From an uncultured Buttiauxella sp. (GTDB taxonomy: Bacteria; Pseudomonadota; Gammaproteobacteria; Enterobacterales; Enterobacteriaceae): a stretch of 40,000 nucleotides of DNA. The notes beneath the pieces are model-generated. The model saw only the letters and a program-made list of their open reading frames with translations, did not search any database and was not told where the DNA came from. The DNA is taken from the NCBI GenBank assembly GCA_946480445.1, contig CAMLJN010000001.1, positions 113,352-153,351 of the forward strand, read 5' to 3'. Positions 1 to 40,000 of this stretch are shown piece by piece (positions within the stretch are counted from its first letter, which is position 1; every line of letters begins with the position of its first letter). The position numbers and the translations under genes were made by a program.

Positions 1-298
1 GCACCTGGCAGGCAAACCCGTCGCGCTTTACGGCATGGGCGACCAGCTCGGTTACGGCGAATGGTTCCTCGACGCGCTGGGCATGCTGCACGATAAGCTG
101 GCTTCACAGGGCGTGCAGTTTATCGGCTACTGGCCGACTGAGGGCTATGAGTTCACCAGCCAGAAACCCCTTATTGCCGACGGACAGCTGTTTGTAGGCC
201 TGGCGCTGGATGAAACCAATCAGTACGACCTCAGCGACGAGCGCATAGAAACCTGGTGCGAACAAATCTTAGGTGAGATGGCCGAAAAATTCGCCTGA
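1..298 (+). CDS. fldB: flavodoxin 2 (FldB), C-terminal part; the 5' end lies outside the window
   Basis: The frame is open from nt 2 ([27 protein letters not shown]...) to the stop at 296-298. The sequence is recognisably enterobacterial FldB, and it neighbours ygfX/sdhE as in E. coli. Confidence 0.9.
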
Positions 299-305
299 TC
301 CCTAT

Positions 306-728
306 TCAGACCTGACCGCCACCGCTCGCCTGCTGTTGCAACATCAGGCGACGTAAATCACGCCACTCTCCGCTGTCCATGCTGTCAGACACCAGCCATA
401 AATGCTGGCTGCGCGTTTTCCCCTTCTGCCGGATCCGCAGCATGATCCCATGGCGCAGCATCCAGGGGGCGCCGACCATCTCCCACTCTTTACCCTGCCA
501 TTTCAGGTGGTAATCCGTCAGCAGTTTAATTTCACCCTGGTTGGCATGGATACGGCGCTGGCTGCGCACGCTGTCAAACACCACCAGAGAGAGTAAAAGC
601 ATCCAGACAAGCGTGTAGCTCATCGGCCAGGGTAAAAGTAATACAAAGAGCGCCAGAAGCCCGTGGGCCAGCAGGGAAAGCCACTGCGCCCGCCAGGAAA
701 CGCGAAGATCAGATTGCCACAGGACCAC
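306..728 (-). CDS. ygfX: inner-membrane protein YgfX (CptA)
   Basis: The 140-aa [23 protein letters not shown]... is collinear with E. coli YgfX. It has two hydrophobic segments, lies downstream of sdhE and overlaps it. Confidence 0.9.
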
Positions 729-975
729 GTTCTCTATTCCGTGTTTGGATAAGCTTCACCATACGCTGTAGCTGCGTGTCTGCCGGCTCGCCGTGATTCA
801 TCAACCAGTTAAACAGGTCGGGATCGTCGCATTCCAGAAGACGGATAAAGAGTGCCTTATCCTCGTCGCTTAACGTGTCATATTCATACTCAAAGAACGG
901 CATAATCGAAATATCGAGCTCGCGCATTCCACGGCGGCATGCCCAGTGAATACGTGCTTTGTTATTGATATCCAT
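709..975 (-). CDS. sdhE: FAD assembly factor SdhE (YgfY/CptB)
   Basis: Only the last 88 codons of the 227-aa ORF 709..1392 match SdhE ([29 protein letters not shown]...). The ATG at 975 was verified in the sequence. Confidence 0.92.
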
Positions 976-1221
976 GTGCTCTTTCCTGCTTAACTGACGT
1001 ATAAGGTACGACGGATAGTGTAACGTGTTTTCGCTCCGCGTATTACCTGAATGTTGCTTTATACGTACTTTCCCTGAATAAAAAAAAGCAACGTAAACGC
1101 GTTGCAAAGGCTTTGCGAGACAGCTCGAAACGGCACAAATCGCGTCATCAAACTGCTTGCATTGCCGGGCAGCTCTTTTACCATTACCCTCAAACATCCG
1201 TTGGATAATCCAGGACAAATT

Positions 1222-2208
1222 ATGGCTTTCACTCCTTTCCCTCCTCGTCAGCCTACAGCCGCGGCTCGCCTGCCGCTGACGCTGATGACCCTTAATGACT
1301 GGGCGCTGGTTAACGTGACGGGCGCAGAGGCCGAAAAGTACCTGCAAGGGCAAGTCACCGCAGACGTTACGCAGCTGGGAGCCAACCAGCATGTGCTATG
1401 CGCGCATTGCGATGCCAAAGGCAAAATGTGGAGCAACCTGCGGCTTTTCCCTCGTCATGACGGGTTCGCCTTTATCGAACGTCGCAGTGTGTATGAAGCA
1501 CAGCTGGCCGAGCTAAAAAAGTACGCCGTATTTTCAAAAGTTACCTTCACGCCAGATGATGAAAGCGTGCTGCTGGGGCTGGCCGGGTTCCAGGCCCGAG
1601 CGGCGCTGGCAAACATTTTTGCCAGCCTGCCGGATGCGGAAAATCCGCTGGTGCAGGAGGGCGCAACCACCCTGCTGTGGCTTAACCTACCAGCGGAGCG
1701 TTTCCTGATCGTCACCGACGCCGCTACGGCACAAACGCTGGCTGACAAACTGCGTGGTGCAGCCCAGTTTAACAACAGCCAGCAATGGCTGACGCTGGAT
1801 ATCGAAGGCGGTTTGCCTGTTATTGACAGCGTCAACAGCGCGCAATTTATACCCCAGGCCACCAATCTCCAGGCGCTGGGCGGTATCAGCTTTAAAAAGG
1901 GCTGCTATACCGGTCAGGAAATGGTGGCGCGCGCGAAGTTTCGCGGGGCCAACAAACGTGCGCTTTGGTCACTGGCTGGCAGCGCCTCCCGTGTACCGGA
2001 AGCGGGCGAAGACCTTGAGATGAAGATGGGCGACAACTGGCGCCGCACCGGCACCGTGCTGGCAGCTTGCCTGCTGGAAGACGGCCGGGTGGTGGTGCAG
2101 GCGGTAATGAATAACGATCTCGAAGCGGGGAGCCTTTTCCGCGTCCGTGAAGACAACGGCAGCGAACTCGCGCTTGAGCCACTGCCTTATTCATTAGAAG
2201 AGAGCTAA
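1222..2208 (+). CDS. ygfZ: tRNA-modifying folate-binding protein YgfZ
   Basis: The internal ATG at 1222 gives [24 protein letters not shown]..., 328 aa, collinear with E. coli YgfZ. The upstream part of ORF 1102..2208 is not conserved. Confidence 0.93.
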
Positions 2209-2220
2209 TCCCTGCCCGTA

Positions 2221-2247
2221 TCCTGCCCCTGCAACGTGGGGGCAGGA
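2221..2247. terminator. GC-rich hairpin between convergent ygfZ and yqfA
   Basis: tcctgcccc (2221-2229) pairs with ggggcagga (2239-2247) across a 9-nt loop. There is no clear U-tract on either strand. Confidence 0.4.
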
Positions 2248-2251
2248 AGCC

Positions 2252-2905
2252 CTAGCGGATATACAGGTAAATGGCGAGAAAATGGCACACGCTGCCGCCC
2301 AGCACAAAACCATGCCAGATGGCGTGGTTGTATGGGATACGTTTGCAGACATAGAAAATAACGCCCAGCGAATAAATGATCCCGCCTGCTGCCAGCAGCG
2401 TTACGCTGCCAGGGGCGAGCTTGATCACCATCTGGTAGATCACCACCAACGACAGCCAGCCCATCAAAAGATAGGTCACCAGCGACAGCACCTTAAAGCG
2501 GTGGGCAATGGTGAGCTTAAACAGAACTCCCGCCAGCGCGAGGCTCCAGATAACAATCATCAATCCGCGTGAGAGCGGCGAATCCAGCCCTATGAGCAGG
2601 AAAGGCGTGTAGGTCCCGGCAATCAGCAGGTAAATAGCACAGTGGTCAAATTTCTTTAACCAGCGCTTGGCCCGCTCGTGGGGAATAGCGTGATACAACG
2701 TCGAGGCAAGAAACAGCAAAATCATGCTGCCGCCGTACAGGCTGTAGCTGGTAATCGCCGTCACGCTGGCGTTGGCATCAAGGGCCTGAACCAGCAGCAG
2801 AACCAGTCCGACAATGCCGAACACCAGCCCAATACCGTGGCTAATGCTATTGGCAATTTCCTCTGCCAGTGAATATCCCGATGTTTTGATTGGTTTGTCA
2901 GCCAT
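2252..2905 (-). CDS. yqfA: hemolysin III family membrane protein YqfA
   Basis: Starting at the ATG at 2905 ([26 protein letters not shown]...) gives 217 aa. It is a multi-pass membrane protein matching the E. coli YqfA layout. Confidence 0.9.
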
Positions 2906-3059
2906 AAGGCTACTCCCGATACATAAGATGAAAAATGCAGCATCCTCAGCATAACTGAGAATGATTCCAGTGAACACGTGTACGCTAAAATAAATCTCTC
3001 AGCGCCGGAAGGCATACCTGTACAATCAATCCGTCATCAAAAAATAAGGAGCAACAGCG

Positions 3060-3656
3060 ATGTCCCCACTTCCCTTTGGCGTAATGAGCGATGTCATCGC
3101 CTTTCTGATGGAGATCGACAAGCTTAAGCAGGTTGAACGACGCACAAAGATTATCGGTAAGGATAGACAGGAAAACTCGGCGGAACATAGCTGGCATTTT
3201 GCCGTGGCGGCCATGAGCCTCGCGCCATTCGCGCCGGCAGAAGTGAATATGTCGCGGGTCGTGCAAATGGCATTGTTGCATGACATCGTTGAAATTGATG
3301 TCGGTGATGTCCTGGTTTACGACCTGGCGGCAAGAGAAGCCGTTGCGCAGAAAGAAGCCCTTGCGGCTGAACGCCTGTTTGGATTATTACCCGAACCTCA
3401 GCGCGGTGATTTTCTTGCTCTCTGGCAGGAGTATGAAGCTGGCGTCAGTGAGGATGCCCGCTTTGCCAGTTCGCTCGATCGTATTTTGCCCATTTTGCAA
3501 AATCTGCATAATGAAGGACAAAGCTGGCGTGAAAATAATATCTCTCTGGAGCAGGTCTTAACCCGCAATGCACGAGCAGGCGAAAGCTGGCCCGAATTAT
3601 GGCAACATGTCGTCAGCCATTTGTATCTTGCGCAGGAAAAGGGCTGGCTGCGCTAA
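3060..3656 (+). CDS. HD-domain phosphohydrolase (YfbR-like 5'-nucleotidase fold)
   Basis: The 198-aa ORF carries H...HD...D metal-binding motifs (ENSAEHSWH, LLHDIVEIDVGD). An AAGGAG Shine-Dalgarno lies 8 nt before the ATG at 3060. Confidence 0.8.
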   Translation: MSPLPFGVMSDVIAFLMEIDKLKQVERRTKIIGKDRQENSAEHSWHFAVAAMSLAPFAPAEVNMSRVVQMALLHDIVEIDVGDVLVYDLAAREAVAQKEALAAERLFGLLPEPQRGDFLALWQEYEAGVSEDARFASSLDRILPILQNLHNEGQSWRENNISLEQVLTRNARAGESWPELWQHVVSHLYLAQEKGWLR

Positions 3657-3698
3657 ACTACTCGCCGGATCACGGCTGAACACTCAGGAAGATGCACG

Positions 3699-4427
3699 AT
3701 GTTTACTCACGCGGCGGTCGCTAATCTCAACGGTCTGGAAATGCAGGTCTACAACTATGTCATTAAAAACCGTGACAAAGTGATGTATATGACCATCCGC
3801 GAGCTGGCTGACGCCGTAGGCGTCTCCACCACCACCGTGCTGCGCTTTTGCCGTAAGCTGAACTGTGAGGGCTACTCTGAATTCCGCGTGCGTTTTAAAT
3901 TATTTCTTGAGCAGAATGATGAGCAGCAGGTTAATTTTGGCCCCAGCGAAATAATCAGTTTTTTCAAAAGCACCAACAATGAAGAATTCGATAATTTAAT
4001 CGACCGTGCCATCGACATTATTTGCGCATCGGAGCGAATTATATTCGTTGGCGCAGGCACCTCTGGAGCGCTGGCTAAATATGGCGCACGTTTCTTTTCC
4101 AACGTCGGTAAATTTAGCAACCATATTGACGATCCCTATTTTCCGGTGACCAGCGATATGGCCAAAAATGCGCTGGCGATTGTGCTTTCCGTTTCAGGGG
4201 AGACGGAAGAGATCCTGCGCTTTGCCAGCCAGTTCAGCCTGCATAACTGCAAGGTGATGTCTGTCACCAGCCATGAGAACTCTTCCCTTGCGAAGCTTGC
4301 AGACTTCAATATCTCCTGGCACATTCCCCTCACCCGCGTAGCGGGCGTCTATGACATCACGACCCAAATCCCCGTTATTTATATTTTAGAAACGATAGGC
4401 CGCAGACTGGCGAAAAAAATGGCGTAA
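3699..4427 (+). CDS. RpiR/MurR-family transcriptional regulator (HTH plus SIS domain)
   Basis: It has an N-terminal HTH (MTIRELADAVGVSTTTVLRFCRKL) and a C-terminal SIS domain (IIFVGAGTSGALAKY). AGGAA lies upstream of the ATG. Confidence 0.85.
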   Translation: MFTHAAVANLNGLEMQVYNYVIKNRDKVMYMTIRELADAVGVSTTTVLRFCRKLNCEGYSEFRVRFKLFLEQNDEQQVNFGPSEIISFFKSTNNEEFDNLIDRAIDIICASERIIFVGAGTSGALAKYGARFFSNVGKFSNHIDDPYFPVTSDMAKNALAIVLSVSGETEEILRFASQFSLHNCKVMSVTSHENSSLAKLADFNISWHIPLTRVAGVYDITTQIPVIYILETIGRRLAKKMA

Positions 4428-4447
4428 AAAACATATTGTTTTTTATA

Positions 4448-4508
4448 TGTAACAAATCACAAGATCCGCCATTTGTTATATCGTGACAATTAAATCTCAT
4501 TTGTTAGA
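4448..4508. promoter_or_regulatory. candidate operator: three copies of ATTTGTTA in the rpiR-like/bglA intergenic region
   Basis: tgTAACAAAT (4448-4457, inverted), ATTTGTTAta (4471-4480) and ATTTGTTAga (4499-4508) lie about 80-140 nt upstream of the bglA ATG. Confidence 0.35.
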
Positions 4509-4586
4509 CTCCAGCACAGAGCTTATTAACGTAACGCCATTTCGTGAGCTAACGCACAAGAGTACTGGCGCTGACAGTGAGATTAA

Positions 4587-6023
<1,437 letters not shown>

Positions 6024-6041
6024 TCGCTTAGCGACAGAGAA

Positions 6042-6072
6042 CGGGTGGATAGCGCGTTGCGCTTATCCACCC
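6042..6072. repeat. REP-like imperfect palindrome between convergent bglA and the histidine kinase gene
   Basis: gggtggatagcgc-gtt-gcgcttatccaccc forms a 13-bp stem with one bulge. It is related to the palindromes at 12094-12177. Confidence 0.6.
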
Positions 6073-6089
6073 GACATCCGCCCTACACC

Positions 6090-7556
6090 CTACACAGGCA
6101 GAGCGAAACGGAAGCAGGCACCGTTTTCAGCCTTGTCGACAAGCATGATATCGCTGCCGTGCAGCTGAAGCATCTGACGAACAATCATTAACCCCAGCCC
6201 CCCTACCCGCAGCCGGGACTGGCTGGCAATAGACGGCCGCACAAACAGCCCCTCTTTAAGCTCCTGCGCAATACCCGGCCCGTTATCGCTCACCTGTACC
6301 AATACCTTCTCTCCTTCAGCCCACAGGCGAACCGAGATCGTTCCTTTTTCTGGCGCATGTCGAATGGCATTATCAAGCAGGTTTGTGAGTACGCGCTCAA
6401 TCATCCCGACATCAGCGTCAATCATCGGCAATCCAGGCTGAATATCCGCCAGCATTTGCTGCTGACGCGTCTGCGCCGCGAGTTCAAATTTCTGGAAGAC
6501 ATCCTGCAAAAGCTCGCTCAGGGAAAAGTGTTCTTTCTGCGGTTTCACCACGCCATATTCCAGACGCGCCAGCTCAAACAATGACTGTGCCAGCGTGCCG
6601 ACTTTCTGACTTTGCCCCAGCGCGATATCCAGGTAACGCTTTTTATCCGCCTCGGAGAGCGTCGCCGACATCACCGATAAGCTTTCCAGATAGCCATGCA
6701 AAGAGGTCAGCGGCGTGCGCAGGTCGTGTGAAATATTAGCGATAAATTCACGGCGCAGCTGATCCTGGTGAGACAACCGTTGCCACTGCTCAGCGATGCG
6801 TCGGGCCATAGAGATAACCCCCTGACGCAGAAGGCCAATCTCATCGCCGCCAATTTCATCGCGTGTTGGCTGAGCGGCCATCGCCTTCATTTCTTCCATG
6901 CCGCCGGTTTCAAGAGCATGAACCTGACGTGAAAGACTGCGCAGCGGGCGCGTGATCCAGCGAAAGGCCAGGCCACCCACGATAAGCCCCAGTAACGCGA
7001 CCAGACTTATGGATAGCAAAACGATCTTCAGCAGCGCGTTAAATTGTGCATCGCTGTTTAGCGCGCTGTATTTTTCCCCCAGCAGGATGACGTAAAGATA
7101 GCCTTTAATCTGCCCGTCCTGGCGCATCGGTGCCACGCTAAAGACTTTCTTACCGTGCAGGCTGCGGGGATCGTCTCCATAGACGGGGTAGTGCGGGCTG
7201 TTCATCGCCTCCTGAAGAGGCTGTAAATCAATACGTTCGCGTTTCAGATGCCCGGGCGGTGCGCCATCGCCCACGATGTTACCCTGCTTATCCAGCAGAT
7301 AAACCTCAACGCTTGGGTTCACGGCCATCAGATGATCGAACAGGGTACGCACCGAGTCTTTGTTTATCCCGTCCTGACCGAGCAGCGGGTAGCTCTGATT
7401 GATATGCTGCGCCAGGTCGCCAGAAAGCTGCTGGATAACAGCCTGGCTGTACTGGGTACTGGTTCGCACCTGCAACCAGCCCAGCAGCGCGCAAGAGCAG
7501 AGCAACAGCAGGGCGAATGTAAGCGTCAGGCGCTGTGACAGGGAAAAAGTTCGCAT
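6090..7556 (-). CDS. two-component sensor histidine kinase (periplasmic sensor, HAMP, HisKA, HATPase)
   Basis: The 488-aa ORF has two TM segments flanking a roughly 150-aa periplasmic domain. It has an H-box SHDLRTPLTSL, an N-box LLDNAIRHAP, and G-boxes DNGPGI and GGLGLMIV. Confidence 0.9.
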   Translation of the reverse strand: MRTFSLSQRLTLTFALLLLCSCALLGWLQVRTSTQYSQAVIQQLSGDLAQHINQSYPLLGQDGINKDSVRTLFDHLMAVNPSVEVYLLDKQGNIVGDGAPPGHLKRERIDLQPLQEAMNSPHYPVYGDDPRSLHGKKVFSVAPMRQDGQIKGYLYVILLGEKYSALNSDAQFNALLKIVLLSISLVALLGLIVGGLAFRWITRPLRSLSRQVHALETGGMEEMKAMAAQPTRDEIGGDEIGLLRQGVISMARRIAEQWQRLSHQDQLRREFIANISHDLRTPLTSLHGYLESLSVMSATLSEADKKRYLDIALGQSQKVGTLAQSLFELARLEYGVVKPQKEHFSLSELLQDVFQKFELAAQTRQQQMLADIQPGLPMIDADVGMIERVLTNLLDNAIRHAPEKGTISVRLWAEGEKVLVQVSDNGPGIAQELKEGLFVRPSIASQSRLRVGGLGLMIVRQMLQLHGSDIMLVDKAENGACFRFALPV

Positions 7557-7559
7557 AGT

Positions 7560-8297
7560 TTACTCGCGTGGCTGTGCGGTGAATTTATAGCCTTTGCCCC
7601 AGACGGTACGGATAAAGCCAGGCTCTGCCGGGTTGTCTTCAATCTTGATGCGCAGACGGTTGATATGCGTGTTGACCGTATGCTCATAGCCTTCATGTTC
7701 GTAGCCCCAGACCTGGTTAAGCAGGTTCAGACGCGAGAAAACCTGTTCGGGATGTCGGGCGAAGAAATAGAGCAGATCAAACTCACGCGGGGTGAGCTCC
7801 ACCAGCTGATAGTTCAGCTGGACGTTCCTCGCCAGCGGGTCGATAGAAAGATTATCGAAGGTCAGCACGCCCGCATCCTGGCGCAGATTCTGGCTCATCG
7901 CCTCCTGTCTGCGAAACAGTGCTTTCACACGCGCCACCAGCTCCAGCATGGAAAACGGCTTGGCGAGATAGTCGTCTGCGCCCAGTTCCAGGCCGAGCAC
8001 GCGATGCGTTTCGCTTGAGCGAGCGCTAATGATAATGATGGGCGTGTAGCGCGTCATCGTTCTGGCGTGGCGACAGATTTCCAGGCCATCCACGCCCGGC
8101 AGCATCAGGTCGAGGATTAACGCATCCCAGCCGCCCTGTTTCAGTTTTTCCATTCCTGTAGTGCCGTCTGCCGCGTGAGTGATAACAAATCCCTCCTCGC
8201 GCAGGTGCAGCTGCAAAAGCTCGGCGATATTTTCGTCGTCTTCCACAATTAACAGCTTTTTCGCCTGATTCACCTGAATCCTCCCCACATACGTCAT
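7560..8297 (-). CDS. OmpR-family response regulator
   Basis: It has a receiver domain (LLIVEDD...DLMLPGVDG...LAKPF) and a winged-helix C-terminus (RTVWGKGYKF). The stop lies 3 nt from the kinase ATG. A GTG at 8273 preceded by GGAGGA with a 5-nt spacer is an alternative and possibly better start. Confidence 0.9.
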   Translation of the reverse strand: MTYVGRIQVNQAKKLLIVEDDENIAELLQLHLREEGFVITHAADGTTGMEKLKQGGWDALILDLMLPGVDGLEICRHARTMTRYTPIIIISARSSETHRVLGLELGADDYLAKPFSMLELVARVKALFRRQEAMSQNLRQDAGVLTFDNLSIDPLARNVQLNYQLVELTPREFDLLYFFARHPEQVFSRLNLLNQVWGYEHEGYEHTVNTHINRLRIKIEDNPAEPGFIRTVWGKGYKFTAQPRE

Positions 8298-8353
8298 GAA
8301 GAAAGTCTACACAACAAGCAGGCGGAAAGTTGTCACATTTTGTTTAACTCTGA

Positions 8354-9097
8354 TTACCTGCCGCCAGCAAGATCGATAAAACTGCCGGTGACGTAAGAGG
8401 CTTTGCTGCTCAGTAACCAGACGATGGCCTGTGCCACCTCTTCCGGCTGCCCGCCGCGCTTCATGGGCAGCGCTTCTTTTACGCGATCGACGCGCCCCGC
8501 TTCACCGCCGGAGGCATGCATTTGGGTATAAATAAAGCCGGGACGCACACCGTTCACACGAATGCCCTGCGCCGCCACTTCCAGCGACAACCCGGTCGTC
8601 AGCGTATCTACCGCGCCTTTCGACGCCGCATAATCAACATATTCACCCGGCGAGCCGAGCCTTGCGGCGGCAGACGAAACGTTAACAATCGCCCCGCCTT
8701 CTCCACCGTGACGATACGCCATACGCTTGACCGCCTCGCGGCAGCAAAGGAAGTAACCCGTAACGTTGGTTGCCAGTACGCGGTTAATGCGCTCAGCCGT
8801 CAGGGTTTCGACCGTTGACTGCTCAAAGAGAATGCCTGCGTTGTTCACAAGGGCGGTAAGCGGCCCAAAAGCGCGGTCGATTTCGACAAACATCGCCATC
8901 ACCTGCAGCTCGTCTGCAATATCAGCCTTAATTGCCAGCGCCTCACCCCCCGCCGAGAGGATCGTGTTGACGACTTCATCGGCAGCCATTTTATTACGCA
9001 GGTAGTTTACAACGACTTTATAACCCGACTGCGCCAGCAGGATAGCGGTTGCTTTGCCAATCCCCCGACTGCCGCCGGTAACCAGTGCCACGCTCAT
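8354..9097 (-). CDS. ygfF: short-chain dehydrogenase/reductase YgfF
   Basis: The 247-aa ORF has the TGGSRGIG Rossmann motif and the YAASK catalytic motif. It is collinear with E. coli YgfF. Confidence 0.93.
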   Translation of the reverse strand: MSVALVTGGSRGIGKATAILLAQSGYKVVVNYLRNKMAADEVVNTILSAGGEALAIKADIADELQVMAMFVEIDRAFGPLTALVNNAGILFEQSTVETLTAERINRVLATNVTGYFLCCREAVKRMAYRHGGEGGAIVNVSSAAARLGSPGEYVDYAASKGAVDTLTTGLSLEVAAQGIRVNGVRPGFIYTQMHASGGEAGRVDRVKEALPMKRGGQPEEVAQAIVWLLSSKASYVTGSFIDLAGGR

Positions 9098-9120
9098 TTT
9101 TCTCTCCTGATACAGATAGC

Positions 9121-9182
9121 ATAAAGGGCACCTGGGTGCCCTTTATGCGTCGTTACCCCTGTCTCCCTCCGGGAGTGAGGGG
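9121..9182 (-). terminator. two hairpins downstream of gcvP
   Basis: One hairpin is cccct..ctccc/gggag..agggg (9156-9182). The other is the near-perfect palindrome ataaagggcacc-tg-ggtgccctttat (9121-9146). U-tracts are weak. Confidence 0.45.
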
Positions 9183-9186
9183 TCTG

Positions 9187-12060
9187 TTACTGGTATTCGC
9201 TCATCGGCACGCAGGAGCAGAACAGATTGCGATCGCCAAAGACATCGTCAAGGCGCTTCACTGTCGGCCAGTATTTGTTGCCGTGGCCTGCCGGGAATAC
9301 GGCAAGCTCGCGCGTATACGGGTGCGACCAGTCGGCCACCATTTCGTCCTGCGTATGCGGCGCATTGACCAGCGGGTTGTCTTCCAGCGGCCATTCCCCC
9401 TTCGCCACGCGGTCGATTTCAGTGCGGATGGCAAGCATCGCGTCGATAAAGCGATCCAGCTCCAGCTTACTTTCGGACTCCGTCGGCTCAACCATCAGCG
9501 TTCCCGCGACCGGGAAAGACATGGTTGGTGCATGGAAACCGAAGTCAATCAGACGCTTGGCAATGTCCAGCTCACTGATACCGGTTTCTTCTTTCAGCGG
9601 ACGAATATCAAGAATACATTCGTGCGCCACGCGGCCATTGGCACCGGTATACAGAATCGGGAAGGCTGACTGCAGACGGCTGGCAATATAGTTCGCGTTG
9701 AGAATAGCCACCTGGCTTGCTTTCTTCAGGCCTTCGGCACCCATCATGCGGATGTACATCCAGCTGATTGGCAGAATAGAGGCGCTGCCAAAAGGTGCAG
9801 CAGAAACCGCGCCCTGCTGGGTGAGCATCTCTTCAATCTGCACCACGCTGTGGCCCGGTACAAATGGAGCCAGGTGCGCTTTCACGCCGATTGGCCCCAT
9901 GCCAGGACCGCCGCCGCCGTGAGGGATGCAGAAGGTTTTGTGCAGGTTGAGGTGCGAAACGTCCGCGCCGATAAAGCCCGGGGAAGTAATGCCCACCTGT
10001 GCGTTCATGTTCGCGCCGTCCAGGTAAACCTGGCCGCCATACTGGTGAACAATCTCGCACACTTCGCGGATAGTCTCTTCATAGACGCCGTGAGTGGAGG
10101 GATAGGTCACCATAATGCAGGAAAGCGCAGCTCCCGCCTGCTCGGCTTTGGCCCGCAGATCCTGAAGATCAATGTTGCCCTGCTTGTCGCACGCCACCAC
10201 GATCACTTCCATACCCGCCATTTGTGCAGAGGCTGGGTTAGTGCCGTGCGCGGAACTTGGGATCAGGCAGATGTTGCGACCCGCTTCGTTACGGCTTTCG
10301 TGATAGCGACGAATAGCCAGCAGACCGGCATATTCCCCCTGAGCACCGGAGTTTGGCTGCATGCACAGCGCGTCGTAGCCGGTCAGCTTCACCAGCCAGT
10401 CGGACAGCTGGGCGATCATCTGATGGTAGCCTTCGGCCTGGTTCGCCGGGCAGAAGGGATGCAGCTCGGCAAATTCAGGCCAGGTGATCGGGATCATCTC
10501 CGCGGCGGCGTTCAGCTTCATGGTGCAGGAGCCCAGCGGGATCATTGCCTGATTGAGCGCCAGATCTTTGCGTTCCAGAGAGTGCATGTAGCGCATCATC
10601 TCGGTTTCGCTGTGGTAGCGGTTAAAGACTGGATGGGTCAGGATGGCATCTTCACGCAGCATCGCCGTCGGGACAGAGAGGCTGTCCCCCGCTACGTCCT
10701 GGTCCAGCTTATCAATATCAAGGCCGTGATTATCACCCAGCAGCACGGCGAACAGCGCCTGGACGTCTTCGCGGGTGGTGGCTTCATCCAGCGTGATGCC
10801 TACCGCATTCAGAATGTCGCTGCGTAGGTTAATTTCTTTTGCTTCAGCGCGAGCCAGCACGGCGGCTTTGTCGGCCACTTCCACGCACAGCGTGTCGAAC
10901 CAGTGTTTGTGACGCAGCACCAGGCCATTCTTTTGCAGGCCAGCGGCAAGAATATCGGTCAGGCGGTGGATGCGGCCAGCGATGCGTTTCAGGCCAGCCG
11001 GCCCGTGGAAGACGGCATACAGGCTGGCGATATTGGCCAGCAGCACCTGAGAAGTACAGATGTTGGAGTTCGCTTTCTCGCGGCGGATATGCTGCTCACG
11101 TGTCTGCATCGCCATGCGCAGTGCAGTGCGACCAGCGGCATCGCGGGAGACACCGATGATACGGCCTGGCATGGAGCGTTTAAATTCGTCGCGAGCGGCA
11201 AAGAATGCCGCGTGCGGGCCACCATAACCCATCGGCACACCGAAGCGCTGTGCGGACCCGAATACAATGTCAGCCCCCTGCTTACCCGGTGCGGTCAGCA
11301 ACACCAGCGACATAAAATCAGCGGCAACGCTGACGATAATTTTGCGCTGTTTCAGTTCAGCAATCAGCGGGCTGTAGTCGTGGACTTCACCGGTCGTACC
11401 CACCTGCTGGAGCAGCACGCCGAACACATCCTGATGATCCAGCACCTTAGCCGCATCATCGACAATCACATCAAAACCGAAGGTCTCTGCGCGAGTACGC
11501 ACCACATCCAGAGTTTGCGGATGCACATCTGCCGCCACGAAGAAACGGTTGGCGTTCTTCAGCTTGCTGACGCGCTTTGCCATAGCCATAGCTTCTGCCG
11601 CTGCGCTAGCTTCATCCAGCAGCGAGGCGGAAGCGATATCCATGCCGGTCAGATCCAGGGTGACCTGCTGGAAGTTCAGCAGCGCTTCCAGACGCCCCTG
11701 GGAGACTTCTGGCTGATAAGGCGTGTAGGCAGTATACCAGCCCGGATTTTCCAGCATGTTACGCAGAATCACCGGCGGAGTTTGCACCGCGGTGTACCCC
11801 ATCCCGATATAGGATTTAAAACGCTTATTACGGCTGGCAATGGCTTTCAGTTCAGCCAGGGCCGCAAATTCGGTTGCGGCTTCCCCCACCTGCGGCGGCT
11901 GCGCGAGCTGAATGTCAGCCGGAACAAGAGTGGAAATCAGTTCATTGAGAGAACGAGCGCCCACGGCCTCCAGCATTTCGTGCTGCTGCTGAGCGGAAGG
12001 GCCAATGTGACGATCGATAAACGCTTCGTGGTTCTCAAGGCTACGTAAGGACTGGGTCAT
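9187..12060 (-). CDS. gcvP: glycine dehydrogenase (decarboxylating), glycine cleavage P protein
   Basis: The ATG at 12060 gives [22 protein letters not shown]..., 957 aa, the same length as E. coli GcvP. The 22-codon upstream extension of the ORF runs into REP sequence. Confidence 0.97.
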
Positions 12061-12093
12061 GAGCGGTGATTCCTGAAACAGGCGGAACTTTAG

Positions 12094-12177
12094 CGGTGGA
12101 TGGCGCGATGCCTGTCCACCCGACAAAACAAGACGCTGCGATAGCGCAGGGCGGATAAGCGAAGCGTTATCCGCCGG
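12094..12177. repeat. pair of REP-like palindromes (BIME-like) inside the gcv operon, between gcvH and gcvP
   Basis: cggtggatggcgcgatgcctgtccacccg lies at 12094-12122 and gggcggataagcgaagcgttatccgccgg at 12149-12177. A small ctgcg/cgcag hairpin lies between them. Confidence 0.6.
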
Positions 12178-12185
12178 ATACGTTG

Positions 12186-12575
12186 TTACTCGTTTTCTAA
12201 CAGGGCTTCGTACGCGGCGGCGTCAAGCAGCCCCTCCAGCTCGGATTCGTCGCTGGCTTTGATTTTGAAAATCCAGCCGCCGGTGTAAGGCTCGCTGTTC
12301 ACCAGCTCAGGATTACCTTCCAGCTCGCTGTTCACGGCAATGATTTCACCGCTGATTGGCGCGTAGATATCGGACGCGGCCTTCACCGATTCCGCAACGG
12401 CGCAGTCGTCGCCGGTGCTAACGGTAGAGCCAACGTCTGGCAGATCCACAAATACCATGTCACCAAGCAGCTCCTGAGCGTGCTCGGTGATACCTACGGT
12501 GTAGGAACCGTCCGCTTCTTTACGCAGCCATTCGTGTTCTTTGCTGTATTTCAGTTCATTAGGCACATTGCTCAT
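12186..12575 (-). CDS. gcvH: glycine cleavage system H protein (lipoyl carrier)
   Basis: The 129-aa [23 protein letters not shown]... contains the lipoyl-lysine context ESVKAASD. Confidence 0.97.
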
Positions 12576-12596
12576 TCTTGTTTCCTTCTTTGAAAT

Positions 12597-13694
12597 TTAC
12601 TGTGCGACGGGCTTACCGGCGCGAACAAAAACAGGTTTCGTCACTTTGACCGGCATTTCACGGTTACGGATCTGCACAATAGCGGTTTCGCCAATGCCTG
12701 CCGGTACGCGGGCCAGAGCGATGCTGTAGCCGAGCGTGGGTGAGAAGGTGCCGCTGGTGATAATGCCTTCGCAGGCGTTACCAGCGCTGTCAGTAAAACG
12801 AACGGGCAGCTCGTTACGTAATACGCCCTTGTCGGTCATGATCAGGCCGACCAGCTTTTCTGTTCCTTTTGCACGCTGCGCTTCAAGGGCATCACGGCCG
12901 ATAAAGTCGCGGTCTGCGGGTTCCCAGGCAATGGTCCAGCCCATGTTTGCCGCGAGCGGAGAAATCCCTTCGTCCATCTCCTGACCATACAAGTTCATGC
13001 CCGCTTCCAGACGCAGCGTATCGCGAGCACCCAAGCCGCATGGCTTGACGCCAGCTTCTACCAGATGTGCCCAGAACTCGGCGGCTTTCTCGTTCGGCAT
13101 GGCAATCTCATAACCCGCCTCTCCGGTATAGCCCGTGGTGGCAATAAATAAATCACCCGCCTGCACGCCAAAGAAAGGTTTCATGCCTGCCACCGCTTTG
13201 CGCTGCTCTTCGCTGAACAACGTCGCGGCTTTTGCCTGAGCTGTTGGCCCCTGCACGGCAATTAAAGAGAGATCGTCGCGGACGGTGACTTCAACCGCGA
13301 AGGGTTCCGCATGCTGGTTGATCCACTCAAGATCCTTTTCACGTGTGGCGGAGTTCACCACCAGGCGGAAGTAATCTTCAGTGAAGAAATAGATAATCAG
13401 GTCGTCGATAACGCCGCCGGACGCATTAAGCATGCCGGTATACAGGGCTTTGCCCGGCTGGGTGAGTTTGGCCACGTCGTTGGCGACCAGATAGCGCAGG
13501 AATTCGCGGGTGCGGCTGCCGTGTAAATCAACAATGGTCATATGGGAAACATCGAACATGCCTGCGTCAGTGCGTACCGCATGGTGTTCGTCAATCTGCG
13601 AGCCGTAGTGCAGCGGCATCATCCAGCCGTGGAAATCGACCATCCGCGCACCGCAGAGAGTGTGCTGTTCAAACAAAGGGGTCTGTTGAGCCAT
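12597..13694 (-). CDS. gcvT: aminomethyltransferase, glycine cleavage T protein
   Basis: The ATG at 13694 gives [33 protein letters not shown]..., 365 aa. Confidence 0.96.
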
Positions 13695-14078
13695 CTTTTC
13701 CTCTTTAACCATCAGGGGCAGAGCGCGTTGACGCCCTGCTGTCCGTCAGACGAAACCCGGCATCACCCTCTTTTTTAGGGCGACGCAAACGTTACCTTTC
13801 ATCTGAACTTACCACTGAAATGACGCGTAAACCATAAGGGGAAACCGGTCATTCCATTAGCTTATGACCAAAACCGGGGGTGCAGCATGCAGATTATTCG
13901 ACTACAAAAATGCGAGCTGATACGCATAAATCAGAAGTGTTGAACGAGGAATTTAGAGTTAGCTAACATTTACGACCATTTCAGAAACAAAATCACTACA
14001 TCACAAAAAACATGACATTAAAAAAAGTAATCCGAAATTGAGCGTGAGATTAGAATATTTCAAATGAGGCGGGGAGAG

Positions 14079-14101
14079 CCCTTCCCGCAAACCGGGAAGG
14101 G
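14079..14101 (-). terminator. hairpin downstream of ubiI
   Basis: cccttcccg-caaac-cgggaaggg forms a 9-bp stem 28 nt after the ubiI stop. No strong U-tract follows. Confidence 0.4.
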
Positions 14102-14128
14102 AAGTGTGATCGACTTAACGTTATTAAT

Positions 14129-15331
14129 TTAGCGCAGCCAGGAAGGCAGATCCTGCAAGCCCATAGCCTGACGCACCAGTTGGGATTTGACACCCGGCAG
14201 GGTATCGGCCAGCTTTAGCCCAACGTCACGCAGCAGCTTTTTCGCCGGGTTGCTGCCCGCAAACAGATCGCGGAAACCCTGCATACTCGCCAGCATCATC
14301 GCCGCACTGTGTTTACGGCTGCGCTCGTAGCGGCGCAGATATAAATACTGCCCGATGTCTTTCCCCTGACGATGCAGGCGGCGCACCTGATCGATCAGTT
14401 CAGCGGCGTCCATAAAGCCAAGGTTAACCCCCTGCCCTGCCAGCGGATGAATGGTATGCGCCGCATCGCCCACCAGTGCAAGGCGGTGGGCCGCAAAGTT
14501 ACGCGCATAGCGACCGGTCAGTGGGAAAACTTGTCTTTCACTCTCGGCCTGACACAGCCCAAGACGCAAATCAAAAGCAACGGAAAGCGCCTGATTAAAT
14601 TCTTCCGGGGTTGCATTCTGCATACGCTCTGCTTCCAGCGGTGGCAGCGACCAGACAATCGAGCAAAGGTGCGGGTCAGACAGCGGCAGGTAGGCAAGAA
14701 TGCCGTCGCCGTGGAAGACCTGACGCGCTACGCCCTCGTGCGGCTGCTCTGTGCGAATAGTTGCCACCAGCGCATGGTGTTTGTAATCCCAGAAGGTCAG
14801 AGGGATATCCGCCTGCTTGCGCAGCCAGGAATTTGCGCCGTCGGCCCCCACGACAAGGCGAGCCGTCAGCATCGCCCCATCCCTGAGGGTAATGAACGCT
14901 TCGTTCTCGCCCCAGGCAACCTGCTGCACTTCAGCGGGCGCCATCAGCGTAACGTCCGAGCACTGCTCTGCACGCTGCCAGAGCGCATGATGAATCACGG
15001 CGTTTTCGATGATATGCCCAAGGTGGCTGAACCCAAATTTTTGGTCATCAAAAGCAATTCTGCCGAAGCTGTCCCGCTCCCACACTTCCATGCCGTGATA
15101 GGCACAGGCACGCTGAGCGATGATATTTGGCCAGACGCCAAGATGGGCCAGCAGCTTCTCGCTGGCAGCGTTTATGGCCGAAACGCGCAGTGCCGGGGGG
15201 GCATCGACGGCCAGCGGCTGCGGAAGATGATGCTCTAACACCGCCACGCGCAGCCCACTCCCTTGCAGGCCGCAGGCCACAGCCAGGCCTACCATGCCGC
15301 CACCGACAATCGCCACATCAACGCTTTGCAA
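14129..15331 (-). CDS. ubiI: FAD-dependent 2-octaprenylphenol hydroxylase UbiI (VisC)
   Basis: The 400-aa ORF MQSVDVAIVGGGMVGLAVACGL... has the GxGxxG FAD motif. It lies downstream of ubiH as in E. coli. Confidence 0.95.
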   Translation of the reverse strand: MQSVDVAIVGGGMVGLAVACGLQGSGLRVAVLEHHLPQPLAVDAPPALRVSAINAASEKLLAHLGVWPNIIAQRACAYHGMEVWERDSFGRIAFDDQKFGFSHLGHIIENAVIHHALWQRAEQCSDVTLMAPAEVQQVAWGENEAFITLRDGAMLTARLVVGADGANSWLRKQADIPLTFWDYKHHALVATIRTEQPHEGVARQVFHGDGILAYLPLSDPHLCSIVWSLPPLEAERMQNATPEEFNQALSVAFDLRLGLCQAESERQVFPLTGRYARNFAAHRLALVGDAAHTIHPLAGQGVNLGFMDAAELIDQVRRLHRQGKDIGQYLYLRRYERSRKHSAAMMLASMQGFRDLFAGSNPAKKLLRDVGLKLADTLPGVKSQLVRQAMGLQDLPSWLR

Positions 15332-15343
15332 ATTGACTCTCCT

Positions 15344-16513
15344 TTAACGCGCAACCCAGCCAAGGGTACGCTGTGCCAGCACGTCTCGTGCCGGAGTAAA
15401 ATGTTCCATCGCCATCAGGCCCAGATTGCGTCCCACCACCAGCGGCGCCCAACGGTTGGCAAAAAGCTGCACCAGCCCGTCCGTTACGCCAATAGTAGCG
15501 GCTTTATCTGCGGCACGACGCCGTTGATATTCAGCCAGGACGGTATAGCTGCCCGGATCCTGCTGCGCACAGGCCAGAGATTCCGCAAGCGACATCACAT
15601 CGCGCAGGCCAAGATTAAAGCCTTGCCCGGCGATAGGGTGCAGCGTTTGCGCGGCATTGCCCACCAGAGCAAGGCGATGAGAGACAGGCTGCGAAGCGGT
15701 GGTTAATGCCAGGGGATAAACATGCCGTGCGCCTGCATGGGTGATACGCCCAAGCCGCCAGCCAAAAGCTCGCTGCAGTTCGTTGCAGAACTGTTCGTCA
15801 CTCCAGCCATTAATCTCGCTTTGCGCCTCCTGCGGATGACACCACACTAACGAACTGCGGCCATCGGACATAGGCAGCATGGCAAGCGGGCCAAACTCGG
15901 TAAAGCGTTCAAACGCCCGCCCGTTATGCGGTAAGGTGGTAGTGACGTTCGCAATCGCTGCGATCTGGCGATAATTCTCCTGCTGCCAGGTCATGCCACA
16001 CTGCGCGGCAAGCCCGGAGCGGGTGCCATCTGCGGCGACCAACAGTTTGCCTTCAAGCAGAGCACCGTCATCCAGCGTGACGCTCACTCCACCCTCTTCG
16101 CGAGTGAAAGAGACAACCCGTCGGGGGCAATGCAGCGTGACGCCAGGTGCTTTACGCAGTAAGGCAAACAGACGCTGGCCGACGTCGTGCAGCTCAATGA
16201 CCTGCCCCAGCGCGCTTATCTGGTAGTCTTCCGCTTCCAGCGTGACGAATCCCGCATGCCCGCGGTCGCTGACATGCACTGAAGTTATCGCCGTTGCACA
16301 GGATGAAATCGCCGGCCAGACGCCGATAGCCGTCAACTGCTGGCATGTACCCTGTGCCAGCGCAATAGCTCTGGCATCAAAGCCGGGATGGGCCGCAGAA
16401 TCAGGCGCTTTTGCTTCAATCAGATGTACCGGCAGCTTGCCGCCGGTCATGTGGGAGATAGCCAGCGCGAGCGTTGCGCCGGTCATGCCGCCGCCGACAA
16501 TAATCACGCTCAT
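15344..16513 (-). CDS. ubiH: 2-octaprenyl-6-methoxyphenol hydroxylase UbiH
   Basis: The 389-aa ORF begins MSVIIVGGGMTGATLALAIS.... Its start overlaps the pepP stop (ATGA, 16510-16513). Confidence 0.95.
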   Translation of the reverse strand: MSVIIVGGGMTGATLALAISHMTGGKLPVHLIEAKAPDSAAHPGFDARAIALAQGTCQQLTAIGVWPAISSCATAITSVHVSDRGHAGFVTLEAEDYQISALGQVIELHDVGQRLFALLRKAPGVTLHCPRRVVSFTREEGGVSVTLDDGALLEGKLLVAADGTRSGLAAQCGMTWQQENYRQIAAIANVTTTLPHNGRAFERFTEFGPLAMLPMSDGRSSLVWCHPQEAQSEINGWSDEQFCNELQRAFGWRLGRITHAGARHVYPLALTTASQPVSHRLALVGNAAQTLHPIAGQGFNLGLRDVMSLAESLACAQQDPGSYTVLAEYQRRRAADKAATIGVTDGLVQLFANRWAPLVVGRNLGLMAMEHFTPARDVLAQRTLGWVAR

Positions 16514-17829
16514 GACTGACGCGCCGCCGCCATCAGGGCTTCTATATCGTCTGCCGACTTCACCACGCTCGCCGTCAGGTTTTCGTTGCCTTCCGGGGTG
16601 ATAAGGATGTCATCCTCGATACGGATACCAATGCCGCGATACTGCGCCGGCACATCGGCATCCGGCGCAATGTACAGGCCCGGCTCAACGGTAATTACCA
16701 TACCCGGCTCCAGCACACGAGAACGATCCTGCCCGTAAACCCCGACGTCGTGCACATCCAGTCCCAGCCAGTGGCTCAGGCCGTGCATAAAGAAAGCCCG
16801 GTGCGCATTATCCGCTATCAGCCGATCCACCTCGCCTTTAAGAATACCGAGATTCACCAGCCCCTTGACCATTATGCGGATCACCTCGCCGGTGACTTCC
16901 TGCATGGAAGTCCCGGGGCGATAGAGCCGGAGAGCGGTTTCTAAAGACTCTAAAACGATATCGTAAATTTCTCGCTGCGCCGGGGAGAACTTGCCGTTCA
17001 CCGGGAACGTACGGGTGATATCCCCCGCATAACCTTTGTATTCGCAACCTGCATCAATCAGCACCAGGTCGCCATCCTGCATCTCACTTTCGTTTTCCGT
17101 GTAGTGCAGTATGCAGCCGTTTTCCCCGCTGCCAACAATGGTGTTGTAGGAGGGGAAACGTGCACCGTGGCGGCTGAACTCGTGAAGAATTTCCCCCTCA
17201 AGCTGATACTCGAACATACCCGGGCGACATTTTTCCATCGCGCGGGTATGCGCCAGCGCGCTTATCTCACCTGCACGACGCAGGACAGCAATCTCTTCTG
17301 CGGATTTGAACAGACGTTGCTCATGTACCCACGGTCGCCAGTCCGTCAGCGTTGCCGGAGCGAAAAGATTCTGGCGCGAACCGCGACGCAATTTGTCCAG
17401 CGCGGCAAAAACAATGCTGTCGGCGTAGTCATATTCGCCCTGAGCGTGATAGACAACGTCCAGACCGTTTAACAGCAGATGCAGCTGCTCGCCAATCTCA
17501 GAAAAGGCGAGAGCACGATCGACAGCCAGTTTTTCCGGTGCCGCCTCCTGCCCCAGACGACGCCCAAACCAGATTTCCGCCGTTTTATCCCGCAGCCGAT
17601 TGAACAACACGCTGTGGTTGTGAGTTTCGTCGCTTTTAATCAGCACCAAAACGGCTTCGGGTTCATTAAACCCGGTGAAGTACCAAAAATCGCTGTTTTG
17701 ACGATAAGGATACTCGCTGTCGGCGCTGCGCGTGGCCTCAGGAGCCGCAAAAATGAGGGCCGCGCTGGCTGGGGCCATTTTTGCCAGCAGAGCCTGGCGG
17801 CGGCGAAGAAATTCCTGCTGATTCATCAC
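16510..17829 (-). CDS. pepP: Xaa-Pro aminopeptidase (aminopeptidase P II)
   Basis: The 439-aa ORF is collinear with E. coli PepP (SADSEYPYRQNSDFWYFTGFNEPEAVLVLIKSD..., HGLSHWLGLDVHD). Confidence 0.96.
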   Translation of the reverse strand: MMNQQEFLRRRQALLAKMAPASAALIFAAPEATRSADSEYPYRQNSDFWYFTGFNEPEAVLVLIKSDETHNHSVLFNRLRDKTAEIWFGRRLGQEAAPEKLAVDRALAFSEIGEQLHLLLNGLDVVYHAQGEYDYADSIVFAALDKLRRGSRQNLFAPATLTDWRPWVHEQRLFKSAEEIAVLRRAGEISALAHTRAMEKCRPGMFEYQLEGEILHEFSRHGARFPSYNTIVGSGENGCILHYTENESEMQDGDLVLIDAGCEYKGYAGDITRTFPVNGKFSPAQREIYDIVLESLETALRLYRPGTSMQEVTGEVIRIMVKGLVNLGILKGEVDRLIADNAHRAFFMHGLSHWLGLDVHDVGVYGQDRSRVLEPGMVITVEPGLYIAPDADVPAQYRGIGIRIEDDILITPEGNENLTASVVKSADDIEALMAAARQS

Positions 17830-17850
17830 ACCTCCTGCAGCTTTTTATTC

Positions 17851-18429
17851 TTAGTGTAGCGTTGGCTTACGTACTTCCGGCGCGGTGGGAACCGGGCGGG
17901 TAAAGGTATCGTGGCACAGCAGCGCCGCGACGCGCACGTACTCGATAATCTCTTCAAGCGACATTTCCAGCTCTTCCTGATCTTCATCTTCGTCATAGCC
18001 AAGCTGGGCAATATTACGAAGATCGTCGATAGCTTCCCCGGTTTCACCGGTGACTTTATCAAGTTTAGGCTGGGTCACGCCCAGGCCCAGCAGGAAATGG
18101 TTAACCCAGCCAGCAAGCGCGTCGGCACGGTCAAAGACGGTGACTTCGTCTCCGTCCGGCAGATATAGCTGGAACAGGAAACCGTCGTCTTCCAGCGCGT
18201 CGCCCGTTGCGCTGTGCATATCGCGCAGGGTGTCGGCCAGGTTCTGGCTAAAGGCTAACCCTTCGTTGGTCAGGTCGTGCAGCAGCGGTTGCCAGCTGCT
18301 GTCTTTGTTGCCACCACACAGCATGCCACTGATTAAGCCGTGCATTTCCGCGGGGGTCAGCCCCACGCCTTGTTGGTTCAAAAGTTGGCTTACGGCGTCG
18401 TAGCCTGGCATAGCGTTCTGTATAGACAT
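17851..18429 (-). CDS. ygfB: UPF0149 family protein YgfB
   Basis: It is collinear with E. coli YgfB from MSIQN.... The ORF also offers an ATG two codons upstream, at 18435. Confidence 0.92.
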
Positions 18430-18598
18430 GCGCATTCGTCATCGTTGGCAGGGATAGTTCATGTTATGCTACCACCAGGGACTCCGGGGCACCAGAAAAG
18501 GGCTTGTATCTTCATAACGGGGTAGCTATAGTGACGCCCCTTTCGTGGCCCGGTAACAGGTTTACGTAAGGCAGGCGAGTTAACAGCAGGAAGGTGGC

Positions 18599-18928
18599 AT
18601 GTCTGCACAACCAGTCGATATCCAAATTTTCGGTCGTTCATTGCGCGTGAATTGTCCGCCTGAACAACAGGATGCGCTGAATCAGGCTGCGGTTGAGCTG
18701 GATCAGCGGTTGCAAGATTTAAAAGTTCGCACTAGAGTCACAAATACTGAGCAGCTCGTTTTCATAGCAGCGCTGAATATTTGCTATGAATTAGCTCAGG
18801 AAAAATCGAAAACCCGTGACTATGCTGCTAACATGGAGCAGCGGATCAAAATGTTACAGCAGACCATTGAACAGGCGTTACTGGAACAGGGTCGCATAAC
18901 AGAAAGACAGGGTCCAAATTTTGAATAA
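18599..18928 (+). CDS. zapA: cell division protein ZapA
   Basis: The 109-aa [34 protein letters not shown]... is nearly identical to E. coli ZapA. Confidence 0.97.
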
Positions 18929-18969
18929 CGCTTCCCAGTCGACTATGGTAGAGTGACTGGGAAGAAAAA

Positions 18970-19154
18970 ATTTCTCTGAGATGTTTGCAAGCGGGCCAGT
19001 CCCCTGAGCCGATATTTCATACCACAAGAATGTGGTGCTCCACCGTCGGTGAGCATGCTCGGTCCGTCCGAGAAGCCTGATGACAGTGACGCTGCATTCA
19101 CCTTGAACCAAGGGTTCAAGGGTTACAGCCTGCGGCGGCATCTCGGAGATTCCC
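18970..19154 (+). ncRNA. ssrS: 6S RNA
   Basis: atttctctgagatgtt.gcaagcgggccagtcccctgagccgatatttcataccacaagaatgtgg ... ggttacagcctgcggcggcatctcggagattccc matches the E. coli 6S RNA sequence I recall, apart from the central variable region. It sits in the conserved zapA-ssrS-fau context. Confidence 0.93.
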
Positions 19155-19176
19155 TCTTTCTACCCGGTCATCACGT

Positions 19177-19845
19177 ATGACATCTACATCACAAGCTTCA
19201 CCTGTCCCTCCCGTTTCCACACTTCGTAGCGAAATTCGCCAGACTATACGGCAGCGTCGTCGCGCCCTTACCGCCTCTGAACAGCAGCTTTTTGCCCAAC
19301 AGGCCGCGTCGCGTATGCTTGCCTATCCGCCGGTGCAAGAAGCGAACAGCGTCGCCGTGTTTTTATCTTTTGACGGGGAGCTGGATACCCGCCCGCTGAT
19401 TCAGGCTTTATGGCAGGCAGGAAAAACCGTTTATCTTCCGGTACTTCACCCTTTCAGCAAAGGCAACCTGCTGTTCCTGCGTTACGATCAACATAGCCCG
19501 CTGGTTATGAATCGTCTGAAAATTCTCGAGCCGCAGCTTGATGTTCGTAATGTGCTTGCGCTGGATAAACTCGATGTACTGATTACGCCGCTGGTGGCTT
19601 TCGATGAGCAGGGCCAGCGTTTAGGTATGGGCGGTGGATTTTACGATCGCACGCTACAGAACTGGCGGCAGCACAGGTTATGGCCGGTAGGTCTGGCGCA
19701 TGATTGTCAGCAGGTAACGGCATTGCCCGCCGAAGAGTGGGATATTCCCTTGCCCGCGGTTGTCACACCTTCGCGGATTTGGGCGTGGTCAGGCCCAACC
19801 TTCTCCCCCAGGAGAGAAGGTCAGGCTCAGGCAAACAATCAGTAA
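19177..19845 (+). CDS. fau: 5-formyltetrahydrofolate cyclo-ligase (YgfA/Fau), with N- and C-terminal extensions relative to E. coli
   Basis: The core IRQRRRALT...VFLSFDGELDT...GMGGGFYDRTL...WDIPLPAVVTPS matches YgfA. The only in-frame ATG/GTG/TTG upstream of the core is 19177. The C-terminus runs about 20 codons further and overlaps the serA stop. Confidence 0.85.
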   Translation: MTSTSQASPVPPVSTLRSEIRQTIRQRRRALTASEQQLFAQQAASRMLAYPPVQEANSVAVFLSFDGELDTRPLIQALWQAGKTVYLPVLHPFSKGNLLFLRYDQHSPLVMNRLKILEPQLDVRNVLALDKLDVLITPLVAFDEQGQRLGMGGGFYDRTLQNWRQHRLWPVGLAHDCQQVTALPAEEWDIPLPAVVTPSRIWAWSGPTFSPRREGQAQANNQ

Positions 19846-21077
19846 AGCAGACGCGCGCGGATAGTCCCCGGTACCCCTTTCATGGATTTCAGCGCCGCCT
19901 CTGCGACATCTTCTTCCGCATCAATATCAATCACCACGTAGCCCATCTGCGGCGTGGTTTGCAGGAACTGTGCGGCAATGTTGATGCCCTGGTCGGCAAA
20001 GATCTGGTTGAGCGCGGTCAGAATACCCGGGCGGTTTTCGTGAATGTGCAGCAGACGACTTGTGGTTCCGCCGTGCAGCGGCAGGGAAACTTCCGGGAAG
20101 TTCACCGCAGATAGCGTTGAGCCATTATCGGAGTATTTCGCCAGCTTGCCCGCCACTTCCAGACCGATATTTTCCTGCGCTTCCTGAGTGGAGCCGCCGA
20201 TATGTGGCGTCAGAATGACGTTATCAAATTCGCAAAGCGGTGAAGTGAAAGGATCGCTGTTGGTAGCAGGCTCCGTCGGGAAGACGTCGATTGCCGCCCC
20301 CGCCAGGTGTTTACGGGCCAGCGCATCACACAGGGCTGGAATATCCACCACGGTGCCGCGAGCGTCGTTAATCAGCAGTGAACCCGGCTTCATCAGCGCC
20401 AGTTCGTTGGCACCAATCATGTTTTTCGTGGAGGCGTTTTCAGGTACGTGCAGGCTGACCACGTCGCTCATATTCAGCAGGTCGGAAAGATGCTGCACCT
20501 GGGTTGCATTACCCAGCGGCAGTTTATTTTCGATATCGTAGAAGAAAACGTGCATGCCGAGCGCTTCAGCCAGGATGCCCAGCTGGGTGCCGATATGACC
20601 GTAACCTATGATACCCAGCTTTTTACCGCGAGCTTCAAAGGAGCCGACGGCCAGTTTATTCCATACGCCACGGTGCGCCTTTGCGTTCGCTTCCGGAACG
20701 CCACGCAGCAGCAGCAGCAGCTGGCCAATAACCAGCTCGGCTACGGAGCGCGTATTGGAGAAGGGAGCGTTAAAAACAGGCACACCGCGTTTGGCCGCCG
20801 CGTCCAGATCGACCTGGTTGGTGCCAATACAGAAACAGCCGATCGCCACCAGTTTTTCTGCCGCCGCCAGGACATCTTCGGTTAAGTGGGTGCGGGATCG
20901 TAAGCCGATGAAATGGGCATCGCGGATAGCATCCTTTAAGGCATCGCTATCCAGCGCGCCTTTGTGATACTCGATGTTGGTATAACCTGCCGCGCGAAGA
21001 TTCTCGACCGCTTTCTGGTGCACGCCTTCCACCAGCAGGAATTTAATTTTGTCTTTCTCCAGTGATACTTTTGCCAT
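19839..21077 (-). CDS. serA: D-3-phosphoglycerate dehydrogenase
   Basis: The 412-aa ORF MAKVSLEKDKIKFLLVEGVHQKA...TIRARLLY is collinear with E. coli SerA. Confidence 0.97.
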   Translation of the reverse strand: MAKVSLEKDKIKFLLVEGVHQKAVENLRAAGYTNIEYHKGALDSDALKDAIRDAHFIGLRSRTHLTEDVLAAAEKLVAIGCFCIGTNQVDLDAAAKRGVPVFNAPFSNTRSVAELVIGQLLLLLRGVPEANAKAHRGVWNKLAVGSFEARGKKLGIIGYGHIGTQLGILAEALGMHVFFYDIENKLPLGNATQVQHLSDLLNMSDVVSLHVPENASTKNMIGANELALMKPGSLLINDARGTVVDIPALCDALARKHLAGAAIDVFPTEPATNSDPFTSPLCEFDNVILTPHIGGSTQEAQENIGLEVAGKLAKYSDNGSTLSAVNFPEVSLPLHGGTTSRLLHIHENRPGILTALNQIFADQGINIAAQFLQTTPQMGYVVIDIDAEEDVAEAALKSMKGVPGTIRARLLY

Positions 21078-21262
21078 TTCCCGACCCTGTTTATCTGTTC
21101 TGCGTATAAGTTACCCTTCTGTCAAAATATCAAAATTTACGCCTTCGGCAATATAAACGATTGCGTTGCGGCGTAGCCGAAAAGGGCTAAAAAGGTTGGT
21201 GTTAGCACAAAATGCTGGACGGAAGAGAGAACCAGGAATGAATCACAGGCGCTTTACGAGAA

Positions 21263-21278
21263 TGTGACATATGTCACC
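21263..21278. promoter_or_regulatory. CRP-like site in the serA upstream region
   Basis: TGTGAcatatgTCACc matches TGTGA-N6-TCACA at 9 of 10 core positions. E. coli serA is known to have a CRP-activated promoter (P2). Confidence 0.45.
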
Positions 21279-21348
21279 AAAATTACCGTTAAAATAATTT
21301 GTCATTTTTTATACGGATTTTTGGGGCGCAGAAAGCGCCCCGCTCAGA

Positions 21349-22008
21349 TCATTTTACGATGGTTTTCACGCCGTCAGCCGTACCGATAAGCGCGACATCT
21401 GCGCCACGGTTGGCAAACAGCCCTACGGTAACCACGCCAGGCAGGCCGTTAATCGCGTTTTCCAGCGCGACAGGATCGATAATGCTCAGGCCATAAACAT
21501 CAAGAATGATGTTACCGTTATCGGTCACGACGCCCTGACGGTATTCCGGGCGGCCACCCAGCTTCACCAGTTCGCGCGCCACGCAGCTACGCGCCATCGG
21601 GATCACTTCAACCGGCAGCGGGAAGTTGCCCAGAATATCCACCTGCTTTGACGCATCCGCAATACAGATAAACTTATCGGCCACTGAAGCAATGATCTTT
21701 TCACGGGTAAGCGCCGCGCCGCCGCCTTTGATCATCTGCATCTGCCCGTTGATCTCATCCGCGCCGTCGACATAGATCCCGAGGGAATCAACTTCGTTAA
21801 GATCGTAGACGGTGATACCGAGGCTTTTCAGTTTGGCGGTGGAAGCGTCAGAGCTGGAGACTGCGCCATCAATCTGGTGTTTGATGGTGCCCAGAGCATC
21901 AATAAAGTGCGCTGCGGTCGATCCTGTACCCACGCCAACGATAGTGCCCGGCTGCACGTACTGGAGTGCTGCCCATCCGACTGCTTTTTTCAGTTCATCC
22001 TGCGTCAT
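21349..22008 (-). CDS. rpiA: ribose-5-phosphate isomerase A
   Basis: The ATG at 22008 gives [39 protein letters not shown]..., 219 aa as in E. coli. Confidence 0.97.
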
Positions 22009-22174
22009 GGTTAGTTGCCTGTGCTGTGAAAACTGACGCGCATTATAAAGCATGCCCGACAGGATTGTCCCCGCGAATGGCTGAACTCATCCGATCTTTG
22101 TGGATTTGGTCTGGATTGGCGGCAAATTTATGTCATAGTGCTTGCACAATAAAAACAGGAGTCAGCAAACGACA

Positions 22175-23074
22175 ATGAAACGCCCGGACTACAGAACACT
22201 ACAGGCGCTGGATGCGGTTATTCGTGAACGAGGATTTGAGCGCGCGGCGCAAAAGCTCTGCATCACTCAATCCGCAGTGTCACAGCGCATTAAGCAACTG
22301 GAAAACATGTTCGGCCAGCCATTGTTAGTTCGCACTGTCCCCCCTCGTCCAACGGAGCAGGGGCAGAAACTGCTGGCTCTGCTTCGCCAGGTGGAGCTGC
22401 TGGAAGAGGAGTGGCTGGGTGATGAACAAATCGGCTCCACGCCGCTGCTGCTGTCGCTGGCGGTGAACGCCGACAGTCTGGCCACTTGGCTGCTGCCTGC
22501 GCTGGCCCCGGTGCTGGCCGACTCCCCTATTCGCCTGAATCTTCAGGTTGAAGACGAAACCCGGACGCAGGAACGCCTGCGTCGTGGCGAAGTGGTGGGA
22601 GCGGTATCTATTCAACCACAGCCGCTGCCCAGCTGCCTCGTCGATCGTTTAGGCGCGCTGGACTATCTTTTTGTGGGATCAAAAGAGTTTGCCGCCCGCT
22701 ATTTTCCGAATGGCGTGACGCGCTCCGCACTGCTGAAAGCCCCCGCCGTGGCCTTCGACCACCTGGACGATATGCATCAGGCTTTTTTGCAGCAGAACTT
22801 TGATTTATCTCCCGGCAGCGTGCCCTGCCATATCGTTAACTCTTCGGAAGCCTTTGTGCAGCTGGCTCGTCAGGGAACAACGTGCTGTATGATCCCGCAC
22901 CTGCAAATCGAAAGAGAGCTCAATAGCGGCGAGCTTATCGACCTGACGCCGGGTCTGATGCAAAGACGTATGCTCTACTGGCACCGGTTTGCGCCGGAAA
23001 GCCGCATGATGCGCAACGTCACGGACGCGCTGCTGGAATATGGACACCGAGTGTTACGCCAGGACGCCGAATAG
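22175..23074 (+). CDS. argP: LysR-family regulator ArgP (IciA)
   Basis: The ATG at 22175 gives [43 protein letters not shown]..., 299 aa. Confidence 0.96.
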
Positions 23075-23075
23075 C

Positions 23076-23106
23076 AAAAAGCCCGCTTTCTAAGCGGGCT
23101 TTTATT
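23076..23106 (+). terminator. argP intrinsic terminator (copy 1 of a duplicated hairpin)
   Basis: caaaa-agcccgctt-tct-aagcgggct-tttt. An A-tract lies upstream and a T-tract downstream, immediately after the argP stop. Confidence 0.8.
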
Positions 23107-23242
23107 GCTAACAAAGAAGGAAAAAGCGTGGTTTTTCCTTCTTTGACGTTAGCTGCCGAAAATCAACAAATTGATTTTCCTTATTTTTTTATTGGGCGAT
23201 CTCTGCTTGTCCTGCATGAAGACAGGGCTCGCCATCAGTCTG
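23104..23242 (+). repeat. MITE-like intergenic unit, copy A (two-hairpin core 23111-23181 plus a less conserved tail)
   Basis: Hairpin 1 is caaagaaggaaaaa-gcgtgg-tttttccttctttg (23112-23145). Hairpin 2 is gaaaatcaa-caaa-ttgattttc (23158-23179). The unit is homologous to the reverse complement of 37452-37593. Confidence 0.7.
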
Positions 23243-23265
23243 AGCCCGCTTAAAAGCGGGCTTTT
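23243..23265 (+). terminator. second copy of the argP-type terminator hairpin
   Basis: agcccgctt-aa-aagcgggct-tttt is identical to 23080-23103 except for the loop. It is oriented for plus-strand termination and has no U-tract on the yggE strand. Confidence 0.6.
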
Positions 23266-23293
23266 CCAGTTGAAAACGCCTTATCCCAACTGC

Positions 23294-24025
23294 TTATTGT
23301 GCAGGCTGGCTCTGAGCGCGTTCCAGCTCAAACACCACATCAACCTGGTCGTCGAACTGAATGGTCTGCTGATCGTAGGTATCCTGGGCTGAAACCGGCG
23401 CCGCTGCATCCGCTTTCATCATCCGTACCATCGGGGCTGGCTGGTAGTTAGAAACGTGATAACGCACGCTGTATACCGGGCCCAGCTTGCTGTTAAAGCC
23501 TTCGGCCAACAGTTTTGCCTGACGCATAGCATCGTTGATCGCTTCTTTACGCGCTTTATCTTTGTACTCATCAGGATGAGCAACGCCCAGCGAGACTGAG
23601 CGGATTTCATTCAGACCGGATTTTAACGCCCCATCAAGCAGCTCGTTCATCTTGTCGAGTTTGCGCAGGGTCACTTCAACCTGGCGCACGGCACGATAGC
23701 CTTTCAGCTGCGTTTTGCCGTCTTTCAGGTATTCATACTCTGGCTGAGTACGCAGGTTTGCCGCATTGATGTCTTTCTTCTCAACGCCACTTTGCTGCAG
23801 GAAAGTCAGGTATTGCGCCACGCGATCGTCGGCCTGTTTCTTGGCGGACGCCGCGTCTTTTGCCGAGACGTTAACTTCAATTGCGAGCGTGGCAATATCA
23901 GGAACGGCATCCACGCTGGCTGCGCCGGACGTGACGACGTGTGGGCCGTTTGGCAGCTCGCCTGCCAACGCCGGAACCGAAACAAATCCTACTAAAGCGG
24001 CTAATGCCAGGGTTTTAAACTTCAC
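23294..24025 (-). CDS. yggE: periplasmic SIMPL/DUF541 oxidative-stress defence protein YggE
   Basis: The 243-aa ORF has a GTG start at 24025 with GGAGG 7 nt upstream. It has a signal peptide and is collinear with E. coli YggE (VTSGAASVDAVPDIATLAIEVNV...). Confidence 0.93.
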   Translation of the reverse strand: MKFKTLALAALVGFVSVPALAGELPNGPHVVTSGAASVDAVPDIATLAIEVNVSAKDAASAKKQADDRVAQYLTFLQQSGVEKKDINAANLRTQPEYEYLKDGKTQLKGYRAVRQVEVTLRKLDKMNELLDGALKSGLNEIRSVSLGVAHPDEYKDKARKEAINDAMRQAKLLAEGFNSKLGPVYSVRYHVSNYQPAPMVRMMKADAAAPVSAQDTYDQQTIQFDDQVDVVFELERAQSQPAQ

Positions 24026-24134
24026 TGTAATACCTCCATGCTACGTTCCACTGTCATTACACCCGGGAAAAAACACGGATGTCTGGCAGCAAGCTTAGCC
24101 TGGAATGGTAACTTGTCTATCAGAATAAGGCGAA

Positions 24135-24769
24135 TTAACTCAGCAGCGTATGCAGATGCTGCACGCCATCCCAGGCCAGCTGAAGGGCGATAAACCACAT
24201 CACCAGCCCCACTACGCCATTGATGATTCGCTGAGCCTTCGCGGTGCGAAGCCGCGGAGCAAGCCATGCGGCCAGAATAGCCAGGCCAAAAAACCAGATA
24301 ACAGAAGCGCTGACCGTGCCCAATGCAAACCAGCGTTTTGGCTCCTCGGCAAGCTGGCCACCAAGACTACCCAGCACCACAAAGGTGTCGAGATAAACAT
24401 GAGGATTCAGCCAGGTCACCGCCAGCATAGTCGCCACAATCCGCCAGCGCCCCTGTTTGAGTACCTCTGCCGAGGCCAGCTCAATGCTGTTGCTCATCGC
24501 CGTACGCAGCGCCCCCCAGCCGTACCACAGCAGAAAGGCGACGCCGCCCCAGGTCACTAACGCCAGCAGCCACGGCGACTGCATTAAATAGCGCTGCCGC
24601 CGAAAATTCCGCCACAGATTAATATCACATCGCTTAGCGCACACAGGGAGGCAATCATCAGGTGATACTGACGGCGAATGCCCTGATTGAGGACAAAAGC
24701 ATTTTGCGGACCAAGGGGAAGGATCAGCGCTGCACCCAATGCAACACCTTGAAAATAATAAGATAACAC
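24135..24769 (-). pseudogene. argO: arginine exporter ArgO (YggA) interrupted by a 1-nt frameshift
   Basis: Codons 1-60 (ORF 24584..24769, [25 protein letters not shown]...GGSAI*) and the remainder (in ORF 24135..24644, from [15 protein letters not shown]...) are in different frames. The span is 635 nt, which is 636 minus 1, and 636 nt would encode 211 aa as in E. coli. The junction is gct att taa tgc ag, where gct att tta atg cag is expected. Confidence 0.85.
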
Positions 24770-24873
24770 AATAGTTCCCTCTTCAATGTCAGGTCATTGA
24801 GGAGAGTGTAACGAGGAAGTTTTATTAGAGGAAATGGATAAATTTAATGCCTGATAAGGGATGCTAATAGCAA

Positions 24874-24897
24874 GAAGGCCAGCCTCAGCTGACCTTC
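24874..24897 (-). terminator. hairpin downstream of mscS and upstream of argO
   Basis: gaaggccagc-ctca-gctgaccttc forms a 10-bp stem with one G-U pair on the minus-strand RNA. T-rich sequence lies on both sides. Confidence 0.55.
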
Positions 24898-24906
24898 CTG
24901 TTTTTG

Positions 24907-25761
24907 TTATGCCGCGTCTTTTATACCTTTAAAATTAACATCCATCTGCGGGTAAGGAATGTTGATACCGTTGGCATCGAGCGCTTTCTTGATACGCTCC
25001 AGCACGTCCCAGTAAACGTTTTGCAGGTCACCGCTTTTACTCCAGGCACGCACCACGAAGTTAACGGAAGAAGGCCCCAGCTCATGCAGGCGTACCGTAA
25101 TTTCGCGATCTTTAAGGACAAGCTCGTGGCTGGTAACGATCTCGGTAAGGATCTGTTTCACCTGGTCGATATCAGCATCGTAAGCCACGCCAATAATAAA
25201 CTCGTTGCGACGAGCAGGCTCGCGGGAGAAGTTGATGATATTCCCGGCGATAATTTTACCGTTAGGCACCACCACGATTTTGCCATCTGCCGTGCGTAAA
25301 GTGGTGGAGAAGATCTGTACGTTTAACACGGTTCCCGCGATGCCGCCCAGGTCAACATATTCACCGGCGCGGAAAGGACGGAAGGTCACCAACAATACGC
25401 CAGCGGCGAGGTTAGAAAGCGACCCTTGCAGCGCAAGGCCAATCGCCAGACCGGCGGCACCAAGGACGGCAATCACCGACGCCGTTTGCACGCCTACCCG
25501 ACCCAGAGCGGCAATCAATGTAAAGGCAATAATCCCGTAGCGCACCAGCGCGGAGAGGAAATCAGCCACAGTTGCGTCAATCTGACGAGCCCGCATCACA
25601 CGATTAATACCGCCAGACACCATGCGGGCCACGATCATCCCGACAATCAGGATGGCAATCGCCGCCACAATGTTGACCGCATAGCTCAACAGTAAAGCCT
25701 GGTTGCGCACCAGCCAGCCCCCGGCATGATTAATACTGTCTACGACGTTTAGATCTTCCAT
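24907..25761 (-). CDS. mscS: small-conductance mechanosensitive channel MscS
   Basis: The 284-aa [37 protein letters not shown]... is collinear with E. coli MscS. Confidence 0.97.
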
Positions 25762-25885
25762 TCAACTATCCTTCTGCTTACCCATGCGGGCAAAAATAAA
25801 CCGTTCCCAAGGAGAAGGGCATGATTGTAAAGGGTAAACAAAAATAGTCATCTGTGCCAGGAATTCACCAGCCTGTCTGCGCTCA

Positions 25886-25914
25886 TAAAAAAGGCCGCTA
25901 AACGGCAGCGGCCT
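25886..25914 (-). terminator. intrinsic terminator of the tdc operon
   Basis: The minus strand reads aggccgctgccgtttagcggcct followed by tttttt, 18 nt after the tdcF stop. Confidence 0.8.
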
Positions 25915-25931
25915 CTGAGTGGGTCAGGAGG

Positions 25932-26327
25932 TTACCAGCAGTCCAGATGTGAGGCGATAGCCTCTATCTCAAGCTTCACGTCTTTGGGCAAGCGGGCGAC
26001 CTGCACACAGCTGCGGGCAGGATAGCTGGCTTCATGCTCATCGAAAAACTGCTTATAGGTCTGATTTATCGCCTCAAAATCTTTTAAATCGGTGACAAAC
26101 ACCGTCGTTTTGATGATGTTACCTACTTCCAGACCCGCAGCCTGAATGATGGCCTTCACGTTTTCCAGGCTTAAACGCGTTTGCTCGATCACCTTTTCAG
26201 GAATGACGCCCGTTTGCGGATCAACCGGTATTTGTCCTGATGTAAAGACCAGCTTGCCAAGATCGACACCCTGCACGTAAGGGCCAATAGCCCCCGGCGC
26301 CCTTTTCGTTTCGATAATATGACTCAT
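25932..26327 (-). CDS. tdcF: RidA-family enamine/imine deaminase TdcF
   Basis: The ATG at 26327 gives MSHIIETKRAPGAIGPYVQGVDLGKLVFTSGQIPV..., 131 aa, collinear with E. coli TdcF. Confidence 0.93.
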   Translation of the reverse strand: MSHIIETKRAPGAIGPYVQGVDLGKLVFTSGQIPVDPQTGVIPEKVIEQTRLSLENVKAIIQAAGLEVGNIIKTTVFVTDLKDFEAINQTYKQFFDEHEASYPARSCVQVARLPKDVKLEIEAIASHLDCW

Positions 26328-26340
26328 ATTGCCTCGCAAA

Positions 26341-28635
26341 TTAAATCGCCTGCGTGAAAGTACGGGAGATAACATCCTGCTGCTGCTCACGCGTTAACGC
26401 ATTGAAGCGAACCGCATAACCGGAGACGCGGATTGTCAGCGTCGGATACTTTTCCGGGTGCTCAATGGCATCCAGCAGCATCTCTTTGTTCATCACGTTG
26501 ACATTCAGATGCTGCCCGCCTTCGGTTTTCACATCGTGGTGGAAATAGCCGTCTAATAGCCCCACCAGATTGAGCTGGCGCACGGCATCCTCTCTCCCTA
26601 ATGCCGCAGGGACAATGGAGAAAGTGTAGGAAATACCGTCTTTTGCGTAGCTAAACGGCAGTTTTGCCACCGAGGTTAAAGAGGCCACCGCGCCTTTGCG
26701 ATCCCTGCCATGCATCGGGTTCGCACCCGGTGCAAAAGGTGTCCCGCCCCGACGGCCGTCCGGGGTGTTACCCGTTTTTTTGCCGTATACCACGTTCGAG
26801 GTGATCGTCAGGATCGACTGCGTAGGCACCGCATTGCGATAGGTTGGCAGCGCCTGGATCTTTTTCATAAAGCGCTCGACCAGATCGCAGGCAATCGCAT
26901 CGACGCGATCGTCGTTATTCCCGTACTGCGGATAATCACCCTCAATCACAAAATCTACGGCCAGCCCGGTATGATCGCGCACCGGTTTAACGGTGGCGTA
27001 TTTAATGGCGGAAAGTGAGTCAACGGCCACCGACAGCCCGGCAATCCCGCAGGCCATGGTGCGATAGACATCCCGGTCGTGCAGCGCCATCAGCGACGCC
27101 TCATAGCTGTATTTATCGTGCATATAGTGGATGAGGTTCAGCGCGGTGACATACTGCATCGCCAGCCAGTCCATAAAGTGGTCCAGGCTGTTCATGACCT
27201 TGTCGTAATCCAGCACTTCATCGAGCAGCATCGGCGTTTTTGGCCCGACCTGAATATTGAGCTTTTCATCCATCCCGCCGTTGATGCAATACAGCAGCGT
27301 TTTCGCGAGGTTTGCGCGGGCGCCAAAGAACTGCATTTGTTTGCCGATCACCATCGGGCTCACGCAGCAGGCTATTGCGTAGTCATCGCTGTTAAAGTCG
27401 CAGCGCATCAGATCGTCATTTTCATACTGCAACGACGAGGTTTCGATGGAAACTTTGGCCGCAAAGACTTTGAACGGCTTAGGCAAGGCTTCCGACCAGA
27501 GGATCGTTAAATTTGGCTCCGGTGCCGGCCCCATAGTGTAGAGCGTATTCAGGTAGCGGAAGGCGTTTTTGGTCACCAGCGTTCGCCCGTCCAGCCCCAT
27601 GCCGCCGATCACTTCCGTCGCCCAGATAGGATCGCCCGAGAAGAGCGAATCGAACTCCGGCGTACGCAGGAAGCGCACCATACGGATCTTCATGATGAAG
27701 TGATCGACCAGCTCCTGCGCCTGCTCTTCGGTCAGTAGCCCTGCCCGCAGATCGCGTTCAATGTAAATATCAATAAATGTCGTCGTGCGTCCCAGAGACA
27801 TCGCGCCGCCATTTTGCGATTTCACCGCGGCGAGATAGGCAAAATAGAGCCATTGCAGCGCTTCCTGGGCGTTACGCGCCGGGCGAGAAATATCAAAGCC
27901 GTAGCGGGCTGCCATTTCCTGAATTTGCAGCAGCGCCCTGCGATGCTCGGCAAGCTCCTCACGCAGTCGAATCACGGCATCCAGATTTTCTCCCCGCTCC
28001 AGCTGGCCTTGCAGGTCGGCAAACTGAAGTTCACGCTCGCGCACCAGATACGCAATACCGTACAGCGCCACGCGCCGGTAATCACCAATAATGCGTCCGC
28101 GGCCATAGCCATCAGGCAGACCGGTCAGCACGCCTGATTTACGGCAGCGCAGAATATCCGGAGAATAAACGTCGAAGACGCCCTGGTTGTGCGTCTTGCG
28201 CAGCGAAGTAAACTGATACTCAAACGCCGGATCCATCTCGCGACCATAAGCTTCAAACGAGCTTTTGATCATGTTGATACCGCCATAAGGGTGCAGAGCA
28301 CGCTTAAGCGGTTTATCCGTCTGCAGGCCGACAATCTTCTCGTGTGCTTTGATTATATAGCCCGGCGCGTGCGCGGTAATGGTGGTGGCAATATTCGTAT
28401 CGAAGTCCACCGGCGCATGGGTGGCGTTTTCAAGACGAATGCCCTCCATCACTTTTTCCCACAATGCGGTGGTCGCAGGCGTCGCGGTGGCTAAAAATGA
28501 CTCATCGCCGCAATAAGGCGTATAGTTATGCTGGATAAAATCCCGAACGTTAATGTCGTATTTCCATTCCTCACCGGAAAATTGCTGCCAGGCAAGAGAA
28601 TAATCTTCGTTGGTAATATCAATATCCACTTTCAT
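26341..28635 (-). CDS. tdcE: 2-ketobutyrate formate-lyase / pyruvate formate-lyase 4 (glycyl radical enzyme)
   Basis: The ATG at 28635 gives [19 protein letters not shown]..., 764 aa as in E. coli TdcE. The glycyl radical motif RVSGYAV lies near the C-terminus. Confidence 0.96.
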
Positions 28636-28665
28636 TACTTCTGTCCTCTGAACCACATTAATATT

Positions 28666-29874
28666 TCAGGCATATTCCGCGAGGCGGCATTCTTTCCCGA
28701 TATGCAGGGCATCAAGCGCAATCATTTTCTCTTCATTGGTGGGAATAACTGCGCAAACGACCGAGGAGTGAGCATCAGAAATTATTCTTTCCCCTACCCG
28801 GTTGCTCTGACTATTTTTGTCCCGATCGAGATAAATGCCAAAAACCCGCAGACGTTCAACCACCAGACGTCTGATAAGCTGCGAATTTTCGCCAATACCA
28901 CCGGTAAAAATAACGCCATCCAGACGTAATAACGCCGCCGCGTGTCCCCCAATCGTCCGGGCGATTCGGTGGACAAACGTATTAATAGCAAGCTGCGCGC
29001 GAGGCTCACCTTGATGCCAGGCTTTTTCCAGCGTCCTTAAATCTGACGATATGCCTGAAATCCCCAGCAGGCCAGATTCTTTATTCGCCACCTGTTCGAG
29101 ATCATCGAGTGATTGCCCCGTTTGTCGGGCAAGCCACGCCATGGCGCCAAAATCCACGTCGCCGCAGCGGGTGCCCATGATCAGACCTTCAAGCGGCGTC
29201 ATCCCCATCGACGTATCGACGCTCTTGCCGTTTTGCACCGCGCAAACGGAAGCACCATTGCCTAAGTGAGCAATCACCAACCCTGAATGTTCCGCGCAAA
29301 GGCCAAGCAAATCATTGGCACGCTGCGCCACATAGCGATGCGACGTGCCGTGGAAGCCATAGCGACGCACGCCGTAGTCTTCGAAGTAGCGGTAGGGTAA
29401 ACCGTACAGATACGCCTCCGGTTTTAATGTCTGATGAAAGCTGGTATCAAACACGGCTACCTGAGGGACATGCGGAAAACGCGCGCGTGCGGATTCAACG
29501 CCGCTTAAATTGGCGTAGTTATGCAGCGGTGCCAGAGGCGATACCTGCCGGATCTGTTCGATGACCTGGTCGGTAATTAAAACTGACTCTTTAAATACCT
29601 CACCGCCATGTGCTATGCGGTGTCCAATAAAAGCCACGCTGGCCATTAAGTCTCTTTTCTCAAGCTCAATGGAAAGCGCATTCAGTGCATCTTCATAATT
29701 TGGCTGAGCCAGTTTAACTGGCTCACCCTCATTAATGGTTAAATATGCGACCTCAGTATTAATACCTTCACAAATACCCGCCAAAAGCACATCGCAGGTT
29801 TGGACATCCAGAACTGAGAACTTAACAGAAGAAGATCCACAGTTTATCGTTAATACTACAGGGTAGTCATTCAT
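28666..29874 (-). CDS. tdcD: propionate kinase
   Basis: The 402-aa [26 protein letters not shown]... belongs to the acetate/propionate kinase family. It has the same length as E. coli TdcD. Confidence 0.95.
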
Positions 29875-29911
29875 ATCTAAATCTCATTCATCCTGAGCCA
29901 GCCCGGGAAAA

Positions 29912-31243
29912 TTAAAATAACTTGTAGACAATATTAAGAATGGTTAACACACCAATGACGGTGACAAAAATATTTTCCGTGCGTCCTTTATATTTCGCTA
30001 AGGCCGGCACTTTACGAATCGCGTACATCGGGAGCAGGCAAAGCAGCGAGGCGATAATTGGCGCGCCCATCGCTTCAATCAAATCCAGAATGTTCGGGTT
30101 AGCGTAGGCGACAATCCAGGTCGATCCCATGATGAAAGCCATGCTAATGAGGTTTAGCTTCCCGCCGGAAACACGGGTTTTATCGCCCTGGTAACCAAAC
30201 TTAAGAATCAGACCATTAAGCCCTTCCAGCGTCCCGAGATAGTGACCAAAGAAGGATTTGAAGATGGCGACCAGCGCGATTATTGATGCGCCGTATTCGA
30301 GGATAGTGGCAAAGGTCGATTTCGAACCGGACATCGACGAGAAATGGTTAGCCAGATAGGAAAGCACCGGGATGTTCTGCGCTTTTGCCTCGGCCATGTT
30401 TTGCGGAGAAAGCGTAAACAGGCAGCTGAAGGCGAAAAACATCACTACGGCCACCATCAACATGCTGGCACGGGAGATAATCTTTGAGACTTTGTTCTCG
30501 GTGTAGGCTTTGCCAAATTCTCCCTCGTACTCTTCACGCTTGGACACCACGAATGACGATACGATTGGCGAGAAGTTAAACGAGAACACCATAATAGAAA
30601 TGCCCAACCAGACCGTAACCAGAATACCGTCGTGACCGGTAAAGGAGAGATCGCTGAGGCTGACCTGATCGATAACCGCGGAGTTCCAGTAAGGGATCAG
30701 CGACAGCGAGATCAGCACCAGACAGGCGATAAAAGGAAACACCAGATAGCTCATGACCTTGACCATCAGATCCTTACCGAAGAAGATCACAAAGGCCATC
30801 AGCAGGAGTAAAAAGAGCGCCACAAAACCCCGGTTCAGGGGCATTAGCTGCAGCTGATTTTCCCAGAAGGTCATAAAGGTGTTGGTAATGGTCACGCCGT
30901 AAATCCACAGCAGCGGGCAAATCGCAAAAAAGTACAGGAAGGTGATGACCACCCCGCCGGTTTTACCGAAATGCTCTTCCACCGTTTCAGTAATGTTTCC
31001 TGAAGGGTTGCTGCCGGACAGACAAAGACGCGCCAGGGCGCGGTGGCAGTAAAACGCTATCGGAAAGGCCAGAAACAGCATAATTAAAATTGGAATTAAG
31101 CCGCCGTAACCTGCACGAATGGGGAAGAACAATACCCCGGCGCCGATAGCTGTACCAAACAGACCGAGCGTCCAGGTGGTGTCTGATTTACGCCACAGCG
31201 ACGTCTCTTTCTGACCAACGAGTGTTGCATCTGTATTGCTCAT
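29912..31243 (-). CDS. tdcC: threonine/serine:H+ symporter
   Basis: The 443-aa ORF is highly similar to E. coli TdcC ([29 protein letters not shown]...). Confidence 0.96.
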
Positions 31244-31267
31244 AATATAGGTCCTTAAGTAATTAGC

Positions 31268-32257
31268 TTAAATTTCCACAGAGCCGGTAATTTGCGAGAC
31301 GCGCGAAAGGTCGATATTCCCGCCGGAGATAATACTTACCGTTTTACGGCCTTTAATATAGCTATCAAGTTTGCCACTCAGTAAAGCCGCGGTGGCCAGA
31401 GCGCCAGCACCTTCCGTCACCACTTTATTACGCTGAATGAGCGCCACCATGCTGTTTCTGATCTCTTCTTCACTGACCAAAATAATATCAGTCACCAGAT
31501 CCCTGACGATGTCGAAAGTGATTTTTCCCGGACGTGAAACATCACAACCGTCTGCCAACGTACCCGCCGTACGATGCGATATTAATTCTCCGGCATGGAA
31601 TGATGCGGCCATGCCGTGCACATTCTCAGCCTGCACGCCAATAATATTAATCGTCGGATTGATGGATTTAATCGCCAGCGCGACACCGGCAATTAAACCA
31701 CCGCCGCCGATTGGCACAATAACGTTATCGACATCATATAAATCCTCCAGGATCTCCAGCCCGATAGTGCCCTGCCCGGCAATCACTTTTTCATCATCAT
31801 AAGGGGGAATAAAGATGCGCCCTTCCGTTTCGACAATTTCGCTGACCTTTGCAATGGTATCGTTGAAGTTATCCCCGTGCAGCACGACCTGGGCTGAGTA
31901 ATCCATGGTTGCCGCGACCTTGGACTTAGGTGCCCCTTTGGGCATCACAACCAGACCGTCAATCCCCAGAATGGCACAGGAGAGCGAAACGCCCTGCGCG
32001 TGGTTACCCGCAGAACAGGCTACCACGCCCTTTCTTTTTTCTGCTTCGCTTAACGAGCTGAGCTTGTTAAATGCGCCACGAATTTTAAAGGAGCCGGTGC
32101 GCTGCATATTTTCAAATTTCAAAAATATCTCACCCTTGCAGCATTCACTGAGATAGTTAGAGCGCGGCATCCCTGTTTTATAAATATAACCAGCCAGTCT
32201 TTTTTTAGCTTCCAGAATATCCTCAATGGTAACCGGAAGTTCATAATCAATATGCAT
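31268..32257 (-). CDS. tdcB: catabolic (biodegradative) threonine dehydratase
   Basis: The 329-aa ORF has the PLP-lysine motif TGSFKIRGA. It is collinear with E. coli TdcB. Confidence 0.96.
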
Positions 32258-32357
32258 GTTGACCTCGGTGTTAAAACAATAAGCAATAAAGGGGGGGGCA
32301 AATTATTTTTATTTGCCGTTAGCATTCATTTAAATATATTTAAAGCCAATTATTAAA

Positions 32358-33296
32358 TTAAGCGACTCTGGTAAGCTTGTTAAACTTATATTGGCTGCGT
32401 ACCGAATGTTTTTTAGCCAGTTCGACCAGGGTCGCGGCAGATCTTTTAATACAATAATTTTTCGACCATGCCGCCGCATAACGAGCAACGGGTAATTTAT
32501 CTTCTACCGGAACTTTACAAAACTGACTGGAGCCAAAGGGAGAAATCATATCGCCTGGAATAACCGTCAGAAATCCTGCATTCAGCACCAGGTTATAAAT
32601 GGTGACCACCGAGTCCGTTTTAATGATATTTTCACTGTTGATATTATTCTTTTGTAACGTGGTAAGCAGCTCGCTGTAATATCCCATCTCGGTATGTGGT
32701 AGCACCCACTGCTCGTGGCTTAGGGCGCTGAGCGTTGTCGTACCGCCGCAGGATCGCGTTCGGCTGGCGACCAGAATAAATTCGGACTCAAACAGCGGCT
32801 CAATATGCAGATCCTGGAGCAGCATTTCATCGCTAAGCGTGCCGATGGCAAAATCCAGCCGCCCATCGCGAATCGCAGGTAAGAATGAAGAAAGCTGCGC
32901 TTCGAACATCGAAACCTGCGCCTGGGGGAAAAGCTCCTTAAACTCTTTCATCATGTCCGGCAAAAAGGTGAAGCCAATTAATGAAGGGTAGCCAAAGGAG
33001 ACATCGACCACATCGTTCCCCACCATGCTGCTCATCTCGTTGCACATATTTCTTAACTCGCGGGTAATGGACTCCGAGTGGGTCAGCAATACCTTTCCTG
33101 CTTCCGTCAGCTTCACGCCCGTGTTCTTACGTATGATCAGCGCTAATCCAAAGTAGGTTTCCATATCGCTGATAATTTTACTGACCGCAGGCTGAGTTAA
33201 ACCAAGTTGTTTTGCCGCAGAGCCAAATGAACCGCTTCTGACGACTTCCAGGAAGACCATCAGATGCTGTGTTTTAGGTAACGTTGTATTGTCCAT
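32358..33296 (-). CDS. tdcA: LysR-family activator of the tdc operon
   Basis: The 312-aa ORF ...LPKTQHLMVFLEVVRSGSFGSAAKQLGLTQPAVSKII... is collinear with E. coli TdcA. It is the first gene of the operon. Confidence 0.93.
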   Translation of the reverse strand: MDNTTLPKTQHLMVFLEVVRSGSFGSAAKQLGLTQPAVSKIISDMETYFGLALIIRKNTGVKLTEAGKVLLTHSESITRELRNMCNEMSSMVGNDVVDVSFGYPSLIGFTFLPDMMKEFKELFPQAQVSMFEAQLSSFLPAIRDGRLDFAIGTLSDEMLLQDLHIEPLFESEFILVASRTRSCGGTTTLSALSHEQWVLPHTEMGYYSELLTTLQKNNINSENIIKTDSVVTIYNLVLNAGFLTVIPGDMISPFGSSQFCKVPVEDKLPVARYAAAWSKNYCIKRSAATLVELAKKHSVRSQYKFNKLTRVA

Positions 33297-33359
33297 GAAA
33301 CTTTGCGCCGATTTAATCTCCCATGCAGTGGATCATATCGAATTCGCAGTGGATTGTTA

Positions 33360-33375
33360 TGTGCAGTGACTCACA
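33360..33375 (-). promoter_or_regulatory. CRP site of a probable class II tdc promoter
   Basis: TGTGCagtgacTCACA matches the consensus core at 9 of 10 positions. A minus-strand TATGAT -10 hexamer lies at 33337-33332. That places the site centre about 42 nt upstream of the inferred transcription start. Confidence 0.55.
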
Positions 33376-33701
33376 ATTACCAGACGCCTGATGGCACACA
33401 AAGCAGGCATAACAATTAAAAACTATAAAAATCAAAAGGTTGACATTTTCCGATCTGCAGTTTACATGATTAAAGTCAACCTTGCGACAGGTAATAAATT
33501 AAATTTATGGTGATAATAAAATCATATCCATAGCAATAACTTATTGTATTTAAAATATTTTATTTTAATTAAAGAATATTTATCTGTGGTGATAAGCCAT
33601 GAAGCAGCTGCAACCCACAAAATAAAATAATTATGCATTATTTATAATTATTTTTTAATTCTGTCGTTCTTTATTTGCGCTATGGGTGCCCGGACAGACG
33701 T

Positions 33702-33726
33702 AAAAAAACCCGCACGAGGCGGGTTT
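33702..33726 (-). terminator. fbaA intrinsic terminator
   Basis: The minus strand reads aaacccgc-ctcgt-gcgggttt followed by ttttt, 26 nt after the fbaA stop. Confidence 0.85.
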
Positions 33727-33751
33727 CAATTCAAACCTTCAGCGCGACAAA

Positions 33752-34831
33752 TTACAGAACGTCAACCGCGTTCAGTTCTTTGAAAGCCTGCTCCAGACGG
33801 GTGATCATGGAAGTCTGTGCAGCACGCAGCCAAACGCGTGGATCGTAGTATTTCTTGTTCGGCTGATCTGCGCCTTTAGGGTTGCCCAGCTGGCCCTGCA
33901 GGTAAGCTTCGTTTTCTTTGTAGTAGTTCAGGATACCGTCCCATGTTGCCCACTGGGTGTCGGTGTCGATGTTCATTTTGATAACACCGTAGCTGACGGA
34001 ATCTTTGATTTCCTGAGCGGTAGAACCGGAGCCGCCGTGGAATACGAAGTTCAGGGAGTTGTGCGGCAGGTTATGTTTCTTAGAAACATAGTCCTGGGAA
34101 TCGCGCAGGATAGTTGGGGTCAGTACCACGTTACCTGGCTTATAAACGCCGTGTACGTTACCGAAGGAAGCAGCGATGGTGAAACGCGGGCTGATTTTGC
34201 TCAGCTCGGTGTATGCGTAATCAACATCTTCCGGCTGGGTGTAAAGTGCGGAAGCGTCCATGTGGCTGTTGTCCACGCCATCTTCTTCACCGCCGGTGCA
34301 GCCCAGTTCGATTTCCAGAGTCATGCCAATTTTGGACATGCGAGCCAGGTATTTGGAACTGATTTCGATGTTCTCTTCCAGGGACTCTTCGGACAGGTCA
34401 ATCATGTGAGAAGAGAACAGAGGTTTACCGGTAGCCGCGAAGTGTTTTTCACCCGCGTCCAGCAGGCCGTCGATCCACGGCAGCAGTTTCTTCGCGCAGT
34501 GGTCGGTGTGCAGGATAACAGGCACGCCGTAGTGCTCAGCCATCTGGTGAACGTGGTGTGCGCCAGAGATGGCACCCAGGATTGCTGCACCCTGTGGCAC
34601 GTCGGTTTTCACGCCTTTGCCCGCGATAAACGCAGCGCCACCGTTGGAGAACTGTACGATAACCGGCGCTTTTACTTTCGCTGCGGTTTCCAGAACGGCG
34701 TTGATAGAGTCGGTGCCGACGCAGTTAACTGCTGGCAGAGCAAAGTTGTTCTCTTTTGCTACCTGGAAAACTTTCTGTACGTCATCACCAGTGATTACGC
34801 CTGGTTTTACGAAATCAAAAATTTTAGACAT
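33752..34831 (-). CDS. fbaA: class II fructose-bisphosphate aldolase
   Basis: The ATG at 34831 gives MSKIFDFVKPGVITGDDVQKVFQVAKENNFALPAVNCVG..., 359 aa as in E. coli. Confidence 0.97.
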   Translation of the reverse strand: MSKIFDFVKPGVITGDDVQKVFQVAKENNFALPAVNCVGTDSINAVLETAAKVKAPVIVQFSNGGAAFIAGKGVKTDVPQGAAILGAISGAHHVHQMAEHYGVPVILHTDHCAKKLLPWIDGLLDAGEKHFAATGKPLFSSHMIDLSEESLEENIEISSKYLARMSKIGMTLEIELGCTGGEEDGVDNSHMDASALYTQPEDVDYAYTELSKISPRFTIAASFGNVHGVYKPGNVVLTPTILRDSQDYVSKKHNLPHNSLNFVFHGGSGSTAQEIKDSVSYGVIKMNIDTDTQWATWDGILNYYKENEAYLQGQLGNPKGADQPNKKYYDPRVWLRAAQTSMITRLEQAFKELNAVDVL

Positions 34832-34903
34832 GTTACGTTGTCCTGTATCGTTGGCCGTTAGAAAAACTGTGTATCGCCCGGGTTGTTGGGCGACCAAAAA
34901 ACA

Positions 34904-34925
34904 ACGGGCAGGATACCCTGCCCGT
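34904..34925 (-). terminator. hairpin plus T-tract between pgk and fbaA (attenuator or processing site)
   Basis: The minus strand reads acgggcagg-gtat-cctgcccgt followed by tgtttttt. Confidence 0.55.
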
Positions 34926-34930
34926 AACAA

Positions 34931-36094
34931 TTACTTCTTCGCGCGCTCTTCGAGCATCGCTACTGCTGGCAGAACTTTGCCTTCCACGAATTCGAGGAAT
35001 GCACCACCACCAGTGGAGATGTAGGAGATCTTGTCGGCAATACCGAACAGGTCGATAGCCGCCAGGGTGTCACCGCCGCCGGCAATAGAGAAGGCTTCGC
35101 TGTCTGCGATGGCGTTAGCCACGATTTCAGTCCCTTTACGGAAGTTAGGGAATTCGAACACGCCAACCGGGCCGTTCCACAGAATGGTTTTTGCATTCTT
35201 CAGGATCTCAGCCAGCTTCTGTGCGGAAACGTCGCCCAGGTCCAGAATCTGCTCTTCATCTTTGATGTCGCTGACGGATTTCAGAGTCGCAGTCGCTGTT
35301 TCGGAGAATTCAGTGGCTACGCGAACATCCGTTGGCACAGGGATGTCACAGGTCGTCAGCAGGCGTTTAGCTTCATCAACCAGGTCTGCTTCGTACAGGG
35401 ATTTACCTACGTTATGGCCTTGAGCCGCCACGAAGGTATTCGCGATGCCGCCGCCAACAATCAGCTGGTCAGCGATTTTGGACAGGGAATCCAGCACGGT
35501 CAGTTTAGTAGAAACTTTAGACCCGCCAACGATAGCCACCATTGGGCGAGCTGGGTTGCCCAGGGCTTTACCCAGCGCATCCAGCTCAGCGGCCAGCAGT
35601 GGGCCTGCGCAAGCGATGTCTGCAAATTTACCTACGCCGTGAGTGGAAGCCTGTGCACGGTGAGCGGTACCGAAAGCATCCATCACGAATACGTCACACA
35701 GGGCAGCGTATTTTTTGGACAGGGCTTCGTCGTCTTTCTTTTCGCCTTTGTTAAAGCGAACGTTTTCCAGCACAACCAGTTCACCCGCGGCTACTTCAAC
35801 GCCGTCGAGGTAATCTTTAGCCAGGCGAACCGGAGAAGACAGTTTGTCTTTCAGGTAGTTAACAACCGGCAGCAGAGAGAATTCTTCGTTGTACTCGCCT
35901 TCGGTCGGACGCCCCAGGTGAGACGTCACCATGACTTTTGCACCTTGCTTCAGGGCCAGTTCAATGGTCGGCAGAGATGCACGGATACGTGCGTCAGATG
36001 TCACTTTCCCTTCTTTAACTGGTACGTTCAAATCAGCACGGATCAGAACGCGCTTACCAGCCAAATCCAGATCGGTCATCTTAATTACAGACAT
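34931..36094 (-). CDS. pgk: phosphoglycerate kinase
   Basis: The 387-aa ORF is [37 protein letters not shown].... Confidence 0.98.
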
Positions 36095-36143
36095 GGTGAA
36101 TCCTCTCGTTGATTCTTAAAGTTTTGCAGACGCATAGCGCGCC

Positions 36144-37163
36144 TTACCTGAAACCACTTGCAGCCATGACTAACGTCGTGTCGAGCATTCGGTTAGCAAA
36201 GCCCCATTCATTATCACACCAGACCAGAGTTTTAATCAGGTGTTGTCCACTGACCCGCGTTTGCGTGCCGTCAATAATGGCACTGTGCGGATCGTGGTTA
36301 AAATCAGTCGAGACCAACGGTAATTCCGTATAGTCAACTATACCATGAAATGTATCCTGCGCCGATTTTTGCAGCAACAGGTTGACTTCATTGGCATTTA
36401 CCGCGTTACGCACCGTAACGCTCAAATCTATTGCCGTCACGTTAATGGTCGGCACACGCACCGCAATCGCTTCAAAACGATCGTTAAACTGCGGGAATAT
36501 ACGTGTGATCCCGGCAGCAAGACGCGTATCAACCGGGATGATTGACTGACTCGCCGCGCGGGTACGACGCAGGTCGGGATGATAAGCATCGATCACCTGC
36601 TGATCGTGCATGGCCGAGTGAATGGTCGTTACCGTGCCCCACTCAATGCCAAAGGCATCATCAAGCAACTTAATAATAGGGATAATACAGTTGGTGGTGC
36701 AGGAGGCATTGGAAACAATACGGTGCCCGGCAATGATGTCTTCGTGATTGACGCCGTAGACCACGGTGGCATCCAAATCGTTACCGCCAGGATGGGAGAA
36801 GAGAACCTTTTTGGCGCCTGCGGCAAGATGGGCTTCACCGTCGGCCCGGGAGCCAAACACGCCCGTGCAATCAAGCACAATATCCACGCCAAGGTCACGC
36901 CACGGCAGGGCTTCAATGGTGGATTCATGAAGCAGACGAATCGTATCGTCCCCCACCCAAAGTTGGTCGCGCTCCTGGCGAACTTCCCAGGCAAAGCGTC
37001 CATGGCTGGTGTCGTATTTCAACAGATGCGCCATACCCGCAGCATCAGCCAGTTCATTGATTGCTACGACGGTAATTTCCGCACGGCGACCGGATTCGTA
37101 CAATGCACGTACCACGTTGCGCCCAATGCGACCGAAGCCATTAATTGCTATGCGTACGGTCAT
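36144..37163 (-). CDS. epd: D-erythrose-4-phosphate dehydrogenase (GapB)
   Basis: The ATG at 37163 gives [37 protein letters not shown]..., 339 aa as in E. coli. The 30-codon upstream ORF extension is not conserved. Confidence 0.97.
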
Positions 37164-37284
37164 ATCTCTCCTGCCAGAATCCCTGGAACTTTGTGGCAGA
37201 CAGAGTAATCCAGCCGCCGTCTCAGGGGAATCCTCGCACTCACGAAACTGCAATTGATTGCTTAATTGTCGAACATTTAATCGA

Positions 37285-37298
37285 CTGAAACGCTTCAG
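37285..37298. promoter_or_regulatory. Cra (FruR)-like operator upstream of epd
   Basis: cTGAAACGCTTCAg resembles the near-palindromic Cra consensus TGAAACGTTTCA. E. coli epd-pgk is reported to be under Cra and CRP control. Confidence 0.45.
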
Positions 37299-37423
37299 CT
37301 AGAATAAGCGAAACGGGGAATAAAAGGAATGTTGCCCCGGCACAGGCAACCGATCTTCTGACGTAGGTCACATTTTTTATGGAATAAATGAAACTAAAAA
37401 AGCGGGTGGGATGAATAACGAAC

Positions 37424-37448
37424 AAAAAAAAGGTCGCTTTCGCGACCC
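37424..37448 (-). terminator. strong intrinsic terminator, probably the functional tktA terminator (distal copy of a duplicated hairpin)
   Basis: The minus strand reads ggtcgc-gaaa-gcgacc followed by T8 (A8 at 37424-37431 on the plus strand). Confidence 0.8.
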
Positions 37449-37451
37449 GTT

Positions 37452-37593
37452 CTGAATGATTTTTACTCTGACACAATCTTACGGCACAAATGTCGCCCTG
37501 ATTAATCAGGAAAATCAATTTTTTTGATTTTCGACAGCTCAATCACAATGAAGGAAAAACCACGTTTTTTCCTTCATTGTCTGTAGCATAACG
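37452..37593 (-). repeat. MITE-like intergenic unit, copy B (two-hairpin core 37508-37580)
   Basis: On the minus strand, hairpin 1 is acaatgaaggaaaaa-acgtgg-tttttccttcattgt (37545-37580). Hairpin 2 is gaaaatcaa-aaaaa-ttgattttc (37510-37532). It also has a perfect 14-bp palindrome CCTGATTAATCAGG (37497-37510). Confidence 0.7.
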
Positions 37594-37618
37594 GGTCGCT
37601 TTCGCGACCCGTTATGCT
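37585..37618 (-). other. 15-bp perfect hairpin directly 3' of tktA (proximal copy of the duplicated hairpin; no U-tract)
   Basis: agcataacgggtcgc-tttc-gcgacccgttatgct contains the same 20-mer ggtcgctttcgcgacccgtt found at 37432-37451. Confidence 0.7.
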
Positions 37619-37625
37619 ATGACGA

Positions 37626-39617
37626 TTACAGAATGGCTTTAGCCTGCTTCACCACATTCTCAACGGTGAAACCAAACTCTTCGAACAGCTGCTCGGCAGG
37701 CGCTGACTCACCGAAGGTGGTCATACCCACAACCGCACCGTTCAGGCCAACGTACTTGTACCAGTAGTCAGCGATGCTGGCTTCGATAGCCACGCGAGCG
37801 GCGACGGCTTTCGGCAGCACGGCCTCACGATAGGCAGCGTCCTGCTTGTCGAAGGCGTCGGTAGACGGCATGGAAACCACGCGCGCTTTCACGCCTTCGG
37901 CACTCAGCTTATCCCAGGCCGCCACGGCCAGTTCAACTTCGGAACCGGTCGCGATAAGGATAAGCTCTGGTGTCCCTGCGCAGTCTTTCAGGATATAAGC
38001 GCCACGGGCGATATCCGCCAGCTGCTGCTCAGTACGTTCCTGCTGGGCCAGGTTCTGACGGGAGAAGATCAGCGCGGTTGGGCCGTCCTGACGTTCCACC
38101 GCATATTTCCACGCTACCGCAGACTCAACCTGGTCACATGGACGCCATGTGCTCATGTTAGGCGTTACGCGCAGGGCAGCAAGCTGCTCTACCGGCTGGT
38201 GGGTTGGGCCATCTTCGCCCAGACCGATGGAGTCGTGGGTATAAACCATTACCTGACGCTGTTTCATGAGTGCCGCCATACGCACCGCGTTACGGGCATA
38301 CTCCACGAACATCAGGAACGTCGAGGTGTAAGGCAGGAAGCCGCCGTGCAGCGCGATACCGTTGGCAATCGCGGTCATACCGAACTCGCGCACGCCGTAA
38401 TGGATGTAGTTGCCAGCAACGTCTTCGTTGATTGGCTTAGAGCCGGACCACAGGGTCAGGTTGCTCGGTGCCAGGTCAGCGGAGCCGCCGAGGAATTCAG
38501 GCAGCAGATGACCAAAAGCTTCAATGGTGTTCTGAGAAGCTTTACGGCTGGCAATTTTCGCAGGGTTAGCCTGCAGATTTGCGATGAACGCCTGCGCTTT
38601 CGCAGCGAAATCAGCCGGCATGTCGCCTTTCATACGACGAGTAAATTCTGCCGCTTCCTGCGGGAAAGCTTTAGCGTAAGCCGCGAACTTCTCGTTCCAG
38701 CTAGCTTCTTTCGCCTGGCCTGCTTCACGGGCATCCCACTGCGCATAGATGTCCTGCGGGATTTCGAATGCCGGATGTTTCCAGTCAAGGGCTTCACGGG
38801 TCAGAGCAATCTCTGCATCACCTAACGGTGCACCGTGTGAATCGTGCGTACCGGCTTTGTTTGGTGAACCGAAACCGATGATGGTTTTGCACATCAGCAG
38901 AGAAGGTTTGTCGGTAACGCCTTTAGCTTCTTCAACGGCGCGTTTGATGGCGTCCGCATCGTGACCGTCCACGCCGCGAACAACGTGCCAGCCGTAGGCT
39001 TCAAAGCGCTTAGCGGTATCGTCGGTGAACCAACCTTCAACGTGGCCGTCAATTGAGATGCCGTTGTCATCGTAGAACGCCACCAGTTTGCCCAGCTTCA
39101 GCGTACCGGCAAGGGAACAAACTTCGTGGGAGATGCCTTCCATCATGCAGCCATCACCCATAAAGACGTAGGTGAAGTGGTCGACGATGTCATGACCAGG
39201 ACGGTTGAACTGCGCCGCCATAGTACGTTCAGCAATCGCCATACCTACTGCGTTCGCCACACCCTGACCCAGCGGGCCGGTTGTGGTTTCAACACCGGCG
39301 GTATAACCCACTTCCGGGTGACCTGGGGTTTTGGAATGCAGCTGACGGAAGTTTTTCAGCTCTTCAATCGGCAGATCGTAACCCGTGAGGTGCAGCAGGC
39401 TATAAATCAGCATGGAGCCGTGACCGTTGGACAGGACGAAACGGTCGCGGTCGGCCCAGGATGGATTCTGCGGGTTATGGTTCAGGAAATCACGCCACAG
39501 GACTTCTGCAATATCGGCCATTCCCATTGGGGCACCCGGGTGACCGGATTTGGCTTTTTGTACTGCGTCCATGCTGAGCGCACGAATAGCATTGGCAAGC
39601 TCTTTACGAGAGGACAT
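37626..39617 (-). CDS. tktA: transketolase 1
   Basis: The ATG at 39617 gives [41 protein letters not shown]..., 663 aa as in E. coli TktA. Confidence 0.98.
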
Positions 39618-39897
39618 TTTCACTCCAGATCGGATGGTTGAAGGTCACGCCTTGTTTTACGACTTGACTACTAAGCGTTATGGGCTACGCCCGAAAAGTG
39701 CCCACAATGTACCGCAAGCCGTGGGCCATGTACATGGAGCATCCTTTTGTCCGGTTAAGAAATCTCTGGATCGCGCTCGCATGTTGCGCAAGTAGCTGCG
39801 CGGGATCTGTTATCTTCTTTATACTGTGCCTCACTCGTCGCCAATACAGGCGCGTGTTCACCCCCTGACTGTTGAAACAAATAAAGGATGACTGGCC

Positions 39898-40000
39898 ATG
39901 AAGATGCGCCCTATTTTACTGAGCCTGACGCTCGCCACCGCGCTGAGCGGCTGCCAAAACATGGATTCCAACGGTTTATTGACCTCCGGTGCGGAAGCCT
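39898..40000 (+). CDS. loiP: M48-family metalloprotease lipoprotein LoiP (YggG), N-terminal part; the 3' end lies outside the window
   Basis: MKMRPILLSLTLATALSGCQNMDSNGLLTSGAEA has a lipobox LSGC. It is collinear with the E. coli LoiP N-terminus and divergent from tktA. Confidence 0.85.
   Translation, partial: MKMRPILLSLTLATALSGCQNMDSNGLLTSGAEA

Follow-up and report, generated by a model that had tools for sequence, protein, structure and literature searches.

A duplicated terminator hairpin between argP and yggE as the very probable footprint of a YPAL-type MITE

Miniature elements and insertion sequences at hairpin targets

The miniature insertion sequences called YPAL or RU-2 were reportedly described by De Gregorio et al. 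in 2006 (J Bacteriol 188:7876). They have also been treated by Delihas (2007, 2008), and a Yersinia pestis YPAL/RU-2 sequence is printed in PMC2759123. YPAL duplications of 3-26 bp are reported to span dyad symmetries, and YPAL is reported to be co-transcribed with the upstream gene, possibly affecting the stability of that transcript (PMC2229807). A third family with the same ends, beside YPAL/RU-2 and the one described here, appears as 'rohdei5' in a supplement of PMC2847712. YPAL-type MITEs have been known since 2006, and no transposase is named for them in the literature we searched.

Long target duplications and hairpin targets are each on record for larger elements. In the IS1202 family, which encodes a TnsB-like transposase and has 5'-TGT...ACA-3' ends, the duplications measure 16-28 bp, with a length that is fixed for each IS (Harmer, Pong & Hall 2023, PMC10132070). 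IS1272/TnSha1, of the IS1182 family, is reported to target terminator hairpins whatever their sequence (Furi et al. 2016, PMC4923244); it is the sole member of that family whose targets are described in the literature searched, and it reportedly deletes part of the hairpin rather than duplicating it (PMC4923244). Here we report that a pair of near-identical hairpins between argP and yggE is very probably the target-site duplication of a ~140-bp MITE, one likely mobilised by an enzyme of the IS1182 family.

The argP–yggE spacer and the element within it

In the window, the whole 40-kb stretch of DNA that was analysed, argP ends on reading of the sequence with a TAG stop codon at 23072-23074, and the hairpin pair follows on the plus strand. 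The argP-proximal copy (copy 1, 23080..23103, AGCCCGCTT-tct-AAGCGGGCTTTT), which would stem from an original bidirectional intrinsic terminator hairpin, retains an upstream A-tract, caaaa, that gives a U-tract on the minus strand. The yggE-proximal terminator hairpin (copy 2, 23243..23265, AGCCCGCTT-aa-AAGCGGGCTTTT) retains a downstream T run, tttt, for plus-strand transcripts. The original prediction described this pair accurately: on re-reading, agcccgctt..aagcgggctttt is found at both 23080-23103 and 23243-23265, the copies start 163 nt apart with 139 nt (23104-23242) between them, they differ in the loop only, and no T-tract accompanies copy 2 on the minus strand, which reads ...aagcgggctCAGACTG. 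It had also stated, correctly, that E. coli carries scpA-meaB(argK)-scpB-scpC-srsR(ygfI) between argP and yggE. For the element itself E. coli gives no comparison, because blastn against 5,426 complete E. coli genomes returned no match.

The duplication is far beyond chance. A fixed-loop hairpin pattern matched copy 1 alone, once per strand as befits a palindrome, and had no match in 100 dinucleotide-preserving shuffles, and local alignment of the two flanks of the site returned the hairpin pair at a distance of 139. A simple terminator scan called neither copy.

The argP–yggE spacer exists in two states among relatives. Contigs L124-L128 and L131, which encode an identical ArgP at ~88% DNA identity, have a single hairpin, AAAAAGCCCGCTT-aaatata-AAAGCGGGCTTTATTTT, and no two-hairpin core; relative to the window, this empty site lacks exactly the 139 nt plus one hairpin. 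Contigs L133 and L137, at 99.9-100% identity to the window, are filled; over the length that they cover, the shorter contigs L129, L130 and L132 agree with the filled allele. The loop differs among all three versions of the argP hairpin (tct, aa and aaatata). Because filled and empty sites exist, the latter in relatives of ~88% DNA identity that belong to another lineage than the window, sequence comparison shows the MITE to be mobile. The original prediction had proposed comparing this spacer among relatives in search of a site with one terminator; relatives without the core carry one hairpin rather than both. Its reading of the unit as an insertion with target-site duplication is thereby borne out, given the identical ArgP beside the single-hairpin site. 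A further suggestion, that the unit is an argP read-through transcript ended by copy 2, stands as a plausible consequence of the insertion and leaves the duplication unexplained.

The 139 nt between the hairpins (23104..23242, plus strand) are a non-autonomous MITE of a ~140-bp family with YPAL-type termini, recognised by full-length alignment with 69 other copies, by nhmmer and consensus comparisons and by its absence from the empty-site relatives. All its parts are given on the plus strand. The left terminal inverted repeat (ATTGCTAACAAAG, 23104..23116) has diverged from xAGATTGCTGACAAAG to the point that its outermost 3 nt can no longer be recognised, and the stem of subterminal hairpin 1 (acaaagaaggaaaaa-gcgtgg-tttttccttctttg, 23111..23145), predicted by folding, starts within it; 8 of the 12 pairs of this hairpin show double compensatory changes among 70 copies. 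Hairpin 2 (GAAAATCAA-caaa-TTGATTTTCC, 23158..23180) is better conserved than any other block of the family, among copies that were mostly retrieved with hairpin 2 as the probe, a procedure that biases both its invariance and the copy numbers, which are minima. In three independent by-catch copies hairpin 2 has one substitution or one extra loop base. On both strands it fits the IHF consensus WATCAANNNNTTR, and it is a putative IHF site. A variable tail (23195..23233), subfamily-specific in the alignment, is predicted to fold into a subterminal hairpin (ggcga...tcgcc) beside the right end. The right terminal inverted repeat (TCGCCATCAGTCTG, 23229..23242) has its nearest counterpart in GGGGGTCGCCAGCAGTCTG, the right end of the Salmonella IS1182-family element in L160 (CAGACTGATGGCGAGCCC against CAGACTGCTGGCGACCCC in the end comparison). 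Both terminal inverted repeats at the argP site have diverged from the family consensus, the element has no coding capacity, and no transposase gene lies within the 40-kb window.

The tktA–epd spacer holds a second, more diverged copy of 142 nt on the minus strand (37452..37593; nhmmer E = 2.8e-21), with a duplicated hairpin of its own that is different from the one at argP. The upstream copy of this tktA terminator hairpin (aacgggtcgcgaaagcgacc, 37594..37613, minus strand) is followed by no T-tract, and the downstream copy (37432..37451, minus strand) is followed by T8 and is terminator-like by scan. No empty site was found here among contigs encoding an identical Epd, all of which (5/5) are filled. 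The ends and loops of both copies in the window have diverged, which marks these copies as old and probably no longer mobile.

The dispersed family, its probable IS1182-family partners and the alternatives

In 1 Mb of fetched loci the MITE family amounts to over 100 copies, spread among at least 13 named Enterobacterales genera, Providencia, Morganella, Serratia, Klebsiella, Scandinavium, Dryocola, Mangrovibacter, Buttiauxella and Cedecea among others, and at least 20 of the loci come from the single genome of Scandinavium sp. SGZ-S8. The terminal inverted repeats of the family are xAGAYTGCTGACAAAG...CTTTGTCATCAGTCTx, the 15-16-nt termini of a 70-copy alignment read xAGATTGCTGACAAAG...GGTTTGTCATCAGTCTx, and the modal length between the repeated hairpins is 139-141 nt. 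About 75 of the 87 analysable copies lie between direct repeats of a GC-rich hairpin of 16-29 nt that is local and specific to the locus, and the longest exact word common to the two flanks of a copy has a median length of 17 nt, as against 7 nt for mismatched flank pairs; a local, hairpin-sized duplication is thus shown at nearly every copy. Size statistics were taken from the 73 copies with repeats of at most 31 nt, out of 76 that pass the alignment filters. The duplication ranges over 16-30 nt, with a mean of 22.5 and an sd of 2.6; in 49 of the 73 its symmetry about the dyad holds to within 1 nt, and in 54 its start lies 0-2 nt beyond the outermost G:C pair. A co-oriented ORF stops no more than 150 nt upstream in 53/76 copies, at a median distance of ~17 nt, and the reconstructed target sites are A-rich on the 5' side and T-rich on the 3' side. 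The bracketing hairpins are intrinsic terminators.

The family has the properties of a MITE (terminal inverted repeats, target-derived direct repeats, presence/absence polymorphism, and a small, multicopy form with no transposase gene) together with those of the YPAL-type group (CAGACTGCTGACAAA-type termini and a variable duplication over a dyad near a stop codon). The terminal inverted repeats, the YPAL-type membership and the ends held in common with IS1182-family elements go beyond the original prediction. The published de novo repeat set of Yersinia does not include the family, and a literal search of paper text for the element's sequence motifs gave no match. At L077, L035 and L091, hairpin-element units form tandem arrays. 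Several fetched contigs end inside the element, short-read assemblies being broken by these repeats.

A full-length element was not found among the MITE copies that have no second hairpin nearby, which are either truncated or diverged in their hairpins, nor among all inverted-repeat matches in the 1 Mb of fetched loci. A blastn search of PLSDB plasmids with the element and with the family consensus returned no IS, only MITE copies on mis-labelled chromosome fragments. Elements of 1572-1599 bp with the same termini as the MITE are present at L160, L164, L156 and L165. Direct whole-hairpin duplications bracket the elements at L160 (20 nt), L164 (25 nt) and L156 (18 nt). The element at L165 adjoins a 21-nt hairpin of the same kind, its two flanks being inverted copies of each other, and at L161 the hairpins at the two ends are unlike, with no duplication. 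At 452 aa the L165 transposase is intact, and its score against NF033551, 'IS1182 family transposase', is 496.9 bits where the cut-off is 270; the partner transposase comprises Pfam DUF772 and DDE_Tnp_1_6. Partner copies have the same outer 15 nt as the MITE and, in the same position as its hairpin 1, an analogous subterminal hairpin. Over 24 nt, identity to an IS end is 15/24 for the MITE left end, with the first 15 identical, 18/24 for the MITE right end and 22/24 for the YPAL left end. Common ends and a common footprint point to an IS1182-family transposase as the likely driver of the MITE.

Some other enzyme could instead have inserted the MITE and duplicated the target, with the common ends arising by convergence or capture. 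We consider this improbable. It would accommodate the match of only 15-18/24 terminal bases between MITE family and IS copies, a window that holds no IS1182-family gene and the report that IS1272 deletes rather than duplicates (PMC4923244), but it leaves aside three independent IS copies (L156, L160, L164) with the identical, unusual whole-hairpin footprint, the hairpin of the same kind at L165, the outer 15 nt and the position of the subterminal hairpin common to all partner IS, and the 22/24 agreement of YPAL with one IS end.

It is a shade less probable again that a dedicated RNA module, either a 3'UTR-derived sRNA or a tandem-terminator device, evolved in place and that the second hairpin was selected as its own terminator. 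The argP–yggE region does fold much better than shuffles (z = -8.0), hairpin 1 carries its compensatory changes, in tandem-gene contexts the MITE mostly has the orientation of the upstream gene (17 vs 7), and co-transcription of YPAL with the upstream gene, with a possible effect on stability, has been reported (PMC2229807). However, the downstream hairpin is always a copy of the local upstream one, which differs between loci, and evolution in place cannot yield local hairpin copies at more than 70 loci. The terminal inverted repeats, the filled and empty sites and the full-length IS with the same ends and footprint show mobility instead. Nor does any Rfam family match: Rfam 15, searched at gathering and permissive thresholds with the window and a well-preserved copy, returned none, and the best sub-threshold match, STnc370 at 31.8-33.9 bits against a threshold of 54, is at chance level. 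An RNA role of the MITE can only be secondary, an exaptation.

That the terminator was duplicated locally, in tandem or by replication slippage, with ordinary spacer DNA in between, is very unlikely. Direct repeats 163 nt apart are formally the footprint of a tandem duplication, and tandem arrays do occur at L077, L035 and L091, but the 139 nt do not copy the sequence beside them and are a dispersed repeat found at unrelated loci in at least 13 genera; these dispersed copies and the empty site, without exactly the 139 nt plus one hairpin, refute it. The same reading, put forward in the original prediction, is excluded by the presence of the core at more than 100 unrelated loci, each with its own local hairpin. 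That the bracketing hairpins are borne by the element and travel with it, in the manner of IS200/IS605 or REP/RAYT, is hardly credible: hairpin-bounded elements exist and the direct orientation is that of IS608 ends, but the hairpins differ at every locus and are identical within a locus, the empty site keeps one copy, and IS200/IS605-type elements make no target duplication.

Several known sources were also considered for the element. Elements of IS200/IS605 or REP/RAYT type were rejected on the locus-specific flanking hairpins and the one copy left in the empty site. The IS1202 family was rejected on the MITE ends, xAGAYTG.../...CARTCTx, and the IS1182-type partner transposase. Cas1/casposase-like repeat duplication, group IIC introns, integron attC recombination and IS200/IS605 peel-and-paste were dropped in view of the terminal inverted repeats and the DDE partner. 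The MITE ends resemble the Himar1 mariner repeat, and this candidate was rejected because the duplication is not TA.

A proposed split terminator and the place of the MITE among known elements

If the pair is a target-site duplication, the ancestral argP/yggE spacer would have contained one bidirectional intrinsic terminator, in which a GC stem-loop lay between an A-tract and a T-tract. The MITE, non-coding and ~140 bp long, is bounded by 15-16-nt terminal inverted repeats and has a hairpin just inside either end as well as an AT-rich palindrome that is conserved; it would have inserted into this terminator, mobilised in trans by an IS1182-family DDE transposase. Two strand transfers on opposite sides of the stem-loop, ~23 bp apart and dyad-symmetric, followed by gap repair, would copy the whole hairpin to both flanks of the element. 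The choice of target would be structural, a palindrome or an extruded cruciform, rather than sequence-based. Because the duplications are whole-hairpin, dyad-symmetric and variable in length in the MITE family, in YPAL and in the IS1182-family partners, we tentatively suggest that the transposase may capture an extruded cruciform or hairpin and join the element ends to both strands at the base of the four-way junction. Were this somewhat doubtful proposal true, active sites with an ordinary short spacing would yet produce a duplication as long as the palindrome, and homing to terminators would be structure-guided and sequence-independent, a mode for which no IS family is known to have a biochemical description. 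The question of what moves YPAL-type repeats would then be settled.

Insertion would part the A-tract from the T-tract, so that the copy near a gene keeps only those T residues that lie inside the duplication, 4 in the argP case, and the whole tract stays with the far copy. Each of the two convergent genes would then be followed first by a hairpin parted from most of its U-tract, and the MITE is therefore probably part of the 3'UTR of both genes through read-through, in sense for argP and in antisense for yggE. The 4 T residues left behind copy 1 make read-through there uncertain, and the scan called neither copy.

The odd terminator pair at argP can thus be explained as a transposon footprint, and annotators should not take the second hairpin for a terminator in its own right, for an orphan one or for the gene of an sRNA. 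More broadly, the MITE family appears to re-wire 3' ends, turning a bidirectional terminator into two copies with half a tract each and placing ~140 nt of structured sequence with a putative IHF-like site between them. Dozens of genes in a single genome would be affected in this way, and many Enterobacterales would be concerned, among them Klebsiella, Providencia, Morganella and Serratia. A connection with the IS1182 family supplies a concrete candidate enzyme for YPAL-type MITEs, and the MITE and its IS1182-family partner offer a natural system for the study of structure-directed target choice.

Among known systems, the IS1182-family elements share with the MITE the terminal inverted repeat, the adjoining subterminal hairpin, insertion at terminator hairpins and, in three copies, direct whole-hairpin duplication. 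An example is the 1587-bp copy on Salmonella plasmid CP053580.1, with the intact transposase QJY60899.1 encoded at 90514-91872 of the plasmid; Photorhabdus relatives are annotated IS1668. These elements are 1.57-1.60 kb long and encode a DDE transposase, whereas the element in the window is non-coding and has the ends alone in common with them. IS1272/TnSha1 of staphylococci likewise shows structure-directed insertion into terminator hairpins with no primary-sequence consensus, but it reportedly cuts bluntly within the stem, deletes part of the hairpin and makes no target duplication (PMC4923244), while the MITE leaves the hairpin intact and duplicated. IS1202 elements resemble the MITE in their unusually long target duplications, but no palindromic target is reported for them (PMC10132070). 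Correia/NEMIS elements of Neisseria and ERIC are also MITEs of 100-160 bp that lie in gene-proximal spacers and are co-transcribed; Correia elements have an IHF site in the core, and the RNA hairpins of Correia/NEMIS and ERIC influence mRNA fate. They differ in duplicating TA rather than a hairpin, in their unrelated ends and in having no terminator targeting.

The closest likeness is to YPAL/RU-2 of Yersinia, in which the outer 15-16 nt agree with those of the MITE (CAGACTGCTGACAAA...TTTGTCA..CTC), insertion falls just 3' of stop codons with duplications of variable length across dyads, and the element is non-coding with predicted co-transcription with the upstream gene. Three YPAL copies that we fetched have whole-hairpin duplications of 19-22 nt. 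The MITE does not belong to the YPAL/RU-2 family proper: against its 167-168-nt consensus only the terminal 15-16 nt align, the interior is unrelated, the lengths are 140 nt and 168 nt, and YPAL has neither hairpin 1 nor the GAAAATCAA..TTGATTTTCC palindrome of the MITE family. The MITE is clearly a further member of the already known YPAL-type kind, and in that respect an essentially ordinary case.

The duplicated hairpin between argP and yggE

The argP stop codon (window 23072-23074) is followed by caaaa-AGCCCGCTT-tct-AAGCGGGCTTTT, whose hairpin, copy 1, spans 23080-23103. Copy 2 (23243-23265) has identical arms and a 2-nt loop, and the 139 nt separating the copies (23104-23242) are the non-coding MITE. 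The coordinates, the 163-nt spacing and the confinement of the difference to the loop are as the original prediction gave them. A fixed-loop pattern search matched copy 1 only, with 0 matches in 100 shuffles, and the pair was recovered by flank-to-flank alignment. Just 3′ of copy 2, at ~23275-23286, lies aacgccttatcc, which resembles the enterobacterial REP core.

Contigs encoding exactly the window’s ArgP fall into two groups. Among those 99.7-100% identical to the window, two (L133, L137) span the spacer in a 219-nt filled form and three (L129, L130, L132) agree with that filled allele over the part they cover. In the group with ~88% identity (L124-L128, L131), the element is absent and the ~100-nt spacer has one hairpin, AAAAAGCCCGCTT-aaatata-AAAGCGGGCTTTATTTT, which has tracts on both sides and therefore serves argP and yggE, which converge on it, as a bidirectional terminator. 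A longer REP-like stretch is present in these relatives at the place corresponding to window ~23275-23286. An empty site with one terminator had been proposed as the check for insertion with target-site duplication, and that reading is correct, with the empty site coming from a relative at ~88% identity to the window; no identical-ArgP contig lacking the core carries both hairpins. The suggestion that the unit is a 3′UTR or sRNA-like transcript made by read-through does not explain its origin but describes a likely consequence of the insertion, and local tandem duplication is wrong.

On the argP side, copy 1 keeps only TTTTATT. On the yggE side, the proximal copy 2 has no minus-strand T-tract, as had been noted originally, and copy 1 has TTTTTG because it retained the upstream A-tract. 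A simple terminator scan called neither copy a terminator. Judged from these reduced tracts at the proximal copies, the element is probably transcribed as part of both the argP and the yggE 3′UTR. In the very stable predicted MFE fold of the RNA from 23072-23275 (-86.8 kcal/mol, z = -8.0), copies 1 and 2 pair in a ~24-bp long-range helix enclosing three internal hairpins, a structure that would form at the expense of the two local terminator hairpins.

A window repeat search found a second MITE copy with its own duplicated hairpin on the minus strand at 37432-37613, in the tktA-epd spacer. Here aacgggtcgcgaaagcgacc directly follows the tktA stop, the core comes next, and aacgggtcgcgaaagcgacc (20 nt) then recurs, followed by a T8 that stands behind the distal hairpin copy only. 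The hairpin differs from that at argP, and the layout is the same. This site was filled in all five near-identical contigs found, so that among them no empty site was seen. Divergence of the ends and loops marks both window copies as old. Three short-read contigs identical to the window (L129, L135, L136) end inside the element, and the repeat therefore breaks assemblies.

Elsewhere in the window, mscS and fbaA are separated by a ~7.4-kb block at 25932-33296 with six ORFs of 152-771 aa; this block is not known from E. coli, where the compared region ends inside mscS. This block, the missing scpA-srsR block and the epd/tktA adjacency indicate that the region has been rearranged between genera. 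The 6S RNA gene (ssrS, 18970-19153, 129.6 bits) is in its conserved zapA-ssrS-ygfA context.

Distribution and anatomy of the 140-nt family

By blastn, the core follows a chaC-like gene in Klebsiella pneumoniae, yidA in K. aerogenes and proA in Providencia alcalifaciens, each time with a local hairpin repeated on its two sides; 5,426 E. coli genomes gave no match. A scan of species-representative genomes with the conserved palindrome GAAAATCAA(N3-4)TTGATTTTCC gave at least 119 loci. About 100 of the 119 matches listed are true MITE copies, and the genera among them are Providencia, Morganella, Serratia, Cedecea, Scandinavium, Dryocola, Mangrovibacter, Buttiauxella, Tenebrionibacter, Enterobacter, Citrobacter, Rosenbergiella and Entomohabitans. 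This set was gathered with hairpin 2, an internal hairpin of the family, as probe, and the counts below are among the matches listed.

The two repeats lie 139-141 nt apart in 52 of 75 clean copies. An alignment of 70 copies (A2) gives the consensus xAGATTGCTGACAAAGAAGGAAAAAGCGTGGTTTTTCCTTCTTTGTGGTTATCAGCCGAAAATCAATAAATTGATTTTCCTTGTTTTTTATT..GGTGACA..(variable)..AGGTTTGTCATCAGTCTx, whose two ends are mutually inverted repeats, making the unit a MITE. The outermost bases of the two ends do not complement each other but are identical (C...C in 17 and G...G in 8 of 62 clean copies from L005-L123; C...C also in the YPAL copies L144 and L146), so the inverted repeat really begins one base in (AGAYTG...CARTCT). 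Hairpin 1, which starts within the left terminal repeat, shows double compensatory changes at 8 of its 12 pairs, one being, for example, A-U in 53 copies and C-G in 12. Hairpin 2 is invariant among the listed copies, but it was the search probe; three copies that were nhmmer by-catch have one substitution or one extra loop base in it. The IHF consensus is WATCAANNNNTTR, and hairpin 2 fits it on both strands as a putative site. The tail differs between subfamilies and folds into a third hairpin beside the right end. The element matched no Rfam family.

Terminator stem-loops as the target

The duplicated hairpin is target DNA; the element was mobile, and its target is the terminator stem-loop. 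Across 87 analysable listed copies, the median length of the longest exact word common to a copy’s two flanks is 17 nt, versus 7 nt for mismatched flank pairs, and ~75 of the 87 have a clear flanking direct repeat. Reconstructed empty sites resemble canonical intrinsic terminators, with a GC-rich stem-loop preceded by A-rich and followed by T-rich sequence. Co-oriented ORFs end within 150 nt upstream in 53 of 76 listed copies (median ~17 nt), and 27 sites lie between convergent genes; between tandem genes, the element shares the orientation of the upstream gene in 17 cases and is opposed to it in 7. The 9 nt after the hairpin hold on average 3.5 T at the upstream copy versus 6.0 at the downstream copy.

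In the 73 listed copies with repeats of up to 31 nt, the duplication is 16-30 nt long (mean 22.5, sd 2.6), with boundaries uncertain by 1-2 nt wherever element ends and flanks coincide. It is centred on the dyad, with left and right offsets equal in 28 of the 73 and within 1 nt in 49, and in 54 it begins 0-2 nt beyond the outermost G:C pair; the larger the GC stem-loop, the longer it tends to be (r = 0.54). We infer two strand transfers at the stem-loop base, on opposite strands. Attack at the base of an extruded cruciform, with a junction able to move through the A·T extension, would be expected to give duplications that are symmetric about the dyad, vary in length and reach a short and equal way into the A/T flanks on either side. 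Alternatively, a symmetric dimer may measure out ~22 bp of duplex DNA.

In a few cases the two flanking hairpin copies differ by an inverted loop (GCAGCTTGCTGC versus GCAGCAAGCTGC; TCT versus AGA; L068 ~4970-5140 and L021 ~2625-2815). Tandem hairpin-element-hairpin-element arrays occur at L077 3300-3960, L035 5650-5930 and L091 7440-7710, with up to four units, repeating every 160 nt, in Tenebrionibacter. Their inner units are nearly identical, and the arrays fit either repeated insertion into a duplicated hairpin or unequal recombination.

YPAL-type MITEs and IS1182-family elements

The 168-nt Y. pestis RU-2/YPAL sequence printed in Delihas 2007 (PMC2759123), with ends ttCAGACTGCTGACAAAcccc...cacTTTGTCAATAACCTCa, has the same termini as the 140-nt family and an unrelated interior. 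As relayed in Delihas 2008 (PMC2229807), De Gregorio et al. 2006 reported YPAL duplications of 3-26 bp across dyad symmetries, and co-transcription with upstream genes. We found AAACCGCCTTTATGGCGGTTT on both sides of a YPAL copy on a Y. similis IncFII plasmid (L144), AAGGATGGCCCAAGCCATCCTT on both sides of one in Y. pseudotuberculosis, and CAGGGGC..GCCCCTG on both sides of a 75%-identical relative on a K. quasipneumoniae IncN plasmid (L145). YPAL and this relative are also on 15 other conjugative plasmids (Yersinia, E. coli, Klebsiella, Citrobacter), and YPAL-type MITEs are therefore able to travel between genera. The supplementary repeat set of the Yersinia genus paper (PMC2847712, supplement file 20) contains a third family with these termini, ‘rohdei5’ (TCAGACTGCTGACAAAG...ATTTGTCATCAA; 129 nt, 65 copies in Y. 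rohdei), and ‘ruckeri0’, labelled there as an ERIC match and in fact YPAL-like. The 140-nt family is absent from that set, and no description of it was found in MITE reviews in the accessible literature; it looks like a hitherto undescribed family belonging to the YPAL-type group.

In viral contigs, TTCAGACTGCTGACAAA matched YPAL copies, one 140-nt-family copy and, in L156, a 1576-bp element with the same ends, flanked by the repeated hairpin AGGCGCATTTATGCGCYT and carrying frameshifted fragments of an IS1182-family transposase. The homologues are annotated ‘IS1182 family transposase’ (Serratia, Salmonella) and ‘transposase for IS1668’ (Photorhabdus). A 1572-bp copy after parB in Salmonella (L160) has duplicated AGGATGCCAAATGGCATCCT, with A6 before and T7 after, and a 1599-bp metagenomic copy (L164) has duplicated AAAGCCTGCTTTTAAAGCAGGCTTT; the Photorhabdus copy (L161) has a different hairpin at each end and so shows no duplication. 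A 1587-bp copy on the Salmonella IncF plasmid CP053580.1 (L165) abuts a 21-nt hairpin and encodes an intact transposase in a single 452-aa ORF (496.9 bits against NF033551, cut-off 270). In most full-length copies (L160, L161, L164, L156) the transposase is split (DUF772 ORF plus DDE ORF) or frameshifted, through either decay or programmed frameshifting. The flanks of the plasmid copy (L165 280-1910) repeat each other for 60 nt or more in inverted, not direct, orientation, which with the flanks at L068 and L021 suggests occasional inverted instead of direct duplication, or IS-mediated rearrangement. In ISfinder, IS1182-family direct repeats range from 0 to 60 bp.

These IS elements have ends and footprint in common with the MITE. 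Against the IS ends, YPAL is identical at 22 of 24 positions on the left and 18 of 24 on the right, and the MITE at 15 of 24 on the left, including all of the first 15, and 18 of 24 on the right; the window’s argP copy has the right end CAGACTGATGGCGAGCCC, for which the Salmonella IS end CAGACTGCTGGCGACCCC is the nearest match. As in hairpin 1 of the MITE, the IS ends have a hairpin beginning in the AAAG of the repeat. From the shared ends and footprint, an IS1182-family transposase is the likely driver of the MITE, which would be mobilised in trans. We did not find such a transposase stated as the driver of YPAL-type repeats in the accessible literature. Palindrome targeting by some members of the family is attributed to Siguier et al. 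2015 as cited in PMC4923244, and Furi et al. 2016 (PMC4923244) report that the terminator hairpins entered by IS1272/TnSha1, also of the IS1182 family, are not chosen by their sequence. Unlike the duplicated hairpins described here, part of the target hairpin is deleted when IS1272/TnSha1 inserts (PMC4923244).

Follow-up and report, generated by a model that had tools for sequence, protein, structure and literature searches.

The hairpin modules downstream of argP and tktA in a Buttiauxella genome are very probably halves of a miniature YPAL-like transposable element that inserts at terminator hairpins

The window, by which I mean the whole 40,000-nucleotide stretch of DNA analysed here, has the enterobacterial gene order ssrS-rpiA-argP-yggE...fbaA-pgk-epd-tktA, with about 78–82% identity to E. 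coli and Klebsiella and about 85–90% to Scandinavium. Downstream of argP and of tktA lie two copies of a module made of two hairpins, one at 23111-23181 on the plus strand and the other as the reverse complement of 37508-37580, as described in an earlier note on this DNA. The comparison of the two copies made there is accurate. Hairpin 1 is identical at 32 of 35 positions; of the three differences, at positions 5, 16 and 32, the first and the last concern bases that are partners in the stem, an A-T pair in one copy being replaced by a compensatory T-A pair in the other. The stems of hairpin 2 (GAAAATCAA and TTGATTTTC) are the same in both copies, and the loops differ (CAAA versus AAAAA). Degenerate pattern searches find the module at two sites in the 40 kb, where 0.00 are expected (100 shuffles), and a repeat finder lists the two copies, as I1 and I21, as the top inverted pair of the window. 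Each hairpin folds far better than its own shuffles, whether as RNA or as DNA (z from -4.9 to -7.4).

The homology runs on, more weakly, beyond 23181 and 37508 into a second conserved block (about 23231-23242 and about 37452-37463). This extent had been missed: the homology reaches a second terminal repeat, and the unit is bracketed by a duplicated terminator hairpin. What the earlier note had taken for a self-contained folded-RNA unit is instead the left half of an element of about 140 bp that has terminal repeats and is flanked by target-site duplications. The features of the two copies, in the direction of the upstream gene, are the following.

Copy A, downstream of argP:
23080-23100, plus strand: argP-proximal terminator hairpin, left target-site duplication, AGCCCGCTTTCTAAGCGGGCT
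23101-23242, plus strand: copy A, the whole element of about 140 bp, 5' TTTATTGCTAACAAAG ... GCCATCAGTCTG 3'
23111-23145 (stem and loop 23112-23145), plus strand: hairpin 1, ACAAAGAAGGAAAAAGCGTGGTTTTTCCTTCTTTG, 14-bp stem, loop GCGTGG
23158-23179, plus strand: hairpin 2, palindrome GAAAATCAA-CAAA-TTGATTTTC
23180-23242, plus strand: variable 3' half, a T-rich tract and then subfamily-specific sequence
23231-23242, plus strand: right terminal inverted repeat, GCCATCAGTCTG
23243-23265 (hairpin 23243-23262), plus strand: distal argP hairpin and T-run, right target-site duplication, AGCCCGCTTAAAAGCGGGCTTTT

Copy B, downstream of tktA:
37589-37612, minus strand: tktA-proximal terminator hairpin, AACGGGTCGCGAAAGCGACCCGTT, no T-run after it, -12.1 kcal/mol
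37452-37588, minus strand: copy B, the whole element, nhmmer match with E 4e-21
37546-37580, minus strand: hairpin 1, ACAATGAAGGAAAAAACGTGGTTTTTCCTTCATTG (reverse complement), with the compensatory T-A pair
37510-37532, minus strand: hairpin 2, with a 5-nt loop
37424-37451 (hairpin 37431-37451), minus strand: distal tktA hairpin followed by T8, called as a terminator, GGGTCGCGAAAGCGACCT TTTTTTTGTT

Copy A aligns end to end with 96 other copies and is 87% identical to the family consensus in its 5' half and 67% in its 3' half; the first three bases of its left terminal repeat are degenerate. In copy B both terminal repeats are eroded and the corresponding identities are 76% and 41%. By these alignments copy A has remained fairly intact, whereas copy B is older and degenerate. 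In copy A, hairpin 1 (-12.6 kcal/mol as DNA, -16.9 as RNA) has an outer 5' arm that overlaps the inner portion of the left terminal repeat. The CAATG/CATTG variant of hairpin 1 found in copy B is also present in another locus (L020).

The hairpins that bracket each unit are GC-rich and locus-specific, AGCCCGC...GCGGGCT at argP and ACGGGTCGC...GCGACC(CGT) at tktA. The two argP hairpins, 23080-23100 and 23243-23262, are the same except for the loop; with its A and T tracts (23076-23103) the proximal one folds at -13.9 kcal/mol as DNA. A consensus terminator scan did not call this proximal hairpin (plus strand) despite its 9-bp stem followed by TTTATTGC/TTTTATTG, a negative that was taken as uninformative. 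Around copy B, the scan did not call the tktA-proximal hairpin at 37589-37612, and the distal hairpin is the sole canonical intrinsic terminator of that pair.

A copy count, which the earlier note had proposed, reveals a genuine repeat family with many further copies outside the window. A pattern scan of species-representative genomes yielded at least 119 loci, about 115 of them true copies, in at least 14 genera of Enterobacterales. Among the matches listed, the hosts include Scandinavium, Dryocola, Buttiauxella, Cedecea, Mangrovibacter, Entomohabitans and Intestinirhabdus, and further Citrobacter, Enterobacter, Serratia, Providencia, Morganella and Rosenbergiella; five of the listed loci are chance matches, in unrelated phyla or inside coding sequence. 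Single genomes hold at least 19 loci (Scandinavium sp. SGZ-S8) or at least 11 (Dryocola clanedunensis). The loci were sampled by an exact pattern, made of the hairpin 1 loop and the hairpin 2 5' arm, so that the conservation of these two segments is overstated. BLAST against annotated records added copies after glgS in Klebsiella aerogenes, chaC in K. pneumoniae and proA in Providencia, each lying between duplicated, locus-specific hairpins. A search of 5,426 complete E. coli genomes gave no copy, nor did one of the phage collection. Carriage of the family by plasmids was considered and rejected, all "plasmid" matches being chromosomal fragments: PLSDB records filed as Klebsiella plasmids (CP125156.1, of 5.37 Mb, LR134124.1, NZ_CP079141.1 and others) carry argP, tktA, chaA-chaC and hldE-glgS and are evidently chromosomes or fragments of chromosomes.

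The copy alignment gives the family consensus CAGATTGCTGACAAAGAAGGAAAAAGCGTGGTTTTTCCTTCTTTGTGGTTATCAGCCGAAAATCAATAAATTGATTTTCCTTGTTTTTTATT...GGTTTGTCATCAGTCTC. Copy length is uniform, 141 nt in 53 copies and 140 nt in 28, with a range of 137–143 nt. From left to right the element consists of a terminal repeat, the subterminal hairpin 1 (14–16 bp), the AT-rich palindrome of hairpin 2 and a variable right half. The terminal inverted repeats are imperfect (CAGAYTGCTGAC...GTCAKCAGTCTS), end-to-end complementarity amounting to 77% over 97 copies. The left 90 nt are strongly conserved; the right 50 nt vary among genus-specific subfamilies, which points to amplification within lineages, and conservation is low in alignment columns 95–135. 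The right half contains no conserved third hairpin and no conserved fold (median z -0.47). No conserved open reading frame was found in the element, and most copies have a hairpin 2 loop (TAAA or TGAA) that supplies a stop codon in a frame that is otherwise open across the conserved half. Sigma-70-like promoter sites are absent from both regions of the window; with neither such a site nor a conserved reading frame, the idea that the element is a promoter or a gene of its own was dropped.

The duplication of the flanking hairpin is a property of the family. When the 45 nt upstream of each copy were aligned with the 45 nt downstream, 85 of 99 copies scored at least 12 (median 20), as against 8 of 494 in a control that paired flanks across different loci (maximum 14). 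The same control indicates that the flanking GC-rich palindromes differ from locus to locus and do not form a repeated family. Flanks on both sides fold with a median of -15 kcal/mol per 32 nt, random 32-mers with -4.25. Forty-eight copies have an exact duplication 0–2 nt from the ends of the element; these duplications measure 17–30 bp (median 21) and mostly begin with A and finish with T. Thirty-three of the 48 are a complete palindrome with no unpaired base at the edge, and in 43 the asymmetry is at most 1 nt. Two loci contain tandem hairpin-element-hairpin-element-hairpin arrays (L022, 5633-5933, and L061, 7408-7708, both on the minus strand), as results from a second insertion into a hairpin duplicated by the first. 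The element thus inserts at the base of GC-rich palindromes, mostly Rho-independent terminators just past stop codons, and the whole palindrome is duplicated. A long duplication is absent from 14 of the 99 copies, some of which have duplications of 4–6 bp beside a single hairpin. In L106, L114, L007 and L011 (Mangrovibacter) the hairpin is on the left only and the duplication is short (ACCT, GAGCCT) or not recognisable; these may be insertions beside the palindrome rather than across it, and may hint at the intrinsic stagger of the enzyme.

The preference for sites right after terminator hairpins is shared with retroelements that target terminators, for instance bacterial class C group II introns, and the element might be what remains of one. 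Class C introns, however, insert without duplicating the hairpin, and neither the inverted-repeat ends nor the uniform full-length copies of 140 nt would be expected of such a remnant; together with the absence of any match to an Rfam intron domain, this leaves the idea scarcely credible. ERIC/IRU was rejected as well: that repeat has a 127-bp consensus, duplicates TA and occurs in E. coli, from which the family is absent, and the family's duplications are of 17–30 bp.

[quoted passage not shown] So is presence or absence at orthologous sites, between genera only. In K. pneumoniae and Lelliottia, the spacers between argP and yggE and between tktA and epd have a single terminator hairpin and no element; these empty sites are cross-genus, and their hairpins have sequences other than those at the filled sites, so that none of them is an exact pre-insertion site. 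The single chaC copy of K. pneumoniae is filled in 7 of 7 records. On this evidence the two modules of the window are, with high probability, the conserved left halves of two independently inserted, non-autonomous transposable elements of about 140 bp.

With respect to genes, 96 of 108 copies lie at most 150 nt from a stop codon (counting reading frames of 120 codons or more), with a median of 35 nt between stop and element. The earlier note had observed that both copies of the window have the same orientation relative to the preceding gene. That regularity does not extend to the family: 41 of the 108 copies follow a co-oriented gene only, 19 follow a gene of the opposite strand only, 36 lie between convergent genes and 12 are unclassified, some of these because the adjacent gene is small (e.g. 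glgS). With 41 sense and 19 antisense copies, co-orientation is a 2:1 tendency and no rule.

The suggestion that selection acts on a folded structure was put to a covariation test, as proposed in the earlier note. It is supported for hairpin 1, which covaries; hairpin 2 shows no covariation. In the 97-copy alignment, 98.5% of the hairpin 1 cells, and 98.8% of those of both helices together, are paired. Well beyond the single pair of copies in the window, hairpin 1 pairing is kept by compensatory changes throughout the family: they occur at six pairs and produce 53 double-change cells, where column shuffles give 6.5 ± 2.3 and 0 of 500 attain the observed number, and sliding the partners by 1–3 columns leaves far fewer of them. 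The pair types imply about 11 or more independent events. Column pair 18:43, for example, changes from A-T to C-G, G-C or T-A, the K. pneumoniae copy has a fourfold change, and a C-G pair is replaced by A-T throughout the Mangrovibacter subfamily. The Mangrovibacter change falls within the inner portion of the left terminal repeat; the base that compensates for it lies in the 3' arm of hairpin 1 and not in the right-hand repeat. A helix between the two terminal repeats has no covariation above shuffles in the same alignment, and a whole-element helix formed by pairing of these repeats was discarded. Since only hairpin 1 covaries, the Mangrovibacter change included, the terminal repeats behave as sequence signals and hairpin 1 as a structure. 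Pairing in hairpin 1 is under selection, probably because mobilisation depends on the structure.

Hairpin 2 is of another kind. Among the pattern-sampled copies it is invariant and without covariation, and since the search pattern prescribed its 5' arm this invariance is neutral with regard to pairing. Among loci recovered by nhmmer, with no requirement for the pattern, one has a broken hairpin 2 stem (L077) and another, a weak and divergent match (L031, E 9e-05), has a one-base deletion matched in both arms. The palindrome also resembles a binding site for IHF, whose consensus we take to be WATCAANNNNTTR: 92–93 of 97 copies match it on both strands, the WATCAA part being fixed by the search pattern. 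Copy A matches on both strands but copy B does not, because its 5-nt loop destroys the spacing of the consensus. Hairpin 2 reads at least as well as a double IHF consensus site, and would more probably be a protein-binding site of this type than a hairpin in RNA; its variable loop is equally expected under both readings.

Compensatory change in hairpin 1 is also what one would expect of a cis-acting structured RNA (one that stabilises a 3'-UTR, a processing site or an sRNA derived from a 3'-UTR) selected by the host at each locus, which is close to the view of the earlier note. The position of the copies directly after stop codons suits such an RNA too, as does the great stability of the two whole regions when folded as RNA (z -8.0 and -8.6). 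The mixed orientation (41 sense-only against 19 antisense-only copies) does not, nor does the unconstrained 3' half. Neither a promoter-like site nor an Rfam family is found: the module matches none, as the note had proposed to check, and the best sub-threshold match, to STnc370, reaches 31.8 bits where 54 are needed and is driven by the generic terminator hairpin. Rfam at the gathering score returned 6S RNA only for the window (ssrS, 18970-19153, plus strand, 129.6 bits), and E-value thresholds added generic hairpins only. Above all, a structured RNA leaves the terminal inverted repeats, the duplications of locus-specific hairpins and the tandem insertions unexplained. An effect at the RNA level is compatible with a MITE as a secondary consequence, but cannot explain how the copies arose; as a primary explanation I consider it unlikely. 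The data on hairpin 1 fit a role in propagation as well as a benefit to the RNA at each locus, but the former is favoured because the covariation separates whole subfamilies, that is, master copies.

Subterminal hairpins under structural selection, and palindromic targets, bring to mind a third kind of element, one that depends on hairpins in single-stranded DNA and is of REP/RAYT or IS200/IS605-derived (PATE) type. Members of those families have no terminal inverted repeats, make no target-site duplications and use a short, specific tetra- or pentanucleotide target, whereas here both the repeats and long duplications are present. With no GTAG or CGTC tag and no BIME-like clusters either, a derivation of this sort is highly improbable. 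REP/BIME proper, with 20–40 bp GC-rich units, a GTAG/CGTC tag and alternating clusters, was likewise set aside, the unit of the family being 140 nt long, AT-rich and furnished with terminal repeats and duplications.

Pairs of terminal repeats 0.2–4 kb apart in about 1 Mb of fetched flanks enclose no open reading frame and represent only chance pairs or adjacent MITEs. These flanks contain neither an autonomous partner nor a transposase; mobilisation would take place in trans. A solo hairpin 1 fragment in L064 was considered as a partner and turned out to be a truncated remnant between ordinary genes.

The Yersinia palindromic sequences, YPAL or RU-2, are said to have been described by De Gregorio et al. 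in 2006 (J Bacteriol 188:7876), and Delihas discussed them in 2007 and 2008. Their ends are like those of the present family: YPAL runs from CAGACTGCTGACAAA to TTTGTCAATAACCTC and the family from CAGAYTGCTGACAAA to TTTGTCATCAGTCTC, with 14 of the first 15 nt in common. In the RU-2/YPAL sequence of Y. pestis that Delihas printed, the 5' end reads ttCAGACTGCTGACAAA and the 3' end TTTGTCAATAACCTCA. According to the Delihas review, YPAL has target duplications of 3–26 bp that span or adjoin dyad symmetries, and a comparison of Y. pestis with Y. pseudotuberculosis shows both filled and empty sites. A YPAL copy of Y. pseudotuberculosis is found between two copies of AAAAGGATGGCCCAAGCCATCCTT, a 24-bp hairpin duplication with a T-run after the second, and a YPAL-like element on the E. 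coli IncN plasmid NZ_CP058883.1 (L128, 2480-2690), 75% identical to Y. pestis RU-2, lies between CAGGGGC...GCCCCTG hairpins. The arrangement of duplicated hairpins in these YPAL copies (L127 and L128) is that of the present family, and the two groups also have in common variable duplications over dyad symmetries or terminators and a location just 3' of stop codons. The YPAL-like element also occurs on about 15 similar conjugative plasmids of Klebsiella and Citrobacter, and conjugative plasmids are a possible route for the spread of the YPAL group between genera.

The resemblance is confined to ends and targets. YPAL is 167–168 nt long and the family about 140 nt; their cores cannot be aligned, and a global alignment matches the ends only. 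YPAL is one long GC-rich palindrome without an IHF consensus, whereas the family has two short AT-rich hairpins on the left, one of them with such a consensus, and an unstructured right half. Their host ranges differ, and BLAST with a YPAL query returns copies of YPAL and none of the family. Core motifs of the family were not found in a de novo library of Yersinia repeats (supplement of PMC2847712), and searches of the literature with core strings gave only unrelated primer matches and no paper that prints or names the core. The same library (all_repeats.fa) contains a Yersinia repeat of about 110 nt, kristensenii2 (count=50), that ends CTTTGTCAGCAGTCTGA; since this is the terminus of YPAL and of the present family, several unrelated cores share one pair of ends. 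Another entry in that file, labelled 'matches YPAL', begins TATACCC... and looks like ERIC. By its termini and its hairpin duplication the family is a sister of YPAL within the YPAL-type MITE group, and so an element of a known kind; it is widespread and, it appears, unnamed and undescribed. The earlier note had recognised no catalogued repeat, which is right with respect to REP/BIME and ERIC/IRU; it had left YPAL/RU-2 unchecked, however, and termini and target behaviour are those of YPAL/RU-2. No later literature naming a transposase for YPAL was found, and none is known for the family either.

YPAL is co-expressed with upstream genes, and YPAL-positive transcripts accumulate, with a possible effect on the stability of the upstream transcript (Delihas review); these observations lend the structured-RNA reading some further support. 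Other small dispersed repeats are similar in part. Correia/NEMIS of Neisseria and ERIC/IRU are non-coding, intergenic, bounded by terminal inverted repeats and co-transcribed with their neighbours, and Correia in its long form has an IHF site, as the family may. They differ in that TA is duplicated at a fixed stagger, in that hairpins are neither targeted nor duplicated, and in having no sequence similarity to the family. IS1397/ISKpn1 and other REP-targeting insertion sequences likewise use extragenic palindromes as insertion targets; unlike the family, they are autonomous, insert in or beside the palindrome and make short duplications of fixed length, not of the whole hairpin (Tobes and Pareja 2006, PMC1525189).

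How, then, might a MITE come to duplicate an entire terminator? A transposase acting in trans would recognise the terminal repeats and attack both strands at the base of a hairpin extruded as a cruciform, where the sites that flank the palindrome come close together. A small intrinsic stagger (4–6 bp at the insertions that do not span a palindrome, 3 bp for YPAL) would then correspond, along the sequence, to a duplication of hairpin length, and a stagger at the foot of the cruciform would thus explain duplications ranging from 4–6 bp to 30 bp. I infer cruciform targeting solely from the geometry of the duplications, which is what is observed. IHF may have an architectural role at hairpin 2. 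The gene-proximal hairpin would lose most of its T-run; transcription would run on across the element as far as the distal hairpin and end there, making the element a highly structured 3'-UTR, as reported for YPAL. Copy B fits such read-through in that its distal hairpin is the one called as a terminator. At copy A read-through is uncertain because the proximal hairpin keeps a TTTT tail.

An attractive but speculative and, on balance, doubtful extension is that the family and YPAL are two payloads of one structure-specific transposition system of the Enterobacterales, for which DNA hairpins would be the signal at the donor and at the target alike, and which would rewrite the 3' ends of genes. 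Hairpin 1, kept by compensatory evolution, would then be the signal at the donor end. The terminator cruciform would be cut symmetrically at its foot, so that DNA structure rather than a fixed stagger of the enzyme would determine the length of the duplication, and gene 3' ends would acquire a duplicated terminator together with an inserted structured 3'-UTR carrying an IHF site.

For annotation, the MITE reading means that blocks of about 160 nt 3' of many genes in Scandinavium, Dryocola, Mangrovibacter, Buttiauxella, Cedecea, Serratia, Providencia, Morganella and Klebsiella are insertions of a mobile element rather than sRNA genes or motifs resembling riboswitches, and that the tandem terminators at such loci are scars of transposition. 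An insertion swaps a simple terminator for a hairpin, 140 structured nucleotides and a hairpin with a T-run, which may alter mRNA stability or read-through. The roughly 100 clean insertions offer an unusually sharp view of target duplications of palindrome length, a signature of structure-directed integration. The more interesting question is which enzyme carries out hairpin-directed integration for both YPAL and the present family; because two unrelated cores share one pair of ends, it should be easier to find.

The fbaA gene gives a further example of an occupied and an unoccupied target.

33702-33726, minus strand: fbaA terminator of the window, AAACCCGCctcgtGCGGGTTT and T-run, a single, unoccupied hairpin

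In Scandinavium sp. SGZ-S8 (L090), where the flanking gene is 90% identical to that of the window, an element lies after fbaA between two copies of AAGCCCGCtaaataGCGGGCTT. Serratia montpellierensis (L113) also has a copy after fbaA, between duplicated hairpins of a different sequence. The Scandinavium sequence downstream of fbaA (the right flank of L090) matches positions 25536-25761 of the window, about 8 kb away, so that the window seems to hold, at about 25760-33700, some 8 kb that are absent from Scandinavium at this place. The fbaA-proximal edge of this segment (33380-33690) is strikingly AT-rich.

Follow-up and report, generated by a model that had tools for sequence, protein, structure and literature searches.

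The repeat that lies 3' of tktA in this 40,000-nucleotide stretch of DNA from an uncultured Buttiauxella sp. (the window) is an old copy of a non-coding mobile element of about 140 bases that sits on a terminator hairpin. The segment from 37452 to 37589 is very probably a decayed YPAL-type MITE that was moved in trans by an IS1182-family (ISBma2-like) DDE transposase targeting terminator hairpins. Duplication of the terminator hairpin is already known for the YPAL repeats of Yersinia and is common to ISs of the IS1182 family, and a terminator duplicated around a 140-nt insert can be read as ordinary transposon biology.

Repeat architecture in the window

The sequence-only reading had described a 20-nt repeat, ggtcgctttcgcgacccgtt, on both sides of the insert at 37432-37451 and 37594-37613 with a start-to-start distance of 162 nt, and both copies were found at exactly these positions. 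Only about 7e-6 exact 20-mer repeats are expected by chance (~8e6 position pairs less than 200 nt apart in 40 kb, multiplied by 4^-20). Comparison with relatives indicated that the original tktA duplication was 24 nt long (AACGGGTCGC....GCGACCCGTT) and that a later loss of about 3 nt from the distal copy limits the exact match to 20 nt. The features of this copy (copy B) and of the second copy near argP (copy A) are collected in Table 1.

Table 1. Element copies, flanking duplications and associated features (positions in the 40,000-nt window)
Feature	Position	Strand	Remarks
T8 run (A8 on the + strand)	37424..37431	-	U-tract of the original tktA terminator, now after the distal hairpin
Distal target-site duplication copy	37432..37451	.	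Originally 24 nt; about 3 nt lost at the A-run side
MITE body, copy B, 138 nt	37452..37589	+	Alignment to the 141-nt family consensus
Hairpin 1, gaaaatcaa-ttttt-ttgattttc	37510..37532	.	Inside copy B
Hairpin 2, subterminal, acaatgaaggaaaaa-ccacgt-tttttccttcattgt	37545..37580	.	Overlaps the right TIR
Proximal target-site duplication copy, 24 nt, aacgggtcgctttcgcgacccgtt	37590..37613	.	tktA terminator hairpin, T-run now separated
Extended 16-bp hairpin	37584..37619	-	Proximal copy plus outer 6 bp
tktA, transketolase, 663 aa	37626..39617	-	96-97% identity to Buttiauxella TktA; its terminator is the insertion target
MITE body, copy A, 139 nt	23104..23242	-	Orientation inverted relative to copy B
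Copy A target-site duplication, argP side, AAAAAGCCCGCTTTCTAAGCGGGCTTTT	23076..23103	.	
Copy A target-site duplication, other side, AGCCCGCTTAAAAGCGGGCTTTT	23243..23265	.	

The T8 run reported after the distal copy on the tktA strand is present as A8 on the + strand. When the two hairpins were scanned for terminators only the distal copy with its T8 was accepted, in agreement with the earlier proposal that this copy is the real terminator. At two empty sites (L126 and L127) the same hairpin and then a T-run lie directly after tktA. The tktA-proximal hairpin is perfect and has no T-run on the tktA strand, as described earlier, but its stem is 16 bp with a 4-nt loop and not 15 bp at 37585-37618. 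In its outer 6 bp, tagcat of the MITE terminus (37584-37589) pairs with atgcta of the tktA flank (37614-37619), and this extension was absent from the relatives compared.

Both terminal inverted repeats (TIRs) of copy B are decayed (left ctgaatgatttttactc, right cattgtctgtagcat), and a TIR scan of the window found no intact TIR in either copy. The tails atcagtctga and atcattcaga, which had been noted to end the two copies in similar ways, are indeed similar and represent the decayed left TIR. The palindrome CCTGATTAATCAGG lies at 37497-37510 as reported, and is peculiar to copy B rather than a feature of the family. Hairpin 1 of copy B has a loop 1 nt longer than that of the family consensus and gave no match to the IHF consensus. 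The sole ORF overlapping copy B (37240-37542, - strand, 100 aa) is a mechanical one without support.

Copy A is neighbored by an argP-like ORF (22142-23074, + strand) and a convergent ORF (23294-24025, - strand). The stems of its flanking hairpins are identical and their loops have diverged. Within the element, positions 23161-23176 fit the IHF consensus on either strand. The spacing of its flanks was measured at 162 nt, the same as at tktA, bearing out the earlier remark that the two loci are spaced nearly alike.

A MITE family with locus-specific hairpin duplications

More than 120 copies of the element were recovered from at least 14 genera of Enterobacterales. A pattern scan gave at least 118 loci in Mangrovibacter, Scandinavium, Cedecea, Dryocola, Tenebrionibacter, Buttiauxella, Entomohabitans, Intestinirhabdus, Enterobacter, Serratia and Rosenbergiella, and copies from Klebsiella and Providencia were added by blastn. 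The family consensus is 141 nt (individual copies 138-143 nt), holds no transposase gene and is bounded by TIRs of about 16 nt (CAGACTGATGACAAAC / CAGATTGCTGACAAAG) that are alike at 14 of 16 positions. The interior is AT-rich (38% GC) and contains a 9-bp palindrome matching the IHF consensus and one subterminal hairpin. With its short length (below ~400 bp), TIRs, locus-specific duplications and filled and empty orthologous sites, the element has the characteristics of a MITE.

Searches with the window copy and the consensus found no copy in 5,426 E. coli genomes, and the element is therefore not ERIC, REP, RSA or Box C. A phage collection gave no match. Like ERIC/IRU, REP/BIME and Correia elements the present element is small, intergenic, structured and multi-copy, and Correia elements also carry an IHF site. 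However, ERIC and Correia elements duplicate TA, REPs are the palindrome itself, and ERIC and REP are present in E. coli, where none of the 5,426 genomes held the present element.

A locus-specific direct repeat abutting the TIRs was found in 73 of the 100 evaluable copies, with a length of 18-31 nt (mean 22.4, sd 2.3). The duplicated sequence is a GC-rich terminator hairpin with its dyad at the center of the repeat. Among 52 exact duplications the dyad center and the duplication center lay no more than 0.5 nt apart in 34 cases and no more than 2 nt apart in 51. The sequence-only reading had observed at two loci that the flanks match within a locus and differ between loci, and this holds across the same 73 copies; the flanking duplication was reproduced at a spacing of 159-166 nt. 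No recognizable duplication was found in the remaining 27 evaluable copies, which may be decayed or rearranged. The length of the duplication was weakly related to that of the hairpin (slope 0.28, r 0.41-0.47), and a model of strict cuts at the stem base is not supported.

Comparison with orthologous sites identified loci with a single hairpin at both ubiK-glgS and tktA. Between ubiK and glgS, where the two flanks are conserved, K. aerogenes has a hairpin-MITE-hairpin arrangement and K. pneumoniae, Salmonella and E. coli have a lone hairpin. The tktA site is filled in the window, L129 and L130/L139, and three Buttiauxella lineages, sp. B2, B. ferragutiae (ATCC 51602) and L136, have an empty site with one terminator hairpin. 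At the four empty Buttiauxella tktA sites other genes follow downstream, which restricts orthology to the hairpin and the upstream flank, and no empty tktA site adjoining epd was found among the Buttiauxella sites examined. Together these data support the earlier proposal of a mobile unit that duplicates its target terminator, as the hairpins are locus-specific in 73 of 100 copies, empty sites hold a single hairpin and the unit has its own TIRs inside the hairpins.

These observations also bear on two other origins for the flanking hairpins. They could be the element's own terminal direct repeats, in the manner of an LTR, as the two hairpins match within a locus and all are GC-rich stem-loops of similar size. 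This is very improbable: the hairpin differs at essentially every locus, the true ends are the inverted repeats inside the hairpins, and the empty orthologous sites with exactly one such hairpin at the same place refute it. It is just as improbable that the structure was left by a site-specific tyrosine or serine recombinase using the hairpin as att core, or is a local duplication from replication slippage. Direct repeats of 15-25 nt are likewise left by integrative elements, and att sites often lie at terminators and tRNA 3' ends, but a recombinase would have had to use more than 70 different cores for one 141-nt element that has inverted-repeat ends and no recombinase gene nearby, and tandem copies (L020, L051 and L089) share a single hairpin between them. 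Slippage cannot explain how one 141-nt sequence came to lie at unrelated loci.

Relationship to YPAL repeats and IS1182-family elements

The termini of the present element (CAGACTGATGACAAACC...CTTTGTCAGCAATCTG) match those of the RU-2/YPAL copy, which starts CAGACTGCTGACAAACC and ends CTTTGTCAATAACCTC (PMC2759123), and the characteristic YPAL termini CAGACTGCTGACAAAC...TTTGTCA are present when the element is compared with that copy. YPAL repeats have been described by De Gregorio et al. 2006 (J Bacteriol 188:7876), Delihas 2007 (PMC2759123) and Delihas 2008 (PMC2229807), and their duplications were reported to be 3-26 bp at dyad symmetries (PMC2229807). In Yersinia YPAL copies we found whole-hairpin duplications of 24 nt and 21 nt. 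Both kinds of element are non-coding, intergenic and multi-copy, with long duplications spanning dyads at gene 3' ends.

The likeness to the YPAL consensus is in the termini and does not extend over the full length. The present element is 138-143 nt long as compared to ~168 nt (about 167-169 bp) for YPAL, and the interiors are unrelated, with the AT-rich interior of the present element differing from that of YPAL, which is described as not A+T-rich. Reciprocal blastn between YPAL and the present family gave no match either way. The hosts also differ; the present element occurs in Enterobacteriaceae, Serratia, Rosenbergiella and Providencia, YPAL in Yersinia, and no Yersinia locus of the present family was recovered. 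A shorter YPAL variant of 130-136 nt, YPAL*, is also on record (PMC2267715). The RU-2 copy resembles one long GC-rich palindrome.

The YPAL terminus is 100% identical over 20-22 nt to the TIRs of elements of 1.52-1.57 kb that encode proteins of 456-487 aa annotated as IS1182 or ISBma2 family transposases. All three of the transposases scanned against Pfam carried DDE_Tnp_1_6 and DUF772. The full-length ISs (L131, L132, L133 and L143-L145) were flanked by hairpin duplications of 18-25 nt and then T-runs in 6/6 cases. The TIRs of the MITE match those of ISBma2-type ISs (CAGACTGCTGACAAACCCC): the left TIR agrees with CAGACTGCTGACAAAC of L131-L133 at 15/16 positions, counted with the variant that has C as its first base, and for the right TIR the agreement with IS1182-family ends is 14/15. 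A subterminal hairpin overlapping the TIR is present at the IS ends and at the right end of the MITE. The ISs code for a transposase whereas the window element encodes nothing, neither DDE_Tnp_1_6 nor DUF772, and it can therefore only be a passive derivative. The sequence-only reading had remarked that a duplication of 20 nt or more would be unusually long for a transposase. This is correct for transposases generally but not for this lineage, and the length is no argument against a transposase because YPAL (3-26 bp) and 6/6 IS1182-family ISs make comparable duplications.

The full-length ISs examined come from Alpha- and Betaproteobacteria and not from Enterobacterales. A transposase with related termini, which had been suggested as a check, was thus found on IS1182-family ISs of other classes and not in the enterobacterial material searched. 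No IS1182-family transposase gene with these TIRs (CAGACTGMTGACAAAC ends) was present in the window or in ~1 Mb of fetched loci. Full-length elements were sought in the 118 loci and in the window as TIR pairs separated by 0.2-4 kb and as palindromic direct repeats separated by 0.3-5 kb, and only chance pairs and tandem MITEs came up. In a plasmid collection MITE copies were found on mislabelled chromosome fragments only, and no IS with a related interior was present. A protein search with the Aminobacter transposase gave Mesorhizobium-type proteins for all of the best 120 matches, which is uninformative on enterobacterial copies. ISCfr1, an IS1182-family element common on enterobacterial plasmids, is not the obvious partner as its ends (CGGCCGATTCTGTTGAAAAAGTAGC) are only loosely similar.

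The lack of an autonomous IS1182-type partner in the MITE-carrying material searched, and the origin of the closest full-length ISs in Alpha- and Betaproteobacteria, would fit a different enzyme moving the MITE, with a convergent or coincidental likeness to IS1182-family ends. We consider this improbable given the identity of the YPAL and IS termini over 20-22 nt, the 15/16 and 14/15 agreement of the MITE TIRs with the IS ends, the same rare hairpin duplication in 6/6 ISs and the subterminal hairpin overlapping the TIR in both MITE and ISs.

IS1272 and TnSha1 (IS1182 family, staphylococci; PMC4923244, PMC5678879) likewise target terminator-type hairpins with little primary-sequence requirement, and as here one hairpin can be targeted repeatedly. 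The outcome differs, as IS1272 is reported to delete part of the hairpin and leave no target duplication (PMC4923244) whereas the present element duplicates the whole hairpin. ISPse1 made a 4-bp repeat on insertion (PMC3281130), and behavior within the IS1182 family is variable because IS1272 and ISPse1 act in these different ways. Unusually long target duplications are shared with the IS1202 family, whose duplications come in fixed sizes (5-6, 16-17 or 27-28 bp) and whose ends begin with TGT (bioRxiv 10.1101/2022.12.17.520857; PMC10132070). Membership of that family was ruled out as the present element has CAGA ends and a continuous range of dyad-centered duplications of 18-31 nt.

We tentatively extend this to a general proposal, that YPAL-type MITEs including the 141-nt enterobacterial family are non-autonomous partners of ISBma2-like transposases with a structure-guided, dyad-symmetric and perhaps cruciform-dependent attack. 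IS1182-family transposases would then be the candidate enzyme class for YPAL mobilization, and one transposon lineage would join three things so far described apart, the YPAL repeats of Yersinia, IS1182 hairpin targeting and the 'terminators' upstream of ISBma2 transposases. The literature searched contained no paper linking YPAL to IS1182 or describing this family; De Gregorio 2006, ISfinder and TnPedia were outside that search and the link may already be on record there. Should this connection prove new, the collection of 70-plus natural insertions would serve as a data set for the target rule.

Proposed insertion mechanism and probable effects on tktA transcripts

In the mechanism that we propose the transposase would select GC-rich, dyad-symmetric terminator hairpins and join the element ends to the two target strands with a stagger of ~18-26 nt, symmetric about the dyad axis. 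Gap repair would then copy the whole hairpin to both sides of the insert. If attack is indeed symmetric about the hairpin dyad, a whole terminator would be duplicated in one step. The staggered-attack chemistry is inferred, the target may be read as a cruciform, and the central IHF-like palindrome may have a role in bending. At tktA the insertion split the terminator, leaving the gene-proximal hairpin without its U-tract and the distal hairpin with T8.

The sequence suggests that the distal hairpin with T8 probably terminates tktA transcripts, and that the element would then lie in a 3'UTR longer by ~160 nt. The tktA mRNA probably reads through the element because the distal hairpin with T8 alone scores as a terminator. 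On the tktA strand the RNA of the copy B region is predicted to fold far better than shuffled sequence (z = -9.6).

This folding could indicate a functional module kept by selection, for instance a 3'UTR stabilizer, a small RNA or a protein-binding site, with mobility secondary or extinct, a reading that is compatible with an origin as a MITE. Conservation within the family points the same way. Pairing in hairpin 2 is kept by compensatory changes among 64 copies (one pair, for example, is CG in 53, AU in 10 and UA in 1), hairpin 1 has a nearly invariant left arm, a part that lies outside the search pattern, and the consensus hairpin 1 (AATCAATTCATTG) fits the IHF consensus on both strands, as do 61/64 copies. 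De Gregorio and colleagues are also said to have found, in 2006, that YPAL-positive transcripts accumulate to higher levels. We nevertheless regard a selected module as unlikely. The search pattern held TTGATTTTC and GGAAAAA..TTTTTCC constant, which by itself accounts for part of the core conservation, and hairpin 2 can be explained as a transposon-end feature because it has a counterpart at the ends of the full-length ISs. Copies of the family adjoin unrelated genes, and copies A and B have decayed ends and variable interiors. No Rfam family was matched by the element; in a scan of the window 6S RNA alone reached the gathering threshold, and a permissive scan of 37350-37680 gave only far sub-threshold matches to eukaryotic and viral hairpins.

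As a mobile element that inserts into terminator hairpins, each copy parts the hairpin of a gene's terminator from the U-tract and lengthens the 3' end by a structured segment. For annotation, this MITE can be recognized in Enterobacterales by two identical terminator hairpins at a distance of ~160 nt. If the link between YPAL and IS1182 is true, these elements would be a natural means of splitting terminators from U-tracts and rewriting 3'UTRs. They could plausibly make close strains differ in the 3' ends and the stability of their mRNAs, one case being tktA in Buttiauxella, which has both filled and empty alleles.

Duplicated terminator hairpins at tktA and single hairpins at orthologous empty sites

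The 20-mer ggtcgctttcgcgacccgtt was present twice in the window, at exactly the positions reported in the sequence-only reading (37432-37451 and 37594-37613). By our own arithmetic, chance alone would yield about 7e-6 exact 20-mer repeats no more than 200 nt apart in 40 kb. The copies flank a non-coding element, referred to here as a MITE. The hairpin proximal to the tktA stop codon was perfect and lacked a T-run on the tktA strand, as had been claimed, but measured 16 bp rather than 15 bp. The distal copy was directly followed by T8 on the tktA strand and was the only one of the two to pass a terminator scan, in agreement with the earlier proposal that it is the real terminator. On the host-gene side the proximal hairpin retained at most 1-3 T and the T-run stayed with the distal hairpin. 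As only the distal hairpin scored as a terminator and four strong hairpins were predicted in the RNA between the two, the tktA transcript likely reads through the MITE into a longer 3'UTR. The duplication was 24 nt at its origin and the distal copy has since been shortened by about 3 nt, resulting in the 20-nt match noticed first. The proximal hairpin also carried a 6-bp stem extension, formed by the tktA flank pairing with a mutated MITE terminus, that was absent in relatives.

The MITE interior occurred only one other time in the window, in copy A, which was flanked by two AGCCCGC...GCGGGCT hairpins with matching stems and different loops. The terminal inverted repeats (TIRs) of both window copies were badly decayed; both are therefore old and probably immobile.

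Features in the window (window numbering)
Feature	Position	Strand or orientation	Remarks
MITE copy A	23104-23242	inverted	same interior as copy B; between convergent genes
MITE copy B	37452-37589		3' of tktA
Proximal hairpin	37584-37619		perfect, 16 bp, beside tktA stop codon; no T-run on tktA strand
tktA	37626-39617	-	
6S RNA (ssrS)	18970-19153	+	Rfam RF00013, 129.6 bits; no connection to MITE

Empty sites were found at two loci, each with one hairpin, as the sequence-only reading had suggested checking. Between ubiK(yqiC) and glgS, K. aerogenes carried hairpin-MITE-hairpin while at that position, within flanks conserved on both sides, K. pneumoniae, Salmonella and E. coli had a single hairpin. 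At tktA a single terminator, AAACGGGTCGC-loop-GCG(G/A)CCCGTTTTT, was present in Buttiauxella sp. B2 and B. ferragutiae (loop TCAG; TktA 96-97% identical to that of the window, which places the window in Buttiauxella) and in a third Buttiauxella locus, L136 (loop TGAT); orthology of the empty Buttiauxella sites covered the upstream flank and hairpin only, as the downstream genes differed (ABC transporter or cmt-like PTS). These empty sites settle that the flanking hairpins are target duplications, and the earlier proposal of a unit that duplicates its target, a terminator, held.

The same tktA site was filled in other Buttiauxella. L129, a metagenomic relative, carried the same MITE family between two 24-nt hairpin copies. 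In another lineage (L130 3226-3350 and L139) an element of about 125 nt with an unrelated interior occupied this terminator, between two copies of the same hairpin. Its ends matched those of the MITE in type (CAGATCGATAACAAAC...CTTTGTCAGCCGTATC), and its subterminal hairpin shared the GCGTGG loop but had compensatory changes in the stem (AACAGCCGAAAA / TTTTCGGCTGTT). More than one insertion has therefore struck the tktA hairpin, and the sequences suggest several MITE subfamilies using one transposase with this terminator as a repeated target. Both window hairpin copies (37590-37613 and 37432-37451) had loop GAAA and stem GCGAC, and both copies in each of L129 and L130 had loop TCAG and stem GCGGC. 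The changes common to both window copies reflect one of two histories: a separate insertion into a hairpin that had already mutated, or homogenisation of the copies by gene conversion. The tktA-epd junction, described as variable in the sequence-only reading, differed in gene content among Buttiauxella lineages, with ABC-transporter genes, cmt-like PTS EIIA/EIIC genes, or epd directly adjacent; all MITE-filled tktA sites seen were of the epd-adjacent type (window, L129 and L130, as compared to L126, L127/L128 and L136).

Distribution and anatomy of the MITE family

A blastn search of a plasmid collection detected MITE copies on chromosome fragments of K. aerogenes and K. pneumoniae, each bracketed by two copies of a different hairpin (ACGGGCCTGAATGGCCCGTTT or GCCCGGTCATGCCGGGCGT). 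A core-pattern scan using one genome per species found at least 118 loci, and the matches listed included Mangrovibacter, Scandinavium, Cedecea, Dryocola, Tenebrionibacter, Buttiauxella, Entomohabitans, Intestinirhabdus, Enterobacter, Serratia and Rosenbergiella. In roughly two of every three matches listed, the longest exact repeat between left and right flanks was palindromic, GC-rich, 15-31 nt long and unique to its locus, and the spacing of 159-166 nt reproduced the roughly 160 nt anticipated from the window alone. Copies with recognisable ends and sufficient flanking sequence were evaluated, scoring direct repeats at up to 10% mismatch. Among the matches listed, 73 of 100 evaluable copies had a TIR-abutting direct repeat of 18-31 nt (mean 22.4 nt, sd 2.3) and 27% had no clear duplication. 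The repeat mostly started with 1-3 A, finished with 1-3 T and often lay between A-rich and T-rich stretches, a setting with the shape of an intrinsic terminator, frequently bidirectional. The duplication first noticed at tktA is real and strongly non-random. One complete K. pneumoniae chromosome contained one MITE copy and none was found in 5,426 E. coli genomes. Outside Enterobacterales, a single core-pattern match was seen on a 7-kb contig of a goat abomasum MAG labelled Candidatus Riflebacteria (L103); it had no flanking hairpin duplication and may stem from contamination during binning or from chance.

Alignment of 68 copies among the matches listed gave a 141-nt consensus, gAGACTGATGACAAACCTCAagCgAaTacAGaaCgaaCAGATGTCACCgAATAAAAAACAAGGAAAATCAATTCATTGATTTTCGGCTGCTAACCACAAAGAAGGAAAAACCACGCTTTTTCCTTCTTTGTCAGCAATCTg, with an interior GC of 38% and ends forming imperfect inverted repeats (left CAGACTGATGACAAAC; right, as reverse complement, CAGATTGCTGACAAAG). 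Hairpin 1, preceded by an A-rich tract, is a 9-bp palindrome, GAAAATCAA-N3-TTGATTTTC (consensus positions 63-85, AATCAATTCATTG). Both of its strands fit the IHF consensus WATCAANNNNTTR in 61 of 64 copies, though its right arm was fixed by the search pattern and its conservation is thus only partly independent evidence. In copy B its loop was 1 nt longer and the IHF consensus was not matched; the whole window held three IHF matches (1.24 expected), two of them in copy A (23161-23176). Hairpin 2 (15 bp) is subterminal and overlaps the right TIR; its outer pairs were free of the search pattern. Its pairing was kept by two-sided changes at three pairs (CG 53 / AU 10 / UA 1; AU 57 / GC 3 / CG 2; AU 56 / GC 6).

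Relationship to YPAL and IS1182-family transposons

The window element was not listed in reviews of bacterial MITEs. The Yersinia palindromic repeats (YPAL/RU-2) are about 168 bp long and duplicate 3-26 bp of their target, at or beside dyad symmetries, according to De Gregorio et al. 2006 as cited by Delihas (PMC2229807). A Y. pestis RU-2 copy starts (tt)CAGACTGCTGACAAACC and ends CTTTGTCAATAACCTC(a) (PMC2759123); the termini are identical in kind to those of the MITE while the interior is unrelated. In YPAL copies that we fetched, the whole hairpin was duplicated, over 24 nt in Y. pseudotuberculosis and over 21 nt on a Y. similis plasmid. A YPAL-like element with a left TIR, AGACTGATGACAAAC, exactly that of the MITE family was detected on E. 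coli, Klebsiella, Citrobacter and Shigella plasmids. Its length is about 164 nt (L142, E. coli plasmid p027_SK3a 71600-71763) and its identity to Y. pestis RU-2 is 75%; a duplicated hairpin of about 19 nt lies on its two sides. Its carriers were mobilisable or conjugative plasmids, which may offer such MITEs a route of horizontal spread.

The YPAL terminus gave 20-22-nt perfect blastn matches on Rhizobium, Aminobacter, Sphingobium and Burkholderia plasmids. These were the TIRs of 1.52-1.57-kb elements encoding proteins of 456-487 aa that carry the annotation IS1182 family or ISBma2 family transposase; the Pfam domains DDE_Tnp_1_6 and DUF772 were present in all three that were scanned. All six full-length ISs with both ends were flanked by 18-25-nt hairpin duplications followed by T-runs (for example AAGGCCGCCGGATTTCGGCGGCCTT), and their subterminal hairpin overlapping the TIR (ACAAACCCC...GGGGTTTGT) has the layout of MITE hairpin 2. 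We concluded that YPAL, the plasmid YPAL-like element and the elements of the window and of L130 probably descend, as non-autonomous forms, from a single transposon lineage, or at the minimum make use of its transposase. No autonomous partner in Enterobacterales was found in the window, about 1 Mb of fetched loci or the plasmid collection. A literature search outside ISfinder, TnPedia and De Gregorio et al. 2006 found no paper printing the MITE core or linking YPAL to IS1182. The window element thus represents a family that is new but of a kind known before: it is a YPAL-type MITE and behaves like the IS1182 family.

The choice of hairpins by IS1182-family members is in line with the literature. 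Palindromic targets have been described for some of them (Siguier et al. 2015, as cited in PMC4923244 and PMC5678879). IS1272 also targets terminator hairpins but deletes part of the hairpin and leaves no duplication (PMC4923244, PMC5678879), unlike the window MITE. ISCfr1 on the E. coli plasmid pDY612-4 (L134; TIRs 516-541 and 2110-2135, CGGCCGATTCTGTTGAAAAAGTAGC) resembled the MITE ends only in a loose CTGnTGAnAAA motif and lacked a hairpin duplication. Branches of the family seem to differ in target behaviour. Terminators just upstream of ISBma2-family transposase genes have been read as intrinsic 5' elements ('mobile attenuators'; Naville and Gautheret 2010, PMC2965389); many of these may instead represent either the subterminal hairpin or a target terminator duplicated on insertion.

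Target geometry and proposed mechanism

The dyad centre and the duplication centre were no more than 0.5 nt apart in 34 of 52 exact duplications and no more than 2 nt apart in 51. Duplication length was weakly correlated with hairpin size (slope 0.28, r 0.41-0.47): around short hairpins the duplication comprised the stem plus a few A/T, and with the longest stems it was shorter than the hairpin. This weak dependence contradicted a cut exactly at the stem base and speaks against a simple cut at a junction. The data were best described by a somewhat flexible, symmetric stagger reaching about 11 nt to either side of the dyad. In the proposed mechanism an IS1182-type DDE transposase would bind both TIRs, and the central IHF-like site may help bend the short element. 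The two ends would be joined one to each strand of the terminator palindrome, at points placed symmetrically about the dyad and separated by about 22 nt, and repair of the two single-stranded gaps would copy the hairpin to both sides. The transposase may recognise its target either as an extruded cruciform, which the symmetry would fit, or as B-DNA.

Tandem arrays of at least two MITE copies were seen in four fetched loci (L020 5613-5950; L044 about 3380-3900; L051 7384-7740; L089 7551-7900). Neighbouring copies had one hairpin in common (hairpin-MITE-hairpin-MITE-hairpin), the arrangement expected if a duplicated hairpin acts as a new target.
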